Source: an uncultured Nitrospiraceae bacterium (GTDB lineage: Bacteria; Nitrospirota; Nitrospiria; Nitrospirales; Nitrospiraceae). From it: DNA of 64,000 nucleotides. The notes beneath the pieces are model-generated. The model saw nothing but the letters and a program-made list of their open reading frames with translations, made no database searches and had not been told where the DNA came from. The stretch lies in NCBI GenBank assembly GCA_963846575.1, contig CAWJWJ010000002.1, positions 1,568,001 to 1,632,000 on the forward strand, in the 5' to 3' direction. Both the position numbers and the translations under genes were made by a program. Positions within the stretch are counted from its first letter, which is position 1. Each line of letters opens with the position of its first letter. Below, one piece after another: positions 1 to 64,000 of this stretch.

Positions 1-2
1 AA

Positions 3-143
3 AGCGAGGCACGGAAACACTATGTCGCCGCCGCCAATCTGGCGCCCGGCAACAAGGTCATCTGGGACGCGCCACCGCTGCGCAAGTATGACAGCGAACT
101 CGGGCTGGATAAAAAATCCTTCATGGATGCCAATCCGAAGTAG
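3..143 (+). CDS. 3' end of a gene entering from the left edge (possibly a TPR-containing protein)
   Basis: Frame 3 reads SEARKHYVAAANLAPGNKVIWDAPPLRKYDSELGLDKKSFMDANPK* to TAG at 141-143 and converges on lgt; partial. Confidence 0.55.
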   Translation, partial: SEARKHYVAAANLAPGNKVIWDAPPLRKYDSELGLDKKSFMDANPK

Positions 144-170
144 CCCTGAGGGGCGGAGGACGATTCGGAT

Positions 171-1001
171 TCAGCTCATGGCGGGCCGCGAGTCTATCGA
201 GACCCGGCTCTTGCGTTGGTACGAGATCGCCAGGATGACCGCCCCCGCCACCACCATGGGCAGGCTAAGGAGCTGGCCGATTGAAATCGTCCCGAAAATA
301 AACCCGATTTGTGCGTCCGGCTCGCGAAAAAATTCCACCACGATCCGGCAGAGTCCGTAACCCACCAGAAAGGCTCCGAAGACGGTTCCAGGAGGAGGGA
401 CACGTCGGGACAGGAGCCAGAGCAGGGTAAACAACAGGAGGCCCTCCAGCAAGGCTTCATACAGTTGCGAGGGATGACGACAGGCGGGACCGCCGGCTGG
501 AAAGACCATACACCAGTCCACGTCCGTTGGCCGCCCATAGAGTTCGCCGTTGATAAAGTTGCCAATTCGCCCCAGTCCAAGACCCACGGGGGTCACGCCG
601 GCGGCCAAGTCGGCAATGGTGAGTACCGTAATTCCCTGCCGCTTTGCGAACAGCACCAGTGCGACGATGGTACCGATCAACCCGCCATGGAACGACATGC
701 CGCCTTCCCAGACGGCGAAGATCTTGAGTGGATTCTCTGCATAGTAGGACAGGTTATAAAACAGGACATACCCTAGTCGGCCGCCCGCAAAGACACCGAC
801 GGCCGCATAGACGATCATGTCGTAGACCTGGTCCTTGTTCATCGGGAGCTTCTGTGCCCTGGCCCGCGCCTCGATGATGAAATAGGCTAGGGTGAGTCCG
901 ATGAGATACATCAGCCCGTACCATCGGAACTGTAACGGACCCAATCGCAGGAAGACCGGATCGATGTCGGGGTAGGGGATCGCGCTCATCCAAGACAACA
1001 T
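171..1001 (-). CDS. lgt: Prolipoprotein diacylglyceryl transferase
   Basis: RWYGLMY, GGRLGYVLFY, WEGGMSFHGG, GRIGNFINGELYGR, RHPSQLYE and EFFREPD motifs; start chosen at the ATG preceded by GGAG (alternatives 989, 1016). Confidence 0.97.
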   Translation of the reverse strand: MLSWMSAIPYPDIDPVFLRLGPLQFRWYGLMYLIGLTLAYFIIEARARAQKLPMNKDQVYDMIVYAAVGVFAGGRLGYVLFYNLSYYAENPLKIFAVWEGGMSFHGGLIGTIVALVLFAKRQGITVLTIADLAAGVTPVGLGLGRIGNFINGELYGRPTDVDWCMVFPAGGPACRHPSQLYEALLEGLLLFTLLWLLSRRVPPPGTVFGAFLVGYGLCRIVVEFFREPDAQIGFIFGTISIGQLLSLPMVVAGAVILAISYQRKSRVSIDSRPAMS

Positions 1002-1240
1002 AGGGGGACTCCACATAGTTTCGCGATCTTATGTGAGCTGAAATCGCATTGCAAGGCAGGCCGCGAAGCCGCAACAGGCAAGGGCTGAGCACTCTCCAGT
1101 ATGTTCCCTACGGAAGTCTGTCGCTTTTGTGAAACGGTTGTCTCCTTCGATTGTTCACAAAACAGCACCGTTTATGAGACCAGGTTAACCTTTTATTTTA
1201 GGACGGCGCGAATGTCCGGCCAATCCGTAGTTCCTGCCCG

Positions 1241-1256
1241 TGGCACAGTTGATGCT
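1241..1256 (+). promoter_or_regulatory. Sigma54 (-24/-12) promoter for the YtxH-like gene
   Basis: TGGCACAGTTGATGCT: GG-N10-GC with TGGCAC, about 70 bp upstream of ATG 1327. Confidence 0.65.
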
Positions 1257-1326
1257 GTAGAGATCAGTAGCTCTCGCCGGATTCAGTGGACCGTAAACCT
1301 TGTTGCACTATAGGGAGGAAGTCACG

Positions 1327-1578
1327 ATGTCTACCAAGGGGCGCGAAGCGGCAAAGATTGCAGCGATCATCGGAGGAGGCGCAATCGTAGGGGCGGCGTT
1401 GGGACTCCTGCTGGCTCCAAAGACCGGGGCGGAAACCAGGCGGGACGTTGCCCGTTACGCCAAGCGGGCTCAGTTACAAGCCACCCGCTTCAGTCGATCG
1501 GTGAAGAGCGGCGTGTCGACCATGGTCGAACGAAGCAAGGCGCTGGTCAAGAAAGATGACCAGAAGGTGGCGGCATAA
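1327..1578 (+). CDS. YtxH-domain (general stress/gas vesicle-like) small protein
   Basis: GAIVGAALGLLLAPKTGAETR is the YtxH signature; GGGAGG RBS upstream. Confidence 0.88.
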   Translation: MSTKGREAAKIAAIIGGGAIVGAALGLLLAPKTGAETRRDVARYAKRAQLQATRFSRSVKSGVSTMVERSKALVKKDDQKVAA

Positions 1579-1627
1579 CCGCCTGGCCGACGGCCAATCC
1601 GAACGTCAGTCGCACAGGTGCTGCAAT

Positions 1628-1660
1628 GGCCTGTCCCGCAAGGGACAGGCCGTTTGTATT
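1628..1660 (+). terminator. Intrinsic terminator hairpin
   Basis: GGCCTGTCCC-GCAA-GGGACAGGCC, a perfect 10-bp stem followed by a T-rich tract. Confidence 0.8.
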
Positions 1661-1734
1661 TGAGCGAGAAAAACTGCGCGCAGCTTGACCCCTCAAGACC
1701 CGGGTGTTAGATTTCGGCCCGACGGTTTTCCCCT

Positions 1735-1821
1735 GCGGGAGTGGCGGAATCGGCAGACGCCCAGGACTTAAAATCCTGTACTGTAAAAGGTGTGCGGGTT
1801 CAAGTCCCGCCTCCCGCACCA
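1735..1821 (+). tRNA. tRNA-Leu (anticodon TAA)
   Basis: GCGGGAG acceptor pairs with CTCCCGC-ACCA; anticodon arm CAGGA-CTTAAAA-TCCTG; long variable arm; GGTTCAAGTCC T-loop. Confidence 0.96.
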
Positions 1822-2795
1822 ACCTGTATCTCTGGGGCTACTATCCCTGCTCCATAGCATCCCGGCGAGTTCTATCTGGTCTCCAGCCCGGTTCTTGACG
1901 GCTTTTGCCGTTCAATCGCTCCCATTCCGCCAGCCAAAACGGTTGCCGTCTTTGCACTAATCTTACGCCTGCCGAATATGAGTTCTTTCGGATAGATCCG
2001 TTGCCCACGTGGTGTAGCCCACGATGCCGATCCTGCATCCTATGGCCTAAGATGTAATCCGTGGCAGCAGAATCCGAGACGGTCCTCTTTTTGAGGGCTT
2101 TGCCGTGGCTGTCGGTAGCCCCGCGGACTGCTGTTCAGGACTCCCGCTGGTGACTATCGTGTCTTTACTCGATTTGCAGGGAAGGCCGAATCGATCGTTG
2201 GACGTCCTTGACGAAGCACAGCCCGAAAAGGGGGAAGGAGGGGGGAAACAGGCATCATTCGAGACCTTCACAATTTCCTTGTGAGTTCTCTTCGGGTCGA
2301 GTGATGGTTGGTCATTCCTCAAGGAGCAGCTTCGCTCGGTCACTCATTCATCCCAACGTGATTTCTCCGGTACATTTCCCGGGCACGTGGGCCGCAATTT
2401 GTCGTGCGGTGGGGGTCGTAAGCACCCCCCACCAGTGAGTTCCTTGGAGATCGTGGGCATGCATCGGGTCGAAGAACAACGCCGGGATCAGCCCTTTACT
2501 CCACACTGGGCTTAGCTGCCACCAACCCTCGAATTGCCATCTGTGATAGACCTGAAATCAGGATGCTCGCGAGAAGAACGTACCCTCTCTCTACCGGTTG
2601 GTGGGAGAGGCGTCCTCTCCCGGCTGGCCGACTGTGGCCAAGGATGGAGGCCCCCGGGGACAGAAGAAACCGACTGACGCTGCGTCCTTTCTCTCCTTTC
2701 TGGACTCAGTGGAAACCGCCCCTTAGTAATATGACTTGAATAGAACTGTTTATTCGGCAATAATCCCGACCCTCACAATCACAAGGGGGGCTACC

Positions 2796-3074
2796 ATGCC
2801 GAAATACATCGTCGAGCGTGAGCTAACCGGAGCCGGTGCGTTGAGTACCGCACAACGTGCTGCCATTGCGCAAAAGTCCTGCGACGTGCTCAGGACCATG
2901 GGCCCCGAAATTCAGTGGCGAGAAAGTTACATCACAAAAGATAAAATTTATTGTGTATATATTGCCCCGAATTCTGACCTGATTCGCCAACACGCCAAAG
3001 CCGGACAGTTCCCTGTCACAAGCGTGGAGGAAGTAAAATCCGTGATCGATCCCACGACTGCCGAAGCCGTCTGA
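2796..3074 (+). CDS. DUF4242 family (SCO4226-like, putative nickel-binding) protein
   Basis: MPKYIVERE...QWRESYIT.DKIYCVYIAP..DLIRQHA..GQFP...V..VIDPTTAE pattern; AAGGGGGG RBS. Confidence 0.85.
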   Translation: MPKYIVERELTGAGALSTAQRAAIAQKSCDVLRTMGPEIQWRESYITKDKIYCVYIAPNSDLIRQHAKAGQFPVTSVEEVKSVIDPTTAEAV

Positions 3075-3187
3075 CCCTTTGGCAGATACATAGTGATGCC
3101 AGTTCGAAACTTCCGACGAGCATGCGGCAATGCTGTATGATCTCGCGGAAGTTTCGGCAAGGTGACGGGTCTGAATGACCCGGTTCG

Positions 3188-3910
3188 TCATTTGAACTGG
3201 TATCCGATACCTGCAAGCAGCATATGCGCCTGGTAATCCACATCAATGTTACTGAAACTTCGAACTTGATGGAAATTGGCCGTCGTCGACATATATTTCC
3301 ACTCGCCAAACAGCACGACTGAGGTCTCCGTCACATACCGCAGGCCAGCCTGACTCGTCCACCCGGCTGTCACACTGGAGGTGTCAACCGCCGGGCCGGG
3401 GCAGGTGTTGTTGCATGACAGTCCTGTGCCGCTGGCGTGACCCCAGAAGATGGCAGGCCCGATCCCTGCGTAAGGTTGCCAATGGAGTCCAGGGTAGCGT
3501 GCCATCAAGCTGAAGGCCCAAGTGGTAAATCGGAGATGAACTCCGCTCTGGGCCTCCCGGAACGTCCCAACAGTGGATGATTTAGTATCGATCGCAATCG
3601 TTCCCGCCATCACATGCGGCGTCGTTGTAAACACGTCTGTTTCCGCTCCCAACCAGGGAAGTGAATCAAAATAATGTCCCAGCTTGATGCCATATGACAC
3701 TGACTCTTTTAGCCCGATGGTGGTGCTCGAGCCTCGAAACAACTGCCCGGGGCCTGGTGGATTCGGATAATTGATATTTTCGTCTGCCCGAACCGATGCG
3801 GGAAGCGCCAGAGTGGCACCTATCGCGCCGGCGATGTAGGTTTCGGCGGAGCTTTCCGAGAGAGAATTAAACGACATCAAAGTGACTAAAAGTATTGTAC
3901 GAATGCTCAT
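3188..3910 (-). CDS. Outer-membrane beta-barrel (OmpA-like transmembrane) protein
   Basis: Signal-like N-terminus, YGIKLGHYFDSLPWLG.E, WQPYAGIGP and C-terminal GIGYQF beta-signal; GGAGG RBS before ATG 3910. Confidence 0.8.
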   Translation of the reverse strand: MSIRTILLVTLMSFNSLSESSAETYIAGAIGATLALPASVRADENINYPNPPGPGQLFRGSSTTIGLKESVSYGIKLGHYFDSLPWLGAETDVFTTTPHVMAGTIAIDTKSSTVGTFREAQSGVHLRFTTWAFSLMARYPGLHWQPYAGIGPAIFWGHASGTGLSCNNTCPGPAVDTSSVTAGWTSQAGLRYVTETSVVLFGEWKYMSTTANFHQVRSFSNIDVDYQAHMLLAGIGYQFK

Positions 3911-4191
3911 GACGTACGCGAAACCTCCCTTCATGAACAGTGTTGGGTCGAGCGATGCCTCAGATGCGATTTGCATGGCATGGAGTAAAATGCGCACGAA
4001 TGGGATGGGTAGAAGCTCCCAACTGGCAGTGGATGCAGCAGTTGCATACCGAAGTCTTTATACCGCAGTTCGGATTCGACGCCATGAGAATCCCCAATTT
4101 TCTACAAGCCTCTAGCCGGCCGACCGATGGTTGTAGAAGGCGTTGCGCTTTCACGCCACATAGCTCTCGGCACCCTTTTACGATTCATGCA

Positions 4192-5064
4192 TCAGGGCAA
4201 TGGAAGTTTCACGCTGATAGCCCCTCCCAGATCGCCTTCCTGTGCTCCCTCTCGTGGGTAGCCGGTCACGTCCCGCTCACCTTTAGGAGCCCCATGACAA
4301 CTCAGGCACCCTTTGCCGTAGAACAGTGGAAGGAGGGCGCGGAGGCTCTTTCCGTCTTCCACCACTTCACTCAAGATCTGATCGCTTGCTCGAGGGAATG
4401 AGGGCTCTTCAAGTTTGTGCATCGCTGCGGTCTCGAAGGCATCCGGTTTGTTTTTCGGATTCCGAAGCAGTGTTTCGGGTGCGGTCTGCTTTAGATAAAT
4501 TCCTGACCATTGCTGGAATCGGGCCCCTGTTTCCGTGCCGAACGTGGCCGGTATCAGGCCTTTATATTTAATCCCCTTCACGTTGATGACGGTTTGATAG
4601 GTGGCCACCGTTTTTTTGCTTTCCTCCAGCAGCCGTTCGAGCAATGGCTTTGCCATGGCGGGTACCTGTGCCGTGGAGAGATTTTTCACGTCGTGTCCCG
4701 TCCGCTGCTTGAACAAGGTGACCATTTGTTCTGCAAATACGTCGGGAGTGAAACCTTTCTCCCCCTGGTTGGGATCATTGATCAATTCCTGATTCCGGCC
4801 AATGGCCACACGACCAGAATCAAGAAGGACCGCCAGTAAACGAGCTGTTTCACGCACGCCTGGCTCATCTTCCGCTATGGCCAGCGGAACGGAACCGCCT
4901 GTCAAAATGGCACAGAACATGACGATGATTTGGAATTTCCAGAATCGGACAGCGCGTGCTTCTCTCGAATCAGAGTGATCCACGCTCTCTGAATCAAGCC
5001 TTTGACCTGTCACATTCTTCGCCTTGTATCCTCGCCCATCTCGACCGTGCGGACAGCTTTTCAC
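4192..5064 (-). CDS. DUF3365/Tll0287-like periplasmic c-type heme protein (stand-alone)
   Basis: Hydrophobic signal segment, LRNPKNKPD, CLSCH heme-binding motif and GDLGGAISV terminus; AGGAGG before GTG 5064. Confidence 0.85.
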   Translation of the reverse strand: MKSCPHGRDGRGYKAKNVTGQRLDSESVDHSDSREARAVRFWKFQIIVMFCAILTGGSVPLAIAEDEPGVRETARLLAVLLDSGRVAIGRNQELINDPNQGEKGFTPDVFAEQMVTLFKQRTGHDVKNLSTAQVPAMAKPLLERLLEESKKTVATYQTVINVKGIKYKGLIPATFGTETGARFQQWSGIYLKQTAPETLLRNPKNKPDAFETAAMHKLEEPSFPRASDQILSEVVEDGKSLRALLPLFYGKGCLSCHGAPKGERDVTGYPREGAQEGDLGGAISVKLPLP

Positions 5065-5658
5065 TTTTGCATCCTCCTAGGTGTGATCACAAGGAAAGTT
5101 ATCGGGTTCATTCATTTTTTGAATAGCCCTGTTCGGAGGCCAATGGCCTCTCAGCTGCGCTGCCATGAAGGACTGACCCGAGGGTCTGATTGTACTGGGC
5201 CGCTGCTAGGTCGCCTCCTAGGGTGATCCCGAGTGCCCGAATACTTCTCAAAGTCCTTAGGGCGCGTTTCTGACTCCGATCTGATCCTGGCCATCCAGGG
5301 TTTTGCCTAGTACATTGACAGATCTCCCCCATAGATCATCAAAATTTAACGAAGCAGCTAAAACAAGTTGTTTGTGGAGCTTCATCCCCGCATCGTTCTG
5401 GTCGAACTGCATTTTTCCATACCGTTCTTTTTCCACGGGAATACTTGCGCGGGATGTCAGTCTCTAGCGGGGCCATCGCTTTCTCTGGAAGAACGTGCTG
5501 CGTGTGAAAGATGTACCGGTCGTCCAGGTTCCTAAACCAATACCGCAAGGACGATATGCAGAGGTTAATCTGTCACCGATACGGAACGATTCCGAAAACC
5601 AGGATGTCCAGTCCGATGGAATTTATCCCCGCGGTGTCGTCCTCCCACCTCGAGGTGG

Positions 5659-7407
5659 TTGATCGATGCAATCTCTCCACGGCAATTGGCACATGGTATC
5701 TCACACCGTTTAGGCCTCACCTCCGCTTCGCATATGTGGCAGCAGAAACCGGTCCCGACGGTAAGAAGGGTGCTACCGATTCCTGCGCAGTCCCCTGTAT
5801 GGCCCATGTCTAGGTGGCGCCTCTTGCTTTCGGGCAGCGAGACCTCCGCCCAATTCAATTGGGCGCTATTCATCGCCTGGGGACTCATTGTATCCATCAC
5901 AGCGAGCCACCATGAGTTCTGGCGCGATGAGGTGCGGGCGCTGTCGTTTAGCATGCAGGCCTCCACGCCCTCGGATCTTGTGAGCGCGTTGGAGAATGAA
6001 GGCCATCCCTTACTCTGGTACGTCCTGCTCTATGGCACTTACCATGTGATAGGTTCGACGTGGGTGCTGCCTGCCGTAAGCCTGCTCATTGCCGCTGTGG
6101 CCGTATACATCTTCATTTTCTTTTCCCCCTTTCCTGAGTGGATGAAGACCATCTTTGTCCTGTCGGGATTGCCGGTCTATGAATATTCGGTCATGGCTCG
6201 CAATTACGGGATCTCGATGCTGTTACTTTTTATGTTCGCCACCCTGTATCCCTTACGAAAGACGCACCCTCTGTCGGTGGGGTGTACCCTTGCGTTGCTG
6301 TGCAACACCAATGTCCATTCCATGATACTCGTAGGCCTTCTCATGAACCTTTGGTTATGGGACCTGTTCGTGGCGGAGAAGATATCCCCGGTCGGACCGG
6401 AGGCCTATCGCCTTTATCAGGCGACAATGATTGTGGGTGCCGGGGCCGCTGCTGCGCTGTATGCGGTTTGGCCGACGGATAATATGATTGCCTCAGACCG
6501 CTCGGGTTACACGGCCGCTCATATTGGAGAAGCCTTCGTCAGCGCGATTGAGGCGCCCGCTAAACAGTTTGGCGAGCTGTTTCCGAGCGGCGTTCCAATT
6601 AAACTGAGAATGGTGGTGCTGGTTGCACCCATCCTCGGATTGCTGGTTCGTCCACCGGTTGCAATGATTGCCTGCGCAGCGTTTCTCCTTCTGAGTGTGT
6701 TTTTTGAGGTCGTATATACAGGCTGGTACCGACATCAAGGTTTATTTGTCGTGTTCCTTGTCAGCCTGTATTGGATCGTCATCAATGGAATGGCTACGAG
6801 ATTTTCTGAGACGTTTTGGGGGAGACGTCTTCACCGTTGGCGATACTCAGGAATAGCAGGACTTCTGGCTTGCACCATGGCCAGTGGCGCGGAGAATGTC
6901 TATCGAGACTGGACCTATCAAAAAAGCGCCAGCAAAACATTCGCTGAGGATTTTTTGAAGGCGCGCCCAGAATATAAAGAGGCCATATTAATGGGGGAAC
7001 CGGACTTTATTTTTGAGGCCGTCCCTTACTACACGGACCATCTTATGTACATTGCGCGGGAGAGTCGTTTTGGACACGTGGTCCGATTCGTCCGGAACGT
7101 TCAGTTGAATATGAGCCTAGGCGAACTGCTTTGCATAGCCTGGCGCATTCAGGTTGCGGAGCAGCGGCCAGTGTTACTTCTGCTGGGGCATCGCTTTCTG
7201 GGAACGGATTTGCTCGAGCCGGGCACATCCGCTTCGTCCATCAAGTATATCTATGAACGAACGTTTACATGGTCGAAGGAAGATCTAACCGTTTGGAAAG
7301 AATACACTCACTTTCAGCGAAAATTCGATGATCAGGTGATCGGCGATGAAGCGTATACGGTGTATAGCCTCATCTCTCCGGAGGGGCGGCTCTCTCCTTG
7401 TCACTAG
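5659..7407 (+). CDS. Polytopic membrane protein, probable GT-C fold glycosyltransferase
   Basis: HEFWRDE first-loop motif, EGHPLLWY, EYSVMARNY and many TM segments; true start may be 5770 or 5806. Confidence 0.7.
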   Translation: MIDAISPRQLAHGISHRLGLTSASHMWQQKPVPTVRRVLPIPAQSPVWPMSRWRLLLSGSETSAQFNWALFIAWGLIVSITASHHEFWRDEVRALSFSMQASTPSDLVSALENEGHPLLWYVLLYGTYHVIGSTWVLPAVSLLIAAVAVYIFIFFSPFPEWMKTIFVLSGLPVYEYSVMARNYGISMLLLFMFATLYPLRKTHPLSVGCTLALLCNTNVHSMILVGLLMNLWLWDLFVAEKISPVGPEAYRLYQATMIVGAGAAAALYAVWPTDNMIASDRSGYTAAHIGEAFVSAIEAPAKQFGELFPSGVPIKLRMVVLVAPILGLLVRPPVAMIACAAFLLLSVFFEVVYTGWYRHQGLFVVFLVSLYWIVINGMATRFSETFWGRRLHRWRYSGIAGLLACTMASGAENVYRDWTYQKSASKTFAEDFLKARPEYKEAILMGEPDFIFEAVPYYTDHLMYIARESRFGHVVRFVRNVQLNMSLGELLCIAWRIQVAEQRPVLLLLGHRFLGTDLLEPGTSASSIKYIYERTFTWSKEDLTVWKEYTHFQRKFDDQVIGDEAYTVYSLISPEGRLSPCH

Positions 7408-7539
7408 CGGCATTTAGGACACCTCCTCTGAGGAGTCGGAACGCGATCGAATAATCCGCTAGAAAGCTCAAATGTTCACCACGGGGCTTGTCGCGACTAT
7501 TGCAGGCCTGCCTCAACATCATGCGCGCGTGAGGTACTT

Positions 7540-8319
7540 ATGATTGAAGGACTAAAGGTCATTGTGGTTATGCCGGCCTATAACGCAGCTCGTACGCTGA
7601 AGCAGACTTGCCTGGAAATCCCACGCGATGTTGTTGATGAGGTGCTCCTCATCGATGATCACAGTAATGACGAGACTGTACTGCTTGCCAAGGAACTGAA
7701 CCTGACTACGTTTGCGCATGACCAGAATTACGGCTACGGCAGGAATCAAAAAACGTGTTACCTGGAAGCACTCAGGCGGGGCGCGGACATAGTGCTCATG
7801 ATTCATCCCGATTATCAATACACGCCCCGATTGGCACGAGCATTGGCCAGCATGATTTCCTCCGGCCATTATGACGTAGCGATTGCCTCACGAATTCTTG
7901 GTGGGGGAGCTGTGAAAGGCGGCATGCCCCTTTATAAGTATGTCTTCAATCGAGTGCTGACCGCACTGCAGAACCTTCTCATCGGGAGCAAACTATCGGA
8001 ATTCCACACGGGGTACAGGGCGTTTTCCAAAACCGTTCTTCGAGCGCTGCCGTTAAACGAGAACTCCGACGGATTCACTTTCGACAATGAAATGTTGGTT
8101 CAGGCCCACTATTTCGGCTATCAGATCGGAGAAATTTCCTGCCCCACGAAATATTTTCAGGAAGCATCTTCAATAAACTTCAGGGCGAGTTGCATCTATG
8201 GAGTGGGGGTACTCCTGTCCTCCTTCAAGTATAGGCTTCAGAAAATGCGTTTGGCCCGTTTTCGTATTTTCAGTCCCAAAGGCAGAACATTGGAGGAATA
8301 TTATGCCTGCATGTCATAA
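7540..8319 (+). CDS. Glycosyltransferase family 2 (DPM1/polyprenol-phosphate glycosyltransferase-like)
   Basis: VVMPAYN, IDDHSND, NYGYGRNQK, HPDYQY, SEFHTGYRAF and FDNEM motifs; GAGG RBS. Confidence 0.92.
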   Translation: MIEGLKVIVVMPAYNAARTLKQTCLEIPRDVVDEVLLIDDHSNDETVLLAKELNLTTFAHDQNYGYGRNQKTCYLEALRRGADIVLMIHPDYQYTPRLARALASMISSGHYDVAIASRILGGGAVKGGMPLYKYVFNRVLTALQNLLIGSKLSEFHTGYRAFSKTVLRALPLNENSDGFTFDNEMLVQAHYFGYQIGEISCPTKYFQEASSINFRASCIYGVGVLLSSFKYRLQKMRLARFRIFSPKGRTLEEYYACMS

Positions 8320-8778
8320 GGGAGCAGATATTCCATCCGGCGCGCCGGGCGACATGTGCTGACGAACGTTCCAATACCTTCAAAAACTTGAAGATGGGGG
8401 ATACAACAAGGGAACAAGCCGGTTTCTCCAGCTCCAATGGCTTTGGGTTCCGGCTGCGGGTTTGAGAGACCTACGGAATGACTTGAAGGTTGTGCTTTCC
8501 AAATTCCCCGAAACAGCCCTGCTTGTCTGGCTGTAATTGATCCCGCTCCGGCATGAGCGGCATCAACGAATCGGAGGCGAATGAGCGCCCTCGTACGACG
8601 GGTGATGGTTGACCCTAGAGCTGGCACCCTGTTCCCATAACTCATGACCCATAATTGTCGTGGCAACCACCCCTTACTCCCACCTTTCGACGTACCTATA
8701 TGGTGGAATGCCAGAGCGACCAGTCTGGGGTAATCTTGATTCAAGCAAGCCGTACAATATTTCTAACCAGGAGGCATT

Positions 8779-9144
8779 GTGAAGGCACGATACACCGACC
8801 GAAAAACTGTGCAGTGCACGTCCGTATTGTCCTGTGACGGCGTCATGGGACATGGTCAGTTGGTCAATCTTTCAGTGCCTGGATGTTTGCTCAAGAGCGG
8901 CATGAAACTCAAGGTCGGACAGTACATCGAGATGCGGCTCGCATTTGCCAAAGCTCAAAACCCTGTGCAGGTTAAATTAGCTGCCGTGCGCTGGGTGAAC
9001 GGCTGGGAGGCGGGTATCGAGTTTATTCGCATGTCGGAGGTCGACCAGGCTCGGATCAGAGGGTTGGCGGGTGTTATCGACAGACGGACTCCTCAGCACA
9101 CATGGAGTGAGCGGATTATGTGTGTGGGAGTGTCCGCAGGGTAG
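8779..9144 (+). CDS. Single-domain PilZ protein
   Basis: RYTDR (RxxxR) and NLSVPG (NxSxxG), AAVRW...GIEF; AGGAGG RBS. Confidence 0.85.
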   Translation: MKARYTDRKTVQCTSVLSCDGVMGHGQLVNLSVPGCLLKSGMKLKVGQYIEMRLAFAKAQNPVQVKLAAVRWVNGWEAGIEFIRMSEVDQARIRGLAGVIDRRTPQHTWSERIMCVGVSAG

Positions 9145-9168
9145 CGAACCGACATGAATCTGCCGGAG

Positions 9169-9205
9169 GGGCCCGGGGCCATTCGTGCGCCGGGCCCTTA
9201 CTTTT
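9169..9205 (+). terminator. Probable intrinsic terminator after the PilZ gene
   Basis: GGGCCCGG...CCGGGCCC stem followed by TTACTTTT. Confidence 0.55.
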
Positions 9206-9453
9206 TCCAGAGCTTTTCAGCCCGTCTTTCGGTTCATGATTGGGGTGTGGTCGTACAAGTCTCTATCGTTGGATTCTCCGACGGTCACCTTCTGGCTGCT
9301 TCTTGACCCCGCTTGCGACTCTATCCTGAAGGGCACGGGACAGTTCAAGGCCGCTTTCAAGAGGCCCGAGACCAATGGCTCTATGTCCTTTGATCTATAG
9401 ATGATACGCTTTGGGAGTACGTCGGGATAGCCGTGTTAGATAGAAAGGTCAAT

Positions 9454-9831
9454 GTGGCATCCATCCTCGTCATTGATGACAATGCAGCGCTTCGTGAGGT
9501 CCTTCGACTCGGTTTGGAGACTGCCGGCCACAGCGTTCGTGAAATGAGAAATGGTCGGGAGGGAGTCCGTGCATTCCGCAGGGAGCCGTGCGATCTCGTC
9601 ATTACCGATATCTTTATGCCGGACCGAGACGGTTTGGAGTTGATTGAGGCCTTACGAAGGACGCATCCTCAGGTGAAGATCATTGCCATGTCGGGCGCAT
9701 CTGGCACCATGGACTATCTCCCGGTCGCGCGGTCGTTGGGCGCGGCCAGGATCATACGAAAGCCGTTTGCCGTACCGACCATGCTAACCGTGGTTGCCGA
9801 GCTGTTGGGCAGGCAGGTGCCCCCGAAGTGA
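9454..9831 (+). CDS. Single-domain response regulator (receiver only)
   Basis: ILVIDD, ITDIFMPDRDG (phospho-Asp), AMSG and KPF motifs. Confidence 0.9.
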   Translation: MASILVIDDNAALREVLRLGLETAGHSVREMRNGREGVRAFRREPCDLVITDIFMPDRDGLELIEALRRTHPQVKIIAMSGASGTMDYLPVARSLGAARIIRKPFAVPTMLTVVAELLGRQVPPK

Positions 9832-10330
9832 CATGGTCCCGAATACCGCACCCCTGACTCGAGATGAGCGTTTTAGCCATTTGGCAGTGAATTGCCACTT
9901 TTGAGTCATGGACCACCCTTTTACCAATCTAGAGTCCAAAGGCATAGAATCCGTCTTGCTCGCTGTTCCCAGAGTATTAGAAACAAGGCTGAAGGTAGCT
10001 CCGGTCCTCTTTCCGTAGCCTTCTCATCTGGCTCCGTCGACTAGTTCAGCGAAACCGTACAGGGAAGCGTCAATGCCGGCAAAGGCAGCCAGGCCGGTTA
10101 CCGTGCTCCGTTGCTTGATGTTGTCCGGTCTCGTCCCGCCATACACCCGTTTGAGAGACCTTCTACAAGGGATTCACCCAGTGGTTTTTGTCTTGTTTTC
10201 ACGTACCCTCATACAACACAAGTGAGAGATTCATCTGGATCTCCGTAGCCGTCACAACGGATGCGCTTTGCCAAGGTCGGTGACCTGCTCCTCAATCCTG
10301 GTTTAATGTATCAGCCTGACGGCGGATGCA

Positions 10331-10509
10331 ATGGCTGGATACAGGTAACGGCGCTCAAGAAACGGGTAAAATAGGCCCTTGAAAAGCGGAAGAGGTAAAA
10401 AAAAATTATGAGCCGCGAGCAAGCCGCTGCAATTGGTCTTTCCGACGCATGCAGGAAGGCGATTAAAGTGCCTTCGAAGATCCTGAATCAATGCCAAACA
10501 AACCCGTGA
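10331..10509 (+). pseudogene. Degraded DUF6496-like small basic protein gene
   Basis: Pieces across frames read MAGY..GAQ / KRVK*ALEKRKR / LKSGRGKK / SREQAAAIGLSDACRKAIKVP, matching the family pattern LKSGR..KKV.SRKQAIAIGLSEAR..G.KVP; stops and frameshifts present. Confidence 0.55.
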
Positions 10510-10810
10510 CGTGAGAGATGACGGCCAATCCACATGGGCCTCTGACTACAGTGAGCTTTACCGACAATTTCTGCATGCAGCCCGCCTCCGCGACAAAAGC
10601 AACGACTGCGTCTCGGTACTGCCGACTATGCGTTCATACACCGTAGTCCTTCAGGTCGAATATGAAGATTGGATTCCTCCATACAGAGATCCCCACAAAA
10701 AAGACATATCGGGAATGCATCACGTTAGATAGAATGAGCGACCTAATATTTTGAATCGCTCAGATTCGTCGCGGTGGTCCTGAGAGTTGTATCCCGAAAG
10801 GAAACAAAGC

Positions 10811-12970
10811 ATGAACGGAAAAGTGATTAAACAGTGGCCTGGTTCTCCTTATCCTCTGGGCGCGACCTGGGACGGCAGAGGCGTTAATTTTGCTCTCTTT
10901 TCGGAACATGCGACGGGGGTCGACCTTTGCCTGTTCGACTCGGCCGAGGCGGAGAAGGAGTCAGAGCGAATTCGTTTTACCGAGTATACGGATCACGTGT
11001 GGCATGCGTATCTACCGGAAGTCTTACCGGGCCAACTCTACGGTTATCGGGTTCACGGGCCTTACGAGCCAAGCCAGGGACACAGGTTCAATCCGAACAA
11101 GGTACTCCTAGACCCCTACGCCAAAGGTATCGGACGCGATGTGAAATGGGCCGACGAGGTATTTGCCTATCGCGTAGGCGATCCCGAGGCGGATCTAGCC
11201 TTCGATGACCGTGACAGTGCGGCCTACGCGCCCCTTGCTAAGGTCATTGATCCGTCCTTCACCTGGGGTAATGATCGCCCCCCCAGGACTCCCTGGCACA
11301 AAACCATCGTGTATGAGCTTCATGTGAAAGGGTTTACGCGCCTGCATCCGGACCTCCCGGAAGAGCTTCGTGGAACCTATGCCGGCCTCGCCTCGGAGAG
11401 CGTGATTAAACACCTGACGGACCTGGGCGTCACCGCCGTGGAACTCGAGCCTGTCCATTATTTTCTGAACGATCGCCATCTGCTGGAGCGTCAACTGTCA
11501 AACTACTGGGGGTATAACACACTGAGCTATTTTGCCCCTGCCCATCGATATGCTGCCGGACACATTCAGCAGGATGCCGTACAACAGTTCAAGATGATGG
11601 TCGCGGCCATGCATGAAGCAGGGATCGAAGTCATTCTGGACGTGGTTTACAACCACACGGCTGAGGGGAATCAATTGGGACCGACCTTGTCGATGCGTGG
11701 TATCGACAACGTGGCCTATTACAAGCTGACGGAAGCGGATCTTCGTTACTATATGGATTATACCGGCACCGGCAACTCTCTGAATGTCCGGCATCCGCGT
11801 GTTCTCCAGCTCATCATGGACAGCCTGAGATACTGGGTCACGGAGATGCATGTAGATGGCTTCCGGTTTGACCTGGCCAGCACCTTGGCACGTGAACTCT
11901 ACGAGGTCGATCGACTCGGCGCCTTCTTCGACATTATTCACCAGGATCCTATCCTCTGTCAGACAAAGTTGATCGCCGAGCCATGGGATGTCGGATCAGG
12001 CGGCTACCAGGTCGGAAACTTTCCTGTCTTGTGGAGTGAATGGAATGGTATTTACCGGGATAATGTGCGCCGCTTCTGGAAAGGAGATCTGGGCCTCCTG
12101 CCGGACTTTAGCGCGCGATTGAGCGGGAGTAGTGATCTATACAAGGACGATGGTCGAAAACCATATGCCAGCATTAACTTCATCACTTGCCATGACGGCT
12201 TCACCCTGCACGACCTCGTCAGCTACAACGAAAAACACAATGAGGCGAATGGGGAGAACAATCAGGATGGCGCCAATGACAATAACAGCTGGAATTGCGG
12301 CACTGAAGGGCCGACCGATGATCAGAACATCGCAGCACTACGAGGGCAGCAGAAGCGAAACTTTATGACCACCTTGCTGCTCTCCGCCGGCGTGCCGATG
12401 ATCTTAAGCGGGGATGAATTCTGCCACACCCAACAGGGCAACAATAACACCTACTGTCAGGACAACGAACTCACTTGGCTGGACTGGAATATCACCGAGG
12501 AGCAGCGCGCGTTTTGCGCATTTGTCCGCTCGGTTATTCAGATTCGAAAAACACAACCGGTCTTTCAGCGTCGAAAATTTTTCCAGGGGCGCTCTGTCGA
12601 AGGGACCGACGTCGCAGACATTCACTGGTATCAGCCATCCGGCGAGGAAATGTCGGACGAAGCATGGAACACGGGATACGGACAGTGCCTGGGAGTTCGT
12701 TTGCCAGGCGATCTCATCGGCGACGTGAACGAACGGGGTGAGCCCATTACCGGCGACTCTATTGTGCTGCTTGTTAACGCCCATCACGAAGCCATTCCCT
12801 TCGTCCTGCCTTCTCCTAACGGCGGATCCGAGTGGGAACGTTTAGTGGATACGGCCGACGCGGGCGCCGGACCCGTCGAATTTGCAGGAGGCAAACAATA
12901 CGATCTCAAAGGACGATCGATGGTCGTGCTCAGGTCCCGGAGGGCTCAGTCGACGGAAAAACCCACTTAG
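10811..12970 (+). CDS. glgX: Glycogen debranching enzyme (isoamylase, GH13)
   Basis: [60 protein letters not shown] and [13 protein letters not shown] motifs. Confidence 0.97.
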
Positions 12971-13061
12971 GTAACGGCCGACCGAGGACTTTCGCCAAGC
13001 GATTCACAGGTCGTTAGGTGACTCCACCTTCTCTCGCCGCGGTCTGGTGGTTATTCGGGGC

Positions 13062-13096
13062 GACGGCCTCCTGTCTGTCCGCGACAGGAGGCCGTC
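13062..13096. terminator. Hairpin between convergent glgX and SRPBCC genes (possibly bidirectional terminator)
   Basis: GACGGCCTCCTGTC-7 nt-GACAGGAGGCCGTC, a perfect 14-bp stem. Confidence 0.7.
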
Positions 13097-13105
13097 CTCT
13101 CGGGG

Positions 13106-13561
13106 TTAAGGTCTTTTTACTTCGCCCCTCCACTCGCCGCTCTCCCGCCCTCGTGCCTCAATAAACTCTCGAAAGCGCTCCAAGTCCCCCGCCACGCGCA
13201 TCGATATCGCACCCACCGCATCCCCGAGGGTCTCAATAGCTCCTTCCGGCTCATAGTCCATTTGCAGCATGATTTTGCTTTTCTGATCGGACAACCGGTG
13301 GAACGTGACGACACCAGCGTTCGGTGCTCCGTCGGTGCTTTTCCAGGCTATCCGTTCATCAGGCAGCTGTTCCGTGATAACCGCATTCCAGTGTTTCTCT
13401 TTGCCTGCAATCTGGGCTTCCCAATGCAAATGCATATTGTCCAATTGCCTCACCTTCTTGACGCCCTCCATGAATTTCGGGAAATCCTCGAACTGTGTCC
13501 ATTGGTTGTAGGCGGTCCGAACAGGAACATTAACTTCGATAGACTTTTCGATGGTCGGCAT
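13106..13561 (-). CDS. SRPBCC/polyketide cyclase family protein
   Basis: IEKSIEVNVPVRTAYNQWTQFEDFPKFMEGV, ITEQ.PDERIAW and GDLERFREFIE.RG.ESG.WRG; AGGAGG RBS. Confidence 0.92.
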   Translation of the reverse strand: MPTIEKSIEVNVPVRTAYNQWTQFEDFPKFMEGVKKVRQLDNMHLHWEAQIAGKEKHWNAVITEQLPDERIAWKSTDGAPNAGVVTFHRLSDQKSKIMLQMDYEPEGAIETLGDAVGAISMRVAGDLERFREFIEARGRESGEWRGEVKRP

Positions 13562-13616
13562 GACTTCCTCCTTGTGTGGTTGCTGGGACTATCGCGGACT
13601 CGCATAGATACTTCTC

Positions 13617-13632
13617 AGCAAGAGTGAGGCCG
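13617..13632 (-). promoter_or_regulatory. Sigma54 promoter for the SRPBCC gene
   Basis: Minus strand CGGCCTCACTCTTGCT (GG-N10-GC, TTGCT), 55 bp upstream of the start. Confidence 0.55.
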
Positions 13633-14250
13633 ACCGCAAAGCCAGGGTTTCGACGTTCGGTACAGCTGATGTTAGGATTGATAGTCCATATATTCAATGT
13701 GTTACAAGCATCGGTCATTCCGGTGAAGAAATTCATGGGAGAGGTGAAAGGACAAAAAGCAGCTGTCCGGACAGACTGTCTCTCTACGCTGGAAAGAGGC
13801 GTATGCATGAAATGACACGAGGGTGGGGCGAGTGAGTTGCCGCTCTCTGAGTCGGTTGGGAGTGAGGTAATTAACGGGAAGTGAGTGAGTGTGTTATCGA
13901 TAAATTCAGAACGCATCTGTGCATAACTACGCTGGCAATTGCAGCACATTTCGGAGAGTGTACTACGTAGTAGATTATAGGATAGGCAGACCAGGCCGGG
14001 TGAGCTGGTTAGGCCCTATAGAACGACCAAAGAGTCAAGCCGCAAGATATGGGGTGTCAGAATTGAGTCGGCTCAATGCCCAAAAAATGGGCAGTATGGT
14101 AGGCGGCGCGTCTCTAGCACCTGTCAGAGCCTTCGCCGTGCGTTATCAACAGACTTATCCACAAAAATTGTGAACCGCGTAATGTGTTCATTATTGGAAC
14201 GTCAGGGAGGGCTAGGGGCAGCTTCCGGGTTGTCAGATTGACGTCTGGGA

Positions 14251-14934
14251 TCACTTGGTACCCGAACCGACGTCGTCCCGGGGTAAGGTCACCACGATCC
14301 GGCAAGGAGTCGAACTCAAGACATAGGTACCTCCTCGTGCTTCAATGTACTCGCTGGTCAAGAGTCCAAGTGAAGCGGGTGGTTCGTCGTCGCTCGCCAC
14401 AGACACCTTCAGAATAGTCATTTCAACAGTTCCTGGGCCTTCAAGGAGTGTCACCATCCACGCCGCCGATCGATTCAAACCAGAGGCACCAAAGGCCTGT
14501 TCCAATACTCGATACAAGCAGATGGAGGACTGCCGAACGCACTTGATGTCAGGAGGAATCGACCATTTAATCAAGTAGCCATGGTCTTTGGTGAGCCGGT
14601 CCAGGAGCCCCTTTACCGCGATGGGTAATGATAGCTCGACCACTTTTGGGTAGAGACCGAATTCAAGGTCCCGGACCTTCCGTTGGGTCTCGGTAATAGT
14701 CTCCTGTAATGGAGGAATGAGGCTGGCGAGATTCACCGCGTCTCCCGAAAGTTTTTTGAGGAGCATCGCAAGGTGCAATGAAATTAAGGCTAAATTCTGA
14801 CCAATTTGATCATGCAGAGTAAGGGCCACCTCACGTCGCTTCTCTTCGCTCGTCCGCAGCAACGCATGCAGCTCGGACCGCAGGAGGCGACTTTCATCTT
14901 CCTTCATCATGCTCATGTCATCCTTAGCCGGCAT
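14251..14934 (-). CDS. HisKA_3-type histidine-kinase-like protein with degenerate ATPase domain
   Basis: EEKRREVALTLHDQIGQNL H-box, L.P...ELSL..A and LYRVLEQ, but no N-box Asn or DxGxG; no sensor domain. Confidence 0.75.
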   Translation of the reverse strand: MPAKDDMSMMKEDESRLLRSELHALLRTSEEKRREVALTLHDQIGQNLALISLHLAMLLKKLSGDAVNLASLIPPLQETITETQRKVRDLEFGLYPKVVELSLPIAVKGLLDRLTKDHGYLIKWSIPPDIKCVRQSSICLYRVLEQAFGASGLNRSAAWMVTLLEGPGTVEMTILKVSVASDDEPPASLGLLTSEYIEARGGTYVLSSTPCRIVVTLPRDDVGSGTK

Positions 14935-14954
14935 AGCTCAGCCTCTGCATTGCC

Positions 14955-16940
14955 CTAGGCAGAAGCGTCACGATCTTGTATATACGTTGCAAGTAGACGG
15001 TCAAGTGCATCATGGTCGAGTGGTTTGACGAGGTACGCGTCGAACCCGGCGGCCTTCCCGAGGTCCTGATACTCGGCATGTCCATACCCGGAGATCGCGA
15101 TGATGCGGAGAGGACGAATACTCTGACGTTGACGGAGTTGCCGCGCCACCGTAAACCCGTCCATCCCCGGCAGACCAATATCGAGGAGGACCACATGCGG
15201 TTGGAAAGTGGTCGAACGCTCGAGGGCTTCGGTTCCATTCAGGGCGGTCTCTGGCTGATGGCCCGATAGGCTTAACAGCGTGGCAAGTGTCGTGACGAGC
15301 GCAGGATTGTCATCCACGACAAGGATACGCAGGCCGGTCGGTACCTCCTGGGAGGTGGCGGCTGGCGGGAGAGCTTGAGCATCGTCTGGCGGCGATGCCA
15401 GAGGAATCCGCACGACGAATTCGCTCCCTCGTTCCGGCCCGTCGCTTTGTGCGACGATCGATCCATTATGCAGGGCGACGATGCTCCGAACCAAGGTGAG
15501 GCCTATCCCCAGACCACCCTCCGTGCGACTCAGGGATTGGTCGCCTTGCACGAACAGATCGAAAATGTATGGAAGGAGGGTTTCCGGAATTCCGCTCCCC
15601 GTATCCCGAACGGACACCAGCGCATCTTGATGATCCCGCGTCACGCGTAGGGTCACCCGTCCCTGCGGAGCCGTATATTTCCCGGCATTATGGAGAAGAT
15701 TACTGACCACCTGCGCGAATCGGAAGGCATCGGCTTCAACCCATATGGTCTGCGGGGCCACAGTCACTTCAAGATCTATGTCCCGTGAGACGAGAAAGGG
15801 CCTCATGGTGGTGACGGCATGAGACACAATCGTGGATAAGTCCACGCGGCTCGTCGTGAGGCTGATCTTGCCGTGGGTCATGCGGGAGACATCCAGGAGG
15901 TCGTCGATGAGCCGACGCAGATGCCGCAGTTGACCCTCGCCAATGTGACAGGTTTCGGTTGCGATGGAAGGCAGACCGGGGATTTTTTTCAGGACCGCGA
16001 AGGCATTGGCTATCGGCGCCAACGGATTGCGTAACTCATGCGCCAACATGGCCAGATACTCGTCTTTGCGCCGGTTCTCTTCCAATAATCGTTGGGTTTG
16101 TTCCCGCAGAGACTTCTCTAAATTCCGCTGATTCGTCACCTCGTGAAAGACCAGCACGACCCCCTGGATACGTCCCGCCTCATCACGGATCGGCGCCGCG
16201 CCATCGTCGATCGCCACGCTGCTGCCGTTCCTCGAAATGAGCATCGTATGGTTGGCCAGGCCTGTGATGACACCTTCTTGCAAGGTGCGTTGTGCGGGAT
16301 TTCTCACCGGGAGTCCGGTCTCCTCATTCACGATATGGAAAATCGTCTCCAGATCTTGTCCCACAGCGTCCGCCAACGCCCAGCCGGTCAGCACACTGGC
16401 CGTCGGATTCATAAAGACGACGCGCGCGGCCGTATCCGTGGCAATGATGGCATCGCTGATGCTGGAAAGGGTGACATGGAGCCAGCGTTGTTGTTTGGCC
16501 AATTCAGTTTCAGCAGCCCGGCGGAGTTTGATTTCGGTGTTGAGCGCGTCAATCTGCTGTTTCAGGAAGGTGAACTGATTGGCCTCCGAACGGGGGGTCA
16601 GGCGCAAAAGAAGGCCTGTGGGATTGCCATCCTGGGCCGGGGCAAACAGCGCGCCTTCGGATCGAACGTGCCCCTCGTCGCTTCCCAGTGAAGGCAGTTT
16701 GAGTTGTAGCGTTCCGAGTACAAACTGGCGGCTTCTCGCGCAGAGGCCAAGCCATGAATGGATTTCCTCGTCTGATGTGACGACATACCGGGAGAGAGCC
16801 TGCCCCCGTACTTCCTCTGCGCCGCATCCTAGGAGGTCGAGGAAGCGCCGGTTGGCGGCCTGAATGACGCCCTCTCGGGTGACCAACGCGAGTGCTTGGG
16901 GGAATATCTCTGCCCATTGAGAAAACGGCTCCGGTCTCAT
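14955..16940 (-). CDS. Cytoplasmic hybrid sensor histidine kinase (PAS-PAS-HisKA-HATPase-REC)
   Basis: Two PAS-like regions, LAHELRNPL, NLLHNAGKY, DTGSGI, GGLGIGL, and a C-terminal receiver VVDDN...LLDIGLPGMDG...KP. Confidence 0.93.
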   Translation of the reverse strand: MRPEPFSQWAEIFPQALALVTREGVIQAANRRFLDLLGCGAEEVRGQALSRYVVTSDEEIHSWLGLCARSRQFVLGTLQLKLPSLGSDEGHVRSEGALFAPAQDGNPTGLLLRLTPRSEANQFTFLKQQIDALNTEIKLRRAAETELAKQQRWLHVTLSSISDAIIATDTAARVVFMNPTASVLTGWALADAVGQDLETIFHIVNEETGLPVRNPAQRTLQEGVITGLANHTMLISRNGSSVAIDDGAAPIRDEAGRIQGVVLVFHEVTNQRNLEKSLREQTQRLLEENRRKDEYLAMLAHELRNPLAPIANAFAVLKKIPGLPSIATETCHIGEGQLRHLRRLIDDLLDVSRMTHGKISLTTSRVDLSTIVSHAVTTMRPFLVSRDIDLEVTVAPQTIWVEADAFRFAQVVSNLLHNAGKYTAPQGRVTLRVTRDHQDALVSVRDTGSGIPETLLPYIFDLFVQGDQSLSRTEGGLGIGLTLVRSIVALHNGSIVAQSDGPERGSEFVVRIPLASPPDDAQALPPAATSQEVPTGLRILVVDDNPALVTTLATLLSLSGHQPETALNGTEALERSTTFQPHVVLLDIGLPGMDGFTVARQLRQRQSIRPLRIIAISGYGHAEYQDLGKAAGFDAYLVKPLDHDALDRLLATYIQDRDASA

Positions 16941-16947
16941 ATGGCGT

Positions 16948-17475
16948 TCAGCCCTTGTAGTACTCTCGAGCGGTGCCGTCTCCGGTCACAGCGGTAGGTT
17001 TTAGATGCACCACCACGCGACATTCGCCAGCACCTTCCGCAATGGTTTTCTCCAGCACAACCTTGGCATACCCCAGATTCTCGGCGGTAATGCCCCCGAA
17101 TACGTTCGAGGTCATCATGCACAGCGCCTTTTTCCCGATGACCTTATCTCCAAACGGGCAGGCACGATTCCCCAGGACAATCTTGTCCTCATCTTGCTCG
17201 ATGACAAAAAAATCACCTTGAATCCGGCGTTTCAGATCCACCAGGACATCGGACACTTGAGCGGGGTTTAACGAGGACACACCCATGGTGCTTCGGTACA
17301 TGTCGTTGATTTGTTGTCCCATGCGCTGACCGACGACACTCACAAAGCCGGACGCCTCCTGCAATCCCACCACACTGGACAGAGTCCCGGCCAATTCGCT
17401 CAGCAAGGTTCGCAGAAAGACATCCCGTTCGAGCGGAATTTCAGCCATCGGAAGGGGCTTCAATCGTTCAGTCAT
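16948..17475 (-). CDS. Methanogen output domain 1 (MetOD1; V4R-like) protein
   Basis: [50 protein letters not shown]...[25 protein letters not shown]...CRVVV; AGGAGG RBS. Confidence 0.8.
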
Positions 17476-17787
17476 ATCGCCTCCTGTGCCCATGAAGGGG
17501 AGCGGTCGATTGTCGGTTCGCGAGCGTAAATTCAATCGGACAGTGCTTGCCACGATCTGAGCACAAGACTGTCCGTCAGCCTTCAGAACGGCTCTGCGGG
17601 GCAGTGTATCGAGACGGTCCGTCTCATAGCAAACGGGAAGTAATAATCGGCTGGGGGCCTTCGTGATTTTTTCAGGCTTGATGGCGGGAGCCGCTTCCGC
17701 ACCTCCTGCCCGCAGAGTCGGTCAATCGGCCACCTGCTGTCACAGAGAGTGCTGGACCGAATTTTCCAATTAGGCTACTATGTGCAC

Positions 17788-18354
17788 ATGCTTGATCCGC
17801 ACGTCGCTTCTGACCATTCTCACAGCGTCCACTTCTATGCTGACGACGCCGACCTCGAACTACATGTCGCAAAGCATATTCAACGGGGGATTGCAGCAGG
17901 CGAGACTGTCCTGACGATCGCGACCAAGGGACATCGGGAGGGGTTTTCGCACCATCTCCGTGCGGCGTTCCCGGATGTGCCCGGCACGATCAACCTCCTA
18001 TCCTCGTATCGCGCCTTAGATGCAGATGCGGTGCTTTCAAGGTTCCTGATCGATTGCCGGCCCGATCGATCACGATTCTTCAGGACGATGGACGACATCT
18101 TATCCGGGCCGATGCGAGAAGGACGGTCCATCCGCGTATACGGAGAGATGGTGACTCGATTGTGGCAGGCCGGGGCGCCGCAGGCCGCCCTAGAACTCGA
18201 AACGCTGTGGAACGAACTGGCGCTGAAGTATACATTCTCGCTGTTGTGCGCCTATCCGCTTCGTGTCTTTACCGACCAGGACAGCCAGCTCTTTTTAGCC
18301 ACTTGCGCCGCCCATTCCCAGTTGTCTCTTCCACAGGCTCCTGCGACTCGCTAG
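17788..18354 (+). CDS. Stand-alone MEDS-domain protein
   Basis: HSVHFY...G...GE....IAT..H, RVYGEMV..LW..G...AALELE.LWNEL....FSLLCAYP. Confidence 0.82.
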   Translation: MLDPHVASDHSHSVHFYADDADLELHVAKHIQRGIAAGETVLTIATKGHREGFSHHLRAAFPDVPGTINLLSSYRALDADAVLSRFLIDCRPDRSRFFRTMDDILSGPMREGRSIRVYGEMVTRLWQAGAPQAALELETLWNELALKYTFSLLCAYPLRVFTDQDSQLFLATCAAHSQLSLPQAPATR

Positions 18355-18358
18355 CGCC

Positions 18359-18943
18359 ATGCCGCACACAGGCATTAGAGGACTAGACACTCTGCCCTGG
18401 GGGACGCATCTCTGCCTGTTCTATAAATCTGGGATCGAACTCCGGCAATTGCTCACCCCTTATTTCCAAACCGGTTTGGCCGACGGAGAAAGTTGTGTGT
18501 GGGTCACCGGTCCTTCATTCACGGAACAGGAAGTCCTCGACTCCGTGCAGCAGATCCATCCACAGGTATCACACCATCTCGAGACCGGACAGTTGGAAAT
18601 ACTCCCCTATACCGCCTGTCATCTGACTACAGGAATCTTTCGCTCGGAGGCGATGCTCGAGTCATGGTCCTCTAAACTTGAACGGGCCATCGATCGAGGA
18701 TTTTCCGGATTGCGTATTGCAGGAGATACATCCTGGTTGACTTCCAGGGAACAGCGACAGGAGTTTCTCGTGTACGAGAAGCGACTGACTCACGCCGCAT
18801 CCGTCCAGCGGTTACTCACGCTGTGTGCCTATCCAAGCTCGGATTGGGCTCCAGACGAGATGCTCACGGTCATGCAATCCCACGGCTCGGTGTTACTTCC
18901 AGGGAAGGCGGGATGGAAAGCGATCGACGTGCGTTGTGGCTGA
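18359..18943 (+). CDS. Stand-alone MEDS-domain protein (PWGTH subtype)
   Basis: TGI.G...LPWGTHLCLFY, YFQTGL..GE.CVWVT, GFSGLRIAGD..WL, F..YE..L and LCAYP. Confidence 0.85.
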   Translation: MPHTGIRGLDTLPWGTHLCLFYKSGIELRQLLTPYFQTGLADGESCVWVTGPSFTEQEVLDSVQQIHPQVSHHLETGQLEILPYTACHLTTGIFRSEAMLESWSSKLERAIDRGFSGLRIAGDTSWLTSREQRQEFLVYEKRLTHAASVQRLLTLCAYPSSDWAPDEMLTVMQSHGSVLLPGKAGWKAIDVRCG

Positions 18944-19155
18944 GTGAGTCGCTACCAGATTTTCCCTAAGCGCTGTATCTCACGGACTCTCCCTGGGCCA
19001 AAGCCCTGGCCTGGGTCTGATATACTTGCAGCAGGCGGCGTGGATAGGGTAGCTTCGACCCTCAATGATCTGCATGTTGCTCTAGGGCGAACTCTTCGCG
19101 CGGATCCATGCTTACTGGTTCTACGTTCAAGCACTGTGCTTTAGGAGATCCACGG

Positions 19156-19701
19156 ATGGCACGGCACATTGAGAAGGTGACCTCGCAGAAGCACGGATCG
19201 TTTGGAGAGGAGCCGGGGCAGGGGACACCCCCTGAAATCATTGAAGTTGATCAGGCCCAGACAGCGGACGGTCTTTCGGGGATCAGCTGTCCGGTAAACA
19301 AATGCGACGGGCGTCTGAGCGCCGGAGCTTCCGGTTTTGACGCCAGGACCGCGCTGGAGTCCCTGGTGTGCCCACTCTGTGGTCATCGGGGATTACGATC
19401 GCGTGACGGTGTGGTGCTCCTATTTCGAAGCGGATATGAATTCAAGTTTAGTTATGGTCCTTCAGTGCAGACCATTACGATCATTTTGAGTTCAGCTGCG
19501 GTCAATCTGTGGAGCACCCACGACGTCATGGATGATCACCTCGCGAGGGTCGCAGCAGAGTGGGCCCTCCTGTGCGGCCATACCGACAAACAAATCCATC
19601 TGGGGCTACCCGCTGCGGAATTTGCAGATTTTTATCTCTACTTCTGCAAACAAAAAGAGAACCTCCTGAAGCAACCGGCTGGGCGGTCGTCCCGGAGTTG
19701 A
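19156..19701 (+). CDS. Hypothetical protein with probable zinc ribbon
   Basis: CPVNKC...CPLCGH Cys pairs; AGGAG RBS before ATG 19156. Confidence 0.6.
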   Translation: MARHIEKVTSQKHGSFGEEPGQGTPPEIIEVDQAQTADGLSGISCPVNKCDGRLSAGASGFDARTALESLVCPLCGHRGLRSRDGVVLLFRSGYEFKFSYGPSVQTITIILSSAAVNLWSTHDVMDDHLARVAAEWALLCGHTDKQIHLGLPAAEFADFYLYFCKQKENLLKQPAGRSSRS

Positions 19702-19738
19702 TGACTCGACCCTTTTTCACTGGAATGCACCGGAAAAG

Positions 19739-20305
19739 CTACCATTTCCCCAGCCAGTTCCTGCTCCCCGCGTAGTACGACGTAATCGCAATCGCTAGAA
19801 GAAACAGAATTTGCATGACGTGCTGAACGAGCACACTGGGCTCGATCGTTCTCGTCACGAAGAGGACGGCTGCGGCTACCAGTGTGACAATGAACGTGGT
19901 GCGCTTGGGGCAGAGAGTGCCATCGCGCTTACTTTGGGCCGCCAGTGCGATCCAGACGCAGGCCCAGCCGATAGCTCCCACGACCAGCGCCGCGGCGAGA
20001 TCCGTCAGTCCGACCATGAGACTGCTCAATCCCAGCTCGGTCTTCGGTCTGCGCGGCAGTTCGATTCGAATACGATAGAGCTCACCAACGGAAAGAGCCA
20101 ACCAGATCAACAGAATACCCAGCAGAAAGCTGCCCCGGCTCATTTCTTCGGAGAAGAGACGTTTGCCGGGCGAGGCTTGCGTGGAGGCCTTGAGAGGCAG
20201 ACCTTGAAAGTGGGGCGTAAAATCGTAGCCGCACTCGCAGAACTGTGCTGCGTCGGGATTAGAGAGCAGACAACGGGGACACTCAAGAGGCACCGGTTCG
20301 CTCAT
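19739..20305 (-). CDS. Hypothetical membrane protein with N-terminal zinc ribbon
   Basis: CPRC..SNP..AQFCECGYDF followed by about 4 hydrophobic segments. Confidence 0.65.
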   Translation of the reverse strand: MSEPVPLECPRCLLSNPDAAQFCECGYDFTPHFQGLPLKASTQASPGKRLFSEEMSRGSFLLGILLIWLALSVGELYRIRIELPRRPKTELGLSSLMVGLTDLAAALVVGAIGWACVWIALAAQSKRDGTLCPKRTTFIVTLVAAAVLFVTRTIEPSVLVQHVMQILFLLAIAITSYYAGSRNWLGKW

Positions 20306-20375
20306 GTTCTCGCCACTGGCATGTTAGAATCGCCGAATTGACCTGTCCCGGGCCGTACTGGTATTGGAGGACGTG

Positions 20376-20771
20376 ATGACTCAGCCGACGCGGTCATTTG
20401 TATTTGCATTGTGGGCTGCCCTATTCGCCGCCTCATCCGTGGGGGCCGGCGCTTTCGGTGCGCACGCGCTCAAAACCATCTTGGATCCACCGATGCTCAT
20501 CGTATACGAAACAGCGGCGCGGTACCAAATGTACCATGCTCTGGGCCTTTTTGTCGTAGCCTGGTTGTATCGCGAGACTCATGATGGATGGGCAGTGACG
20601 GCGGGGTGGTTGTTCTGTACCGGGATTCTTCTCTTCAGCGGCAGCCTATACGTGGTGGCCTTGGCTGGAATCAAGTGGATGGGCGCGCTGACTCCCCTGG
20701 GGGGTCTGTGCTTCATTGCCGGATGGATGTGCCTGGCCTGGACGACATGGCATGCCCGGCACGATCACTGA
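20376..20771 (+). CDS. DUF423 (YgdD/TMEM256) family membrane protein
   Basis: GAFGAHAL, TAARYQMYHAL, GILLFSGSLY and TPLGG...IAGW. Confidence 0.93.
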   Translation: MTQPTRSFVFALWAALFAASSVGAGAFGAHALKTILDPPMLIVYETAARYQMYHALGLFVVAWLYRETHDGWAVTAGWLFCTGILLFSGSLYVVALAGIKWMGALTPLGGLCFIAGWMCLAWTTWHARHDH

Positions 20772-21790
20772 TGACGACGCTGCCGCACCGCCGGCTTGTC
20801 ACCTGGCTTTGAGAAACAGGACGCGGTGCGTTTCCCGGTAATGGATCCCCAGCCTCCTGCCGTGTTGACGAAGGTTCCTTCCAGTCGTTGGCCTTCCGCC
20901 GAAAACAGGAGACTGTCTTCCTGCATGCCGGCCCTCGTCTCCCATCGAAGATAGACACCGTCGCCAAGCACGACGATTTCCGCAGGACTGACTGCGGAGG
21001 TGGATCCCGGTGGGGCAAAGGTCACGGCGGTCTTTTCCTCTCGATGGTTCTGGTGGTTGTGAATCGACCATTGCCACGTCCCGCACAATCGTCCCAGCCC
21101 CCGTTGCTGTCGCACCTGATCTTTCCAATTCCATAGTCGAAACCACTCCCGGTACACGGTTTGAATCGTCCTGGTTTCAATGCCGGCGGCAACCTCGGCC
21201 AGGGTCAGTCCCACATCCTCATCAGGTGCCGAACCAGCGACCCCGTCCGAGGTCGTTTCTTGAGGATGATCAGGTCGCAAGAGCGTCAAGAGGCGACGAA
21301 GGGCCGGTTCCAGATTCGTGCCTTCTGCTACCCAATCTTTCTGAGTCGTGATCTGTCGGTACAGTTCTGCCGATTGTTCATCGCTCGCGGATGGACGTAG
21401 CTCGCGCACCGCATGCGACAGCCGCCATGCCGCGAACCCGCGCACGAGTTGGGTCGCCGACCTGGTCAGGTCGGGCAACAGCAGCTCCTGAGCCACGGCG
21501 GGAGAGAGCCCCCTGGCCCCAATCGTCATTGCCGCATCCTTCAGGCCTAAGCTCGGGCCGATCTCATTCTTGAAGAGCGTCAAGGCATCGCCTTGCTCGG
21601 GTAGTAATGCCAAGTGGGGGGCACTGGTCCGCAACACTTCGTCAAAAGCCGGAAAACGATCGGTGAGGGTTGCCTGTGCCGGAGCTGGTGGCTCGGCAGC
21701 CATTGTGACAGTCCAATGATCGGCAACGAGCACGGCCGTGAGGCAGAAAGCTCCGATACTGAGTAGGATTCGATTCGGGTGGTGTGCCAT
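20765..21790 (-). CDS. Hypothetical exported protein
   Basis: 341-aa ORF with signal-like N-terminus and C-terminal beta-rich domain (RLCGTWQW..HNHQNH). Confidence 0.7.
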   Translation of the reverse strand: MAHHPNRILLSIGAFCLTAVLVADHWTVTMAAEPPAPAQATLTDRFPAFDEVLRTSAPHLALLPEQGDALTLFKNEIGPSLGLKDAAMTIGARGLSPAVAQELLLPDLTRSATQLVRGFAAWRLSHAVRELRPSASDEQSAELYRQITTQKDWVAEGTNLEPALRRLLTLLRPDHPQETTSDGVAGSAPDEDVGLTLAEVAAGIETRTIQTVYREWFRLWNWKDQVRQQRGLGRLCGTWQWSIHNHQNHREEKTAVTFAPPGSTSAVSPAEIVVLGDGVYLRWETRAGMQEDSLLFSAEGQRLEGTFVNTAGGWGSITGKRTASCFSKPGDKPAVRQRRHQ

Positions 21791-21898
21791 GAGTGAAGCC
21801 GCTCCGGTTCGAGCTAAGCAGAATGGAGAAAAACCAAGGCCTGCTGCAGGTGAGCATCAGCAGACCATGGTGATACTCTCTGTCCCTCGCCGAACCTG

Positions 21899-22690
21899 TT
21901 ATGTTCCCTGAAAGGAATTTTTTAAAAACGCCACGGTGGCATCCCAGGCTTGGGCGGAAGCCGCCGCGTCGTAGCTGGCGGGGCGTGTTTCATCGCAGAA
22001 TGCATGCGAGGCACCCGGATATGTCCTAACTTCGATCCGTTTACCCTGAGTCGCTGCGTGACGGAGATGCTCGACATCCTGTTGAGTGGCCCAGGTGTCC
22101 TGCTCCGCCTGGTGATACTGCAGCGGACCCAGCATGTTGGTTAGCAGGTCCGGGGCCGTGACCTTTCCGTAAAAGGATACCGCTGCGCGCAGACGCTTGC
22201 GCTGGCAGGCGAACCGGATGGCAAGGGACCCCCCCATGCCAAAGCCAACGACACCATGGATGTTGCGCTTGATGTGTTCGAGCGTATTCAAATATTCGCA
22301 GCAACTATTGATGTCCTGAAGCAACAGCTGATCGTTGCACTTGGCCAGAAGCGCTTCCGCCACCTCCGCATTGGCCGTTACCATGCCGCCGAGACGCCCA
22401 TATAATTTCGGAATGATCACCCCATACCCCTCGCAGGCCAACCTCATGCCCAGGTCCGTGATCTGCGAATTCATACCCCACCAGTCATGCAGAAGCACAA
22501 TGCCGGGGTACGCGACTTTGTCTTGAGGCCAGTACTGGATGCATTCCACCTGCACGTCTTTGGTCACACGCGTCTTGATGTAAGGATCCACCATGGCATC
22601 CGTCGCGCTGGGAATCGCCGTCCCACTGGGGAAACGAGCCGTACTGGTTCCGATCTGGTGTAGCGAAAATGGGGCGGCCTGAGTAGTCAT
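21899..22690 (-). CDS. Dienelactone hydrolase family protein
   Basis: LHDWWG, LACEGY.V..P.LY.R, GVVGFGMGG nucleophile elbow (Gly at the usual Cys position), SFYG and YPGASHAF; GGAG-type RBS. Confidence 0.88.
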   Translation of the reverse strand: MTTQAAPFSLHQIGTSTARFPSGTAIPSATDAMVDPYIKTRVTKDVQVECIQYWPQDKVAYPGIVLLHDWWGMNSQITDLGMRLACEGYGVIIPKLYGRLGGMVTANAEVAEALLAKCNDQLLLQDINSCCEYLNTLEHIKRNIHGVVGFGMGGSLAIRFACQRKRLRAAVSFYGKVTAPDLLTNMLGPLQYHQAEQDTWATQQDVEHLRHAATQGKRIEVRTYPGASHAFCDETRPASYDAAASAQAWDATVAFLKNSFQGT

Positions 22691-22847
22691 GGGCGAGGAG
22701 GTCCTTTCTCGATTGGCGTCTACCGTCCATCGGCTGTTCAAAATGTACTATAGGGAGCGCATTTGGGCGTTGTCAATCAACGGCGCCACGGGTTGCTCGC
22801 GCCATATTGACCACCCGGCGCGGCCTCGGTACAGTGCGTCCCCATTG

Positions 22848-23837
22848 ATGGTCTCCGACACACCTACACCTCTCGGCATCGGACTGATCGGGCTCGGTCG
22901 TCACGGCAGGCGATATGCCAAACACCTGATGGCCGATCTGCCTCAGGCTCGCCTGGTTGCGGTGAGCCGTCGCCGCACAGGTGAGGGGCATGGGCTGCCC
23001 GCAGATCTGGCCGTCGCCTGTTACTCCGACTATCGCGATCTGATTGCCGATCCCGATGTGGCAGCGGTCGTTGTCGTCACGCCCCCGACGCTCAATCGGG
23101 AGATTTGCCTCGCCGTCATGCGGGCGAACAAAGCCTTGTTGGTTGAGAAGCCATTGGCCCTCACGGCAGACGATGCCCGCGCGATCGCGCGGGAAGTCCA
23201 ACAACCGGGACAGGTGAGGATGACGGCGCACACGCTCCGGTATGACGCCGCGATCGTCGGCCTTCGCGAACGGCATGCGCAGATCGGCGCGCTTCAATAC
23301 CTCAGCCTGGCCAGTCGCATGGAACCGCACGGGTCCGGTGACGAGGTTCAGGGGTTCGGCGGCCGCGGCTGTTTGCTCGAAACCGGGATCCACCTCCTGG
23401 ATTTAATTCGTGTCCTGACAACGGATGAGGTTCATTCGGTCTCCTGCGAGATGGACGTACTGCCTCCGCAAGGAGCAGAGCACCGGATCGTGGGGCGACT
23501 CATGACAGGCCGCGGAATACCATGTCTCTTGGATGTGTCGCGGGTCTCGTCGGGGCGGATCGGACGGGTGGAATTGATTGGTTCCGAGGGGCAGTTGTCG
23601 GGGGAGTGGTGCGGGCAGCGGGTGGTACAGGTGTCTGCGCGACATGGTGATGCAGCATGGCACACCGCTGCCGACCCGACGGTACTGAATACGTTACGCG
23701 AATTTGTGCGAGCCGTACGCGAGGGTCTGCCGCCTCCGATCACCCTTGAAGACGGCAAGCGCGCAGTCGAAATAGCCGAGGCCTGTTATGCCTCGGCGCG
23801 GCAGGGCGGACGCACGGTTCCGGTTGAATACGCCTGA
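22848..23837 (+). CDS. Gfo/Idh/MocA family oxidoreductase
   Basis: IGLIGLGRHG Rossmann motif, LVEKP and GGRGCLLETGIH..D. Confidence 0.9.
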   Translation: MVSDTPTPLGIGLIGLGRHGRRYAKHLMADLPQARLVAVSRRRTGEGHGLPADLAVACYSDYRDLIADPDVAAVVVVTPPTLNREICLAVMRANKALLVEKPLALTADDARAIAREVQQPGQVRMTAHTLRYDAAIVGLRERHAQIGALQYLSLASRMEPHGSGDEVQGFGGRGCLLETGIHLLDLIRVLTTDEVHSVSCEMDVLPPQGAEHRIVGRLMTGRGIPCLLDVSRVSSGRIGRVELIGSEGQLSGEWCGQRVVQVSARHGDAAWHTAADPTVLNTLREFVRAVREGLPPPITLEDGKRAVEIAEACYASARQGGRTVPVEYA

Positions 23838-23838
23838 C

Positions 23839-24075
23839 CTAGGTTTCAGCGACGATATGGGTATCGGTTTCTTCCACGCCTTCGATGGCATGAATGCGGG
23901 TAATCACGACATCGGAGAGGGCGCGCTCATCCGCCACGTTGATAAATACGAAAATATCCGGCTGCCCGAAACAGGCGTGAATTTGCTCGACGCCGGCAAT
24001 GCTTTTGAGCGAGGCGAGGACCGACTTCCCTTTGCCTGCTTTCACCTTAATGAGAATGTACGCTTTGGTTGCCAT
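23839..24075 (-). CDS. Lrp/AsnC ligand-binding-domain protein (no HTH)
   Basis: KAYILI.V..GK...V...L..I.GV......FG..DI...I...I.GV..T.THIV; GAGGAGG RBS. Confidence 0.85.
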   Translation of the reverse strand: MATKAYILIKVKAGKGKSVLASLKSIAGVEQIHACFGQPDIFVFINVADERALSDVVITRIHAIEGVEETDTHIVAET

Positions 24076-24146
24076 GGTGCCTCCTCGGGCTGAGAGTCGT
24101 GAACATTAGGTGGCTCGACGTCACTGATTCATTGTGTGCGGGACGC

Positions 24147-24770
24147 TCACTCCGAGCTGGCGCCGGGCATTTCCCGACGCCGCTGGGCATACACCTCGTG
24201 AAAGGTCTTGCCCTGCGTCAAAAAGGCGGCCGCACTCCGCTGATACAATTGCGCAAGGATTTCGAAATCCTGCCTGTCGATATTGAATTCCCTGAAGCCG
24301 TCGTCGAGGCCCGTCGCGTTCCATTCGCTTGGGGCTCGCCCGGCCTGGATTACCGCATCCAATGTGTCCGCAGACCAGCCGCTCTGGCGAAACGAGGCTT
24401 CAACCTCTTCCGCGCGGTCACCGAATCTAGCGCGGTGGGCCTCGGAAAAAAACTCTTTTATGGCGGGGTGCTGGCTTTTCAGAAAGGCCGATTGGAATTG
24501 TATGGTGGCTTTGATGATCTCATTGGCTTGCGCCGTACCTTCCGGCGGAAGAATCCCCGCGTCCTGAAAGGTCGCAAGCAGGGCCATGACCGACCCGATG
24601 TATGTCGAAGCGGTTCTCGCGGATTGAGCCACCGGGAGCGACACAGCCGGTGGTGCTGCCCATGGGGACTGACTTACGCCTATGGAGGGAAGGAGCATCG
24701 ACAACGAGAGGCCCGTGCCTAGAACATATGACTGAATCGAACGCCTGCGCCTCTCGTCGCAAGTCTTCAT
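24147..24770 (-). CDS. Hypothetical exported protein
   Basis: ORF with hydrophobic signal-like segment and helical body; start uncertain. Confidence 0.65.
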   Translation of the reverse strand: MKTCDERRRRSIQSYVLGTGLSLSMLLPSIGVSQSPWAAPPAVSLPVAQSARTASTYIGSVMALLATFQDAGILPPEGTAQANEIIKATIQFQSAFLKSQHPAIKEFFSEAHRARFGDRAEEVEASFRQSGWSADTLDAVIQAGRAPSEWNATGLDDGFREFNIDRQDFEILAQLYQRSAAAFLTQGKTFHEVYAQRRREMPGASSE

Positions 24771-25007
24771 CCGGAGTTCAACCAGATGAAATGCACAAAA
24801 CCTGCGGCGCGGCATTACGGGGGGTGAGGGCATGGCGGGCATTATACAGAACAGGCGCAAGTCACGCTACCGCGCGGACCCGGGGGGGCCGACAAGGCAG
24901 CAGATGATTGAATTCAGGAGAACCGGCTGCCTATAATTCGGCCACTGGAGCAGGTTTTCAGGCACCCCTGATGCTCTGAGCACTTACTTCCCTCCCGTCT
25001 GGATGAG

Positions 25008-26543
25008 GTGACAGTGCTGGCGAATGTTGTGAGTGCGGCGATCGTCGGAGTGGACGCACACCTGGTGGATGTGGAAGTGGATATTTCGTCCGGGCTTCCG
25101 CAGTTCTCAATCGTGGGACTCCCTGATGCCACCGTGCGAGAGAGCCGTGACCGTGTTCGTGCGGCGCTCAAGAATAGCGGCTTCCGCTTTCCTGTGAAGA
25201 AAATTACCGTCAACCTGGCACCTGCGAACATCAAGAAGGAGGGAGCCGGCCTGGATCTGGCCATCGCGCTGGGCATTCTCGCCGCCGAGGAGATCCTTCC
25301 CGCTGACGCCGTCAAGGGGCATGTGTGTGTTGGTGAATTATCACTTGATGGCCGCCTGAAACCGATTCCCGGTGCGCTGTCCATCGGGGTCGTCTGTCGC
25401 CGTCGTCATCGCGTACTGATCTCCGCCGACAACGCGCCCGAAGCCGCACTAGTGGAGGGGGCGGAAGTTTTTCCTATCCATACGTTGCCTGAAGCGGTTG
25501 AATTCCTGCGTGGGACCCAGACCATCGCCCCGCTGTCGAACTTCAGCGAGAGCAAGGGTTTCGTCGGATCGCTCGAAGACGAGGACTTTGTCGATGTCAA
25601 AGGGCAAGCTCATGCGAAGCGGGCGTTGGAGGTCGCGGCAGCCGGAGGCCACAACCTTCTCATGTTGGGGCCTCCCGGAGCAGGCAAGACGATGTTGGCC
25701 CGACGCCTTCCGGGGATCCTGCCCTTGCTGGCTCAAGAGGAGGCGCTGGAAACCAGCCGGATCCATAGCGTGGTGGGGCAGCTATCCCCGATTCATCCTC
25801 TGATGCATCGCCGTCCTTTTCGCGCCCCCCATCACAGCATTTCGGAGGCCGGGCTCATCGGTGGCGGGTCGACACCGCGGCCGGGTGAGGTCTCACTCGC
25901 GCACAACGGCGTCCTGTTTCTTGATGAAGCCGGCGAGTTTGGCCGCGCCACGCTCGACGCATTGCGACAGCCGCTCGAAGACGGCCATGTCACCGTCACT
26001 CGCGCCAGCGGGTCACTGCGTTTTCCTGCGCGCTTTATGCTTGTTGCGGCCATGAACCCCTGTCCCTGCGGTTACTATGGAGACCGCACGAAAGACTGCC
26101 TGTGCAGCGCCGCCCATGTGAGGCGATATCGGAGCCGGCTATCCGGCCCGCTGCTGGATCGTCTGGATCTTCAGATCGAAGTGCCAGCTGTGCCGATACG
26201 CTCGCTAGGCGAAGACCTTCCGGTCACCGATTCATCGGCGGCGATCAGAGCCAGGGTCATGGACGCACGCAGTCGCCAAGAAGCTCGGTATCGCCGCGAA
26301 GGGATCTACACCAATGCGCAATTGAAACCGCGCCACCTGAAGCAGTATTGTGCATTGAATCTGACAGGGCGTGAGTTATTGGAGCAGGCCATGACTCGTT
26401 TGGGATTTTCAGCCAGGGCCCATGGGAGGATTCTTCGTGTGGCACGAACTATTGCCGACTTGGCTGAGTCTGTTACTATCGAGCCGTCGCATCTGGCCGA
26501 AGCCATTCAATATCGAAGTTTTGACCGGCGGATAGAATGGTGA
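25008..26543 (+). CDS. comM: YifB/ComM Mg-chelatase-like AAA+ ATPase
   Basis: VGLPDATVRESRDRV, ITVNLAPA, GELSLDG, GPPGAGKTMLA, RPFRAPHH, PGEVSLAHNGVLFLDE, MNPCPCG and RVARTIADL. Confidence 0.95.
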   Translation: MTVLANVVSAAIVGVDAHLVDVEVDISSGLPQFSIVGLPDATVRESRDRVRAALKNSGFRFPVKKITVNLAPANIKKEGAGLDLAIALGILAAEEILPADAVKGHVCVGELSLDGRLKPIPGALSIGVVCRRRHRVLISADNAPEAALVEGAEVFPIHTLPEAVEFLRGTQTIAPLSNFSESKGFVGSLEDEDFVDVKGQAHAKRALEVAAAGGHNLLMLGPPGAGKTMLARRLPGILPLLAQEEALETSRIHSVVGQLSPIHPLMHRRPFRAPHHSISEAGLIGGGSTPRPGEVSLAHNGVLFLDEAGEFGRATLDALRQPLEDGHVTVTRASGSLRFPARFMLVAAMNPCPCGYYGDRTKDCLCSAAHVRRYRSRLSGPLLDRLDLQIEVPAVPIRSLGEDLPVTDSSAAIRARVMDARSRQEARYRREGIYTNAQLKPRHLKQYCALNLTGRELLEQAMTRLGFSARAHGRILRVARTIADLAESVTIEPSHLAEAIQYRSFDRRIEW

Positions 26544-26770
26544 AACCCTCTCCCCTCATTCACACGATGCGCGTCTTTGCCTGGTGGTTTATCGTGGGTG
26601 CCACCATGGCGCTGGCGGTGATTCTCCTCCAGGGAGGGATCCGCGAGGCAATGCAGGCCCAGGGGTCGGTCTGGGAATTAAAGTTGGTGGAGCTCCTGAC
26701 GACGGTCCTGGGCGGTGGACTGTTGGGAGGCTGCATTGCATTGATTCTGGATCGAATCAAGAAATCCTAA
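26537..26770 (+). CDS. Small two-TM hypothetical protein
   Basis: Overlaps the comM stop; two hydrophobic helices; alternative start 26567. Confidence 0.65.
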   Translation: MVKPSPLIHTMRVFAWWFIVGATMALAVILLQGGIREAMQAQGSVWELKLVELLTTVLGGGLLGGCIALILDRIKKS

Positions 26771-26810
26771 CCGCACCACTGGTGCCGCACAGCATAAGGA
26801 GCAGTAAGGA

Positions 26811-27236
26811 ATGGATATTGAAGTCGGCTCGAATCTATATCGGAATTCTAACGGTATCATTCATATTGAAGGGGTGCCGCAGTTCGAAGTGGCAATTAAG
26901 GAACCGGCGCGGACCTTGCTCGTGAATTTTGCTTTGTTCGATGAGGTGGGGCGAATGATGGCCAAAATCGTCGACAGCAACCTGACTTTTAATGAGCGGC
27001 GAGCCTATCAGCTGGCCAAGAGCCCGACGAGTCTCTCGTTAAAACACGAAGCCTCGGGGACCGTTGTCTTCTCGATGGAACTGCGTGAGGGCAATCGAGT
27101 CGTCATGAACCGCGGCACGTTTCATACGATTAAAGGCCATCGGCTGGACGTATCGCAGACCGAATGGCGCATAGATAAGAAACAATTCAGCGGGAAAGAG
27201 ACGGACCTGCAGGGAGGCTCGGTCCTCCTGGGCTAA
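26811..27236 (+). CDS. Hypothetical protein (beta-rich)
   Basis: 141-aa ORF with AAGGA RBS and coherent codon usage. Confidence 0.75.
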   Translation: MDIEVGSNLYRNSNGIIHIEGVPQFEVAIKEPARTLLVNFALFDEVGRMMAKIVDSNLTFNERRAYQLAKSPTSLSLKHEASGTVVFSMELREGNRVVMNRGTFHTIKGHRLDVSQTEWRIDKKQFSGKETDLQGGSVLLG

Positions 27237-27288
27237 CTTTAGAGCTCAAGCGATGTATTCCTATCCCTGCGTCTGCTCCGCTGCCTGA

Positions 27289-29883
27289 TTAGGGCGTGAC
27301 CGTGGGAACGATCACGATCTGTCCGTCCTTCAGATCGACCATGGCGGTATCTCCGTCCCGCAGTTCGCCCTTGATCAACTGACGCGCCATGGGAGTTTCG
27401 ATTTCCTGTTGAATCAGTCTTTTAAGCGGACGGGCTCCATACACAGGATCATACCCACGCTGCCCGAGATTCGCTAAGGCGTCCGGGCTCACGGTCAGTC
27501 TCATCCGTCGCTCCAGCAACCGGGCGCGCAACCGCTCCAGCTGAATTTCCACAATTCGCGACAGGTGCTCGTTCCCCAGGGCGTGGAAGACCACGATTTC
27601 ATCGACCCGATTCAAAAATTCCGGCCTGAAGTGAGACCGCAACTCGCCGGTGACCTGCGCCTTCATGGTTTCGTAGGTGGCGCCGGCCTGTTGAGCTTCG
27701 AGGATGTGCTGGCTACCGATATTTGAAGTCATGATCAGGACGGTGTTTTTGAAATCCACGGTGCGCCCCTGAGAATCGGTCAGCCGCCCATCGTCGAGGA
27801 CCTGCAACAAAATATTGAACACATCGTGATGCGCCTTTTCGATTTCATCAAACAGGATGACAGAGAACGGGTGTCGGCGCACCGCTTCGGTGAGCTGTCC
27901 GCCCTCTTCATATCCCACATAGCCGGGAGGTGCCCCGATCAGCCGCGCGACGGTGTGTTTTTCCATGTATTCAGACATGTCGATACGGATGAGGTTGGAT
28001 TCGTCGTCAAACAGCGTCGCGGCGAGCGCACGAGCCAGCTCAGTCTTTCCTACACCCGTCGGCCCGAGAAAGAGGAATGACCCGATCGGGCGATTGGGAT
28101 CCTTGATGCCGGATCGAGCCCGCAAGACCGCGTCAGCCACCGCGGTAACCGCTTGTTCCTGGCCCACGACGCGGGTGTGCAGAAGTTCATCTAACTTCAA
28201 GAGTCTCTCCTGTTCGCCTTCGACCAAGCGAGTGACCGGGATGCCCGTCCACCGGCTCACGACCGCAGCAATGTCCTCTTCGTCGACTTCTTCTTTCAGG
28301 AGCCGCGTCTCATTTTGCTTTTTACCGAGTGATTGCTGTTCCAGGCCCAGCTCCCGTTCGAGTCGCGGAAGCTCTCCGTACCGCAATTCAGCAACTTTAT
28401 TCAGGTCATAGGCTCGTTCAGACCGCTCGATCGTCTGTTTGACTTCCTCGATTTGCTGGCGGATTTTCCTGAGCTTGCTCACCGAGTTTTTCTCGGATTC
28501 CCACCGCGCCTTCAAAGCTCCGAGGTCGCGGTTCTTGTCGGTCAATTCATTTTCGATGGTCTGGAGCCGTGCTTTGCTGCCGGCGTCGGTTTCCTTCTTG
28601 AGCGCTTCCCTCTCGATTTCCAGTTGCAGCACTTTCCGCGACACTTCGTCCAACTCGGCCGGTAAACTGTCGATTTCGGTGCGGAGCCGCGCGGCCGACT
28701 CGTCAACCAGATCAATCGCCTTGTCCGGCAGAAACCGATCCCCGATGTACCGGTTCGAAAGTTTCGCCGCCGCAACCAGAGCGGCGTCCTTGATGCGTAC
28801 TCCATGATGGACCTCATAACGTTCCTTCAGGCCGCGCAAGATCGAAATGGTGTCCTCCACGCTCGGCTGATCGACTAAAACCGTTTGAAAGCGACGTTCG
28901 AGTGCGGCATCTTTTTCGATATGTTTTCGATACTCGTCGAGGGTAGTGGCACCTATCAGATGCATTTCGCCTCTGGCCAACATCGGTTTGAGCAGATTGG
29001 CGGCATCCATCGCACCTTCGGCTGCCCCGGCGCCCACGACCGTATGCAATTCGTCGATGAACAGCAGCACCTGCCCCTGTGCGGCTTGGACTTCTTTTAA
29101 GACCGCTTTCAAACGCTCCTCGAATTCCCCACGAAACTTCGCGCCGGCGACCAGCGCCCCCATATCCAGGACGACGACACGTTTCTGCTTCAAGCCTTCC
29201 GGCACGTCTCCCTTCACGATGCGTTGCGCGAGACCTTCTACAATGGCCGTCTTACCGACCCCGGGTTCACCAATGAGCACCGGATTGTTTTTCGTTCGTC
29301 GGGAAAGAATCTGGATGGTGCGACGGATCTCCTCGTCCCGACCGATGACGGGATCCAATTTCCCCTGTCCGGCCAGTTTGGTCAGATCCCGACCGTATTT
29401 TTCCAGCGCTTGATATGTGCCCTCCGGATCCTGGCTGGTGACTCGCTGGTGACCCCGTACCTGTTGCAATGCCGTGAGCAGGCGATCACGCGTGAGGTTC
29501 AACCGCCGCAAAACACCGCCTTCCTCCACCATAGCCAGGACAACGTGTTCAACGCTGACGAACTCGTCGCGCAATTCCTTCATTTGGTCTTCGGCTTTCG
29601 TCAAGAGGGAGCCCAGACGCGGAGTCAGATGAATTTGCCCCGGCGCCGCGCCCGGACCTTGCACTTGAGCCAGTTTGGACAGGGCCTGGTCTGCGGCTTG
29701 ACGTACCGCGGCAGGAGACACTCCCGCTTGTTCAAATAAGGATCCCGCAATGCCTCGCTCTTGCTCCAAAAGCGCCAGGAGCAGATGCTCGACATCAATG
29801 CCCTGGTGCCCCCGGCGCATGGCGATGGCTGATGCGCTCTGCAGCGCCTCCTGAAGTTTGACGGTCATGCGGTTCATATCCAT
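27289..29883 (-). CDS. clpB: ATP-dependent chaperone ClpB
   Basis: Two AAA modules ([16 protein letters not shown]), KDAALERRF, long middle coiled coil and GARPLKR; 864 aa. Confidence 0.98.
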
Positions 29884-30113
29884 ATCGCGTACTCCTGGGT
29901 GTGTCTCTCGACATGAAGGAACATAATCATATTGGCTCCCAAGTCAAGACTGTTCATGGCGTGGCGCGGGACCGACTGATCCTGAAATAAGCTTCCATCC
30001 TGGCTTGACCACCTGGGGTATTCCAGCTTATGGTCCGCCTCCGAATGACTCCAGTGCGGTAAGGAACGGGCCAGCTTGCCGTTGGTAGGTGGTCCCTTGT
30101 ACAACCATTGTCT

Positions 30114-30929
30114 ATGTCGCTGCTCACTTCCACACTCCACCTGTATCGCGACGCATTACGCGCGACCGGCCGATCCTTTGTCCGTGGATGGTTGGTCATA
30201 CTCGCTGTCATCGCCTTCACGCTCATCATGTGGTTTGCCGGGACTGTTGCCAGACCCCTGGGGATGCTCGGTGGCTTTATTATGGGGGCCGTCAACGCAC
30301 TCCTCATCGGCGCAACGCTCAGTCTGGTCCAGCAAGCCATCCAGGGCATGCGGGGTGTCTCCTTCCGGGATGTGTTGGACAGTATGGGGCATTATTTCTG
30401 GGACGTGATCAGTGTAGGCTTTATCCTGTGGATTCCAACCATGGTTCTGGATATGAGTCTGCGCGCGAATCCAGACAGTCAATTGCTGGTCACCGCCTGT
30501 TTGTTACTGGTCTTTATCCTGCTCAATCCCGCGCCGGAGGTGATCTACCTGACCCGGCATGACTCGCCACTCGACGTGCTCAAACGGAGTTACGATTTCG
30601 TGCTCGAAAACTGGATCGAATGGTTCCTTCCCATGGCGCTGGTGCTCGCCCCATTAGGACTCTCGTTGTTTTTTCAATTGTCGAGTCGGTTGGGGAGGGG
30701 CGCAGGACTCGATTTCATCCAGTTGCTCCTGGTGCCCTTCACGGTGCTGACTGCGTGGCTGACCGATCTCGGAATTTCTGCGGAGCTCACAGGCAGCATG
30801 GCGCTGTTACTGACGCCGCCGCTCACCGTTGGGATGCTCCTGTTTCGCGGCCATCTATTCGCGGCGTTGTCCGCCTCATCCCGGCGGCAGCGTCTATATC
30901 AGTCACAATTCCATGATTCCTCCCGCTAA
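30114..30929 (+). CDS. Hypothetical polytopic membrane protein
   Basis: Multiple TM segments, LNPAPEVIY and ENWIEWF motifs. Confidence 0.8.
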   Translation: MSLLTSTLHLYRDALRATGRSFVRGWLVILAVIAFTLIMWFAGTVARPLGMLGGFIMGAVNALLIGATLSLVQQAIQGMRGVSFRDVLDSMGHYFWDVISVGFILWIPTMVLDMSLRANPDSQLLVTACLLLVFILLNPAPEVIYLTRHDSPLDVLKRSYDFVLENWIEWFLPMALVLAPLGLSLFFQLSSRLGRGAGLDFIQLLLVPFTVLTAWLTDLGISAELTGSMALLLTPPLTVGMLLFRGHLFAALSASSRRQRLYQSQFHDSSR

Positions 30930-31079
30930 TTATCCTTTCATCTGGTTCAACCAGCCGCTCCGCTCCTCAGCACAAACATGAGAACTTGTTGAGGGTGGGC
31001 AGGAAGTGGTGTATGGCTTAACCTACACAGCCTGCACTCGGATGCTCGCGCCTTTCATCAACAGGGAGGATGCGCGATC

Positions 31080-32552
31080 GTGCGTCTCTCCATTTTCTGG
31101 CGACTGGTCCTGACCTATCTGGTCATCATTGCGGTGATGACTGCCGTCAATCTTTATGCCTTGTTGCAGATTCGAACACTCGCCGGACTCAATACAGAGA
31201 TCGGGTCCCATCACCAGACAGAGATTGAGTCGGCGAAGCGGCTGCTGACCTCATTTTATGAGCAGATTCAGAGCGAAAAAAAGTATGTGGCCGTGCCTGC
31301 AGCCACGTTTCTGGGACATTTTGACGAGGAAAGTCATGAATTTCAGCAGGTACTAGACGACCTACTCACGCGCGAGAGGGCCGAGCCGGAAACCCGGCTG
31401 CTTCAAGAAGTCGCGCACCTCCAACAGACGCATCTTGCCTTATTTCAGGCGCAGCTTGCGCAGCCGGTCGGATCTCAATCGGAATCTGTGATCGACTACG
31501 ACGAGCGTCGAGATGCTCTGGCCGGCCGTTTATCGTCCACGTTGCGGCAGTACATCGGGTTGCACGAAGCTCGTATTGCAGTCGGGGTGGACGAGTCGCG
31601 AGCCAGTTCCGCTCAAGCAGAATCCGTCACGCGTGAGTTGGTGTTGATTGCACTCGTATTCGGGCTCGGCCTGGCTGCAGTGGCAAGTTACAACATTCTT
31701 CGTCCTCTACGCCGACTACAAGCAGTAATTCAGGAAATGGGGCAGGGCAACTTCCGCGCCTCCCTCGATGGCCAGGCGCCTCGTGAACTTCGCGAGTTGG
31801 GCGAAACCGTGAAGTGGATGGGCACCAGGCTTCAGCAGCTCGACGATATTAAGAGTGAGTTTCTTGCGCATGTCTCACATGAGCTTCGCACACCGATGGC
31901 TTCGATTCAGGAGGGCACGCACCTCCTGCTGGATGAAATCCCTGGCCCCCTGACGCAGGAGCAGCGAACGACATTGCGTATCATGTCGGATAGCAGTCGC
32001 CGATTGATGCACCTCATTTCGACGATTCTGGACCTGTCGAAAATGGAGGCCGGGATGATGGAGTACCGGTTTGCCCCGACGGACCTGAAACGGCTCGCCG
32101 ACGTCTCGGTGAATAAGATTCGTTTGCTGGCGGACGCCAAACATGTGCAGCTTCTGGTTGAAGCGCCGGTCGCGCGACATTGGGTGCGCGCGGACAGCGC
32201 GCGCATTGAACAGGTACTGGACAATCTTCTGTCAAATGCGTTGAAGTACAGCCCGGAAGGAGCCGTGGTGAAGTTACACATGACACCAGACCTTGGGGAA
32301 GGGCTGCTGTTTGTCGCCGTCATGGATGCAGGACCTGGCATTCCTGCCGAAGAAGTTCCCCATATTTTTGAGCGGTTTTATCAAGGCCGTACCAAGACGA
32401 GGCATGCCTCCGTCGGCAGCGGACTTGGACTCGCTCTTGCAAAAAAAGTGGTGGAAGCCCATGGTGGCCGGATATGGGTCGACAGTGAAGTAGGAAAAGG
32501 TACGACAGTGCGGTTCATTCTTCGCCTGACTAACGCGCCGGTGTTTGTGTAA
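31080..32552 (+). CDS. Membrane sensor histidine kinase with HAMP domain (GlrK/QseE-like)
   Basis: Two TMs, HAMP, VSHELRTPMASIQEG, NLLSNALKY, D.GPGI, FERFYQG and GSGLGL. Confidence 0.92.
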   Translation: MRLSIFWRLVLTYLVIIAVMTAVNLYALLQIRTLAGLNTEIGSHHQTEIESAKRLLTSFYEQIQSEKKYVAVPAATFLGHFDEESHEFQQVLDDLLTRERAEPETRLLQEVAHLQQTHLALFQAQLAQPVGSQSESVIDYDERRDALAGRLSSTLRQYIGLHEARIAVGVDESRASSAQAESVTRELVLIALVFGLGLAAVASYNILRPLRRLQAVIQEMGQGNFRASLDGQAPRELRELGETVKWMGTRLQQLDDIKSEFLAHVSHELRTPMASIQEGTHLLLDEIPGPLTQEQRTTLRIMSDSSRRLMHLISTILDLSKMEAGMMEYRFAPTDLKRLADVSVNKIRLLADAKHVQLLVEAPVARHWVRADSARIEQVLDNLLSNALKYSPEGAVVKLHMTPDLGEGLLFVAVMDAGPGIPAEEVPHIFERFYQGRTKTRHASVGSGLGLALAKKVVEAHGGRIWVDSEVGKGTTVRFILRLTNAPVFV

Positions 32553-33322
32553 TGTCGCTTCGGGGAAAGATCGGGGGGGTACTTGCCATGGGACTTGTGG
32601 TGGGGTGTACGAGCATTCCCCCGCCGTCCGGTCAGACTCCGTATTTCTCAGGAGAGCCTAACAACAGTAAGATCCTGCAAGCCCTAGTGCGGAAGGACGC
32701 CCAGTTAACGGCGAAATGTGCTGGCAAGGCTGTTTGCGATCATGTATTCTTCATCCGCGCGCTGGCGGCCTTATACGAGAGTCGGGAGTCGGCCATCCAA
32801 TACTTTGAAAAGGTCATAGCGGTGGCGCCGAAGGGCCAACTCGCTACGTCAAGCCGGCTGTGGCTGCAGTTGCTGCGTGCAGGCGAAGTGCCGGCAGACC
32901 AGTCCTGGCTGAAATCGGTGCTGATAGGACCTGCGACCGCCCAATCCCAGACGATTCTGTCCCAGGCTATCGAACGGACTGTCCATGATTTACTGGATCG
33001 GGAACTCACGATTCAGCAGTTACGGGCCCTGCAAGATAGTGAAGCTCAATCCCTCGAGGCGCTGCAGCGCGAGCTTCAAGACCAGGAGCGTAGAACAGAA
33101 CTGTTCAATTCCAGACGAGAGGGTCCGCGGATGTCCGTTGAGCCCGCCACGATTCAGAATCTCCAGCGACAACTGAGTGATCGCGATAAGCGGGTCGAAG
33201 AGCTCACGAATCAATTGGAAGCCCTGAAGCGTATCGATCAGGAAATGAGGGGAAAGACCCGTCCCATCAAACCTCCCTCAAATTTTCAACCTTCACAACT
33301 ACCGGACGCAGCTAAACCTTAA
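32552..33322 (+). CDS. Lipoprotein with coiled coil (QseG/YfhG-like)
   Basis: Lipobox LVVGC, C-terminal QLEALKRIDQE resembling QseG; sits between the kinase and the regulator. Confidence 0.7.
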   Translation: MSLRGKIGGVLAMGLVVGCTSIPPPSGQTPYFSGEPNNSKILQALVRKDAQLTAKCAGKAVCDHVFFIRALAALYESRESAIQYFEKVIAVAPKGQLATSSRLWLQLLRAGEVPADQSWLKSVLIGPATAQSQTILSQAIERTVHDLLDRELTIQQLRALQDSEAQSLEALQRELQDQERRTELFNSRREGPRMSVEPATIQNLQRQLSDRDKRVEELTNQLEALKRIDQEMRGKTRPIKPPSNFQPSQLPDAAKP

Positions 33323-33331
33323 GGATCCGTT

Positions 33332-34744
33332 ATGGACCAAGAACGAATTCTTGTAGTAGACGATGACGAAGGTCTGTTGCACCTCTTGAAAATGCGTCTA
33401 TCGGCCATGGGGTTCTCAGTGACACCCTGTACCGGTAGCCAGGAGGCGCTTGTCGCAAGCCGTCAGGAAACTTTCGACATCGTCATCACCGATCTACGGT
33501 TGCGGGCTGATGATGGGCTGGCATTGACCGAAGAACTTCTGCAGATTCAGCCGGGGTTGCCGGTCATCATCCTGACAGCTCACGGCAGTATTCCCAATGC
33601 CGTCGAGGCCATGCAACGCGGGGCCTTCGGCTATTTGACCAAGCCGTTTGACGACAAAGAGTTGAGGGCCACCATCGATAAGGCATTGATCCAGCTTCGC
33701 ATGACCCGCGAAATACAACGTCTAAAGTCATTGGTGAAGGAACTGTACGGCCTGGAGAATGTCATCGCGCGAAGTCCCGCGATGCATCGACTCTTCCAAA
33801 AGGTCGCACAGGTAGCGGATTCCGATGCCACGATTCTGTTGACTGGAGAAACGGGAACGGGAAAGGAGGTGTTGGCTCGGGTTCTGCATGCCAACAGCCG
33901 TCGATCAAAGGGGCCTTTTGTCGCCTTGAATTGTGCCGCAATCAGCGAGGCTCTGTTTGAGAGTGAGTTGTTTGGCCACACTCGCGGGGCCTTCACGAGT
34001 GCCTCATCCGCGAAGCGGGGACTCTTTCAAAGTGCAAATGGAGGCACGCTTTTCCTCGACGAGATCGGGGAGATGTCCTTGCCAATGCAAGTGAAGCTGC
34101 TTCGGGCCGTACAGGAACGCGAGGTGCGTGAGGTTGGCGCGGACTACGCCACGAAAATTGATGTCCGCATTATTGCGGCCTCCAACAAGGATCTGACCGA
34201 GTGCGTGAAGGCAGGAAAGTTTCGGCATGACCTCTACTATCGTATCTCGGTGGTGCCGCTTGCCCTTCCTCCCTTGCGGGAACGCAAAGACGATATTCCG
34301 CTTCTCGCCCAGCACTTCTTAAAGCAAAGCGCGAAACGGTCCAATAAAGATGTCCGAGGGTTCACACCGGCGGCAATGCATCGATTGATGATCTACCCTT
34401 GGCCGGGAAATGTACGGGAACTGGAAAACGCCGTTGAAAAAGCCGTGGTGATGTCGAGACAGGATATGGTGGCGCCGGATTTATTGCCGTCGGTTGGCGT
34501 ATCTTCGGATATGGGATTAAAACCTCTCACCGAAGCCAAGGAAGAATTTGAGCGTTCGTATCTGCGAAACGTGCTTCAGATGACGGGTGGAAATATCTCC
34601 CGAGCTGCACAATTTGCGGGCCGTTATCGGGCCGATTTCTACAAAATGTTGCGGAAGTATGGCCTGCACCCGTCCATGCTGAAGGAACGTGCCGACCTTG
34701 GACACGCCGAACTAGAAGAGATAGAGGAGTTAAAGGACAGCTAG
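33332..34744 (+). CDS. Sigma54-dependent response regulator (GlrR/QseF-like)
   Basis: REC with LTAHGSIPNAV.A.Q.G, GETGTGKE, GAFTSA (variant of GAFTGA), WPGNVREL and HTH GNISRAAQFAGRYRADFYKML. Confidence 0.92.
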   Translation: MDQERILVVDDDEGLLHLLKMRLSAMGFSVTPCTGSQEALVASRQETFDIVITDLRLRADDGLALTEELLQIQPGLPVIILTAHGSIPNAVEAMQRGAFGYLTKPFDDKELRATIDKALIQLRMTREIQRLKSLVKELYGLENVIARSPAMHRLFQKVAQVADSDATILLTGETGTGKEVLARVLHANSRRSKGPFVALNCAAISEALFESELFGHTRGAFTSASSAKRGLFQSANGGTLFLDEIGEMSLPMQVKLLRAVQEREVREVGADYATKIDVRIIAASNKDLTECVKAGKFRHDLYYRISVVPLALPPLRERKDDIPLLAQHFLKQSAKRSNKDVRGFTPAAMHRLMIYPWPGNVRELENAVEKAVVMSRQDMVAPDLLPSVGVSSDMGLKPLTEAKEEFERSYLRNVLQMTGGNISRAAQFAGRYRADFYKMLRKYGLHPSMLKERADLGHAELEEIEELKDS

Positions 34745-35082
34745 TGGTCCACGTGAGGCGGGGTGGATAGATGGCGTCCCATAAGTCGTTCAAGTTTCTT
34801 GGCGGAGGTGCGGCGGATTTTTCTGATTTCAACCCCAAAGTCCCGTCCAGTGACCCATTGAACAACGGCTTCTTCCACCTCCAACGGGAACCGTTCGCCA
34901 CGGATATCCATCCGCAGCGTCAGGGGCATTCCCACTCGAACCTGGTGGTCGCCCTGGAATCGCCATCCTGCCGGCGACATATCCCATACCGTACCTTTTC
35001 CCAAGAAATCTTCGGAAAGGTAATATCCGATACCGCATAACGTCACTCGTTGGTACATTCGAAGCTTAAAGTGCTTCGGCAT
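34741..35082 (-). CDS. Single-domain PilZ protein
   Basis: RMYQR and DMSPAG motifs, AVVQWV...FGV. Confidence 0.82.
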   Translation of the reverse strand: MPKHFKLRMYQRVTLCGIGYYLSEDFLGKGTVWDMSPAGWRFQGDHQVRVGMPLTLRMDIRGERFPLEVEEAVVQWVTGRDFGVEIRKIRRTSAKKLERLMGRHLSTPPHVDH

Positions 35083-35125
35083 TGTGAGGGCTCCAATCGC
35101 ATCGCGTTTGCCGACTCCGTGGTTG

Positions 35126-35494
35126 TTACTTCATACCCACGCCGTCAGGAGCCGCAGTTCCTTCGCACTCGACCGGCCTACCGCTACCGTTCAGGCGCCG
35201 TCGCACGAACTGTTCAAGTCGACGTTCATCTTCGTGTGAAGTGCGTATAAACTCGATCCCAGATCGAGATCCCTTGGTCCACCGGACAGCGGCGAGTGCC
35301 ACCTGCACGGAGGCCAGTCGGTCGGGCAAAAATAACCGTAACTGGACGTACTCTCCCCAACGCATTTGTTCAGGGCTTTCCAACAGACAGCCTGGAAGAG
35401 AAAGGTCAAGGAGCCGGCCTTCACCGATGGCGTTGTCTCCAGCAAAAATAACCGACCCTCCCACCGGGACTCGTTCGCTGTATCGAACTCGCAT
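35126..35494 (-). CDS. Single-domain PilZ protein
   Basis: RYSER and DLSLPG motifs, AAVRW...GIEF; AGGAGG RBS. Confidence 0.85.
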   Translation of the reverse strand: MRVRYSERVPVGGSVIFAGDNAIGEGRLLDLSLPGCLLESPEQMRWGEYVQLRLFLPDRLASVQVALAAVRWTKGSRSGIEFIRTSHEDERRLEQFVRRRLNGSGRPVECEGTAAPDGVGMK

Positions 35495-36272
35495 GGGGCC
35501 TCCTTCGCTCAAGGACTTCGATTCGGTCACCGTGCAGAATCCAATTCGTCTGCAGTCGTAGTTGTATGCCATCAATAACCCTGGACCTAGTCCCCGAAGT
35601 TGTTAACACTTTCGTAGGCCGAGGAATACCTCACTCGAATCAGGCCAGCGACGGACGCCTATTCTCTAGGCCATTGCACCCTGCGGGTCCTTCGGCCTCA
35701 CATCAGGATGATTCATTGGAACAGGCGGCCAGCGTGCCACGTGTGCAGTATGACAACGCCAGGGGCCTGGAACTGCTAAATCCTGCTGGTGGAGTGCCCC
35801 TACCTCCCATGCTTTCAGCGTACACAATTGACTGGATTTCGGAATGCTGAACACCAATGATCCCTGGTGGCGAGGTGTAGTTGCTCGATGCCCTCAACCC
35901 AGGGTACCTTGATTGGCATAAATAGCGAGGAACAAGCGCGGAGTCGGGACGCCTCAAAAGGCGGAGAGAGTGATTAGAGCAGCCGTTGGTTTGAGGAACC
36001 CGATATCGGAGCGGGCAAAAGCGAAATCTTGCATGCGGCCCCCCTCCCTTCCCGATACGCATCACCTCCGGTTCGATAAGGCCGGGAGGGGTGGGCATCT
36101 CGCGCATGAATCCGACGATGAGGGACGACATCCGTCATCTCAAGCTGGAGCGCTATGAGGATGACCTCGGCGATGAGAACTATCCACATGACTTACAACC
36201 CACCACTGGCCACTACCATTGTGTCCGCTCCGCTGGGCATCATCGATGCCTACCCTGCGGGAAAGGAAAGCC

Positions 36273-36371
36273 ATGAACACTACGCAACGACTCCATGAGA
36301 TTGGAGAAAATGATCTGATGAACCAAACCTCCGGAAAACGCGATATGCTCAGAACGGTCAGGTCAGCATGA
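36273..36371 (+). pseudogene. Internally deleted transaldolase remnant
   Basis: MNTTQRLHEIG (transaldolase-like N-terminus) fused directly to [14 protein letters not shown] (C-terminus-like); own RBS; TGA overlaps the pgi ATG. Confidence 0.5.
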
Positions 36372-38038
36372 GCCGCGTCAAGCCCACTGTTCGCACGAGA
36401 CGGCCGCTGTTGACCAAGCGCCCCGTGTGGAAAGCGCTTGCCGCGCACTATAAGGCGATCCGTGGCCTGCATCTACGGCAACTCTTTGCCGACGATCCTC
36501 GCAGGGGCGAGCGCCTCAACGCCGAAGCCGCCGGTCTTTATCTCGACTACTCTAAGAATCGCATCACCGACGAGACGATACGCCTGCTGTTGCAGCTTGC
36601 CGAGGACTGTGGTCTGGCGGAGCGAATCGCGGCGATGTTCCGCGGCGATAAGATTAATGTGACGGAGCAACGTGCGGTGCTTCATGTCGCGTTGCGCGCC
36701 GGGAAGCAGGCGACGATCCTTCTCGATGGGCGGAACGTCGTCTCCGAGGTGCATGCGGTGCTCGACCGCATGGCGGACTTCTCACTGGAAGTCCGTAGCG
36801 GCCAGTGGCTCGGCCACACCGGCAAGCGCATACGACATCTCGTCAACATCGGGATTGGCGGATCCGACCTCGGGCCGGTCATGGCTTACGAAGCGTTGCG
36901 TCACTACAGCCAGCGCGACATCTCCGTTCACTTCATCTCGAACGTAGATGGGACCGACTTTGCAGAAACCGCGCGCGGCCTCAATCCCGAAGAAACTCTG
37001 TTCATTATCTGTTCGAAGACCTTCACAACGCTCGAAACCTTGACGAACGCCCACAGTGCGCGCGCGTGGACGGTGCAGCACCTCCGGGACGAGCGGGCCG
37101 TGCGCAAGCACTTTGTCGCCGTGTCAACCAACGCGGAGGAAGTGTCGAAGTTCGGCATCGACACGGCAAATATGTTCGGATTCTGGGACTGGGTCGGAGG
37201 GCGGTACTCGATGGACTCGGCCATCGGGCTCTCGACGATGATCGCCATCGGCCCCGATCACTTCCGTGCAATGCTGGCCGGCTTTCAGGCGATGGACGAA
37301 CATTTCCGCACAGCTCCCTTCGACCGCAATCTGCCGGTGCTCATGGGGCTGCTCACCATCTGGTATAACAATTTCTTTGAGGCGCAGACGGTCGCCGTCC
37401 TGCCATACGATCACTACCTCAAACGTTTTCCGGCGTACCTCCAGCAATTGACCATGGAGAGCAACGGCAAGCACGTCACGCTGGGTGGCAAGCCTGTCGG
37501 ATATGAAACCGCACCCATCTACTGGGGCGAACCGGGCACCAACGGCCAGCATTCGTTCTACCAGCTGATCCACCAGGGAACGAAGCTGATCCCTTGTGAT
37601 TGTATCGGATTCTGCCAGACCTTGAATCCGATCGGCCAACACCACGACATGCTCACTGCAAACCTGTTCGCACAAACCGAGGCGCTGGCCTTCGGCAAGA
37701 CAGCGGAACAAGTCCGTGCCGATGGCGTACCCGACTGGCTGGTGCCGCACCGTGTGTTTGAGGGGAATCGTCCCACCAATAGCATTCTCGCCGAACGCCT
37801 GACACCGGAGACGCTCGGCGCGTTGATTGCGCTGTATGAACACAGCGTCTTCACGCAAGGGATGATCTGGGATATTGATTCATTCGATCAATGGGGCGTT
37901 GAACTGGGTAAGGTGTTGGCGAAGCGCACGCTCCAACAACTTGAACAAACGGATGAACCGGTGCTCGACCATGACAGCTCGACCAATGCCTTGATACGGC
38001 GCTATCGCCACGTCAAGCGCCGCGACAAGGAAGAGTGA
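36368..38038 (+). CDS. pgi: Glucose-6-phosphate isomerase
   Basis: [67 protein letters not shown] and [10 protein letters not shown]. Confidence 0.98.
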
Positions 38039-38533
38039 CGTGACTGAACGGGCTGCCGAGTCTGCCGGAGAGGATCTTAGGATATGTGGCCACGCGCCAG
38101 CATTAGGTCCTAATGGGCAACAAGAACGCTTCCCGTGGTGATTGCGCACGACGCCTCATTCAAAGACTTCTAGACGTGAGCGTTTCCCGTGGAAGCTATA
38201 AGTAGAGGCAGAGTCACTTGGAGAGTGGCTTATCTAAGATGATCGATCTAAGCCAAGGCAAAGCCTAATCGACCCGCTTTATGACGCCTGATCCTGACGC
38301 GGTGGTTTCTGTATTGATGTCGATGATTGTCCCAATGTGCCTGCGAATGGAGCTTCAGATGCTCTTTCTATGCGCGCATCCGTTACGAGAAGTGCCGAGG
38401 GTGGTTACTGTCACGATTCCTGTAGAAACGCGGCCCTCATGGGACCCTTGGGACGTATCAACAAGCGGGAACTCCCACCTATTGCTCCAGACGCATTAAT
38501 CCACTTGCACCCTACTGAAACCTAGAGGGACGA

Positions 38534-39092
38534 ATGGGCTTGACTCGAAAACTATTGGGACCCGCGTTTGCAACAATATGGTGTACAGTTTCGCTTTCCG
38601 CATGTGACGAAATCAGGGATTACTTTTCTTCGGTCTCCTTTGTTGAAGTTGCAGCAGAACGAACACGACTCATAGATGGGCTAGAGAGCTACACGAGCAT
38701 TGCTGAGCCCAAAGGCAAACTCCCTACTTGGGATGCTACTGGAGGAGAGCAGTCTCAAGGCGGAAGATAGGCGTCCTCCTTTTAACATCTATAAAATTGC
38801 TGTTCCGAATTACTCTCACTTGGGAGTGTCGGGGGAGTTGCAGGTTCAGTTTTTCAATAACCGGCTTGTAAGCACATGGTTCTACCCTGAGACTTTTGAT
38901 CAGTACATCAAAGTATTCAAAGGCAAGGGTGAGATTACTTTTCCAGAGGGGCGAGAGGGGCCCAAAGAAGCCACGGCGGCTACCTACACACACATTTGGA
39001 CTCATAAGGATTATAAGGGGCACGAATACGTCGCTTGGGAAGATGTGCGTCTTGCACGTGAACTAAGCCTCTGGATCAATCGATACTCATAG
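38534..39092 (+). pseudogene. Frameshifted lipoprotein gene (possible orphan immunity protein)
   Basis: Lipobox SLSAC in ORF 38534-38770; reading continues in the +1 frame (ORF 38700-39092) near 38731-38736; AT-rich; adjacent to an RHS relic. Confidence 0.55.
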
Positions 39093-39100
39093 CTTGGGTT

Positions 39101-39496
39101 CACAGTGCCAGCCATCCGCTGCTGCTAGATCAACAGGCATTTGCCTATGATACGGTGGGGAACCGAACCACCGGTGGTAGTGTGGTCAACCAAGGCAATT
39201 AGCTGACGGCCGATGCGAACTTTGCCTATCAGTACGACGACAATTGGAACCTGACGCGCAAGACGCTGCTCGCCACCGGCAACTGCACGAACTATTTCTA
39301 CGATGCCAAGAATCGGCTAACGCAGGTGCAGGAATTCGTCGCCGGGAATCCCACGGCTGTCACGACGAGCCGCTACCGGTACGATGGCATAGGCCGAAGG
39401 ATCGGAAAAGTCGCCAATGGTCAGACCAAACGGTACATCTACGACGGGGAGGATATTCTCCCGGAGTATGAAGGCGCGAATGTGTCGCAGGCGAGA
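39101..39496 (+). pseudogene. RHS/YD-repeat protein fragment
   Basis: SASHPLLLDQQAFAYDTVGNRT...GN*LTAD..F.YQYDDN.NL..KT...YFYDAKNRL...YRYDGIGRRI.K...YIYDGEDIL; in-frame TAG at 39200; no start codon and no core end. Confidence 0.85.
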
Positions 39497-39798
39497 ACAT
39501 CTCTCTCAATATCGCCTCGCGACGAAGGATCGCCAAAGCCTGCAGCATACTCCAGTTTCACACGGCCGTGGTTTTTGGGGGAGACGCTCCTCGCGCAGCT
39601 TGAGGATGTGACAGGAAGGTTTGCCGACCTCTTCAATCATCACCAAGGCCGTTGTCGTTCCTCTGCCCACGATCAAGGCGAGGCAGAGACAAGAGCACAA
39701 GCCTGTGCCCGTTCCGATCCCCTCTACCGTTCACACAGGGTGACGAGACTGAGTGTCCCCAGTCTCCCTCGTTCGTTTCGGCACAGCGACCTGGATGT

Positions 39799-40077
39799 TT
39801 ATCGGCGTCTTGCCCAGCGGGCCGCGTTTACAGGCCGTGGATTTCTTCCAAGGGAAGTCCGCTGTGCCTTTGATTGTTCACGTGCCGGGGAGGCCTTGAG
39901 ATATTGGGATCTGTACCCGCGCGGAAGCATCCTGCGGGCACGCTCTCGTCTCAGACTAGTGATTAAAATAGTGCCACCTAAGAGCAAGCCCAGGACGCAG
40001 CCGTAAAAGAGGCCCGACGTGAAGGTCAGTGTAAATGGAGACGGAATATAGCGGAGCACTAAGAGAATGTCAGGCAT
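39799..40077 (-). CDS. Small hypothetical protein with one TM segment
   Basis: 92-aa ATG ORF with a hydrophobic stretch then a basic tail; weak support. Confidence 0.3.
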   Translation of the reverse strand: MPDILLVLRYIPSPFTLTFTSGLFYGCVLGLLLGGTILITSLRRERARRMLPRGYRSQYLKASPAREQSKAQRTSLGRNPRPVNAARWARRR

Positions 40078-40440
40078 AGCGCAGAGACTAGCATGGCGGG
40101 ATCGGGCAAGGAAACAGTGTGGACGGATGGGGCGGGCTGAGCCCTATGACAAGATTGGGTGAGCTACCCGAGAGGCGCGAGCAGACGGTGACGCTCATGA
40201 AGGAGACGGTCCGTCAAAAATGCGGGCCCATGGGCTGGTGAATAATCGATCAGGAGGCAATGCGCCGTTGACGATTCGAGCGTTGGTGGATCGACTGCAA
40301 CCACCATCGACCAGGGAGCAGCAGGGAGTGATGGATCTCACAAAAGCGGCGTGTAGACTGAATACTTATCTTGGATCTAACACCGTATTAACACCTGCCA
40401 GTTCTTCACCGGCCATTGATTCTGCAAGTGCTTGATAGGT

Positions 40441-40516
40441 TGGAGCTGGCGAAAGGAATCGAACCTTCAACCTGCGGTTTACAAAACCGCTGCTCTGCCA
40501 ATTGAGCTACGCCAGC
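40441..40516 (-). tRNA. tRNA-Thr (anticodon TGT)
   Basis: Reverse complement GCTGGCGTAGCTCAATTGGCAGAGCAGCGGT-TTTGTAA-ACCGCAGGTTGAAGGTTCGATTCCTTTCGCCAGCTCCA. Confidence 0.96.
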
Positions 40517-40807
40517 TTACTTCATCGAGTAGTGCATCGCCCGCGAAGGAGATCCGCGCCGAAAGAGTTGCAAACCCTACAATTCTTCTTCTGCGCTGTC
40601 AAGATGCGCGGCCTTCTTTCGAGTGTGATGCGGCGCTCCGTACCGCTCTAGCCCACTCGTCCTTACTTTTACTTGAATAAAGTTTGATTTACCAATAAGC
40701 TGACTCTGTGCCGAGACCGTCGATGATCTCGGCCCTTCCTGCTGTACCTGTTGGTCGGTTTGTCCGGTTCGGGACCTGTCTTTGGAGCTTGGAGAAGGAT
40801 ACCATTT

Positions 40808-42223
40808 ATGAGCCAGTCACACATTCTCGTAATCGATGATGACCCTGCCGTCCGCCAGCTGCTGTCCGAGACTCTGGCCAATGAAGGGCATCACGTGACG
40901 ATGGTGTCCAGCGGTCTGGAGGGGGTCGAGGCTGTCAAAGACCAGCCGGTGCATGTCGTGTTGACCGATCTGCAAATGCCCGGCATCGACGGGTTGGAGA
41001 CCATCGACCGCATCTCGAAGGTGGACTCCAAGATCATCGCGATCGTCATGACTGGGTACGGAACGGTCGACTATGCGGTCCGGGCCATGAAGGCGGGGGC
41101 CTTTGATTTCATTACCAAACCGTTCGAACCCGATACCGTAGGCGTGGTCGTCAAGAAAGCGCTGGACGTCTACCGGTTAAAACAAGAAAACCATCTGCTC
41201 CGGAAGGCCGTGCGGGATCAATACCGTCTGGAGCATCTCGTGGGGACGAGCGCGCCGATGCGTATGGTGCTGGATTTCGTGGAAAAGGTGGCCGATAGCG
41301 ATAGCACGGTGCTAATCGAGGGCGAGAGCGGAACCGGCAAGGAATTGATCGCCAGGATGTTGCATTTCAACAGCATGCGGCGGGACCGCCCCCTCGTGCC
41401 GGTCAATTGTGGCGCAATCCCCGAGACGCTGCTGGAATCGGAGCTCTTCGGCCACGAAAAAGGAGCCTTTACGGGAGCGGCCCACACCAGACTGGGACGG
41501 TTCGAACTGGCCCACGGGGGGACCATCTTTCTGGATGAAGTGGGCGAAATGAGCTTGCCCTTGCAGGTGAAACTCCTTCGAGTGTTGCAGGAACGATGTT
41601 TCGAACGGGTCGGGGGAACGCGCACGATCAATGTGGACGTCCGCATTATTGCCGCCACGAACCAGGATCTGGCGCTGGCCGTCCAGGAGCGGCGGTTCCG
41701 TCAAGATCTCTACTATCGCCTTCACGTCATTCCTATCCACATCCCCCCCCTCCGTGAGCGCCGCAGCGACATTCCGCTCCTGGTCAACCATTTCATCGCT
41801 CAGTTTAATCAGTTGCGCCGCACCGAGATCTCCGGGATGGAGCCTGAGGCGTTGGCGCGCATGACGGAGGAGGAATGGCCGGGAAACATCCGCGAGCTGG
41901 AAAACATGATCGAGCGGTTAGCGGTCCTGAAGAAGAAGGGATGGATTACCGTCGGCGACCTGCCTGAAAATCCGGTCAAGATGACTGCTGGAAAGGCCAA
42001 CGAGGCGCCGGAACATTTCATACGGTTCTCCGAAGATGGAATTAATCTGACCAAAGAGCTGGAACATTATGAAAATCAGCTGATCGGCGAAGCCCTGCGC
42101 AAGGCCAACGGAATTACGAGCCGCGCCGCGCAGCTGCTGCAAGTGAACCGCACCACGTTGGTGGAAAAACTGAAACGGAAGGGGTTTGATCCCAAGAGCC
42201 ACGGCTACTCGATTCAAAACTGA
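40808..42223 (+). CDS. fleQ: Sigma54-dependent regulator, FleQ/FlrA-like flagellar master regulator with canonical receiver
   Basis: REC (LTDLQMPG), [26 protein letters not shown] and HTH NRTTLVEKL typical of FleQ/FlrA; heads the flagellar cluster; symbol tentative. Confidence 0.8.
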   Translation: MSQSHILVIDDDPAVRQLLSETLANEGHHVTMVSSGLEGVEAVKDQPVHVVLTDLQMPGIDGLETIDRISKVDSKIIAIVMTGYGTVDYAVRAMKAGAFDFITKPFEPDTVGVVVKKALDVYRLKQENHLLRKAVRDQYRLEHLVGTSAPMRMVLDFVEKVADSDSTVLIEGESGTGKELIARMLHFNSMRRDRPLVPVNCGAIPETLLESELFGHEKGAFTGAAHTRLGRFELAHGGTIFLDEVGEMSLPLQVKLLRVLQERCFERVGGTRTINVDVRIIAATNQDLALAVQERRFRQDLYYRLHVIPIHIPPLRERRSDIPLLVNHFIAQFNQLRRTEISGMEPEALARMTEEEWPGNIRELENMIERLAVLKKKGWITVGDLPENPVKMTAGKANEAPEHFIRFSEDGINLTKELEHYENQLIGEALRKANGITSRAAQLLQVNRTTLVEKLKRKGFDPKSHGYSIQN

Positions 42224-42247
42224 ACTCCCTGCCTTCGTTCCCACTCC

Positions 42248-42261
42248 GTCAAATTCTTGAC
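42248..42261. promoter_or_regulatory. FleQ-type dyad enhancer
   Basis: GTCAAATTCTTGAC (GTCAA-N4-TTGAC), about 105 bp upstream of a sigma54 promoter. Confidence 0.55.
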
Positions 42262-42365
42262 CGCCTCGCTCATTAGCTTGTCGGGCTTTCTGACAGCACG
42301 GGCCAGGCGCGCCGGTTGTAATCAGAAATACGTGCGTGATAAGGCCGTTTGCCCATGGGGACAAG

Positions 42366-42381
42366 GGGCATAGGACTTGCT
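42366..42381 (+). promoter_or_regulatory. Sigma54 promoter of the TPR-fleS-fleR operon
   Basis: GGGCATAGGACTTGCT (GG-N10-GC). Confidence 0.65.
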
Positions 42382-42394
42382 GATTCGCCCCTCC

Positions 42395-44566
42395 GTGCAA
42401 CTCGCGGCTTTACCTCAACGATCAGTCTGGCTGCTCGCCATCCTCGCGCTTCTGCTCGGCGGAATGACAGCGCGTGGCTTGCCCTCCACCCGGGCAGCTG
42501 ATCTGCCCTCGCCGGCCCGGCCGGACATGCCGACCAGCCTCCCTGAACCTCCGGAACTGACTCGGGGAGCCCTACCGGACCAGGGACCCCGGTTCGAACG
42601 GCTGACCGAAAGCCCGGCCTGGAAGCAGTTTCAACAGGGAGTCGACTTATATTTCCAAGGCTACTTTGTCGAGGCCCGGCATCACTTCACCAACATGCTT
42701 CGAGAACATCGAGAACCGAAACTGGCGTCCGCAATTCAGGCATTTGTCGCGGAAAGTACCTTGAAGATCAGCGGACAGGACATCCGGCCAGTCGAAATCA
42801 TCGAGCTGTATCAGACCTTGCTGAGGGAGGATCCCCATTCCACTAACGCCAAACGCGCGGCCTGGAGAATCGGTGACGTCTATCGCGGGGAGGGCTGGTA
42901 TCAGGAAGCGCAGATTGCCTATCAACATGCCCTCGGGCTCTCCGATCAGGATTCCTACGATGCCACGCGGGCCCTGCTCGGGCTGGGTTACGCCTTCCGT
43001 GGCATCAACAAGTGGAAAGACAGTGTGCAGACTTTCGACAATGTGTTGAAGCGGACCACCGACCCGAGCCTGCTGGCGTTCGCCTCGCTGGGACAAGCCC
43101 ATAGCCTCTATCGATTGGGACGTATCAAGGACGCTGACCAGTTATACGAAGGTGTCGCCGCTCGATGGCCCACGGTCTTTCGAAGGGACCCCTATGCGCT
43201 GTTACGGTATGCGGATACTGCCGGCGAAGCGCATCGCCCTGCCGTCATGCGGGAACAACTCCTCCGGTTTTATAATCTCTATCCCTCCAGGCCGGAAAAT
43301 CCCCAGGTGTTGGCGCATGTTGCGGATAGTTATCAAGAGGCCGGCCGATGGGAAGAGGCGAGCCTGTTTTACGCCGCCCTGGTAAATCAGTACCCCGCGG
43401 CGCCTGTCGCGGCCATGGCCAAGCTGCGGTACACGGCGGTCCAGGAGCACCTCGACCCGGAAGACGGGATGGTCAACCTTCGTCAAACAGTGACCGCCAG
43501 GCTTTCGAACATTCCCATGGCACCGGGCGAGTCTCTGCGTCCGGTCGAGCTATTTGAACAGAGCGCACGGCAATATGACGACTCCCCGGTCGGCAGCGAG
43601 GCGTTGTTTCATCTTGCCCGGACCTTTGAGCGGGCGGAAAAACGCGAGGAGGCGCTGGCGGCCTACGAACGATTGGTGCTGCGAGCCGGAAAAATCGAGA
43701 ACGACCCCTGGCCCGAAAAAGGCGGGGCGCAGCTCGTCAGATTTCTGCGCCCCCGCCTCGAGGCGGCGGTAAAGGCTCGGGACGACTTCGAGACCATCAG
43801 CGCCTTTCATCGACATGGTCCCATGGCCGACGGTCTTTACGCAGGCACCGATCTGCTGCTCAACATCGCCGATGCCCACCAGCGGCTCGGTTTTCCCGGC
43901 GAGGCTGCCCGTCTGTACCAGGCGCTGATCCGGGACCCGAAAGCCGAATCATTCCATGAAGTGGCGATCATCGAACTCGGCCATAGTTACCTTGAGCAGA
44001 AAGACTGGCGCGCGGCCCGCTCCGTCTTCGAACGGTATCGTCTGCAATTTCCGGTCGGCCGATTCGGCGCGGATGCGGTGTTGGGAATTTTGACCTCGCT
44101 GGGAGGGGAGGGGCATGTGGCCGCACTGATTAAGTTAGGCCACCAGTGGTTGCGGCATCATCCACGTCATGCCGACCGTCTCCCGGTTCTCCTGAAGATG
44201 GCCGACGCCTTCGGACAGGCCAAACAGTATGGTGAAGCGGCGGCGCTCTACGACGAGATGCTGAAGGCCGGCATGACCTTGCCGGCCGTGCACGTGATCC
44301 GTCACGCCGATGCCCTGGTCCATCTGAACCGCCCTCAACCGGCCCTGTCTTTCTACAAACAGGCCTTGGCCGAAGGCCTTCCGCCGGAATATGAAACCTG
44401 GGCGCAGTTTCAGGTGGTCCGGTTGGCCCGCCATGCCAAACGGCAGGATCTGGCCCAGAGGGGCCTACGCGCACTCAGCGAACATCCCGACAGCCTCGTC
44501 CGACGCATGGCCGCCGTCGTGCAGAGCGACCAGGCGCGACCTGCGACACCGCCAGGAAATCGATGA
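42395..44566 (+). CDS. Exported tetratricopeptide-repeat protein
   Basis: Signal-like N-terminus and many TPR-like helical repeats (A...LG..Y); start placed at GTG 42395 because TTG 42377 lies inside the promoter. Confidence 0.85.
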   Translation: MQLAALPQRSVWLLAILALLLGGMTARGLPSTRAADLPSPARPDMPTSLPEPPELTRGALPDQGPRFERLTESPAWKQFQQGVDLYFQGYFVEARHHFTNMLREHREPKLASAIQAFVAESTLKISGQDIRPVEIIELYQTLLREDPHSTNAKRAAWRIGDVYRGEGWYQEAQIAYQHALGLSDQDSYDATRALLGLGYAFRGINKWKDSVQTFDNVLKRTTDPSLLAFASLGQAHSLYRLGRIKDADQLYEGVAARWPTVFRRDPYALLRYADTAGEAHRPAVMREQLLRFYNLYPSRPENPQVLAHVADSYQEAGRWEEASLFYAALVNQYPAAPVAAMAKLRYTAVQEHLDPEDGMVNLRQTVTARLSNIPMAPGESLRPVELFEQSARQYDDSPVGSEALFHLARTFERAEKREEALAAYERLVLRAGKIENDPWPEKGGAQLVRFLRPRLEAAVKARDDFETISAFHRHGPMADGLYAGTDLLLNIADAHQRLGFPGEAARLYQALIRDPKAESFHEVAIIELGHSYLEQKDWRAARSVFERYRLQFPVGRFGADAVLGILTSLGGEGHVAALIKLGHQWLRHHPRHADRLPVLLKMADAFGQAKQYGEAAALYDEMLKAGMTLPAVHVIRHADALVHLNRPQPALSFYKQALAEGLPPEYETWAQFQVVRLARHAKRQDLAQRGLRALSEHPDSLVRRMAAVVQSDQARPATPPGNR

Positions 44567-45822
44567 ACATGCCGTTGCCGGATCCCGATCAATCCAAAAA
44601 CGATTTACTCACGCGTGCCTTCCGCGATTTCGATCAGGCGGCCACCGTGTTGCAGCAATCGTATGATGCCTTGACGACCAGGCTCCAGCAGATGGATCTC
44701 GAACTGGCTCAAACCAATGCCAGTCTTCGTGAGCATCTCCGGGAGACCGAGGAAATGCGCGCCCACGTCACGGCCGTGCTGGAATCGTTGGATACGGGGG
44801 TCATTGTCGCCGATTCCCAGGATCTGGTCACGCGCTGCAATCACTCGACCGAGCGCCTGTTGGGAATCTCGCAGGCAGAACTCCAAGGACGGCGCGCCAC
44901 CGAGATACTCGCAGAGATCCGGAAAGATCACGGGGAGTACCCCCTGATTCTTCACAGCGGCATTGCGATTTCCCTTTCCCAGACCGACCTGACTGATGCG
45001 TCGGGAACCCTGATCGGCAAGTTAGTCCTGATCCATGACGTCACGCGCGTCCGGCAGCTCGAAGATCGCCTGCAGCGGCGCAACCGGTTGGAGGCAATGG
45101 GACAGATGGTGGGGTGCATCGCGCATGAAATCCGTAATCCTCTCGGAAGCGTCGAACTCTTCGCCTCGCTCCTGCGCAAAGATCTGCGCGACCAGCCGGA
45201 ATTGAAAACCTATGCTGAACATATCTCCATGGCGGTGCAGTCGATGGACCGCCTCCTGTCCAACCTGCTGGTGTACACCAAACCCGATTGTTCCAACGCG
45301 GCGTGGCAGGGGACCGAGTCCCTGATTCAGGGCGTGCTCACTCTCGCGTCCCACGCGACCGCAGCGGCCTCTATCCAGATTCGTTGTCATGTCGATCCTC
45401 AGGTACCCAGCCTGTGGTGCGATGGCGGGAAAATGAACCAGATCCTGCTCAACCTGGTGCTCAATGCCGTCCAGGCCATGCCCGAGGGCGGCATCCTGAC
45501 TATCGCCGCCACCGTCGCCCCGCCCCCGATTTCGGATGTCCCTGCCGTTCAACTCACCGTCAGCGACACGGGCATCGGCATTCCGACCGAACTGCAGTCT
45601 CGTGTATTCGATCCGTTCTTTACGACCAAAGATCACGGAACCGGGCTCGGGCTCGCCATCGTGCATGCGTTGGTCGAAGCGCATCACGGGCGCATCGACG
45701 TCGAAAGTCATGTGGGGCGAGGCACATCGTTTGTCATGACATTACCACGAGGGCCGGTCCGGACCGCCTCGATCGCGGCCGAGGCTATCGCTGTTCGATC
45801 GGTGACGCCCGTCGGATCATGA
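44563..45822 (+). CDS. fleS: PAS sensor histidine kinase, FleS/FlrB-like
   Basis: N-terminal AF..F..A...L..SY..L coiled coil, PAS, IAHEIRNPLGS, NLVLNA.QAM, DTGIGI, FFTTK and GTGLGL. Confidence 0.85.
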   Translation: MNMPLPDPDQSKNDLLTRAFRDFDQAATVLQQSYDALTTRLQQMDLELAQTNASLREHLRETEEMRAHVTAVLESLDTGVIVADSQDLVTRCNHSTERLLGISQAELQGRRATEILAEIRKDHGEYPLILHSGIAISLSQTDLTDASGTLIGKLVLIHDVTRVRQLEDRLQRRNRLEAMGQMVGCIAHEIRNPLGSVELFASLLRKDLRDQPELKTYAEHISMAVQSMDRLLSNLLVYTKPDCSNAAWQGTESLIQGVLTLASHATAAASIQIRCHVDPQVPSLWCDGGKMNQILLNLVLNAVQAMPEGGILTIAATVAPPPISDVPAVQLTVSDTGIGIPTELQSRVFDPFFTTKDHGTGLGLAIVHALVEAHHGRIDVESHVGRGTSFVMTLPRGPVRTASIAAEAIAVRSVTPVGS

Positions 45823-45847
45823 GCACAACTGAAGAGGAGAGCTACCC

Positions 45848-47269
45848 ATGAGCGTGCAACAGGCTGTGCAGGGACCGTCCACCTCATCCGAGGACGTGCG
45901 GACCGTCTTGATTGTCGATGACGAGCCGTCAATGCGTGCGGCCTTGTCGGAGACCGTCCGGCGGCTGGGCTATCAGGTGCGCGGCGCGATCGACGGTGCC
46001 GATGCCCTCGACCAGATGGAACGTCTCAAGCCGTGGCTGGTGGTCACGGATCTGAAAATGCCGCGATTGAACGGCCTGGACCTGGTCAGGGCCATCAAGC
46101 AGAAAGCTCCCCAGACATTCATCATCCTCATGACCGCCTATGGCACCGTCGAGACCGCCGTGGAAGCGATGAAATACGGCGCGAACGATTATATTTTGAA
46201 GCCCTTTTCCACTGATCTGCTGGAGCGAGTCATCCTGAACCTGCAGGCCACCACCGCCGTGGACGAGGACCAGGACGGGCCGGCCACGCTGGAAGCCCGG
46301 GCAATCCTGACCCAGGATCCCGGTATGGTCCGCCTGCTGACGACGTTGGAAGGCGTCGCGGCCAGCCAGGCCACGGTCCTGATCAGCGGCGAGAGCGGGA
46401 CGGGCAAGGAGTTGCTGGCTCGCTACATCCACGCGCGCAGCCCCCGCGCCCATCGTCCGTTCGTGGCGTTGAACTGCGCGGCGCTTCCCGACAGTCTGCT
46501 GGAGAGCGAGCTCTTCGGGCATGAACGAGGCGCCTTTACGGGAGCGATTCAGAAAAAGCTGGGCAAGTTCGAGATGGCCCATACCGGCACGTTGTTTCTC
46601 GACGAAATTAGCGAAATGAATCTGGGACTGCAGGCCAAACTGCTGCGCGTGCTGCAAGAGCGCGAGGTGGATCGGATCGGCGGCCGGGAACCGGTGCCGG
46701 TCAATATCCGCGTCATCGCCACGACCAATCGCTCGCTCTACCATGAAGTGACTCAGGGACGGTTCCGGGAGGATCTGTTTTATCGGTTGAATGTGTTTCC
46801 TGTCACCGTGCCGCCGCTTCGCGAACGGCCGGGGGATATTCCGCTCCTGGCACGTCACTTTCTCCGCACCTCCGCACAACGCAATGGCCTCGTGATGCCG
46901 ACCTTGTCCGAGCGCGCCGTGGCGGATCTCCAATGCCGGCCCTGGAAAGGCAATGTCCGCGAACTGGAAAACGTGATGGAACGCGCCATCCTGGTGGCCG
47001 GCGGAGCAGCCGTGGATGTACACCACCTGATGCCGGGCGATGGGACGGTCCTGGTGCGGGAGGCGGAATCGGTCGCGTTGCCCCTTCCGCCGTCGGCGCA
47101 CGGCTCGCTGTGGGAAATGGAGCGGGACCTCATTTTCAAGACATTGGCCCGCGTCAAAGAAAATAGAACCCACGCCGCCAAGGAATTGGGAATCAGCATT
47201 CGCACCTTGCGCAACAAACTGCGGGAATACCGGGGCATGGGGTATCCGGTGGAAGCCGAAAAATCCTGA
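45848..47269 (+). CDS. fleR: Sigma54-dependent response regulator, FleR/FlrC-like
   Basis: [28 protein letters not shown] and [15 protein letters not shown]. Confidence 0.85.
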
Positions 47270-47387
47270 TGGTACGGCTCATGGGACTGGGCAAATTTTT
47301 CCCTGGAAGCGTCATCCTTGCCGGGCGCCGCGGCCGCTGGCAAGACCTTGGGCTCCTCACTCAGTTCGCACCCTCGCCGCGAGAGCG

Positions 47388-47403
47388 CGGTATACAGATT
47401 GCA
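47388..47403 (+). promoter_or_regulatory. Sigma54 promoter of the flgB operon
   Basis: CGGTATACAGATTGCA (GG-N10-GC), about 40 bp before the flgB ATG. Confidence 0.65.
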
Positions 47404-47444
47404 TTTTCGTATGGCCGGTCCCAACAAGCCCAGGAGTTATCACG

Positions 47445-47852
47445 ATGACTATTTTTGACCGGACCATGCAATTGCTCGAGCGTTCGCTGGACCTCCGGGG
47501 GGCGAGGCAACAGGTCATTGCGGCGAACATCGCCAACGAAGAAACCCCAAAATATCGGGCGACGGATCTCAATTTCGGACAGGCCCTGGCCAACGCGCAA
47601 CGCGGCAAGCTTCCCATTACCCTGGCCTCCACGAACCAGCACCATATCGGCCCGAAGGGGTCCGGCTATCAGCAGGTGGTGGGGCGAGTCGAGGAGGTCC
47701 CCGCGGCAGACATGCCCTTGGACGCCAATAGCGTCAACATCGAACTCGAAATGGCCAAGATGTCCGATAACGCCCAGCAGTACAACACGGCGGCGACGAT
47801 CATCGGGATGCGATTCAAGCAATTGATGACGGCGATCCGCGAAGGACGGTAA
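47445..47852 (+). CDS. flgB: Flagellar basal-body rod protein FlgB
   Basis: RQQVIAANIAN.ETP.Y.A.D and D.NSV.IE.EM; AGGAG RBS. Confidence 0.95.
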   Translation: MTIFDRTMQLLERSLDLRGARQQVIAANIANEETPKYRATDLNFGQALANAQRGKLPITLASTNQHHIGPKGSGYQQVVGRVEEVPAADMPLDANSVNIELEMAKMSDNAQQYNTAATIIGMRFKQLMTAIREGR

Positions 47853-47915
47853 GGGTGAGGCCGTGAGGCGGCGCCCGGGTTTGACAGCCAAGAACTTTCA
47901 ACGAAGAGGTGCGTG

Positions 47916-48365
47916 ATGGATATGACGGATAGTCTCGCAGTGTCGGTTTCCGCGCTGGATGCTCACCGGCATCGATTGAATGTCATCGCCAGCAACCTCG
48001 CCAATGCCCAGTCCACGAAGACCAATACCGGCGGCCCCTACCGGCGCAGGGACGTGGTGTTCCAGGCGACCCCGGTCACATCGCCGTTTCAGCGGGCCTT
48101 CAAACAGGTCAGCAGCGGCCCGGGCCGGCATGCCCTGGATGGAGTCAAAGTAGCCAGGGTCATTGAAGACCAAAGGCCCGGACAGACCGTCTACGATCCC
48201 CGGCACCCCGACGCGGACAAAAAGGGGTTTGTCACGATGCCGAACGTGAACGTCATGGAAGAAATGGTCAATATGATCGGGGCCTCCCGAGCCTACGAGG
48301 CCAACGTCCAGGCGATTAACGCGACCCGTACCATGTGGAACCGGGCCCTGGAGATCGGGAGGTAA
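47916..48365 (+). CDS. flgC: Flagellar basal-body rod protein FlgC
   Basis: IASNLANA.ST...GGPYRR, YDP.HPDA...G.V.MPNVN..EEMV.MI.ASRAYEAN. Confidence 0.97.
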   Translation: MDMTDSLAVSVSALDAHRHRLNVIASNLANAQSTKTNTGGPYRRRDVVFQATPVTSPFQRAFKQVSSGPGRHALDGVKVARVIEDQRPGQTVYDPRHPDADKKGFVTMPNVNVMEEMVNMIGASRAYEANVQAINATRTMWNRALEIGR

Positions 48366-48367
48366 TC

Positions 48368-48682
48368 ATGGCCGATCTGCGTATCGCGGGAGCAAACCTG
48401 CCGGGCGCGATCAACATTCCTGAGATCCATGCGCCCGGCCAAAGCGGCGAGGCCGGGGCGGCGGGCAATTTCATGGGGTCCCTCAAGGAGGCGATCAGCC
48501 ATATTAATGACGCCCAATCCGGCGCGAGCCAAGCGGTTGACGCATTGGTGACCGGACAGACCACCAATATCCATCAGACCATGGTGGCCCTGCAGCAGGC
48601 CGATGTGTCATTTCAGTTGATGATGCAGGTGCGGAACAAACTGGTGTCGGCGTACGAAGAAATCCAGCGCATGCAAATTTAG
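48368..48682 (+). CDS. fliE: Flagellar hook-basal body protein FliE
   Basis: IHQTMVA.QQA..SFQ...QVRNKLV.AYEEI.RMQI. Confidence 0.96.
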   Translation: MADLRIAGANLPGAINIPEIHAPGQSGEAGAAGNFMGSLKEAISHINDAQSGASQAVDALVTGQTTNIHQTMVALQQADVSFQLMMQVRNKLVSAYEEIQRMQI

Positions 48683-48730
48683 CGGCGGTTCATCGTCCCG
48701 CGATATCGCGAATAAAGGATTCGGCCTCCT

Positions 48731-50290
48731 ATGTTTTCGAAATTCAGCCAGTTCACGATCAATCAGCGCTTCATCATCCTGCTCGCGCTCGCAGGCTCCA
48801 TCGCAGGGCTGGTGGCGGTCACGCTGTGGACGCAGCAACCGGATATGCAGGTCCTCTTCGCGAACCTGGCGGTCGACGATGCGTCGGGGATCATCGATAA
48901 GCTGAAGGATGCGAAGGTGCCGTACGAAACGACCAACGGCGGCACCACGATTCTGGTGCCGAACGCGCAAGTACACGATCTGCGTCTGGAAATGGCCGGT
49001 CACGGGCTCCCTCACGGAGGAGGGGTGGGGTATGAAATTTTTGACCGGACCACGATGGGCATGTCTGACTTCGTGCAGAAACTGAATTATCGCCGGGCCT
49101 TGCAAGGCGAGTTGGCCCGGACTATTACGCAGATGCCGCAGGTCGAGCGGGCCCGCGTGCACTTGGCAATTCCCGAACGACGCCTGTTTGCCACGGAACA
49201 GGATCGTGCCCGCGCGTCCGTGGTGGTGTCGCTGCGCGCCAGTCAAACGTTGTCCAAAGCGCAGATTCAGGGGGTGGTCCATCTCGTATCCAGCAGCGTC
49301 GAAGGCCTCCAGGCGCGGGACGTCACCGTCGTCGACGGCCTTGGCAATCTGCTCTCCAATAGCTCGAGTGACGAATCGGCAGGGCTGTCAGGGACCCAGA
49401 TGGAATACCAGCGGACCTTGGAGAAGGATATCGAGACCAGGATTCAGACGATGCTGGAGCGCATCGTCGGAGTGAACAAAGCGGTCGTCCGCGTCTCGAG
49501 CGTCCTGGATTTCAGAAAAATCGAAACGACCGAGGAGCGCTACGATCCGAACGGGCAGGTGGTTCGGAGCGAACAACGCGGGCAGGAGCGATCCAGCGGC
49601 GTGAACGGGATCTCCGGCGGGGTGCCGGGAGTCGAATCGAACGTGCCGGGAGGCACGGAAGTCGATGGCGGCGGCCAAACCAGTTCGAACAACAATCAGA
49701 CCAAGAACGAAACCGTCAATTACGAGATCAGCCGGACGGTCTCACGGATCGTGGAACCGACCGGGACTATCAAGAAGTTGTCGGTGGCGGTCCTGGTGGA
49801 CGGGACCTATGAGGCAGCCAAGGCCGGGGAGGCGGCGGCAGATCAGCCGAAGAAGTACGTGCCACGCTCCGAAGAGGAGGTGAAACGGATTGAGGACATC
49901 GTCAAGAAGGCCATGGGGTATTCGAGCGAACGGCAGGATCAGGTGGAAGTCGTGAGCATACAGTTCGGCCTCGGGCCGGAGGAGCCGGTCGGCGCCGCCG
50001 TCGAAGCCACGCCGGACCCGAGCAAACTCTGGATGCCATACGTCCGGTATGCCGTGGGCGGCGTCCTGTTCTTCCTGATCCTCTTCATGGTGGTGCGCCC
50101 TCTCATGACGATGTTAGTGAGTTCGGCGCCGGCCGCGGTCCCGAACGAGACACCCGCGCTGCCGGCTTCGGTCGGGCAAGTCGAAGCCGCCATCAGCGGC
50201 AGACAACCCTCCCAGATTCTCGACATGGCGAAGAACAATCCCGCCAATACCGCCGTGGTCGTCAAGCAATGGTTAAAGAGTAACGCGTAA
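48731..50290 (+). CDS. fliF: Flagellar MS-ring protein FliF
   Basis: VGYEIFD, YRRALQGELARTI, ARVHLAIP, ASVVV, GGVPGV.SN and NYEISR. Confidence 0.97.
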   Translation: MFSKFSQFTINQRFIILLALAGSIAGLVAVTLWTQQPDMQVLFANLAVDDASGIIDKLKDAKVPYETTNGGTTILVPNAQVHDLRLEMAGHGLPHGGGVGYEIFDRTTMGMSDFVQKLNYRRALQGELARTITQMPQVERARVHLAIPERRLFATEQDRARASVVVSLRASQTLSKAQIQGVVHLVSSSVEGLQARDVTVVDGLGNLLSNSSSDESAGLSGTQMEYQRTLEKDIETRIQTMLERIVGVNKAVVRVSSVLDFRKIETTEERYDPNGQVVRSEQRGQERSSGVNGISGGVPGVESNVPGGTEVDGGGQTSSNNNQTKNETVNYEISRTVSRIVEPTGTIKKLSVAVLVDGTYEAAKAGEAAADQPKKYVPRSEEEVKRIEDIVKKAMGYSSERQDQVEVVSIQFGLGPEEPVGAAVEATPDPSKLWMPYVRYAVGGVLFFLILFMVVRPLMTMLVSSAPAAVPNETPALPASVGQVEAAISGRQPSQILDMAKNNPANTAVVVKQWLKSNA

Positions 50291-50299
50291 TCGATCGCG

Positions 50300-51298
50300 A
50301 TGATAAATAAAGAACTCACGGGTGCGCAGAAGGCTGCGATTCTGTTACGGGCAATGGGGGAGGAGGCTGCCGCGAGCGTCATGAAGGCGCTTGATCCGAA
50401 GGATATCCGCAAACTCGGCTCCTTCATGAAGGAGACGGCGAACATCACCAAGCAGGAAGAAGAGAGCGTGATCGCCGAATTCGAGAAGGCGAGTTCCTCC
50501 GGAGAAGTGCAGTTCGAGGGGCGGGAGTTCATGGAAGCCATCCTGAAAAAAGCCCTGGGACCGGAAAAGGCCGCCCGGATGCTGGATTCCTTGAACACAA
50601 AAACCTATCCCGGAATCGACGCGTTGAAATGGGTCGACCCTCGCACCGTGGCGCAAATCCTCAAAATCGAACATCCTCAGACCATCGCGGTCTGTCTCGG
50701 ACAAATGGAGGCGGAGCAAGCCAGCGCGGTCCTGGGGCTGCTGCCGGTGCACTTGCATGCGGATGTCTCGCTGCGCCTGGCCACCATGCAGGAGGTGCAG
50801 CCCGACGTGCTGGCGGAATTGAGCGAGAGCCTGCAGGAGATCCTGGCGGCCTCGATGGGTATGTCCAGCATGACGGTCGGCGGGACCGAACTGATGGCCA
50901 ATATCCTCACGCGAGTCGACAAGACCACCGAAGGCGCCATCATGGCGAAAATCTCCGAACACGATCAGACCCTGGCGGACAGCATCCGGGCCCTGATGTT
51001 CGTCTTCGACGACCTGATCGAGCTGGATTCCCGTGGCATGCAGGAACTGATGAAGGAGATCAGCAAGGAAGATCTGCCGATCGCGTTGCGCGGCGCCACC
51101 CCGGAGATGCGAGACAAATTTCTCAGCAATATGTCCAGCCGCGCGGCGGAGATGCTCAAGGAAGACATGGAAGCCCGCGGACCGGTCAAGGTGTCGGATG
51201 TGGAGAAATCCCAGCAGAACATTCTCAAGGTCTGTCGAAAGCTGGAAGAGGAGGGCCGTATCGTAGTCGGTGGCGGCGCGGGGGAGGAACTGTTGTAG
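50300..51298 (+). CDS. fliG: Flagellar motor switch protein FliG
   Basis: LTG.QKAAILL..MGEE, EHPQTIA, MFVFDDL and NMS.RAA..L.EDM...GPV..SDVE.SQ. Confidence 0.97.
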   Translation: MINKELTGAQKAAILLRAMGEEAAASVMKALDPKDIRKLGSFMKETANITKQEEESVIAEFEKASSSGEVQFEGREFMEAILKKALGPEKAARMLDSLNTKTYPGIDALKWVDPRTVAQILKIEHPQTIAVCLGQMEAEQASAVLGLLPVHLHADVSLRLATMQEVQPDVLAELSESLQEILAASMGMSSMTVGGTELMANILTRVDKTTEGAIMAKISEHDQTLADSIRALMFVFDDLIELDSRGMQELMKEISKEDLPIALRGATPEMRDKFLSNMSSRAAEMLKEDMEARGPVKVSDVEKSQQNILKVCRKLEEEGRIVVGGGAGEELL

Positions 51299-52348
51299 AT
51301 GGGCACCATCGCCATGCGCGTGCCGTCGGCGGTCTCGCCCCCTCCGGCGCCCGAGAAGGAACTCGCACCGCGCGCCGTGCTGATCGTGGACGACGAGCCG
51401 GCCATCTGTTTGCTGCTGACGGAAATGCTGCGCTCCACCGGTCATCCCGTCCTTACCGCAAGCTCGGCGGAAGAGGCCCTCACGCAGTTGCGTACGCGAC
51501 CGGTGGCGGTCCTGATCGTCGATGTGCAATTGGCCACCAGTGATGGAATCGATTTCCTGGAACGAGCCCTGGATGTCGATAGCCGCGTTCTGAGCATCGT
51601 GATGACCGGGCATGCCAACATCGAGCTGGCCGTCCGCGCCATGAAGGCCGGGGCGGCCGATTTTCTGACCAAACCTTTCCAGATTGAACTGGTGCACCTG
51701 GCCGTCTCCCGCCTTTTGGAGCTCTACCGCCTGCGCCAGGAAAATACCGTGCTGACCCGCAGCCTGATCCGTTCCGGCAACATTCAGTTACGCACCGTAC
51801 CGTTGGCGGACTTCAGCCGGGGGAACCGGTTGTTCGGAACCGACGATGCCACGGAGTTCGAACGGGGAGTCGCGGAAGGGGAAAAGCGCGTGACCGAGCG
51901 GGTTTCGGCCATGCGGCAGAAAGAGCAGGCCCTGGTGGCGGCGCTCATGGGACAATTGGAAGACACCTGGCGCGGGCTGCACGATACGGTGGAAGAGGAG
52001 GTCGCCTCGTTAGCCTTCATGATCGCGCAAAAGGTGCTGCGGGATTTCGTCGCCGATCGCCGCGACGTCATCGTGGCGCAGGTACGGGCGGCCCTCGCCC
52101 ATCTCCACGAAAGCGGGCTCGTGCGGATCCGGATCCATCCCTCCGACCTCCCGGTGTTGGAGTCCGCCCGAACGGCATTGAGCCAAACTCCGCACGGTCT
52201 GCTGAGTTTAAAATTCGAAACCGATCCGGGCATCAGCCCGGGAGGTTGCCTCGTGCACGCCTCCAGCCTGCTGATCGATGCCACTCTGGACACGCAGCTG
52301 CTGCGCCTCGGTGAAGCGTTGCGAAAGCGAGAAACCGGTGAAGCTTAG
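51299..52348 (+). CDS. fliH: Receiver domain fused to flagellar export protein FliH
   Basis: N-terminal REC (VLIVDDE, IVDVQL, MTGH, TKPF); C-terminal FliH (FERGVAEG, IRIHPSDL, D..ISPGGCLV....IDATLDTQL); located between fliG and fliI. Confidence 0.88.
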   Translation: MGTIAMRVPSAVSPPPAPEKELAPRAVLIVDDEPAICLLLTEMLRSTGHPVLTASSAEEALTQLRTRPVAVLIVDVQLATSDGIDFLERALDVDSRVLSIVMTGHANIELAVRAMKAGAADFLTKPFQIELVHLAVSRLLELYRLRQENTVLTRSLIRSGNIQLRTVPLADFSRGNRLFGTDDATEFERGVAEGEKRVTERVSAMRQKEQALVAALMGQLEDTWRGLHDTVEEEVASLAFMIAQKVLRDFVADRRDVIVAQVRAALAHLHESGLVRIRIHPSDLPVLESARTALSQTPHGLLSLKFETDPGISPGGCLVHASSLLIDATLDTQLLRLGEALRKRETGEA

Positions 52349-53645
52349 CGAACGTCTCGAGCAGGTGGAGCCGCTCTCCGTGACCGGCCGTGTCGCCCAG
52401 GCGGTCGGCATCGTGATCGAAGCATCCGGCCCGTTCACGTCGGTCGGAGAAGTCTGCGAGATTACCAGGGAGGGCGGGCACGGCTCCGTGATGGCGGAGG
52501 TGGTCGGCTTCCGCGAAGATCGTGTCCTGTTGATGCCCCTGGGGGAAATGCAGGGCATCGGGCCGGGGAGTCGTGTCGTCATGAAAGGCCACGTCGCCTC
52601 CGTACCGGTGGGGCCGCAAATGCTGGGCCGTATTTTTGACGGGCTCGGTCATCCGCTGGACGGCATGCCGGCGATACGTAGCGATGTACGGGTGCCGCTC
52701 TACGCCGCGCCCCTCAATCCTCTGCACCGGGCCCGGATCACTCAGCCGGTCGATCTGGGCATCCGGGCCATCAACGCGCTCCTCACCTGCGGCCAGGGTC
52801 AAAAGATCGGGGTGTTTGCCGGGTCCGGTGTCGGCAAAAGCGTTCTCCTGGGAATGATCAGTCGCTATACCCAGGCAGACGTCAGAGTCATCGCCCTGGT
52901 CGGCGAGCGGGGGCGGGAAGTCAAAGAGTTTCTCGAACGCGACCTGACGCCGGAGGCCCGCGCCCGGTCGGTTGTTGTCGTGGCCACCTCCGACCAGCCG
53001 CCCCTGGTGCGGATCCGCGGCGCGCTGGTGGCGACGGCGATCGCCGAATATTTTCGCGACCGCGGAAAACATGTGCTGCTGATGATGGACTCCTTGTCCA
53101 GACTGGCGTACAGCCAGCGCGAAGTCGGGCTGGCCATCGGCGAACCGCCGACCACCAAAGGGTATACGCCGTCGGTCTTTGCAGTCCTGCCCAAACTGCT
53201 TGAACGGGTGGGACCGGCTCAGAGCGGAGGCAGCATCACCGGCCTCTATACCGTACTGGTGGACGGAGACGACCTCAATGACCCCGTGGCCGATGCCGTG
53301 CGGTCGATTCTCGACGGGCATATCGTCTTGTCTCGTGAACTCGCTGCGAGGAATCACTTTCCCGCCATCGATATCCTTCAGAGCACCAGCCGGGTCATGC
53401 GGGACATCGTGACCCCGGCGCACTATGCCGCTGCGAGAATGGTGCTCGAACGCACCGCGCTGTATCGACGATCCGAAGATCTGATCACGCTGGGCGCGTA
53501 CAAGCCGGGCACCAGTAAAGAGCTGGACAAAGCGGTGGCCGCGCACGACGGCATCACAGGGTTTCTGCGTCAGGAAATTCAGGAGCCGATCGGGTTCGGG
53601 CAATCGCTCGACGCCCTGCAGGCGCTGGCGGGGAAAATCCAATGA
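52338..53645 (+). CDS. fliI: Flagellum-specific ATPase FliI
   Basis: FAGSGVGKS, VGERGREV, MDSL.R.A..QREVGLA.GEPP.TKGY.PS, D..RSILDGHIVL. Confidence 0.97.
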   Translation: MKLSERLEQVEPLSVTGRVAQAVGIVIEASGPFTSVGEVCEITREGGHGSVMAEVVGFREDRVLLMPLGEMQGIGPGSRVVMKGHVASVPVGPQMLGRIFDGLGHPLDGMPAIRSDVRVPLYAAPLNPLHRARITQPVDLGIRAINALLTCGQGQKIGVFAGSGVGKSVLLGMISRYTQADVRVIALVGERGREVKEFLERDLTPEARARSVVVVATSDQPPLVRIRGALVATAIAEYFRDRGKHVLLMMDSLSRLAYSQREVGLAIGEPPTTKGYTPSVFAVLPKLLERVGPAQSGGSITGLYTVLVDGDDLNDPVADAVRSILDGHIVLSRELAARNHFPAIDILQSTSRVMRDIVTPAHYAAARMVLERTALYRRSEDLITLGAYKPGTSKELDKAVAAHDGITGFLRQEIQEPIGFGQSLDALQALAGKIQ

Positions 53646-54082
53646 ACCTCGCGGTGCTGCGTACTTACGCGTTGCAGCTCGAAGAAGTCGCCAAGCTTGA
53701 ACTGGCCGACCTTTCCCGGGCGTTGCAGCATACCGTCTCACGAATGGCGGCGATGGAAGCACAGGCCCACGCGGATGCCGACCGGTATGTGTCGTTGATG
53801 CAGGAAGGCAGCACGGTTGCCCAGGCGTACAGTCAGCTCGACGCGATGGATCAGGCCATCTCTGCCCGCAAAGGAATGGAACAGGCTCATGCCGGCCAGC
53901 AGGTGCAATGGACGGCGAAACGAGACGAACTGATCGAAGCCATGCAGTATCGGAAAAAACTCGATCTTCTGTGCACGCGTGCGGTGCAGGAACATCGCCG
54001 TCGTCAGGAACGGCAGGACCAACAGCTGCTCGACGAGCGGGCGTGGCGACGGCTTCCTCCATCGCCTGGAGGGCGGCCATGA
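53642..54082 (+). CDS. fliJ: Flagellar export protein FliJ
   Basis: 146-aa coiled-coil ORF after fliI ending with Q..LDE.A. Confidence 0.8.
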   Translation: MNLAVLRTYALQLEEVAKLELADLSRALQHTVSRMAAMEAQAHADADRYVSLMQEGSTVAQAYSQLDAMDQAISARKGMEQAHAGQQVQWTAKRDELIEAMQYRKKLDLLCTRAVQEHRRRQERQDQQLLDERAWRRLPPSPGGRP

Positions 54083-54720
54083 CCTTGCGTCGAGTCCACG
54101 GCAGGGCGGGTCGTCGATGGCATCCGCTCTTCCGGATAGGCCGGTCGATCCTCGGTTGCGTCCTGGCGGGGATCGTCTCCACCGCATCCCCGGCCGCGGA
54201 GCCGGAGGAATCCCAGACCGATTCTGTCACTTCGGAAGATGACGCTCTGCCTCCAGGCCTTACACCCACCGTACAAGGCCCTGCCATCAGCGCCCCGCGG
54301 GAAGTGCTCCACATGCTGGAACAACGCAGGCGTTTTCTGGATAAGCGAGAGGCGGCGCTGCGCGGGGCCGATACCCGCTTGATGGAGTTGAAGGCGGAAC
54401 TTGAGCAGATCGTTACGCGTCATGAAAAAATAGTCGAAGCGGAGAAGAAACGCGCGCAAGCGGCGGACGTGGCCAAAGCGGCCGGATCGAAGGATCCCCG
54501 TAACGCCGGAGGTCCGCGCAACGTGAATCAGGCGCAGTTGGCGAAAATCTACGAGGCGATGCCGCCGGAAGAGGCGGCCGCGCGGCTCGAACGAATGCCC
54601 GAGCGCAAAGCGCTGGAAGTCCTGCGGCTCCTCAAGGGTAAATCCGCGGGCTCGATTCTCGCTGAAGTCAAACCCGATCGTGCCGCCCGCCTGACCGAGC
54701 AATTGTTGACGGCCCCGTAA
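54079..54720 (+). CDS. MotE/FlbB-like (MgtE N-terminal domain) flagellar protein
   Basis: Signal/TM, coiled coil and LAKIYEAM.PEEAA..L......A..IL..V.PD.AA.L; position after fliJ. Confidence 0.8.
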   Translation: MTLRRVHGRAGRRWHPLFRIGRSILGCVLAGIVSTASPAAEPEESQTDSVTSEDDALPPGLTPTVQGPAISAPREVLHMLEQRRRFLDKREAALRGADTRLMELKAELEQIVTRHEKIVEAEKKRAQAADVAKAAGSKDPRNAGGPRNVNQAQLAKIYEAMPPEEAAARLERMPERKALEVLRLLKGKSAGSILAEVKPDRAARLTEQLLTAP

Positions 54721-54848
54721 CCAAGGCCCGCCGGTAGTCCGGCAGGTTTTGCCGCCGAGTCCTGCAGAAACTTCCTGGTTATCCCCTGTTCCTCTCCACC
54801 ATGTTCCAAAACTCCTGTGTCAGAGCGGGTTTTCGCGCCAGCGAAAGG

Positions 54849-54864
54849 TGGCATGGCCCTTGTA
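54849..54864 (+). promoter_or_regulatory. Probable sigma54 promoter (variant -12) for fliK-flgD-flgE
   Basis: TGGCATGGCCCTTGTA: perfect -24 element, TTGTA instead of TTGCA. Confidence 0.45.
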
Positions 54865-54912
54865 AAGGTGTTCCCTGGTTACGCACAGAACCAGCGACAC
54901 AAGAGAACACCT

Positions 54913-56499
54913 ATGGCCACCGACGTGCAGCCCTTCCTGAATAGCACCGTAGGCGGGGCGACTCGCCCTGCGACTGGCGCGCGAGAGCACCAGGCCGCAT
55001 CAGCAGGCTCTTCAGACAGGGATTTCGGAAGCATGCTGGAAACGGCGCAGGCCCGGCAAACAGGGTCGGGGCAGGAGTCGGAGGGCACGAAACCACGTCC
55101 GGCCGACCACCCCCGTAATCTCATCCAGGCCGCGACTCATTCACCGTCCGGGCACTCGACGCCTCCTGCTGCTCAAATCCTCGACGGCTCTGCCGGCCGG
55201 ACGGAACTTTCGGAATCAGCACAACCGGAGGATTCCGGCGAAGGACCGGAGCCGATCCGGTCCGAGATCCCCACGCTCTCTCATCAGGCCGTCGCCTTGT
55301 CTCCCGAGATGCTGCTGGCCGCCGGACTCGTTCCGCAGCCCCTGACAGAAGCGCAGGCCACCACGCCCGCGCCTGCTCCATCCGCTGAAGAACCTCATGT
55401 TGCCGACGCAACCGTGGATAGAAAACCCTCGGGCACGCCGCGGACGCCCGTTACCGCCGATCCGACGTTCGCGCAATCCAATGCCGATATGCCACGCGTC
55501 ACAACGCCGCCGCCGGCTCAGACGGCCGGGTCCGTCACGGTCGATGCGATCACGAAACATGCTCCCGCACCATCCGCTCATCCGGTGAAAGCGGCCGACG
55601 TTCCCACAGCCCCGACTGTCGATCCAGAAGCCGCGCCCTTGGTGGACCGCAACACCCAGGCCGAACCCCTGGAGACCCTCCTCAATCCGACCGATGCGTC
55701 ATCCACCGCCACCTCCATCGATCCGGACAAGGTCACCTCATCGATCACGAGGTTCGGCTCGCAGATCACGCCCAAACCCGCATCGGGAACCGAGACGGCG
55801 GATCGCAGCCACCTTGAATCCCCGCCGGATGCCCCCTTGCGCACCAGCGATGCTGCAACCGGCCAGACGACTGCGGGTGCCGACCAGTTCCTGGAACGGG
55901 ATGACCAGCCGTCCTCCGAATCACGGGAGGGGACGACGCATTCCAGATCCCCCGTTCCGCTCACCGAGGACAAAACGATCCGGCCGCAGGTTCCGGATGC
56001 GGCGACCGGAATCAATGCATCCGCCCCTCCCTCCCACGACAGGCCGGCCGAACGGGAGGTTACGGGACAGCCGGCTCTTGCCCATGCCTCGGAAACCGAA
56101 CGGCTTAACGAGCTTCGAGGGTCCTATCCTTCGGCGCAGACTGTGACGCTGGACCTGGATCCGTTGGATATGGGGCCCCTCAGGGTCCGCATCATGATGA
56201 CCGAGCAAACCGTTCACGCCCATATCCGCACCGAACATGGCGAGTTGGGACAAGGACTCTTGCAACAGGGCCAATCGTTGGAAGCCTCACTCCGGACGAC
56301 GGGCCTGGAGATGGGCATGTTGCGTGTGACGGTCGATCAACAGCAACAGGGGCGGGGTGACAACCCCTGGGTGTACCAGCAACAGCAGGGGCGGCCGGGG
56401 TCGGCATCCGCCGGGTCATCGGGAATGAGGGAAGAGGATCGAGGAGCTCGAAGTGAGACGGAGTTATACAACAATGGGCGGGTGAGTTTTTTCGCCTGA
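54913..56499 (+). CDS. fliK: Flagellar hook-length control protein FliK
   Basis: Long P/A/T/S-rich region then C-terminal L.L.P..MG.L.V......V.A.I domain; precedes flgD. Confidence 0.88.
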
Positions 56500-56510
56500 T
56501 CGGAGGACGT

Positions 56511-56804
56511 ATGGATTTCAGCAAGTTGATTACCCAGACCAGCGCAGCGGACCCGGCGAGCACCCCGACAGTCAACGGCCAGAAGACTTTGGGGCAACAG
56601 GATTTTCTAAAGTTGCTGCTGACCCAGCTTCAAAACCAGGATCCCTTAAAACCCGTCGAAGACAAGGAATTTATCGCGCAGACGGCTCAGTTCTCCCAGC
56701 TGGATCAGATGACCAGGCTGGTGTCCCTGATGGAAAAGAGTGTCGCCCTTCAGGAGTCGGCCCAGGGTAAAGACCCCAAAGCCGCGACCGCCGTGACGGC
56801 GTAA
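56511..56804 (+). CDS. flgD: Flagellar hook capping protein FlgD (short form)
   Basis: [22 protein letters not shown]....[10 protein letters not shown]. Confidence 0.93.
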
Positions 56805-56872
56805 CCCGGTTCACCTGACAACTCGATCGGATTCGGCATCGTACAAGGCTCGGCAACAAGGAGGATCGCAGC

Positions 56873-58096
56873 ATGGGTATTCTTACTTCGATGTTTACCG
56901 CAGTGACCGGATTGAGTACTTACGGCAATGCCATGGGCGTGATCGGGAACAATATTGCGAACATCGGAACCGCGGGGTTCAAGTCCGGCCGGGCGACCTT
57001 TGCAGACCTGATATCATCCAGCGTCTCCGGGGCGACCGGCGGGGGGCAGGTCGGCCTTGGCGTGTACATGAACGATGTTCAAAAGAATTTTACGCAGGGG
57101 TCGATGACGACCACGGGCAATACGTTCGACCTGGCAATCGATGGCACCGGGTTCTACCTGCTACGGAATAACTCGGGCACCAATCTGTACTCGCGTGCCG
57201 GTCAATTCAAGGTCGACAATCTCGGACAAATCACGGATTCGAGCGGCGCCCTGCTGCAGGGGTATCAGGCGGATGTGAACGGCAACATTACCAGCACGGT
57301 TGGAAACATCACCCTGTCGGCGAGCGCCGTCGCCCCGCAGTCGACGAGCACGGTCACGATCCTCGGCAATCTTGATGCGAGCGATACGGTTCCCACGGCT
57401 ACCTTCGCGACAACCGACACCACCTCCTATAACTTCTCGACGGGAACCACCTTCTATGACTCCTTGGGGAATTCCCATCAGATGCAGCTCTACTTTCGCA
57501 AGACGGCTTCCAACACGTGGGGAGTGTACTCGCAGATCGACGGCGGAACGGCGACCGCCCAAACCAGCATGACGTTCAACGCATCCGGGGCGGTAACGGC
57601 CGGCGGATCGCAAACCGTTTCCGCGACATTGACTTCCGGCGCGACCACCCCTCAGACATTGACCGTGAGCCTGGCCGGTCTCACGCAATTCGGTACCCCC
57701 TCCGGCATCATCAGCAACGTACAAAACGGATTCGGGGCGGGAACGTTGGAAAAGATCAGCGTCGATAAACAGGGACAGGTCGTCGCCCAGTTCACCAATG
57801 GACAGACCAAGGCTCTGGCTCAAGTCGTCCTGAACCGTTTCACCAATCCCGATGGCCTGATCAGCGCGGGCGACAACCACTTCACCGAAACCGTCGCATC
57901 CGGCGCGGCCTTGTCCGGAGCGCCCACCGTGAATGGAATGGGCCAGATTCTGTCCGGGACCGTCGAGCAGTCCAACGTGGATCTCGGCAAGGAGTTCGTG
58001 GACATGATCATCACGCAACGTGCGTTTCAAGCCAATTCGCGCGCCATCACGACCAGCGATGAAATGTTGCAGGAACTCGTGAATCTCAAGCGATAA
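56873..58096 (+). CDS. flgE: Flagellar hook protein FlgE
   Basis: VIGNNIAN..T.GFK, DLAIDG.G, Y.RAG.F and EQSNVDL..EFVDMIITQRAFQANSR.ITT.D. Confidence 0.96.
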   Translation: MGILTSMFTAVTGLSTYGNAMGVIGNNIANIGTAGFKSGRATFADLISSSVSGATGGGQVGLGVYMNDVQKNFTQGSMTTTGNTFDLAIDGTGFYLLRNNSGTNLYSRAGQFKVDNLGQITDSSGALLQGYQADVNGNITSTVGNITLSASAVAPQSTSTVTILGNLDASDTVPTATFATTDTTSYNFSTGTTFYDSLGNSHQMQLYFRKTASNTWGVYSQIDGGTATAQTSMTFNASGAVTAGGSQTVSATLTSGATTPQTLTVSLAGLTQFGTPSGIISNVQNGFGAGTLEKISVDKQGQVVAQFTNGQTKALAQVVLNRFTNPDGLISAGDNHFTETVASGAALSGAPTVNGMGQILSGTVEQSNVDLGKEFVDMIITQRAFQANSRAITTSDEMLQELVNLKR

Positions 58097-58104
58097 CCGG
58101 GCAG

Positions 58105-58137
58105 GTCCGGCGCGCCTCACACGAGCGCGCGCCGGAC
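58105..58137 (+). terminator. GC-rich hairpin after flgE
   Basis: GTCCGGCGCGC...GCGCGCCGGAC 11-bp stem; no strong U tract. Confidence 0.45.
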
Positions 58138-58361
58138 ACCGGGTCGGCAATTTCTACCTAGTTCCTTCCGCACTTCATCACTCTCGACCGCCTTCGTATC
58201 TTCGTCAACATTCTGTCGGCCCGCGAAAGCCTCGCGTCACCTCGCTGACGAGCACTCCACACACCGCACCATTCACAGGCCCTGCGACACGAAAATCCCG
58301 CGTTTCCTCACGATCTGTGACCAATTGCGAAGGGGCCGCCACATCCCCATGCCTTGCCGCG

Positions 58362-58377
58362 TGGCATATGCATTGCA
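58362..58377 (+). promoter_or_regulatory. Sigma54 promoter of the fliL operon
   Basis: TGGCATATGCATTGCA, near-consensus GG-N10-GC. Confidence 0.8.
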
Positions 58378-58419
58378 CCACTGACGGGCTCCGGCAACCA
58401 CTGTCCGCAGGAGGTTCGT

Positions 58420-58956
58420 ATGGCAGCAGAAGCAGCAGAAGAGAAGGTGCTTCCGGTTCCAGTGGGGATGCCCATCAAGATGGTCCTCATCCTGGTCGGG
58501 GGGACGCTCGTCCTCGCATTGGGCGGAGCGTTTACGATGTTTAAATTGATGGGGTCCTCGGGCGACAAGCCGGCCGCGGAAGCCGCATCGGTGGAAAAGC
58601 CGGCTGCCCACGGGGAAGCCGAGTCCAAAGCCGGGGGACATGCGGGGGCCGAGGCCGGGGCGATTGCCGACCTGGATCCCTTCATCGTGAATCTCGCCGA
58701 TTCGCCGGAGGTGCGGTACCTCAAGGTCACCATGAAGTTGGAACTGACCCATGCGTCGGCCGCCGAGGACATCACGGCCCGTACCCCTCAAATCCGCGAC
58801 GCGATCCTCGTGTTGCTGACCAGCCTTGATTCCGTGACCGCCCGTTCTCCGCAAGGAAAACATAAGTTGCGCGAGGACGTGACGCAACGCATCAACGGCC
58901 TGCTTCCCAAAAAGTCGGTCAAGACAGCCTATTTCACGGATTTCGTCATTCAGTAG
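58420..58956 (+). CDS. fliL: Flagellar basal body-associated protein FliL
   Basis: One TM, L.PFIVNLAD...RYLK, P.IRDAI..LL, GK..L...IN and YFTDFVIQ. Confidence 0.95.
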   Translation: MAAEAAEEKVLPVPVGMPIKMVLILVGGTLVLALGGAFTMFKLMGSSGDKPAAEAASVEKPAAHGEAESKAGGHAGAEAGAIADLDPFIVNLADSPEVRYLKVTMKLELTHASAAEDITARTPQIRDAILVLLTSLDSVTARSPQGKHKLREDVTQRINGLLPKKSVKTAYFTDFVIQ

Positions 58957-58981
58957 CGTAACGGTACCGGCCGAGGACGTC

Positions 58982-59953
58982 ATGGACAAGATACTGTCGC
59001 AAGAGGAAATCGATGCCCTGATGGGCGGGGTGATGTCCGGCGACGTGGACACGGATCCGAAGGAGGTCGAGGATCCGAACGGAGTCAAGCCCTACAGCCT
59101 GACCCACCAGGAACGCATCATCCGCGGGCGCATGCCCACGATGGAAATGATCAACGACCGCTTTACGCGACAACAGTCCATCTCCTGGAGCGGCCTCTTG
59201 CGGGAGAAGATCGAATTCAGCGTGGTCAGCACTCAGATCATCAAGTTCGGGGATTTCGTCCAGAAGGTGCCGGTTCCGTCCTCGTTCAACCTGTTCATGA
59301 TGGAACCCCTGCGCGGCAACGGCCTCTACATCATGGACGCGATGCTGGTCTATCTCATCGTGGACTTCTTCTTCGGCGGAAAGGTGCAGACACATGTGAA
59401 GCCGGAGGGGAGAGAGTTCACGCCGATTCAGGTTCGTTTGGTCAAAAAGCTGGTGCAGCAGGCGCTCCTGGACCTGGAGAAGGCCTGGCAGGCGGTCATG
59501 CAAATGAAGATCGGCTATTGCCGGTCGGAGAGCAACCCGCAATTTGCCATGGTGGTCACGACGTCGGAGATCGTAGTGGTCGTGACCCTGCAGGTGCACC
59601 TGGGGGATATTTCCCGCGAAATGTTCATCGCCTATCCCTATTCCATGCTCGAACCCATCAAGGAAAAGCTCTATTCCGGCCTGTTTGCCGACAATGTCGA
59701 GCAGGACAGCAGCTGGGGCAGCCGTTTCAAGGATTCCTTGCAAGAGTGCGACGTCGCCATGACGGTGCAGTTGGGGACGGCGCGGATCAGCGTCCAGGAC
59801 CTGCTGAACTTCAACCCCGGCGATGTGCTGATGCTTGATCAACATCCCGGGGATCCCATGCTCTGTCTGGTGGAGGGCGATCCGAAGTTTGAAGGGCAGC
59901 CCGGTGTGTTTAAGGGAAACCACGCCTGTCGTGTCACCAGGGTACTGACCTAG
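58982..59953 (+). CDS. fliM: Flagellar motor switch protein FliM
   Basis: ILSQEEIDAL CheY-binding peptide, RMPT.E.IN.RF.R, FFGG, REFT.I and E.NPQFA. Confidence 0.97.
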   Translation: MDKILSQEEIDALMGGVMSGDVDTDPKEVEDPNGVKPYSLTHQERIIRGRMPTMEMINDRFTRQQSISWSGLLREKIEFSVVSTQIIKFGDFVQKVPVPSSFNLFMMEPLRGNGLYIMDAMLVYLIVDFFFGGKVQTHVKPEGREFTPIQVRLVKKLVQQALLDLEKAWQAVMQMKIGYCRSESNPQFAMVVTTSEIVVVVTLQVHLGDISREMFIAYPYSMLEPIKEKLYSGLFADNVEQDSSWGSRFKDSLQECDVAMTVQLGTARISVQDLLNFNPGDVLMLDQHPGDPMLCLVEGDPKFEGQPGVFKGNHACRVTRVLT

Positions 59954-59983
59954 TTTCGTGCCGGATTAAAAGGAGATCTGCAT

Positions 59984-60358
59984 ATGGCCAACGGCGACGC
60001 CACCGCACAGTCGGGTGCATCCCATACCGACAGCGGCGAGATGAATCCACAGCCGACATCGTTTCCTCCGGTCGACAATCAGAGTGCGATTCCCGCGAAC
60101 AAGAATATCGAGTTTGTGCTCGATATCCCCCTGCAGGTCACCGTGCAGATCGGCTCCACGCGCATGTTGATCCGTGAACTGCTTCAATTGGGACAGGGCT
60201 CCGTGATCGAACTGAATAAACTCGCGGGAGAACCGATGGAAGTGTTGGTGAATAATAAGCTGGTGGCGCGCGGGGAAGTCGTCGTGGTCAATGAAAAGTT
60301 CGGTATCCGCCTCACCGATGTGGTCAGCCCGAATCAGCGGATTCAACAGCTCGGCTAG
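59984..60358 (+). CDS. fliN: Flagellar motor switch protein FliN
   Basis: LDIPL.VTV..G......LL.L..GSVIEL.KLAGEP....VN....A.GEVVVVNEKFGIR. Confidence 0.97.
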   Translation: MANGDATAQSGASHTDSGEMNPQPTSFPPVDNQSAIPANKNIEFVLDIPLQVTVQIGSTRMLIRELLQLGQGSVIELNKLAGEPMEVLVNNKLVARGEVVVVNEKFGIRLTDVVSPNQRIQQLG

Positions 60359-60415
60359 CGACGGACGGCGTGGCAGTAACCGGTGTGATCCAGCGAGAGG
60401 GATGAACGGTCGCGT

Positions 60416-60775
60416 ATGGAACTCTGGGAAAGTGTGGTACGGATGGTGTCAGCGCTCGGAGTCGTTCTGGCGTTGATTTTAGGTCTTCTCGCGATTGCCC
60501 GTTCCGCCATCGGCCGCCGGTTTCTTCCCCTCAGCGGGACCCCCGCGGTCAAGATCCTGGCGAACAGTCCGCTGGGCTCGCGCAAACACGTCATGGTGGT
60601 CGCCGTGGCGGGAGAAGTGCTCATCCTGGGTACGACCGCGACCGACCTGGTGCCGCTCGGAAAAATCACCGATCCGGAGCAGGTGAAGCGTCTCCTGGCG
60701 GATGCCTCTCCTCTTTCACCGCCGGCCGTTCCCGGTCGTCCGGCTCATAGCCAGGAGGCCCCGCGTGTCTCCTAG
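60416..60775 (+). CDS. fliO: Flagellar biosynthesis protein FliO
   Basis: N-terminal TM then LG.RK.V.VV.V.GE.L.LG.T. Confidence 0.88.
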   Translation: MELWESVVRMVSALGVVLALILGLLAIARSAIGRRFLPLSGTPAVKILANSPLGSRKHVMVVAVAGEVLILGTTATDLVPLGKITDPEQVKRLLADASPLSPPAVPGRPAHSQEAPRVS

Positions 60776-61562
60776 CCGCCGCGCGTTAGCCGGAAAAGGC
60801 GGTGTCACGCCGCGGGGGTTTGGATGGACGGTCATCTGCCTCGGCCTGCTGGTGCTCGGATCCCTCTGCGGCGCCTCGTCCGTCCATGCCGAAGGGCCCT
60901 CCCTTACGCTCGACCTGGGTCAGGGCGGTCCCAAACAAACGGCCGTGGTCCTGCAGATACTTGCGCTCCTGACGGTCCTCTCCCTGGCCCCGGCCATGTT
61001 CATCATGGTGACCTCCTTCACCAGAATGGTCATCGTCCTGTCGTTTCTGCGGCAGGCCCTGGGAACGCAACAGGTCCCGCCCAATCAAGTGCTGATCAGC
61101 CTCGCGTTGTTTCTCACCATGTTCGTCATGGCTCCGGTCGGGCAGGCGGTGTACAAAGACGCCCTGCAGCCGCTCCTGGCGGAGCAGATCGGATATGACG
61201 AAGCCTGGAATCGGGGCATTGTGCCGATTCGATCCTTCATGCTGAAACAGATGCGCGATAAGGATCTCGAGTTGTTCCTCGAACTATCCCATTCTCCGAA
61301 GCCGGCCCAGGTCGAGCAGGTGCCGACGCATGTGATCATCCCCGCCTTTGTGCTGAGCGAACTGCGCATCTCGTTTCAGATCGGCTTTCTACTCTATATC
61401 CCGTTCCTCATCGTCGACATGGTGGTCGCGAGTGTCCTGATGTCCATGGGCATGATGCTGTTGCCGCCGGTCATGATTTCGCTCCCGTTCAAACTGATTC
61501 TGTTTGTCCTTGCCGACGGCTGGTATCTGGTCGTGGGATCCATGGTCAAGAGTTTCCAATAG
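60765..61562 (+). CDS. fliP: Flagellar export gate protein FliP
   Basis: LT.LSLAP, TSFTR..IVLS.LRQALG.QQ.PPNQ, PAF..SEL...FQIGF and GMMLLPP..ISLPFK..LFVL.DGW. Confidence 0.97.
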   Translation: MSPSRRALAGKGGVTPRGFGWTVICLGLLVLGSLCGASSVHAEGPSLTLDLGQGGPKQTAVVLQILALLTVLSLAPAMFIMVTSFTRMVIVLSFLRQALGTQQVPPNQVLISLALFLTMFVMAPVGQAVYKDALQPLLAEQIGYDEAWNRGIVPIRSFMLKQMRDKDLELFLELSHSPKPAQVEQVPTHVIIPAFVLSELRISFQIGFLLYIPFLIVDMVVASVLMSMGMMLLPPVMISLPFKLILFVLADGWYLVVGSMVKSFQ

Positions 61563-61571
61563 GAGCCTCGC

Positions 61572-61844
61572 ATGACAGTCGAAATGGTGACGGAGATCGG
61601 ACGTCAAGCCATCGAAACCGCCATCCTGGTGTCGGCGCCGATTCTGGGATTAAGCCTCATTGTCGGCCTTCTCGTCAGCACCTTTCAGGCGATGACGCAG
61701 ATCAATGAGGCGACGCTGACCTTCGTCCCGAAGGTACTGGCGGTGTTCGCCGCCACCCTGTTGTTTCTGCCCTGGATGATGGGAGTCCTGATCGCCTTCA
61801 TGACCCATATCATCACCAGCATTCCGACGCTGATTCATTCGTAA
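61572..61844 (+). CDS. fliQ: Flagellar export gate protein FliQ
   Basis: FQAMTQINEATLTFVPK. Confidence 0.97.
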   Translation: MTVEMVTEIGRQAIETAILVSAPILGLSLIVGLLVSTFQAMTQINEATLTFVPKVLAVFAATLLFLPWMMGVLIAFMTHIITSIPTLIHS

Positions 61845-61858
61845 GGCATCGAGCCGCC

Positions 61859-62647
61859 ATGAACGCCGCACAGACCCTGCATCTCGCGCTTCCGCAGTTT
61901 CAAACGTTCTCCATCTTATTGGTCAGGATTGCCGGCATTATCAGCGTCTTTCCGATCCTCAACACCCACACCATCCCCACACCGGTCAAGGCGGGGTTGG
62001 TCACCATGCTGGGCCTGGTCCTCGCTCCCCTGATTCAATTGCCCGCTTTGCCCTCGGACCCCGTCGCAGTCGTCGCCGGTATCGGCAATGAATTTCTGAT
62101 CGGGTTGACGATCGGGTTGGCCGTGCGCCTCCTCTTTTCCGGGTTTCAGATCGCCGGCGATCTGATCGGCACTCAGATGGGCTTCAGCGCCATCCAATTG
62201 CTGGATCCCATGAGCCATCAGAACACGCCTCTCATCTCGCAGTTCCAACTGACGCTCGGCTCATTGGTCTTTCTGTCGCTCAATGCCCATATGCTGGTGG
62301 TCCATGCCATCGGACTGAGTTTCGAACTGGTCCCGCCGTTCGGTGCCCGGTTATCGAACGGTATTGCGCAAGACATCATGCAGCTGGCTCAAAACATGCT
62401 CGGGGTCGCCCTCAAGCTCGCCGCGCCGATGTTCGCAACGTTGTTGATCGTCAATGCCATTCTGGCGATTCTGGGCCGGGCCGTCCCCCAAATGAACATC
62501 TTCGCGTTGAGCTTTCCGATCACGATCGGAGCAGGGCTGATCGCCATGAGTCTGGCCATGCCCTTCACGCTTGCGCTCTTCGAAAAGGAATTCACCACCC
62601 TGGCGGAAACCATTCTGGCGCTGCTGAAAGGCCTCGGCCATGGCTGA
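61859..62647 (+). CDS. fliR: Flagellar export gate protein FliR
   Basis: AG..I..QMGF.....DP and R..PQMNIF...FP. Confidence 0.95.
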   Translation: MNAAQTLHLALPQFQTFSILLVRIAGIISVFPILNTHTIPTPVKAGLVTMLGLVLAPLIQLPALPSDPVAVVAGIGNEFLIGLTIGLAVRLLFSGFQIAGDLIGTQMGFSAIQLLDPMSHQNTPLISQFQLTLGSLVFLSLNAHMLVVHAIGLSFELVPPFGARLSNGIAQDIMQLAQNMLGVALKLAAPMFATLLIVNAILAILGRAVPQMNIFALSFPITIGAGLIAMSLAMPFTLALFEKEFTTLAETILALLKGLGHG

Positions 62648-63722
62648 GAACGCGCAGAATCGCACAGAACAGGCGACTCCGAAGCGCAAAGCAGACGCGC
62701 GCGGCAAAGGCCAGATTGCGCTGAGCCGTGATGCCGTGATGGCGGTGGGATTAGTGGGGAGTCTGGGCGTCCTCTATTGGTTGGGGCCGATCATGTTCGA
62801 GCGGCTCCGCACGATCCTGCAGGTCTGGCTCACGAAATCCGTGGAGGAGACGGCCCGTCGCACCCTCAGCCTCGATCACTTGCATGTCCTCCTCAGACAG
62901 ATCGGCCTGGATGTATTCGTGATGCTCGCCCCGGTGGTGGGAGGCATCGCCGTCCTCGGGCTCGGGGCCAATCTGATGCAAACGGGGTTTCTCTGGAAGC
63001 GGGAGGGGCTGGACTGGGATATCTCGCGCCTCAGTCCCATGGCTGGATTCAAGCGGCTCTTCTCCATTCGCACGGTCAGCGAAATGGTGAAAACCTGGCT
63101 CAAGATCCTCGCCATCGGATTCACCGGGTACATGGCGATCAAAGAGGACATGACGCAATTCTCACCCCTCACCCAGTTCGGGATGGAGACGCTGCTGCCG
63201 ACCGTGGGGTGGGCGACGTTCAAGGCCATGCTCATGATGGGCGGGGCCTCCCTGGTTATCGGCGCCCTCGATTATGGATACCAGCGCTTCGAATGGGAGC
63301 GCGGCTTGCGGATGTCGCGCGAGGAGATCAAGGAGGAGAGCCGCGCCGCGGAAGGAGACCCCGCCCTTCGCGCGAAAGTTCGCAGCACGCAACGAGACAT
63401 GGCTCGCCGCCGCATGATGGCGGAGGTGCCGAAGGCGGATGTGATCGTCACCAACCCCACCCATCTGGCCGTGGCGCTCCGGTACGACCAGAAAGCCATG
63501 GGAGCGCCGGTCGTGGTGGCGAAGGGCGCGGGCTTCATGGCCGAAAAGATCCGCGAGATCGGCCGTCAACATGGAGTCATGATCGTCGAAAACAAACTGG
63601 TGGCCCGGACCCTCTTCAAAATGGTCGAGGTGGGACGAGAGGTCCCTGAGGACCTGTATCGCGCGGTAGCCGAAATTCTCGCCTTTGTGTACCGCGTGCG
63701 CGGCAAGCTGCCGCCGGCATGA
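62640..63722 (+). CDS. flhB: Flagellar export switch protein FlhB
   Basis: RTE.AT.KR...AR.KGQ, MSREE.KEE....EGDP, TNPTH autocleavage site and P.V.AKG. Confidence 0.97.
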   Translation: MAENAQNRTEQATPKRKADARGKGQIALSRDAVMAVGLVGSLGVLYWLGPIMFERLRTILQVWLTKSVEETARRTLSLDHLHVLLRQIGLDVFVMLAPVVGGIAVLGLGANLMQTGFLWKREGLDWDISRLSPMAGFKRLFSIRTVSEMVKTWLKILAIGFTGYMAIKEDMTQFSPLTQFGMETLLPTVGWATFKAMLMMGGASLVIGALDYGYQRFEWERGLRMSREEIKEESRAAEGDPALRAKVRSTQRDMARRRMMAEVPKADVIVTNPTHLAVALRYDQKAMGAPVVVAKGAGFMAEKIREIGRQHGVMIVENKLVARTLFKMVEVGREVPEDLYRAVAEILAFVYRVRGKLPPA

Positions 63723-63738
63723 TCCGGCTCATGGAGCA

Positions 63739-64000
63739 ATGATGGCCAACGACAACGTATCGGTTTCCACGACCTCCCTCGTGAAGCACCCCGACATCCT
63801 GATGTCGGTGGGGGTGGTGGGCATTTTGATGGTGATGTTGATTCCCTTACCGCGTTTCTTCCTGGATCTCCTGCTGAGCTTCAACATCACCCTGTCCATC
63901 ATCATCCTGCTGGTCGGCATGCAGGTCCGCCGTCCCTTGGAATTTTCGGTGTTCCCCTCGATTCTCCTGCTGGTGACCCTGCTGCGGCTGGCGCTCAACA
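63739..64000 (+). CDS. flhA: Flagellar export protein FlhA (5' part, truncated by the window edge)
   Basis: MMANDN...LMVMLIPLP..LLDLLLSFNI.LS..ILL......PLEFSVFPS.LL..TLLRLALN. Confidence 0.95.
   Translation, partial: MMANDNVSVSTTSLVKHPDILMSVGVVGILMVMLIPLPRFFLDLLLSFNITLSIIILLVGMQVRRPLEFSVFPSILLLVTLLRLALN

Follow-up and report, generated by a model that had tools for sequence, protein, structure and literature searches.

A three-gene cassette of a stand-alone MetOD1 protein, a hybrid kinase and a HisKA_3-type pseudo-kinase in an uncultured Nitrospiraceae bacterium

Gene content of the locus

The window analyzed here is a stretch of 64,000 nt from an uncultured Nitrospiraceae bacterium (GCA_963846575.1, contig CAWJWJ010000002.1, positions 1,568,001–1,632,000 of the forward strand), and all coordinates refer to it. 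Three genes on the minus strand are read leftward. The first encodes a stand-alone MetOD1 protein of 175 aa (16948–17475; Pfam PF18546, 76.8 bits against a cut-off of 23.8), and its ATG lies five bases past an AGGAGG. It is followed by a hybrid kinase of 661 aa (14955–16940), which Pfam divides into PAS-PAS-HisKA-HATPase_c-REC, and by a HisKA_3-type pseudo-kinase of 227 aa (14251–14934), in which Pfam found HisKA_3 alone (32.6 bits). The gaps on the two sides of the kinase measure 20 bp (to the pseudo-kinase) and 7 bp (to MetOD1), confirming the tight leftward operon of the original prediction. An alternative start of the pseudo-kinase at 14916 gives 221 aa and agrees with the gap of 35–37 bp seen in relatives.

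Two tandem MEDS-only genes are encoded divergently on the plus strand (17749 or 17788 to 18354, 62.8 bits; 18359–18943, 134.9 bits; Pfam MEDS, PF14417, cut-off 29.8). The ATG of the first at 17788 is 312 bp from the MetOD1 start, close to the predicted distance of about 310 bp. The reading frames and Pfam bore out all five genes and the domain content assigned to them. No membrane helix is indicated in the five proteins (maximum 19-residue hydropathy window ≤1.41 in each), and no DNA-binding gene was seen among the open reading frames at 6–27 kb (11 frames scanned with Pfam); the original prediction said the same of membrane segments in the kinase and of DNA-binding output genes in the locus. 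To the left lie a REC-only gene assigned by Pfam (9433–9831) and, at the left edge of the site, a non-coding stretch found to be conserved by blastn and alignment (14015–14199, no strand assigned).

The conserved unit and its neighbors

The conserved unit consists of three genes (MetOD1, hybrid kinase and HisKA_3 remnant), not five. MetOD1 is present in 5 of the 39 genomes of the genus, and all five hold the three genes in order; in the other four the cassette adjoins ubiE and uvrA, without MEDS genes. Of the proposed five-gene co-occurrence, the MetOD1, kinase and pseudo-kinase part therefore stands, whereas the MEDS pair is unlinked in relatives. Literature searches found no experiments on the MetOD1–kinase pair and no paper on the cassette.

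MEDS genes occur in 23/39 genomes of the genus. In G012, G014, G022 and G026, orthologues of the first MEDS gene lie next to orf19108 and orf19739, with no cassette beside them; those of the second were found in the same four genomes and in G061, with a partial copy in G017. In four relatives the MEDS block is at a different place from the cassette; the two are linked only in this genome. Near other MetOD1 loci, MEDS was found in 0/84 and 1/80 cases (in 58/80 and 31/80 of the locus sets the flanks exceeded 2 kb on the upstream and 3 kb on the downstream side), that is, in 1 of 164, and in 0/65 partner kinases. The pair, placed within the system by the original prediction, is likely part of a separate syntenic block. 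As a tandem MEDS-only pair with no adjoining kinase in relatives, it also differs from PF14417 as known. MEDS is tabulated as an inactivated KaiC-like ATPase domain (PMC5847659), and ligand binding, earlier given as established, is better called a prediction.

The non-coding stretch at 14015–14199, which has no Rfam match, is 381 bp from the first MEDS gene in G012 and about 3.6 kb from it here; the cassette therefore sits inside an older locus. In G062 the stretch lies about 1 kb from orf19108. The REC gene at 9433, once proposed as the phosphate acceptor, stays beside a PilZ gene in relatives and is unlinked to the cassette, and the proposed targets glgX and SRPBCC are likewise apart from it. 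The MEDS pair and these three genes are likely neighbors of the insertion site.

It is improbable that all five genes form one system, with the MEDS proteins acting in trans on the kinase or the pseudo-kinase and with output through the REC protein at 9433 to glgX or SRPBCC. Such a system would gain weak support from the intact MEDS pair in four of the five cassette genomes and from its damage or absence in three genomes of the clade that have no cassette (frameshifted in G014, interrupted by a stop in G017, missing in G062); MEDS-only genes elsewhere in this genome also sit just ahead of kinase genes. However, linkage is confined to this genome, G034 has the cassette and no MEDS pair at the MEDS site, and the REC, glgX and SRPBCC genes do not travel with the cassette. 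Only one gyrB clade carries the pair, so most of the overlap reflects shared ancestry, and no more than two of the losses can be counted as independent.

The MetOD1 protein and its cysteines

The three cysteines expected in MetOD1 are present, in the layout C106-X12-C119-X32-C152, with N103 and T122 alongside. They are conserved in 101, 104 and 104 of 105 sequences, and the 12 + 32 spacing is kept in 100/105. By its score and its three cysteines the protein is a PF18546 member. That family is described as a methanogen REC-associated output of unknown function, with stand-alone forms also listed (PMC5847659); the protein here is bacterial, stand-alone and input-like in its placement. No HTH was found in it by Pfam or in the model, and TIGR02702 has no match in this genome.

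The predicted structure (pLDDT 94.7) has the V4R/H-NOX/Bet3 fold. Among solved structures, in a PDB set that contained no SufR, the top matches came from phenol sensors and TRAPP subunits and included no Fe–S protein: DmpR (Z 14.6, rmsd 5.1, 156 aligned), PoxR (Z 14.4, rmsd 3.5, 151 aligned) and TRAPPC3 (7yh2, Z 12.1). H-NOX structures scored Z 8.1–8.8 (4u99: Z 8.8, rmsd 4.5, 137 aligned). H-NOX proteins have a conserved proximal histidine for heme. MetOD1 shares the related fold, and cysteine-based redox control is known in H-NOX, but MetOD1 is shorter, differs in cysteine spacing and lacks the heme histidine: no His column rises above 38/105, HNOB gave no match at E 0.1, and Lys82 aligns with the H-NOX histidine, albeit in a weak alignment.

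The MetOD1 profile matched the C-terminal domain of cyanobacterial SufR (profile of 15 sequences) with 87.6% probability (E 3.5e-6, 125 columns), and all three cysteines are in register with the SufR cluster cysteines. Control profiles of XylR-type sensors and H-NOX (5 and 9 sequences) reached 4.6% and 5.6%, and 30 column shuffles at most 5.2%; a narrow MetOD1 profile of 66 sequences matched SufR at only 5.2%. In the weak XylR-type alignment only two cysteines are aligned, and the fold matches. The accessible part of the SufR report lists C179, C192, E195 and C220 as [4Fe–4S] ligands, gives Glu, His, Asn, Asp or Cys at the fourth position in >96% of COG2345, and states that E195D abolishes the cluster (10.64898/2025.12.26.696629). 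The position of the glutamate ligand holds Thr122 in MetOD1 (101/105). New here is this profile match to the SufR [4Fe–4S] sensor domain, with threonine in place of the glutamate ligand.

MetOD1 further shares with SufR and ArnR (COG2345) the C-X12-C spacing and the TRAPPC3-like fold class, and its Asn103 occupies the position of SufR Gln176. ArnR is related to SufR, and its sensor domain model resembles TRAPPC3 according to the available portion of PMC12343034. Unlike SufR, MetOD1 has no winged-helix DNA-binding domain and is encoded with a kinase; its second and third cysteines are 32 residues apart (27 in SufR), and a cluster is a prediction here.

MetOD1 is likely an accessory thiol-metal sensor of redox state or NO. 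For the putative metal centre on its cysteines, the profile match leads us to favor Fe–S tentatively; a zinc/thiol centre is possible, if somewhat doubtful, and a cofactor of another kind is unlikely. XylR/DmpR-type V4R sensors have a four-ligand zinc site with E-x-x-C and an aromatic pocket. It is on the unlikely side that MetOD1, having no Fe–S cluster at all, controls the kinase as a zinc-thiol redox switch or as a zinc-structured small-molecule sensor. The phenol sensors DmpR and PoxR as best structural matches, the missing SufR glutamate and the relationship of MetOD1 to V4R, HNOB and ATC hydrolase (PMC5847659) would all suit zinc, as would the 3-Cys zinc sites through which some H-NOX proteins work, described in the accessible part of PMC12329717. 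Against this, the MetOD1 profile matches SufR far better than it does the XylR-type or H-NOX profiles, and only SufR aligns all three cysteines.

The kinase, the pseudo-kinase and the proposed pathway

The MetOD1–kinase pair is widespread: we found 7,337 MetOD1 homologues of similar length, and records from about nine phyla share 61–81% identity. The first PAS domain of the kinase and its coiled coil (residues 1–150; 16491–16940, minus strand) form a module that recurs directly downstream of MetOD1. It was found there in 79/80 genome loci, from which its profile was partly built, and in 76/80 independent metagenome loci, the other four being at contig edges. Pooled, this amounts to 155/160, and the remaining five end at a contig edge. 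All 65 full-length partner kinases scanned contain HisKA, and 39 contain REC. The module is single copy in this genome, and 114 of 134 partner domains share its conserved Cys67. Of the 19 long relatives examined, 9 carry MetOD1 fused ahead of a kinase. From the near-constant succession of MetOD1 and this PAS module, and from such N-terminal fusions, we infer that MetOD1 acts on the kinase in trans, which supports the earlier proposal. Judged from these patterns, MetOD1 probably binds the kinase, with the first PAS module as its likely docking site.

The opposite polarity, with MetOD1 as an output or enzyme under kinase control, is very improbable, although the domain name and the resemblance to ATC hydrolase point that way. 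Methanogen MetOD1 is fused behind REC, and a related enzymatic activity has been suggested (PMC5847659); MetOD1 is also more conserved than its kinase, with dN/dS among cassette orthologues of 0.03–0.10 for MetOD1, 0.06–0.13 for the kinase and 0.19–0.42 for the pseudo-kinase. However, the bacterial fusions, which include MetOD1 ahead of LuxR domains, place it in input-module positions, and the protein here has no receiver and precedes a dedicated PAS module.

The kinase has the invariant residues H301, N414, D446/G448/G450 and G476/G478/G480, and the receiver residues D587, S617 and K639 are intact in an alignment of five orthologues. A survey of 158 MetOD1 loci, with an ORF caller that often chose antisense frames, yielded no conserved target gene.

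The third protein combines a helical DHp hairpin (H41, D42 and Q46) with a degenerate GHKL domain. Its model has a pLDDT of 72.8, and the best structural matches are DosS, VraS and DesK. The N, G1 and G2 motifs are lost in 6/6 aligned family members; in comparison HisKA_3 kinase segments, N and D-x-G are present in 31/31. The H-box His, Asp and Gln (DxxxQ) are retained in every intact copy (43–93% identity), and the histidine in 10/10 database relatives with an intact N-terminus. In one database variant (P0132/P0133) the region of the histidine is replaced by a receiver fragment. New here is the retention of His and DxxxQ after the loss of N, G1 and G2. The frames are open in all five genomes, with one truncated where its contig stops, and the dN/dS values indicate that the gene is under purifying selection. 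Two sets of MetOD1 loci place it beside MetOD1 only in this genus.

The predicted role of this protein as a relay fits its anatomy and its place as third gene in 5/5 cassettes; from these features a phosphotransfer or phosphatase role is slightly favored. Like ChpT and Spo0B, as described in the accessible parts of PMC5231405 and PMC4211667, it pairs a DHp hairpin bearing the reactive-site histidine with a GHKL-like domain lacking ATP motifs, and its hybrid kinase partner parallels the CckA that ChpT serves. It differs from them in deriving from the HisKA_3 (DesK/NarX) class and in keeping the phosphatase glutamine, in having been found by these searches in a single genus, and in that its phosphotransfer is a prediction. 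If this reading is true, the third gene would be a HisKA_3 kinase turned into a relay protein or phosphatase, for which a targeted literature search gave no precedent.

It is rather unlikely that the third gene is a binding-only modulator (a DivL-like reader of a phosphorylated receiver, or a decoy damping HisKA_3 kinases) or a leftover second kinase in slow decay. It is the fastest-evolving gene of the three, 23 other HisKA_3-like kinase segments in the genome are possible contacts, an intact HisKA_3 kinase is the MetOD1 partner in five metagenome loci, and DivL is an example of a pseudo-kinase that can serve purely to sense a phosphorylated regulator (PMC4211667, accessible part). The same source reports, however, that DivL itself has lost its histidine; here the H-box residues persist and the frames stay open.

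NosP/NahK is an accessory sensor–kinase pair like H-NOX/HnoK. By analogy, the cassette is best read as an accessory thiol-metal sensor of the H-NOX/HnoK kind joined to a ChpT-like relay or phosphatase. It shares with both pairs a stand-alone soluble sensor gene beside a soluble kinase. H-NOX proteins inhibit the adjacent kinase, some by oxidation of zinc-bound cysteine (PMC12329717, accessible part); in the MetOD1 pairs, control of the kinase is a prediction, and the partner always begins with one PAS subfamily.

As a tentative overall explanation, MetOD1 would use its three cysteines to bind a metal centre that responds to redox state or NO (most likely SufR-type Fe–S, otherwise zinc), and would dock on the first PAS domain, tuning autophosphorylation. 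The ATP-less HisKA_3 protein would take phosphate from the kinase receiver domain and pass it to, or strip it from, a regulator encoded elsewhere. The genome has 23 LuxR-type HTH matches as candidate downstream regulators, and 13 Hpt matches that could relay in place of the pseudo-kinase. A bolder and quite unlikely version is that MetOD1 is a free SufR-type Fe–S sensor, spread over about nine bacterial phyla, with an open fourth coordination site that Cys67 of the first PAS domain completes or exchanges with, that the cluster itself is thereby the switch between the sensor and the kinase, and that Nitrospira output runs through a HisKA_3-derived, ChpT-like phosphotransferase of independent origin.

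Nitrospira are nitrifiers exposed to NO, nitrite and low oxygen, and MetOD1, if a true metal sensor, would be a candidate for sensing them. Fe–S or zinc on MetOD1, if shown, would add it to the heme-based H-NOX and NosP as a third type of accessory sensor for gas or redox state. Eight MetOD1 loci of Nostoc have a gene of the FIST (NosP-type) family upstream; in the three whose gene order was read, the series is FIST, kinase, MetOD1, kinase.

A three-gene unit and its surroundings

All five open reading frames of the original prediction, with their gaps and domains, were recovered by ORF and domain searches, and its observation is confirmed. The genes for MetOD1 (16948–17475), a PAS-PAS-HisKA-HATPase_c-REC kinase (14955–16940), and a HisKA_3-only protein (14251–14934; called pseudo-kinase here) lie on the minus strand. 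Two MEDS-only genes, MEDS1 and MEDS2, are on the plus strand and end at 18354 and 18943. None of the five proteins has a hydrophobic stretch of membrane length, which for the kinase agrees with the lack of transmembrane segments in the original prediction. The interpretation is supported in part, for MetOD1, the kinase, and the HisKA_3 protein but not for the MEDS genes, which form a separate block in relatives. The GC and GC3 of the three-gene cassette are not distinct from those of neighboring genes. Rfam gave zero matches between 8 and 21 kb of the window, and promoter and terminator scans were at chance level or lower.

Of 39 genomes of the genus, five contain MetOD1 (5 of 61 in a wider draw), and in each of these five it is followed by the kinase and the HisKA_3 protein. 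The conserved unit is three genes. In the relatives G022, G026, and G034, the cassette sits between uvrA and ubiE; in G012, it is ahead of ubiE, with other genes and pieces of uvrA upstream. In the genome in hand, uvrA and ubiE are approximately 345 bp apart, at another place than the cassette, and no cassette is present at that site in G062, G017, or G011 either. The MEDS block runs from MEDS1 and MEDS2 through orf19108 and orf19739 to comM and clpB. This block, separate from the cassette, was found in G012, G014, G022, and G026, and in G061 and G017 only MEDS2 was found, in each case at the end of a contig. The distance from a non-coding stretch (14015–14199) to MEDS1 is 381 bp in G012 versus approximately 3.6 kb in the window, which indicates that the cassette lies inside an older locus in the genome in hand only.

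A midpoint-rooted tree of a single gene, gyrB, restricted the MEDS pair to a single clade; it included 37 genomes, all but G022 and G061, which gave no gyrB match. A different clade holds G034, whose cassette comes without a MEDS gene at the site of the pair, and next to it the cassette-free G011. This one tree thus points to movement of the cassette without the MEDS genes. The MEDS pair had been predicted to belong to the system, and within its clade it is intact in all four cassette-bearing genomes, while in the cassette-free members it is frameshifted (G014), interrupted by a stop (G017), or missing (G062). However, these cases count as two independent losses at the most, and errors of assembly may contribute; we therefore regard a functional link as improbable. 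Further, a MEDS profile seeded with Nitrospira sequences matched 0 of 84 genome loci and 1 of 80 metagenome loci with MetOD1, and the domain is absent from all 65 MetOD1 partner kinases scanned. Elsewhere in the genome in hand are other MEDS-only genes (G000:C1:831316–832011 and C1:945946–946617). One immediately precedes a HisKA_3 kinase, and one precedes an alpha/beta-hydrolase, which we take to be RsbQ-like, and a PAS kinase. These genes match the notion of free-standing MEDS subunits more closely than MEDS1 and MEDS2 do.

The predicted outputs likewise separate from the cassette in relatives. The REC protein at 9433, proposed as relay partner, adjoins a PilZ gene in G012, G022, and G026 instead, and glgX and SRPBCC, the supposed targets, are both on contigs other than the cassette's. 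PilZ and REC-only neighbors occupy 8779–9831 of the window, as they do in G012, G022, and G026, and the genome in hand has approximately 15 PilZ-like matches.

In its fuller extent, the non-coding stretch covers 13914–14199 of the window (L155:9722–9907, L158:11374–11659, and L324:3195–3354 in other records). It is 73–75% conserved in G012, G014, and G062 and has no Rfam match; two 9-mers in it, at 14143 and 14155, are presumably DnaA-box-like. A Cys-rich ORF (19108–19701) without a Pfam family above cut-off occupies the same site in 10 of 10 relatives inspected and has a paralogue in the genome in hand; its first approximately 20 residues are perhaps upstream of the true start. A low-GC stretch (38700–40006) between metabolic and flagellar genes contains an ORF that, by its appearance, we take to be an RHS-repeat fragment.

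MetOD1 and its partner kinase beyond the genus

MetOD1 has 7,337 homologues of similar length, and its closest named relatives among the matches listed, at 81%, are labelled Nitrospira, for which reason the genome in hand is taken here as a Nitrospira. We examined the best 80 of at least 545 MetOD1-bearing genome stretches, whose record titles we take to represent about nine phyla. The PAS module of the kinase (its first PAS domain and coiled coil, residues 1–150) is directly behind MetOD1 in 79 of these 80, as judged by a profile derived partly from the same loci, and in 76 of the best 80 of 214 metagenome loci. The loci without it are contig edges. The MetOD1–kinase pair is widespread. A domain scan of 64 of the 77 downstream ORFs (13 duplicated, cut, or frameshifted ones were omitted) plus the window's own kinase found HisKA in all 65, HATPase_c in 62, REC in 39, and MEDS in 0. 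In five metagenome loci (L216, L248, L250, L256, and L258), the PAS module that follows MetOD1 is the leading part of an intact HisKA_3 kinase, and the kinase of L258 has a receiver gene immediately behind it. Of 150 distant representatives, 25 were scanned (19 long and 6 short): nine of these carry MetOD1 fused in front of a kinase, and others combine it with LuxR or anti-sigma GHKL domains. A census of neighbors at 158 MetOD1 loci showed clade-level synteny and nothing beyond. No description of a bacterial MetOD1–kinase pair was found in the literature searched, which left most subscription papers outside. By analogy, the arrangement likely works as H-NOX and HnoK do, although MetOD1 itself is not an H-NOX.

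Considering partner PAS domains only, Cys67 of the first PAS domain is present in 114 of 134, and all but 8 of the 134 have a Cys at position 67, 92, or both. From this conservation, Cys67 could be a partner thiol or merely a buried residue. The predicted complex of MetOD1 with kinase residues 1–150 scored 0.01, against a mark of 0.32.

In a single clade, Nostoc, a FIST (NosP-type) gene is upstream of the pair (L062, L073, L076, L081–L083, L086, and L087), and three of the loci read, in order, REC-kinase, FIST, kinase, MetOD1, kinase. Seven Nostoc MetOD1 loci have a divergent terpene synthase and P450. The kinase start in L061, a 3-kb contig labelled Cryomorphaceae, is near-identical to that of the Gemmata record L025; this contig may be misbinned.

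Fold and possible cofactor of MetOD1

The structure model of MetOD1 (pLDDT 94.7) adopts the V4R/H-NOX/Bet3 fold, with Z scores of 14.6 for DmpR, 14.4 for PoxR, 13.8 for Bet3-TPC6B, and 8.8 for H-NOX. It agrees with the V4R/H-NOX-type kinship already proposed in PMC5847659, in whose supplements, one file excepted, the terms 'SufR' and 'Nitrospira' do not occur. PDB searches with MetOD1, as single sequence and as profile, gave no match below E 0.8. NCBIfam gave MetOD1 no family assignment, and 25 of the 35 families found for its 105 relatives did not include the SufR model.

The spacing C106-X12-C119-X32-C152 is kept in 100 of 105 diverse MetOD1 members, T122 in 101, and N103 in 89; there is no conserved His. 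We compared MetOD1 with SufR because its C-X12-C spacing resembles that of SufR (PMC8593673). Against a profile of 15 C-terminal domains of the SufR family, all cyanobacterial, MetOD1 matched with a probability of 87.6% (E 3.5e-6, 125 columns), and the three Cys of each were in register. Control profiles of XylR-type sensors (5 sequences) and H-NOX (9 sequences) gave 4.6% and 5.6%, and 30 shuffled controls gave at most 5.2%. The match depends on profile depth, since a narrow 66-sequence MetOD1 profile reached only 5.2%. By sequence, MetOD1 resembles the sensor domain of SufR without being a SufR itself.

The [4Fe-4S] cluster of SufR is bound by three Cys and E195, with Q176 adjacent (10.64898/2025.12.26.696629). 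MetOD1 has a Thr at the position of the Glu ligand, and more than 96% of the SufR family (COG2345) have no Thr there. Given this Thr, MetOD1 may carry either a cluster whose fourth site is open or zinc, as in some H-NOX proteins, in which Cys oxidation leads to inhibition of their kinase (PMC12329717). The cluster of ArnR reacts with NO, and the model of its sensor domain is TRAPPC3-like (PMC12343034). OrpR was dropped as an Fe-S precedent because its cluster resides in a PAS domain (PMC8359166).

The third gene

Counting itself, the pseudo-kinase has just 13 relatives of comparable length in the database. In its model (pLDDT 72.8), a DHp hairpin is combined with a GHKL-like domain, and the nearest structures are those of DosS, VraS, and DesK. 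Compared with 23 other HisKA_3-like segments of the same genome and eight from other loci, it is without the Asn of the N box, the D-x-G and G2 motifs, and most of the ATP lid; H41, D42, and Q46 are retained. For DesK and NarX, phosphate is carried on the His, and phosphatase activity involves the Gln five positions further on and does not require the His (PMC5231405). Pairwise dN/dS is 0.19–0.42 for the pseudo-kinase (7 of 10 pairs measurable), higher than for the kinase (0.06–0.13) and MetOD1 (0.03–0.10), which indicates that the gene is retained, though loosely.

The receiver of the hybrid kinase is intact (D587), and such a kinase would need a His carrier to hand the phosphate on. By analogy, this favors a ChpT-like role for the pseudo-kinase; it may instead be a phosphatase or a DivL-like binder (PMC4211667). 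The genome in hand has 13 Hpt matches and 23 LuxR-type matches.

A stand-alone pseudo-kinase was absent from 80 metagenome loci found with a MetOD1-relative query, none of them more than 71% identical to that query, and a metagenome scan with a pseudo-kinase alignment confirmed no locus. Short HisKA_3-only clusters occur in other phyla and are a lead only. In two database proteins, P0132 and P0133, a fragment of the kinase receiver is joined to the pseudo-kinase's C-terminal half and the His region is gone; this is either a variant with a deletion or an artefact of assembly.
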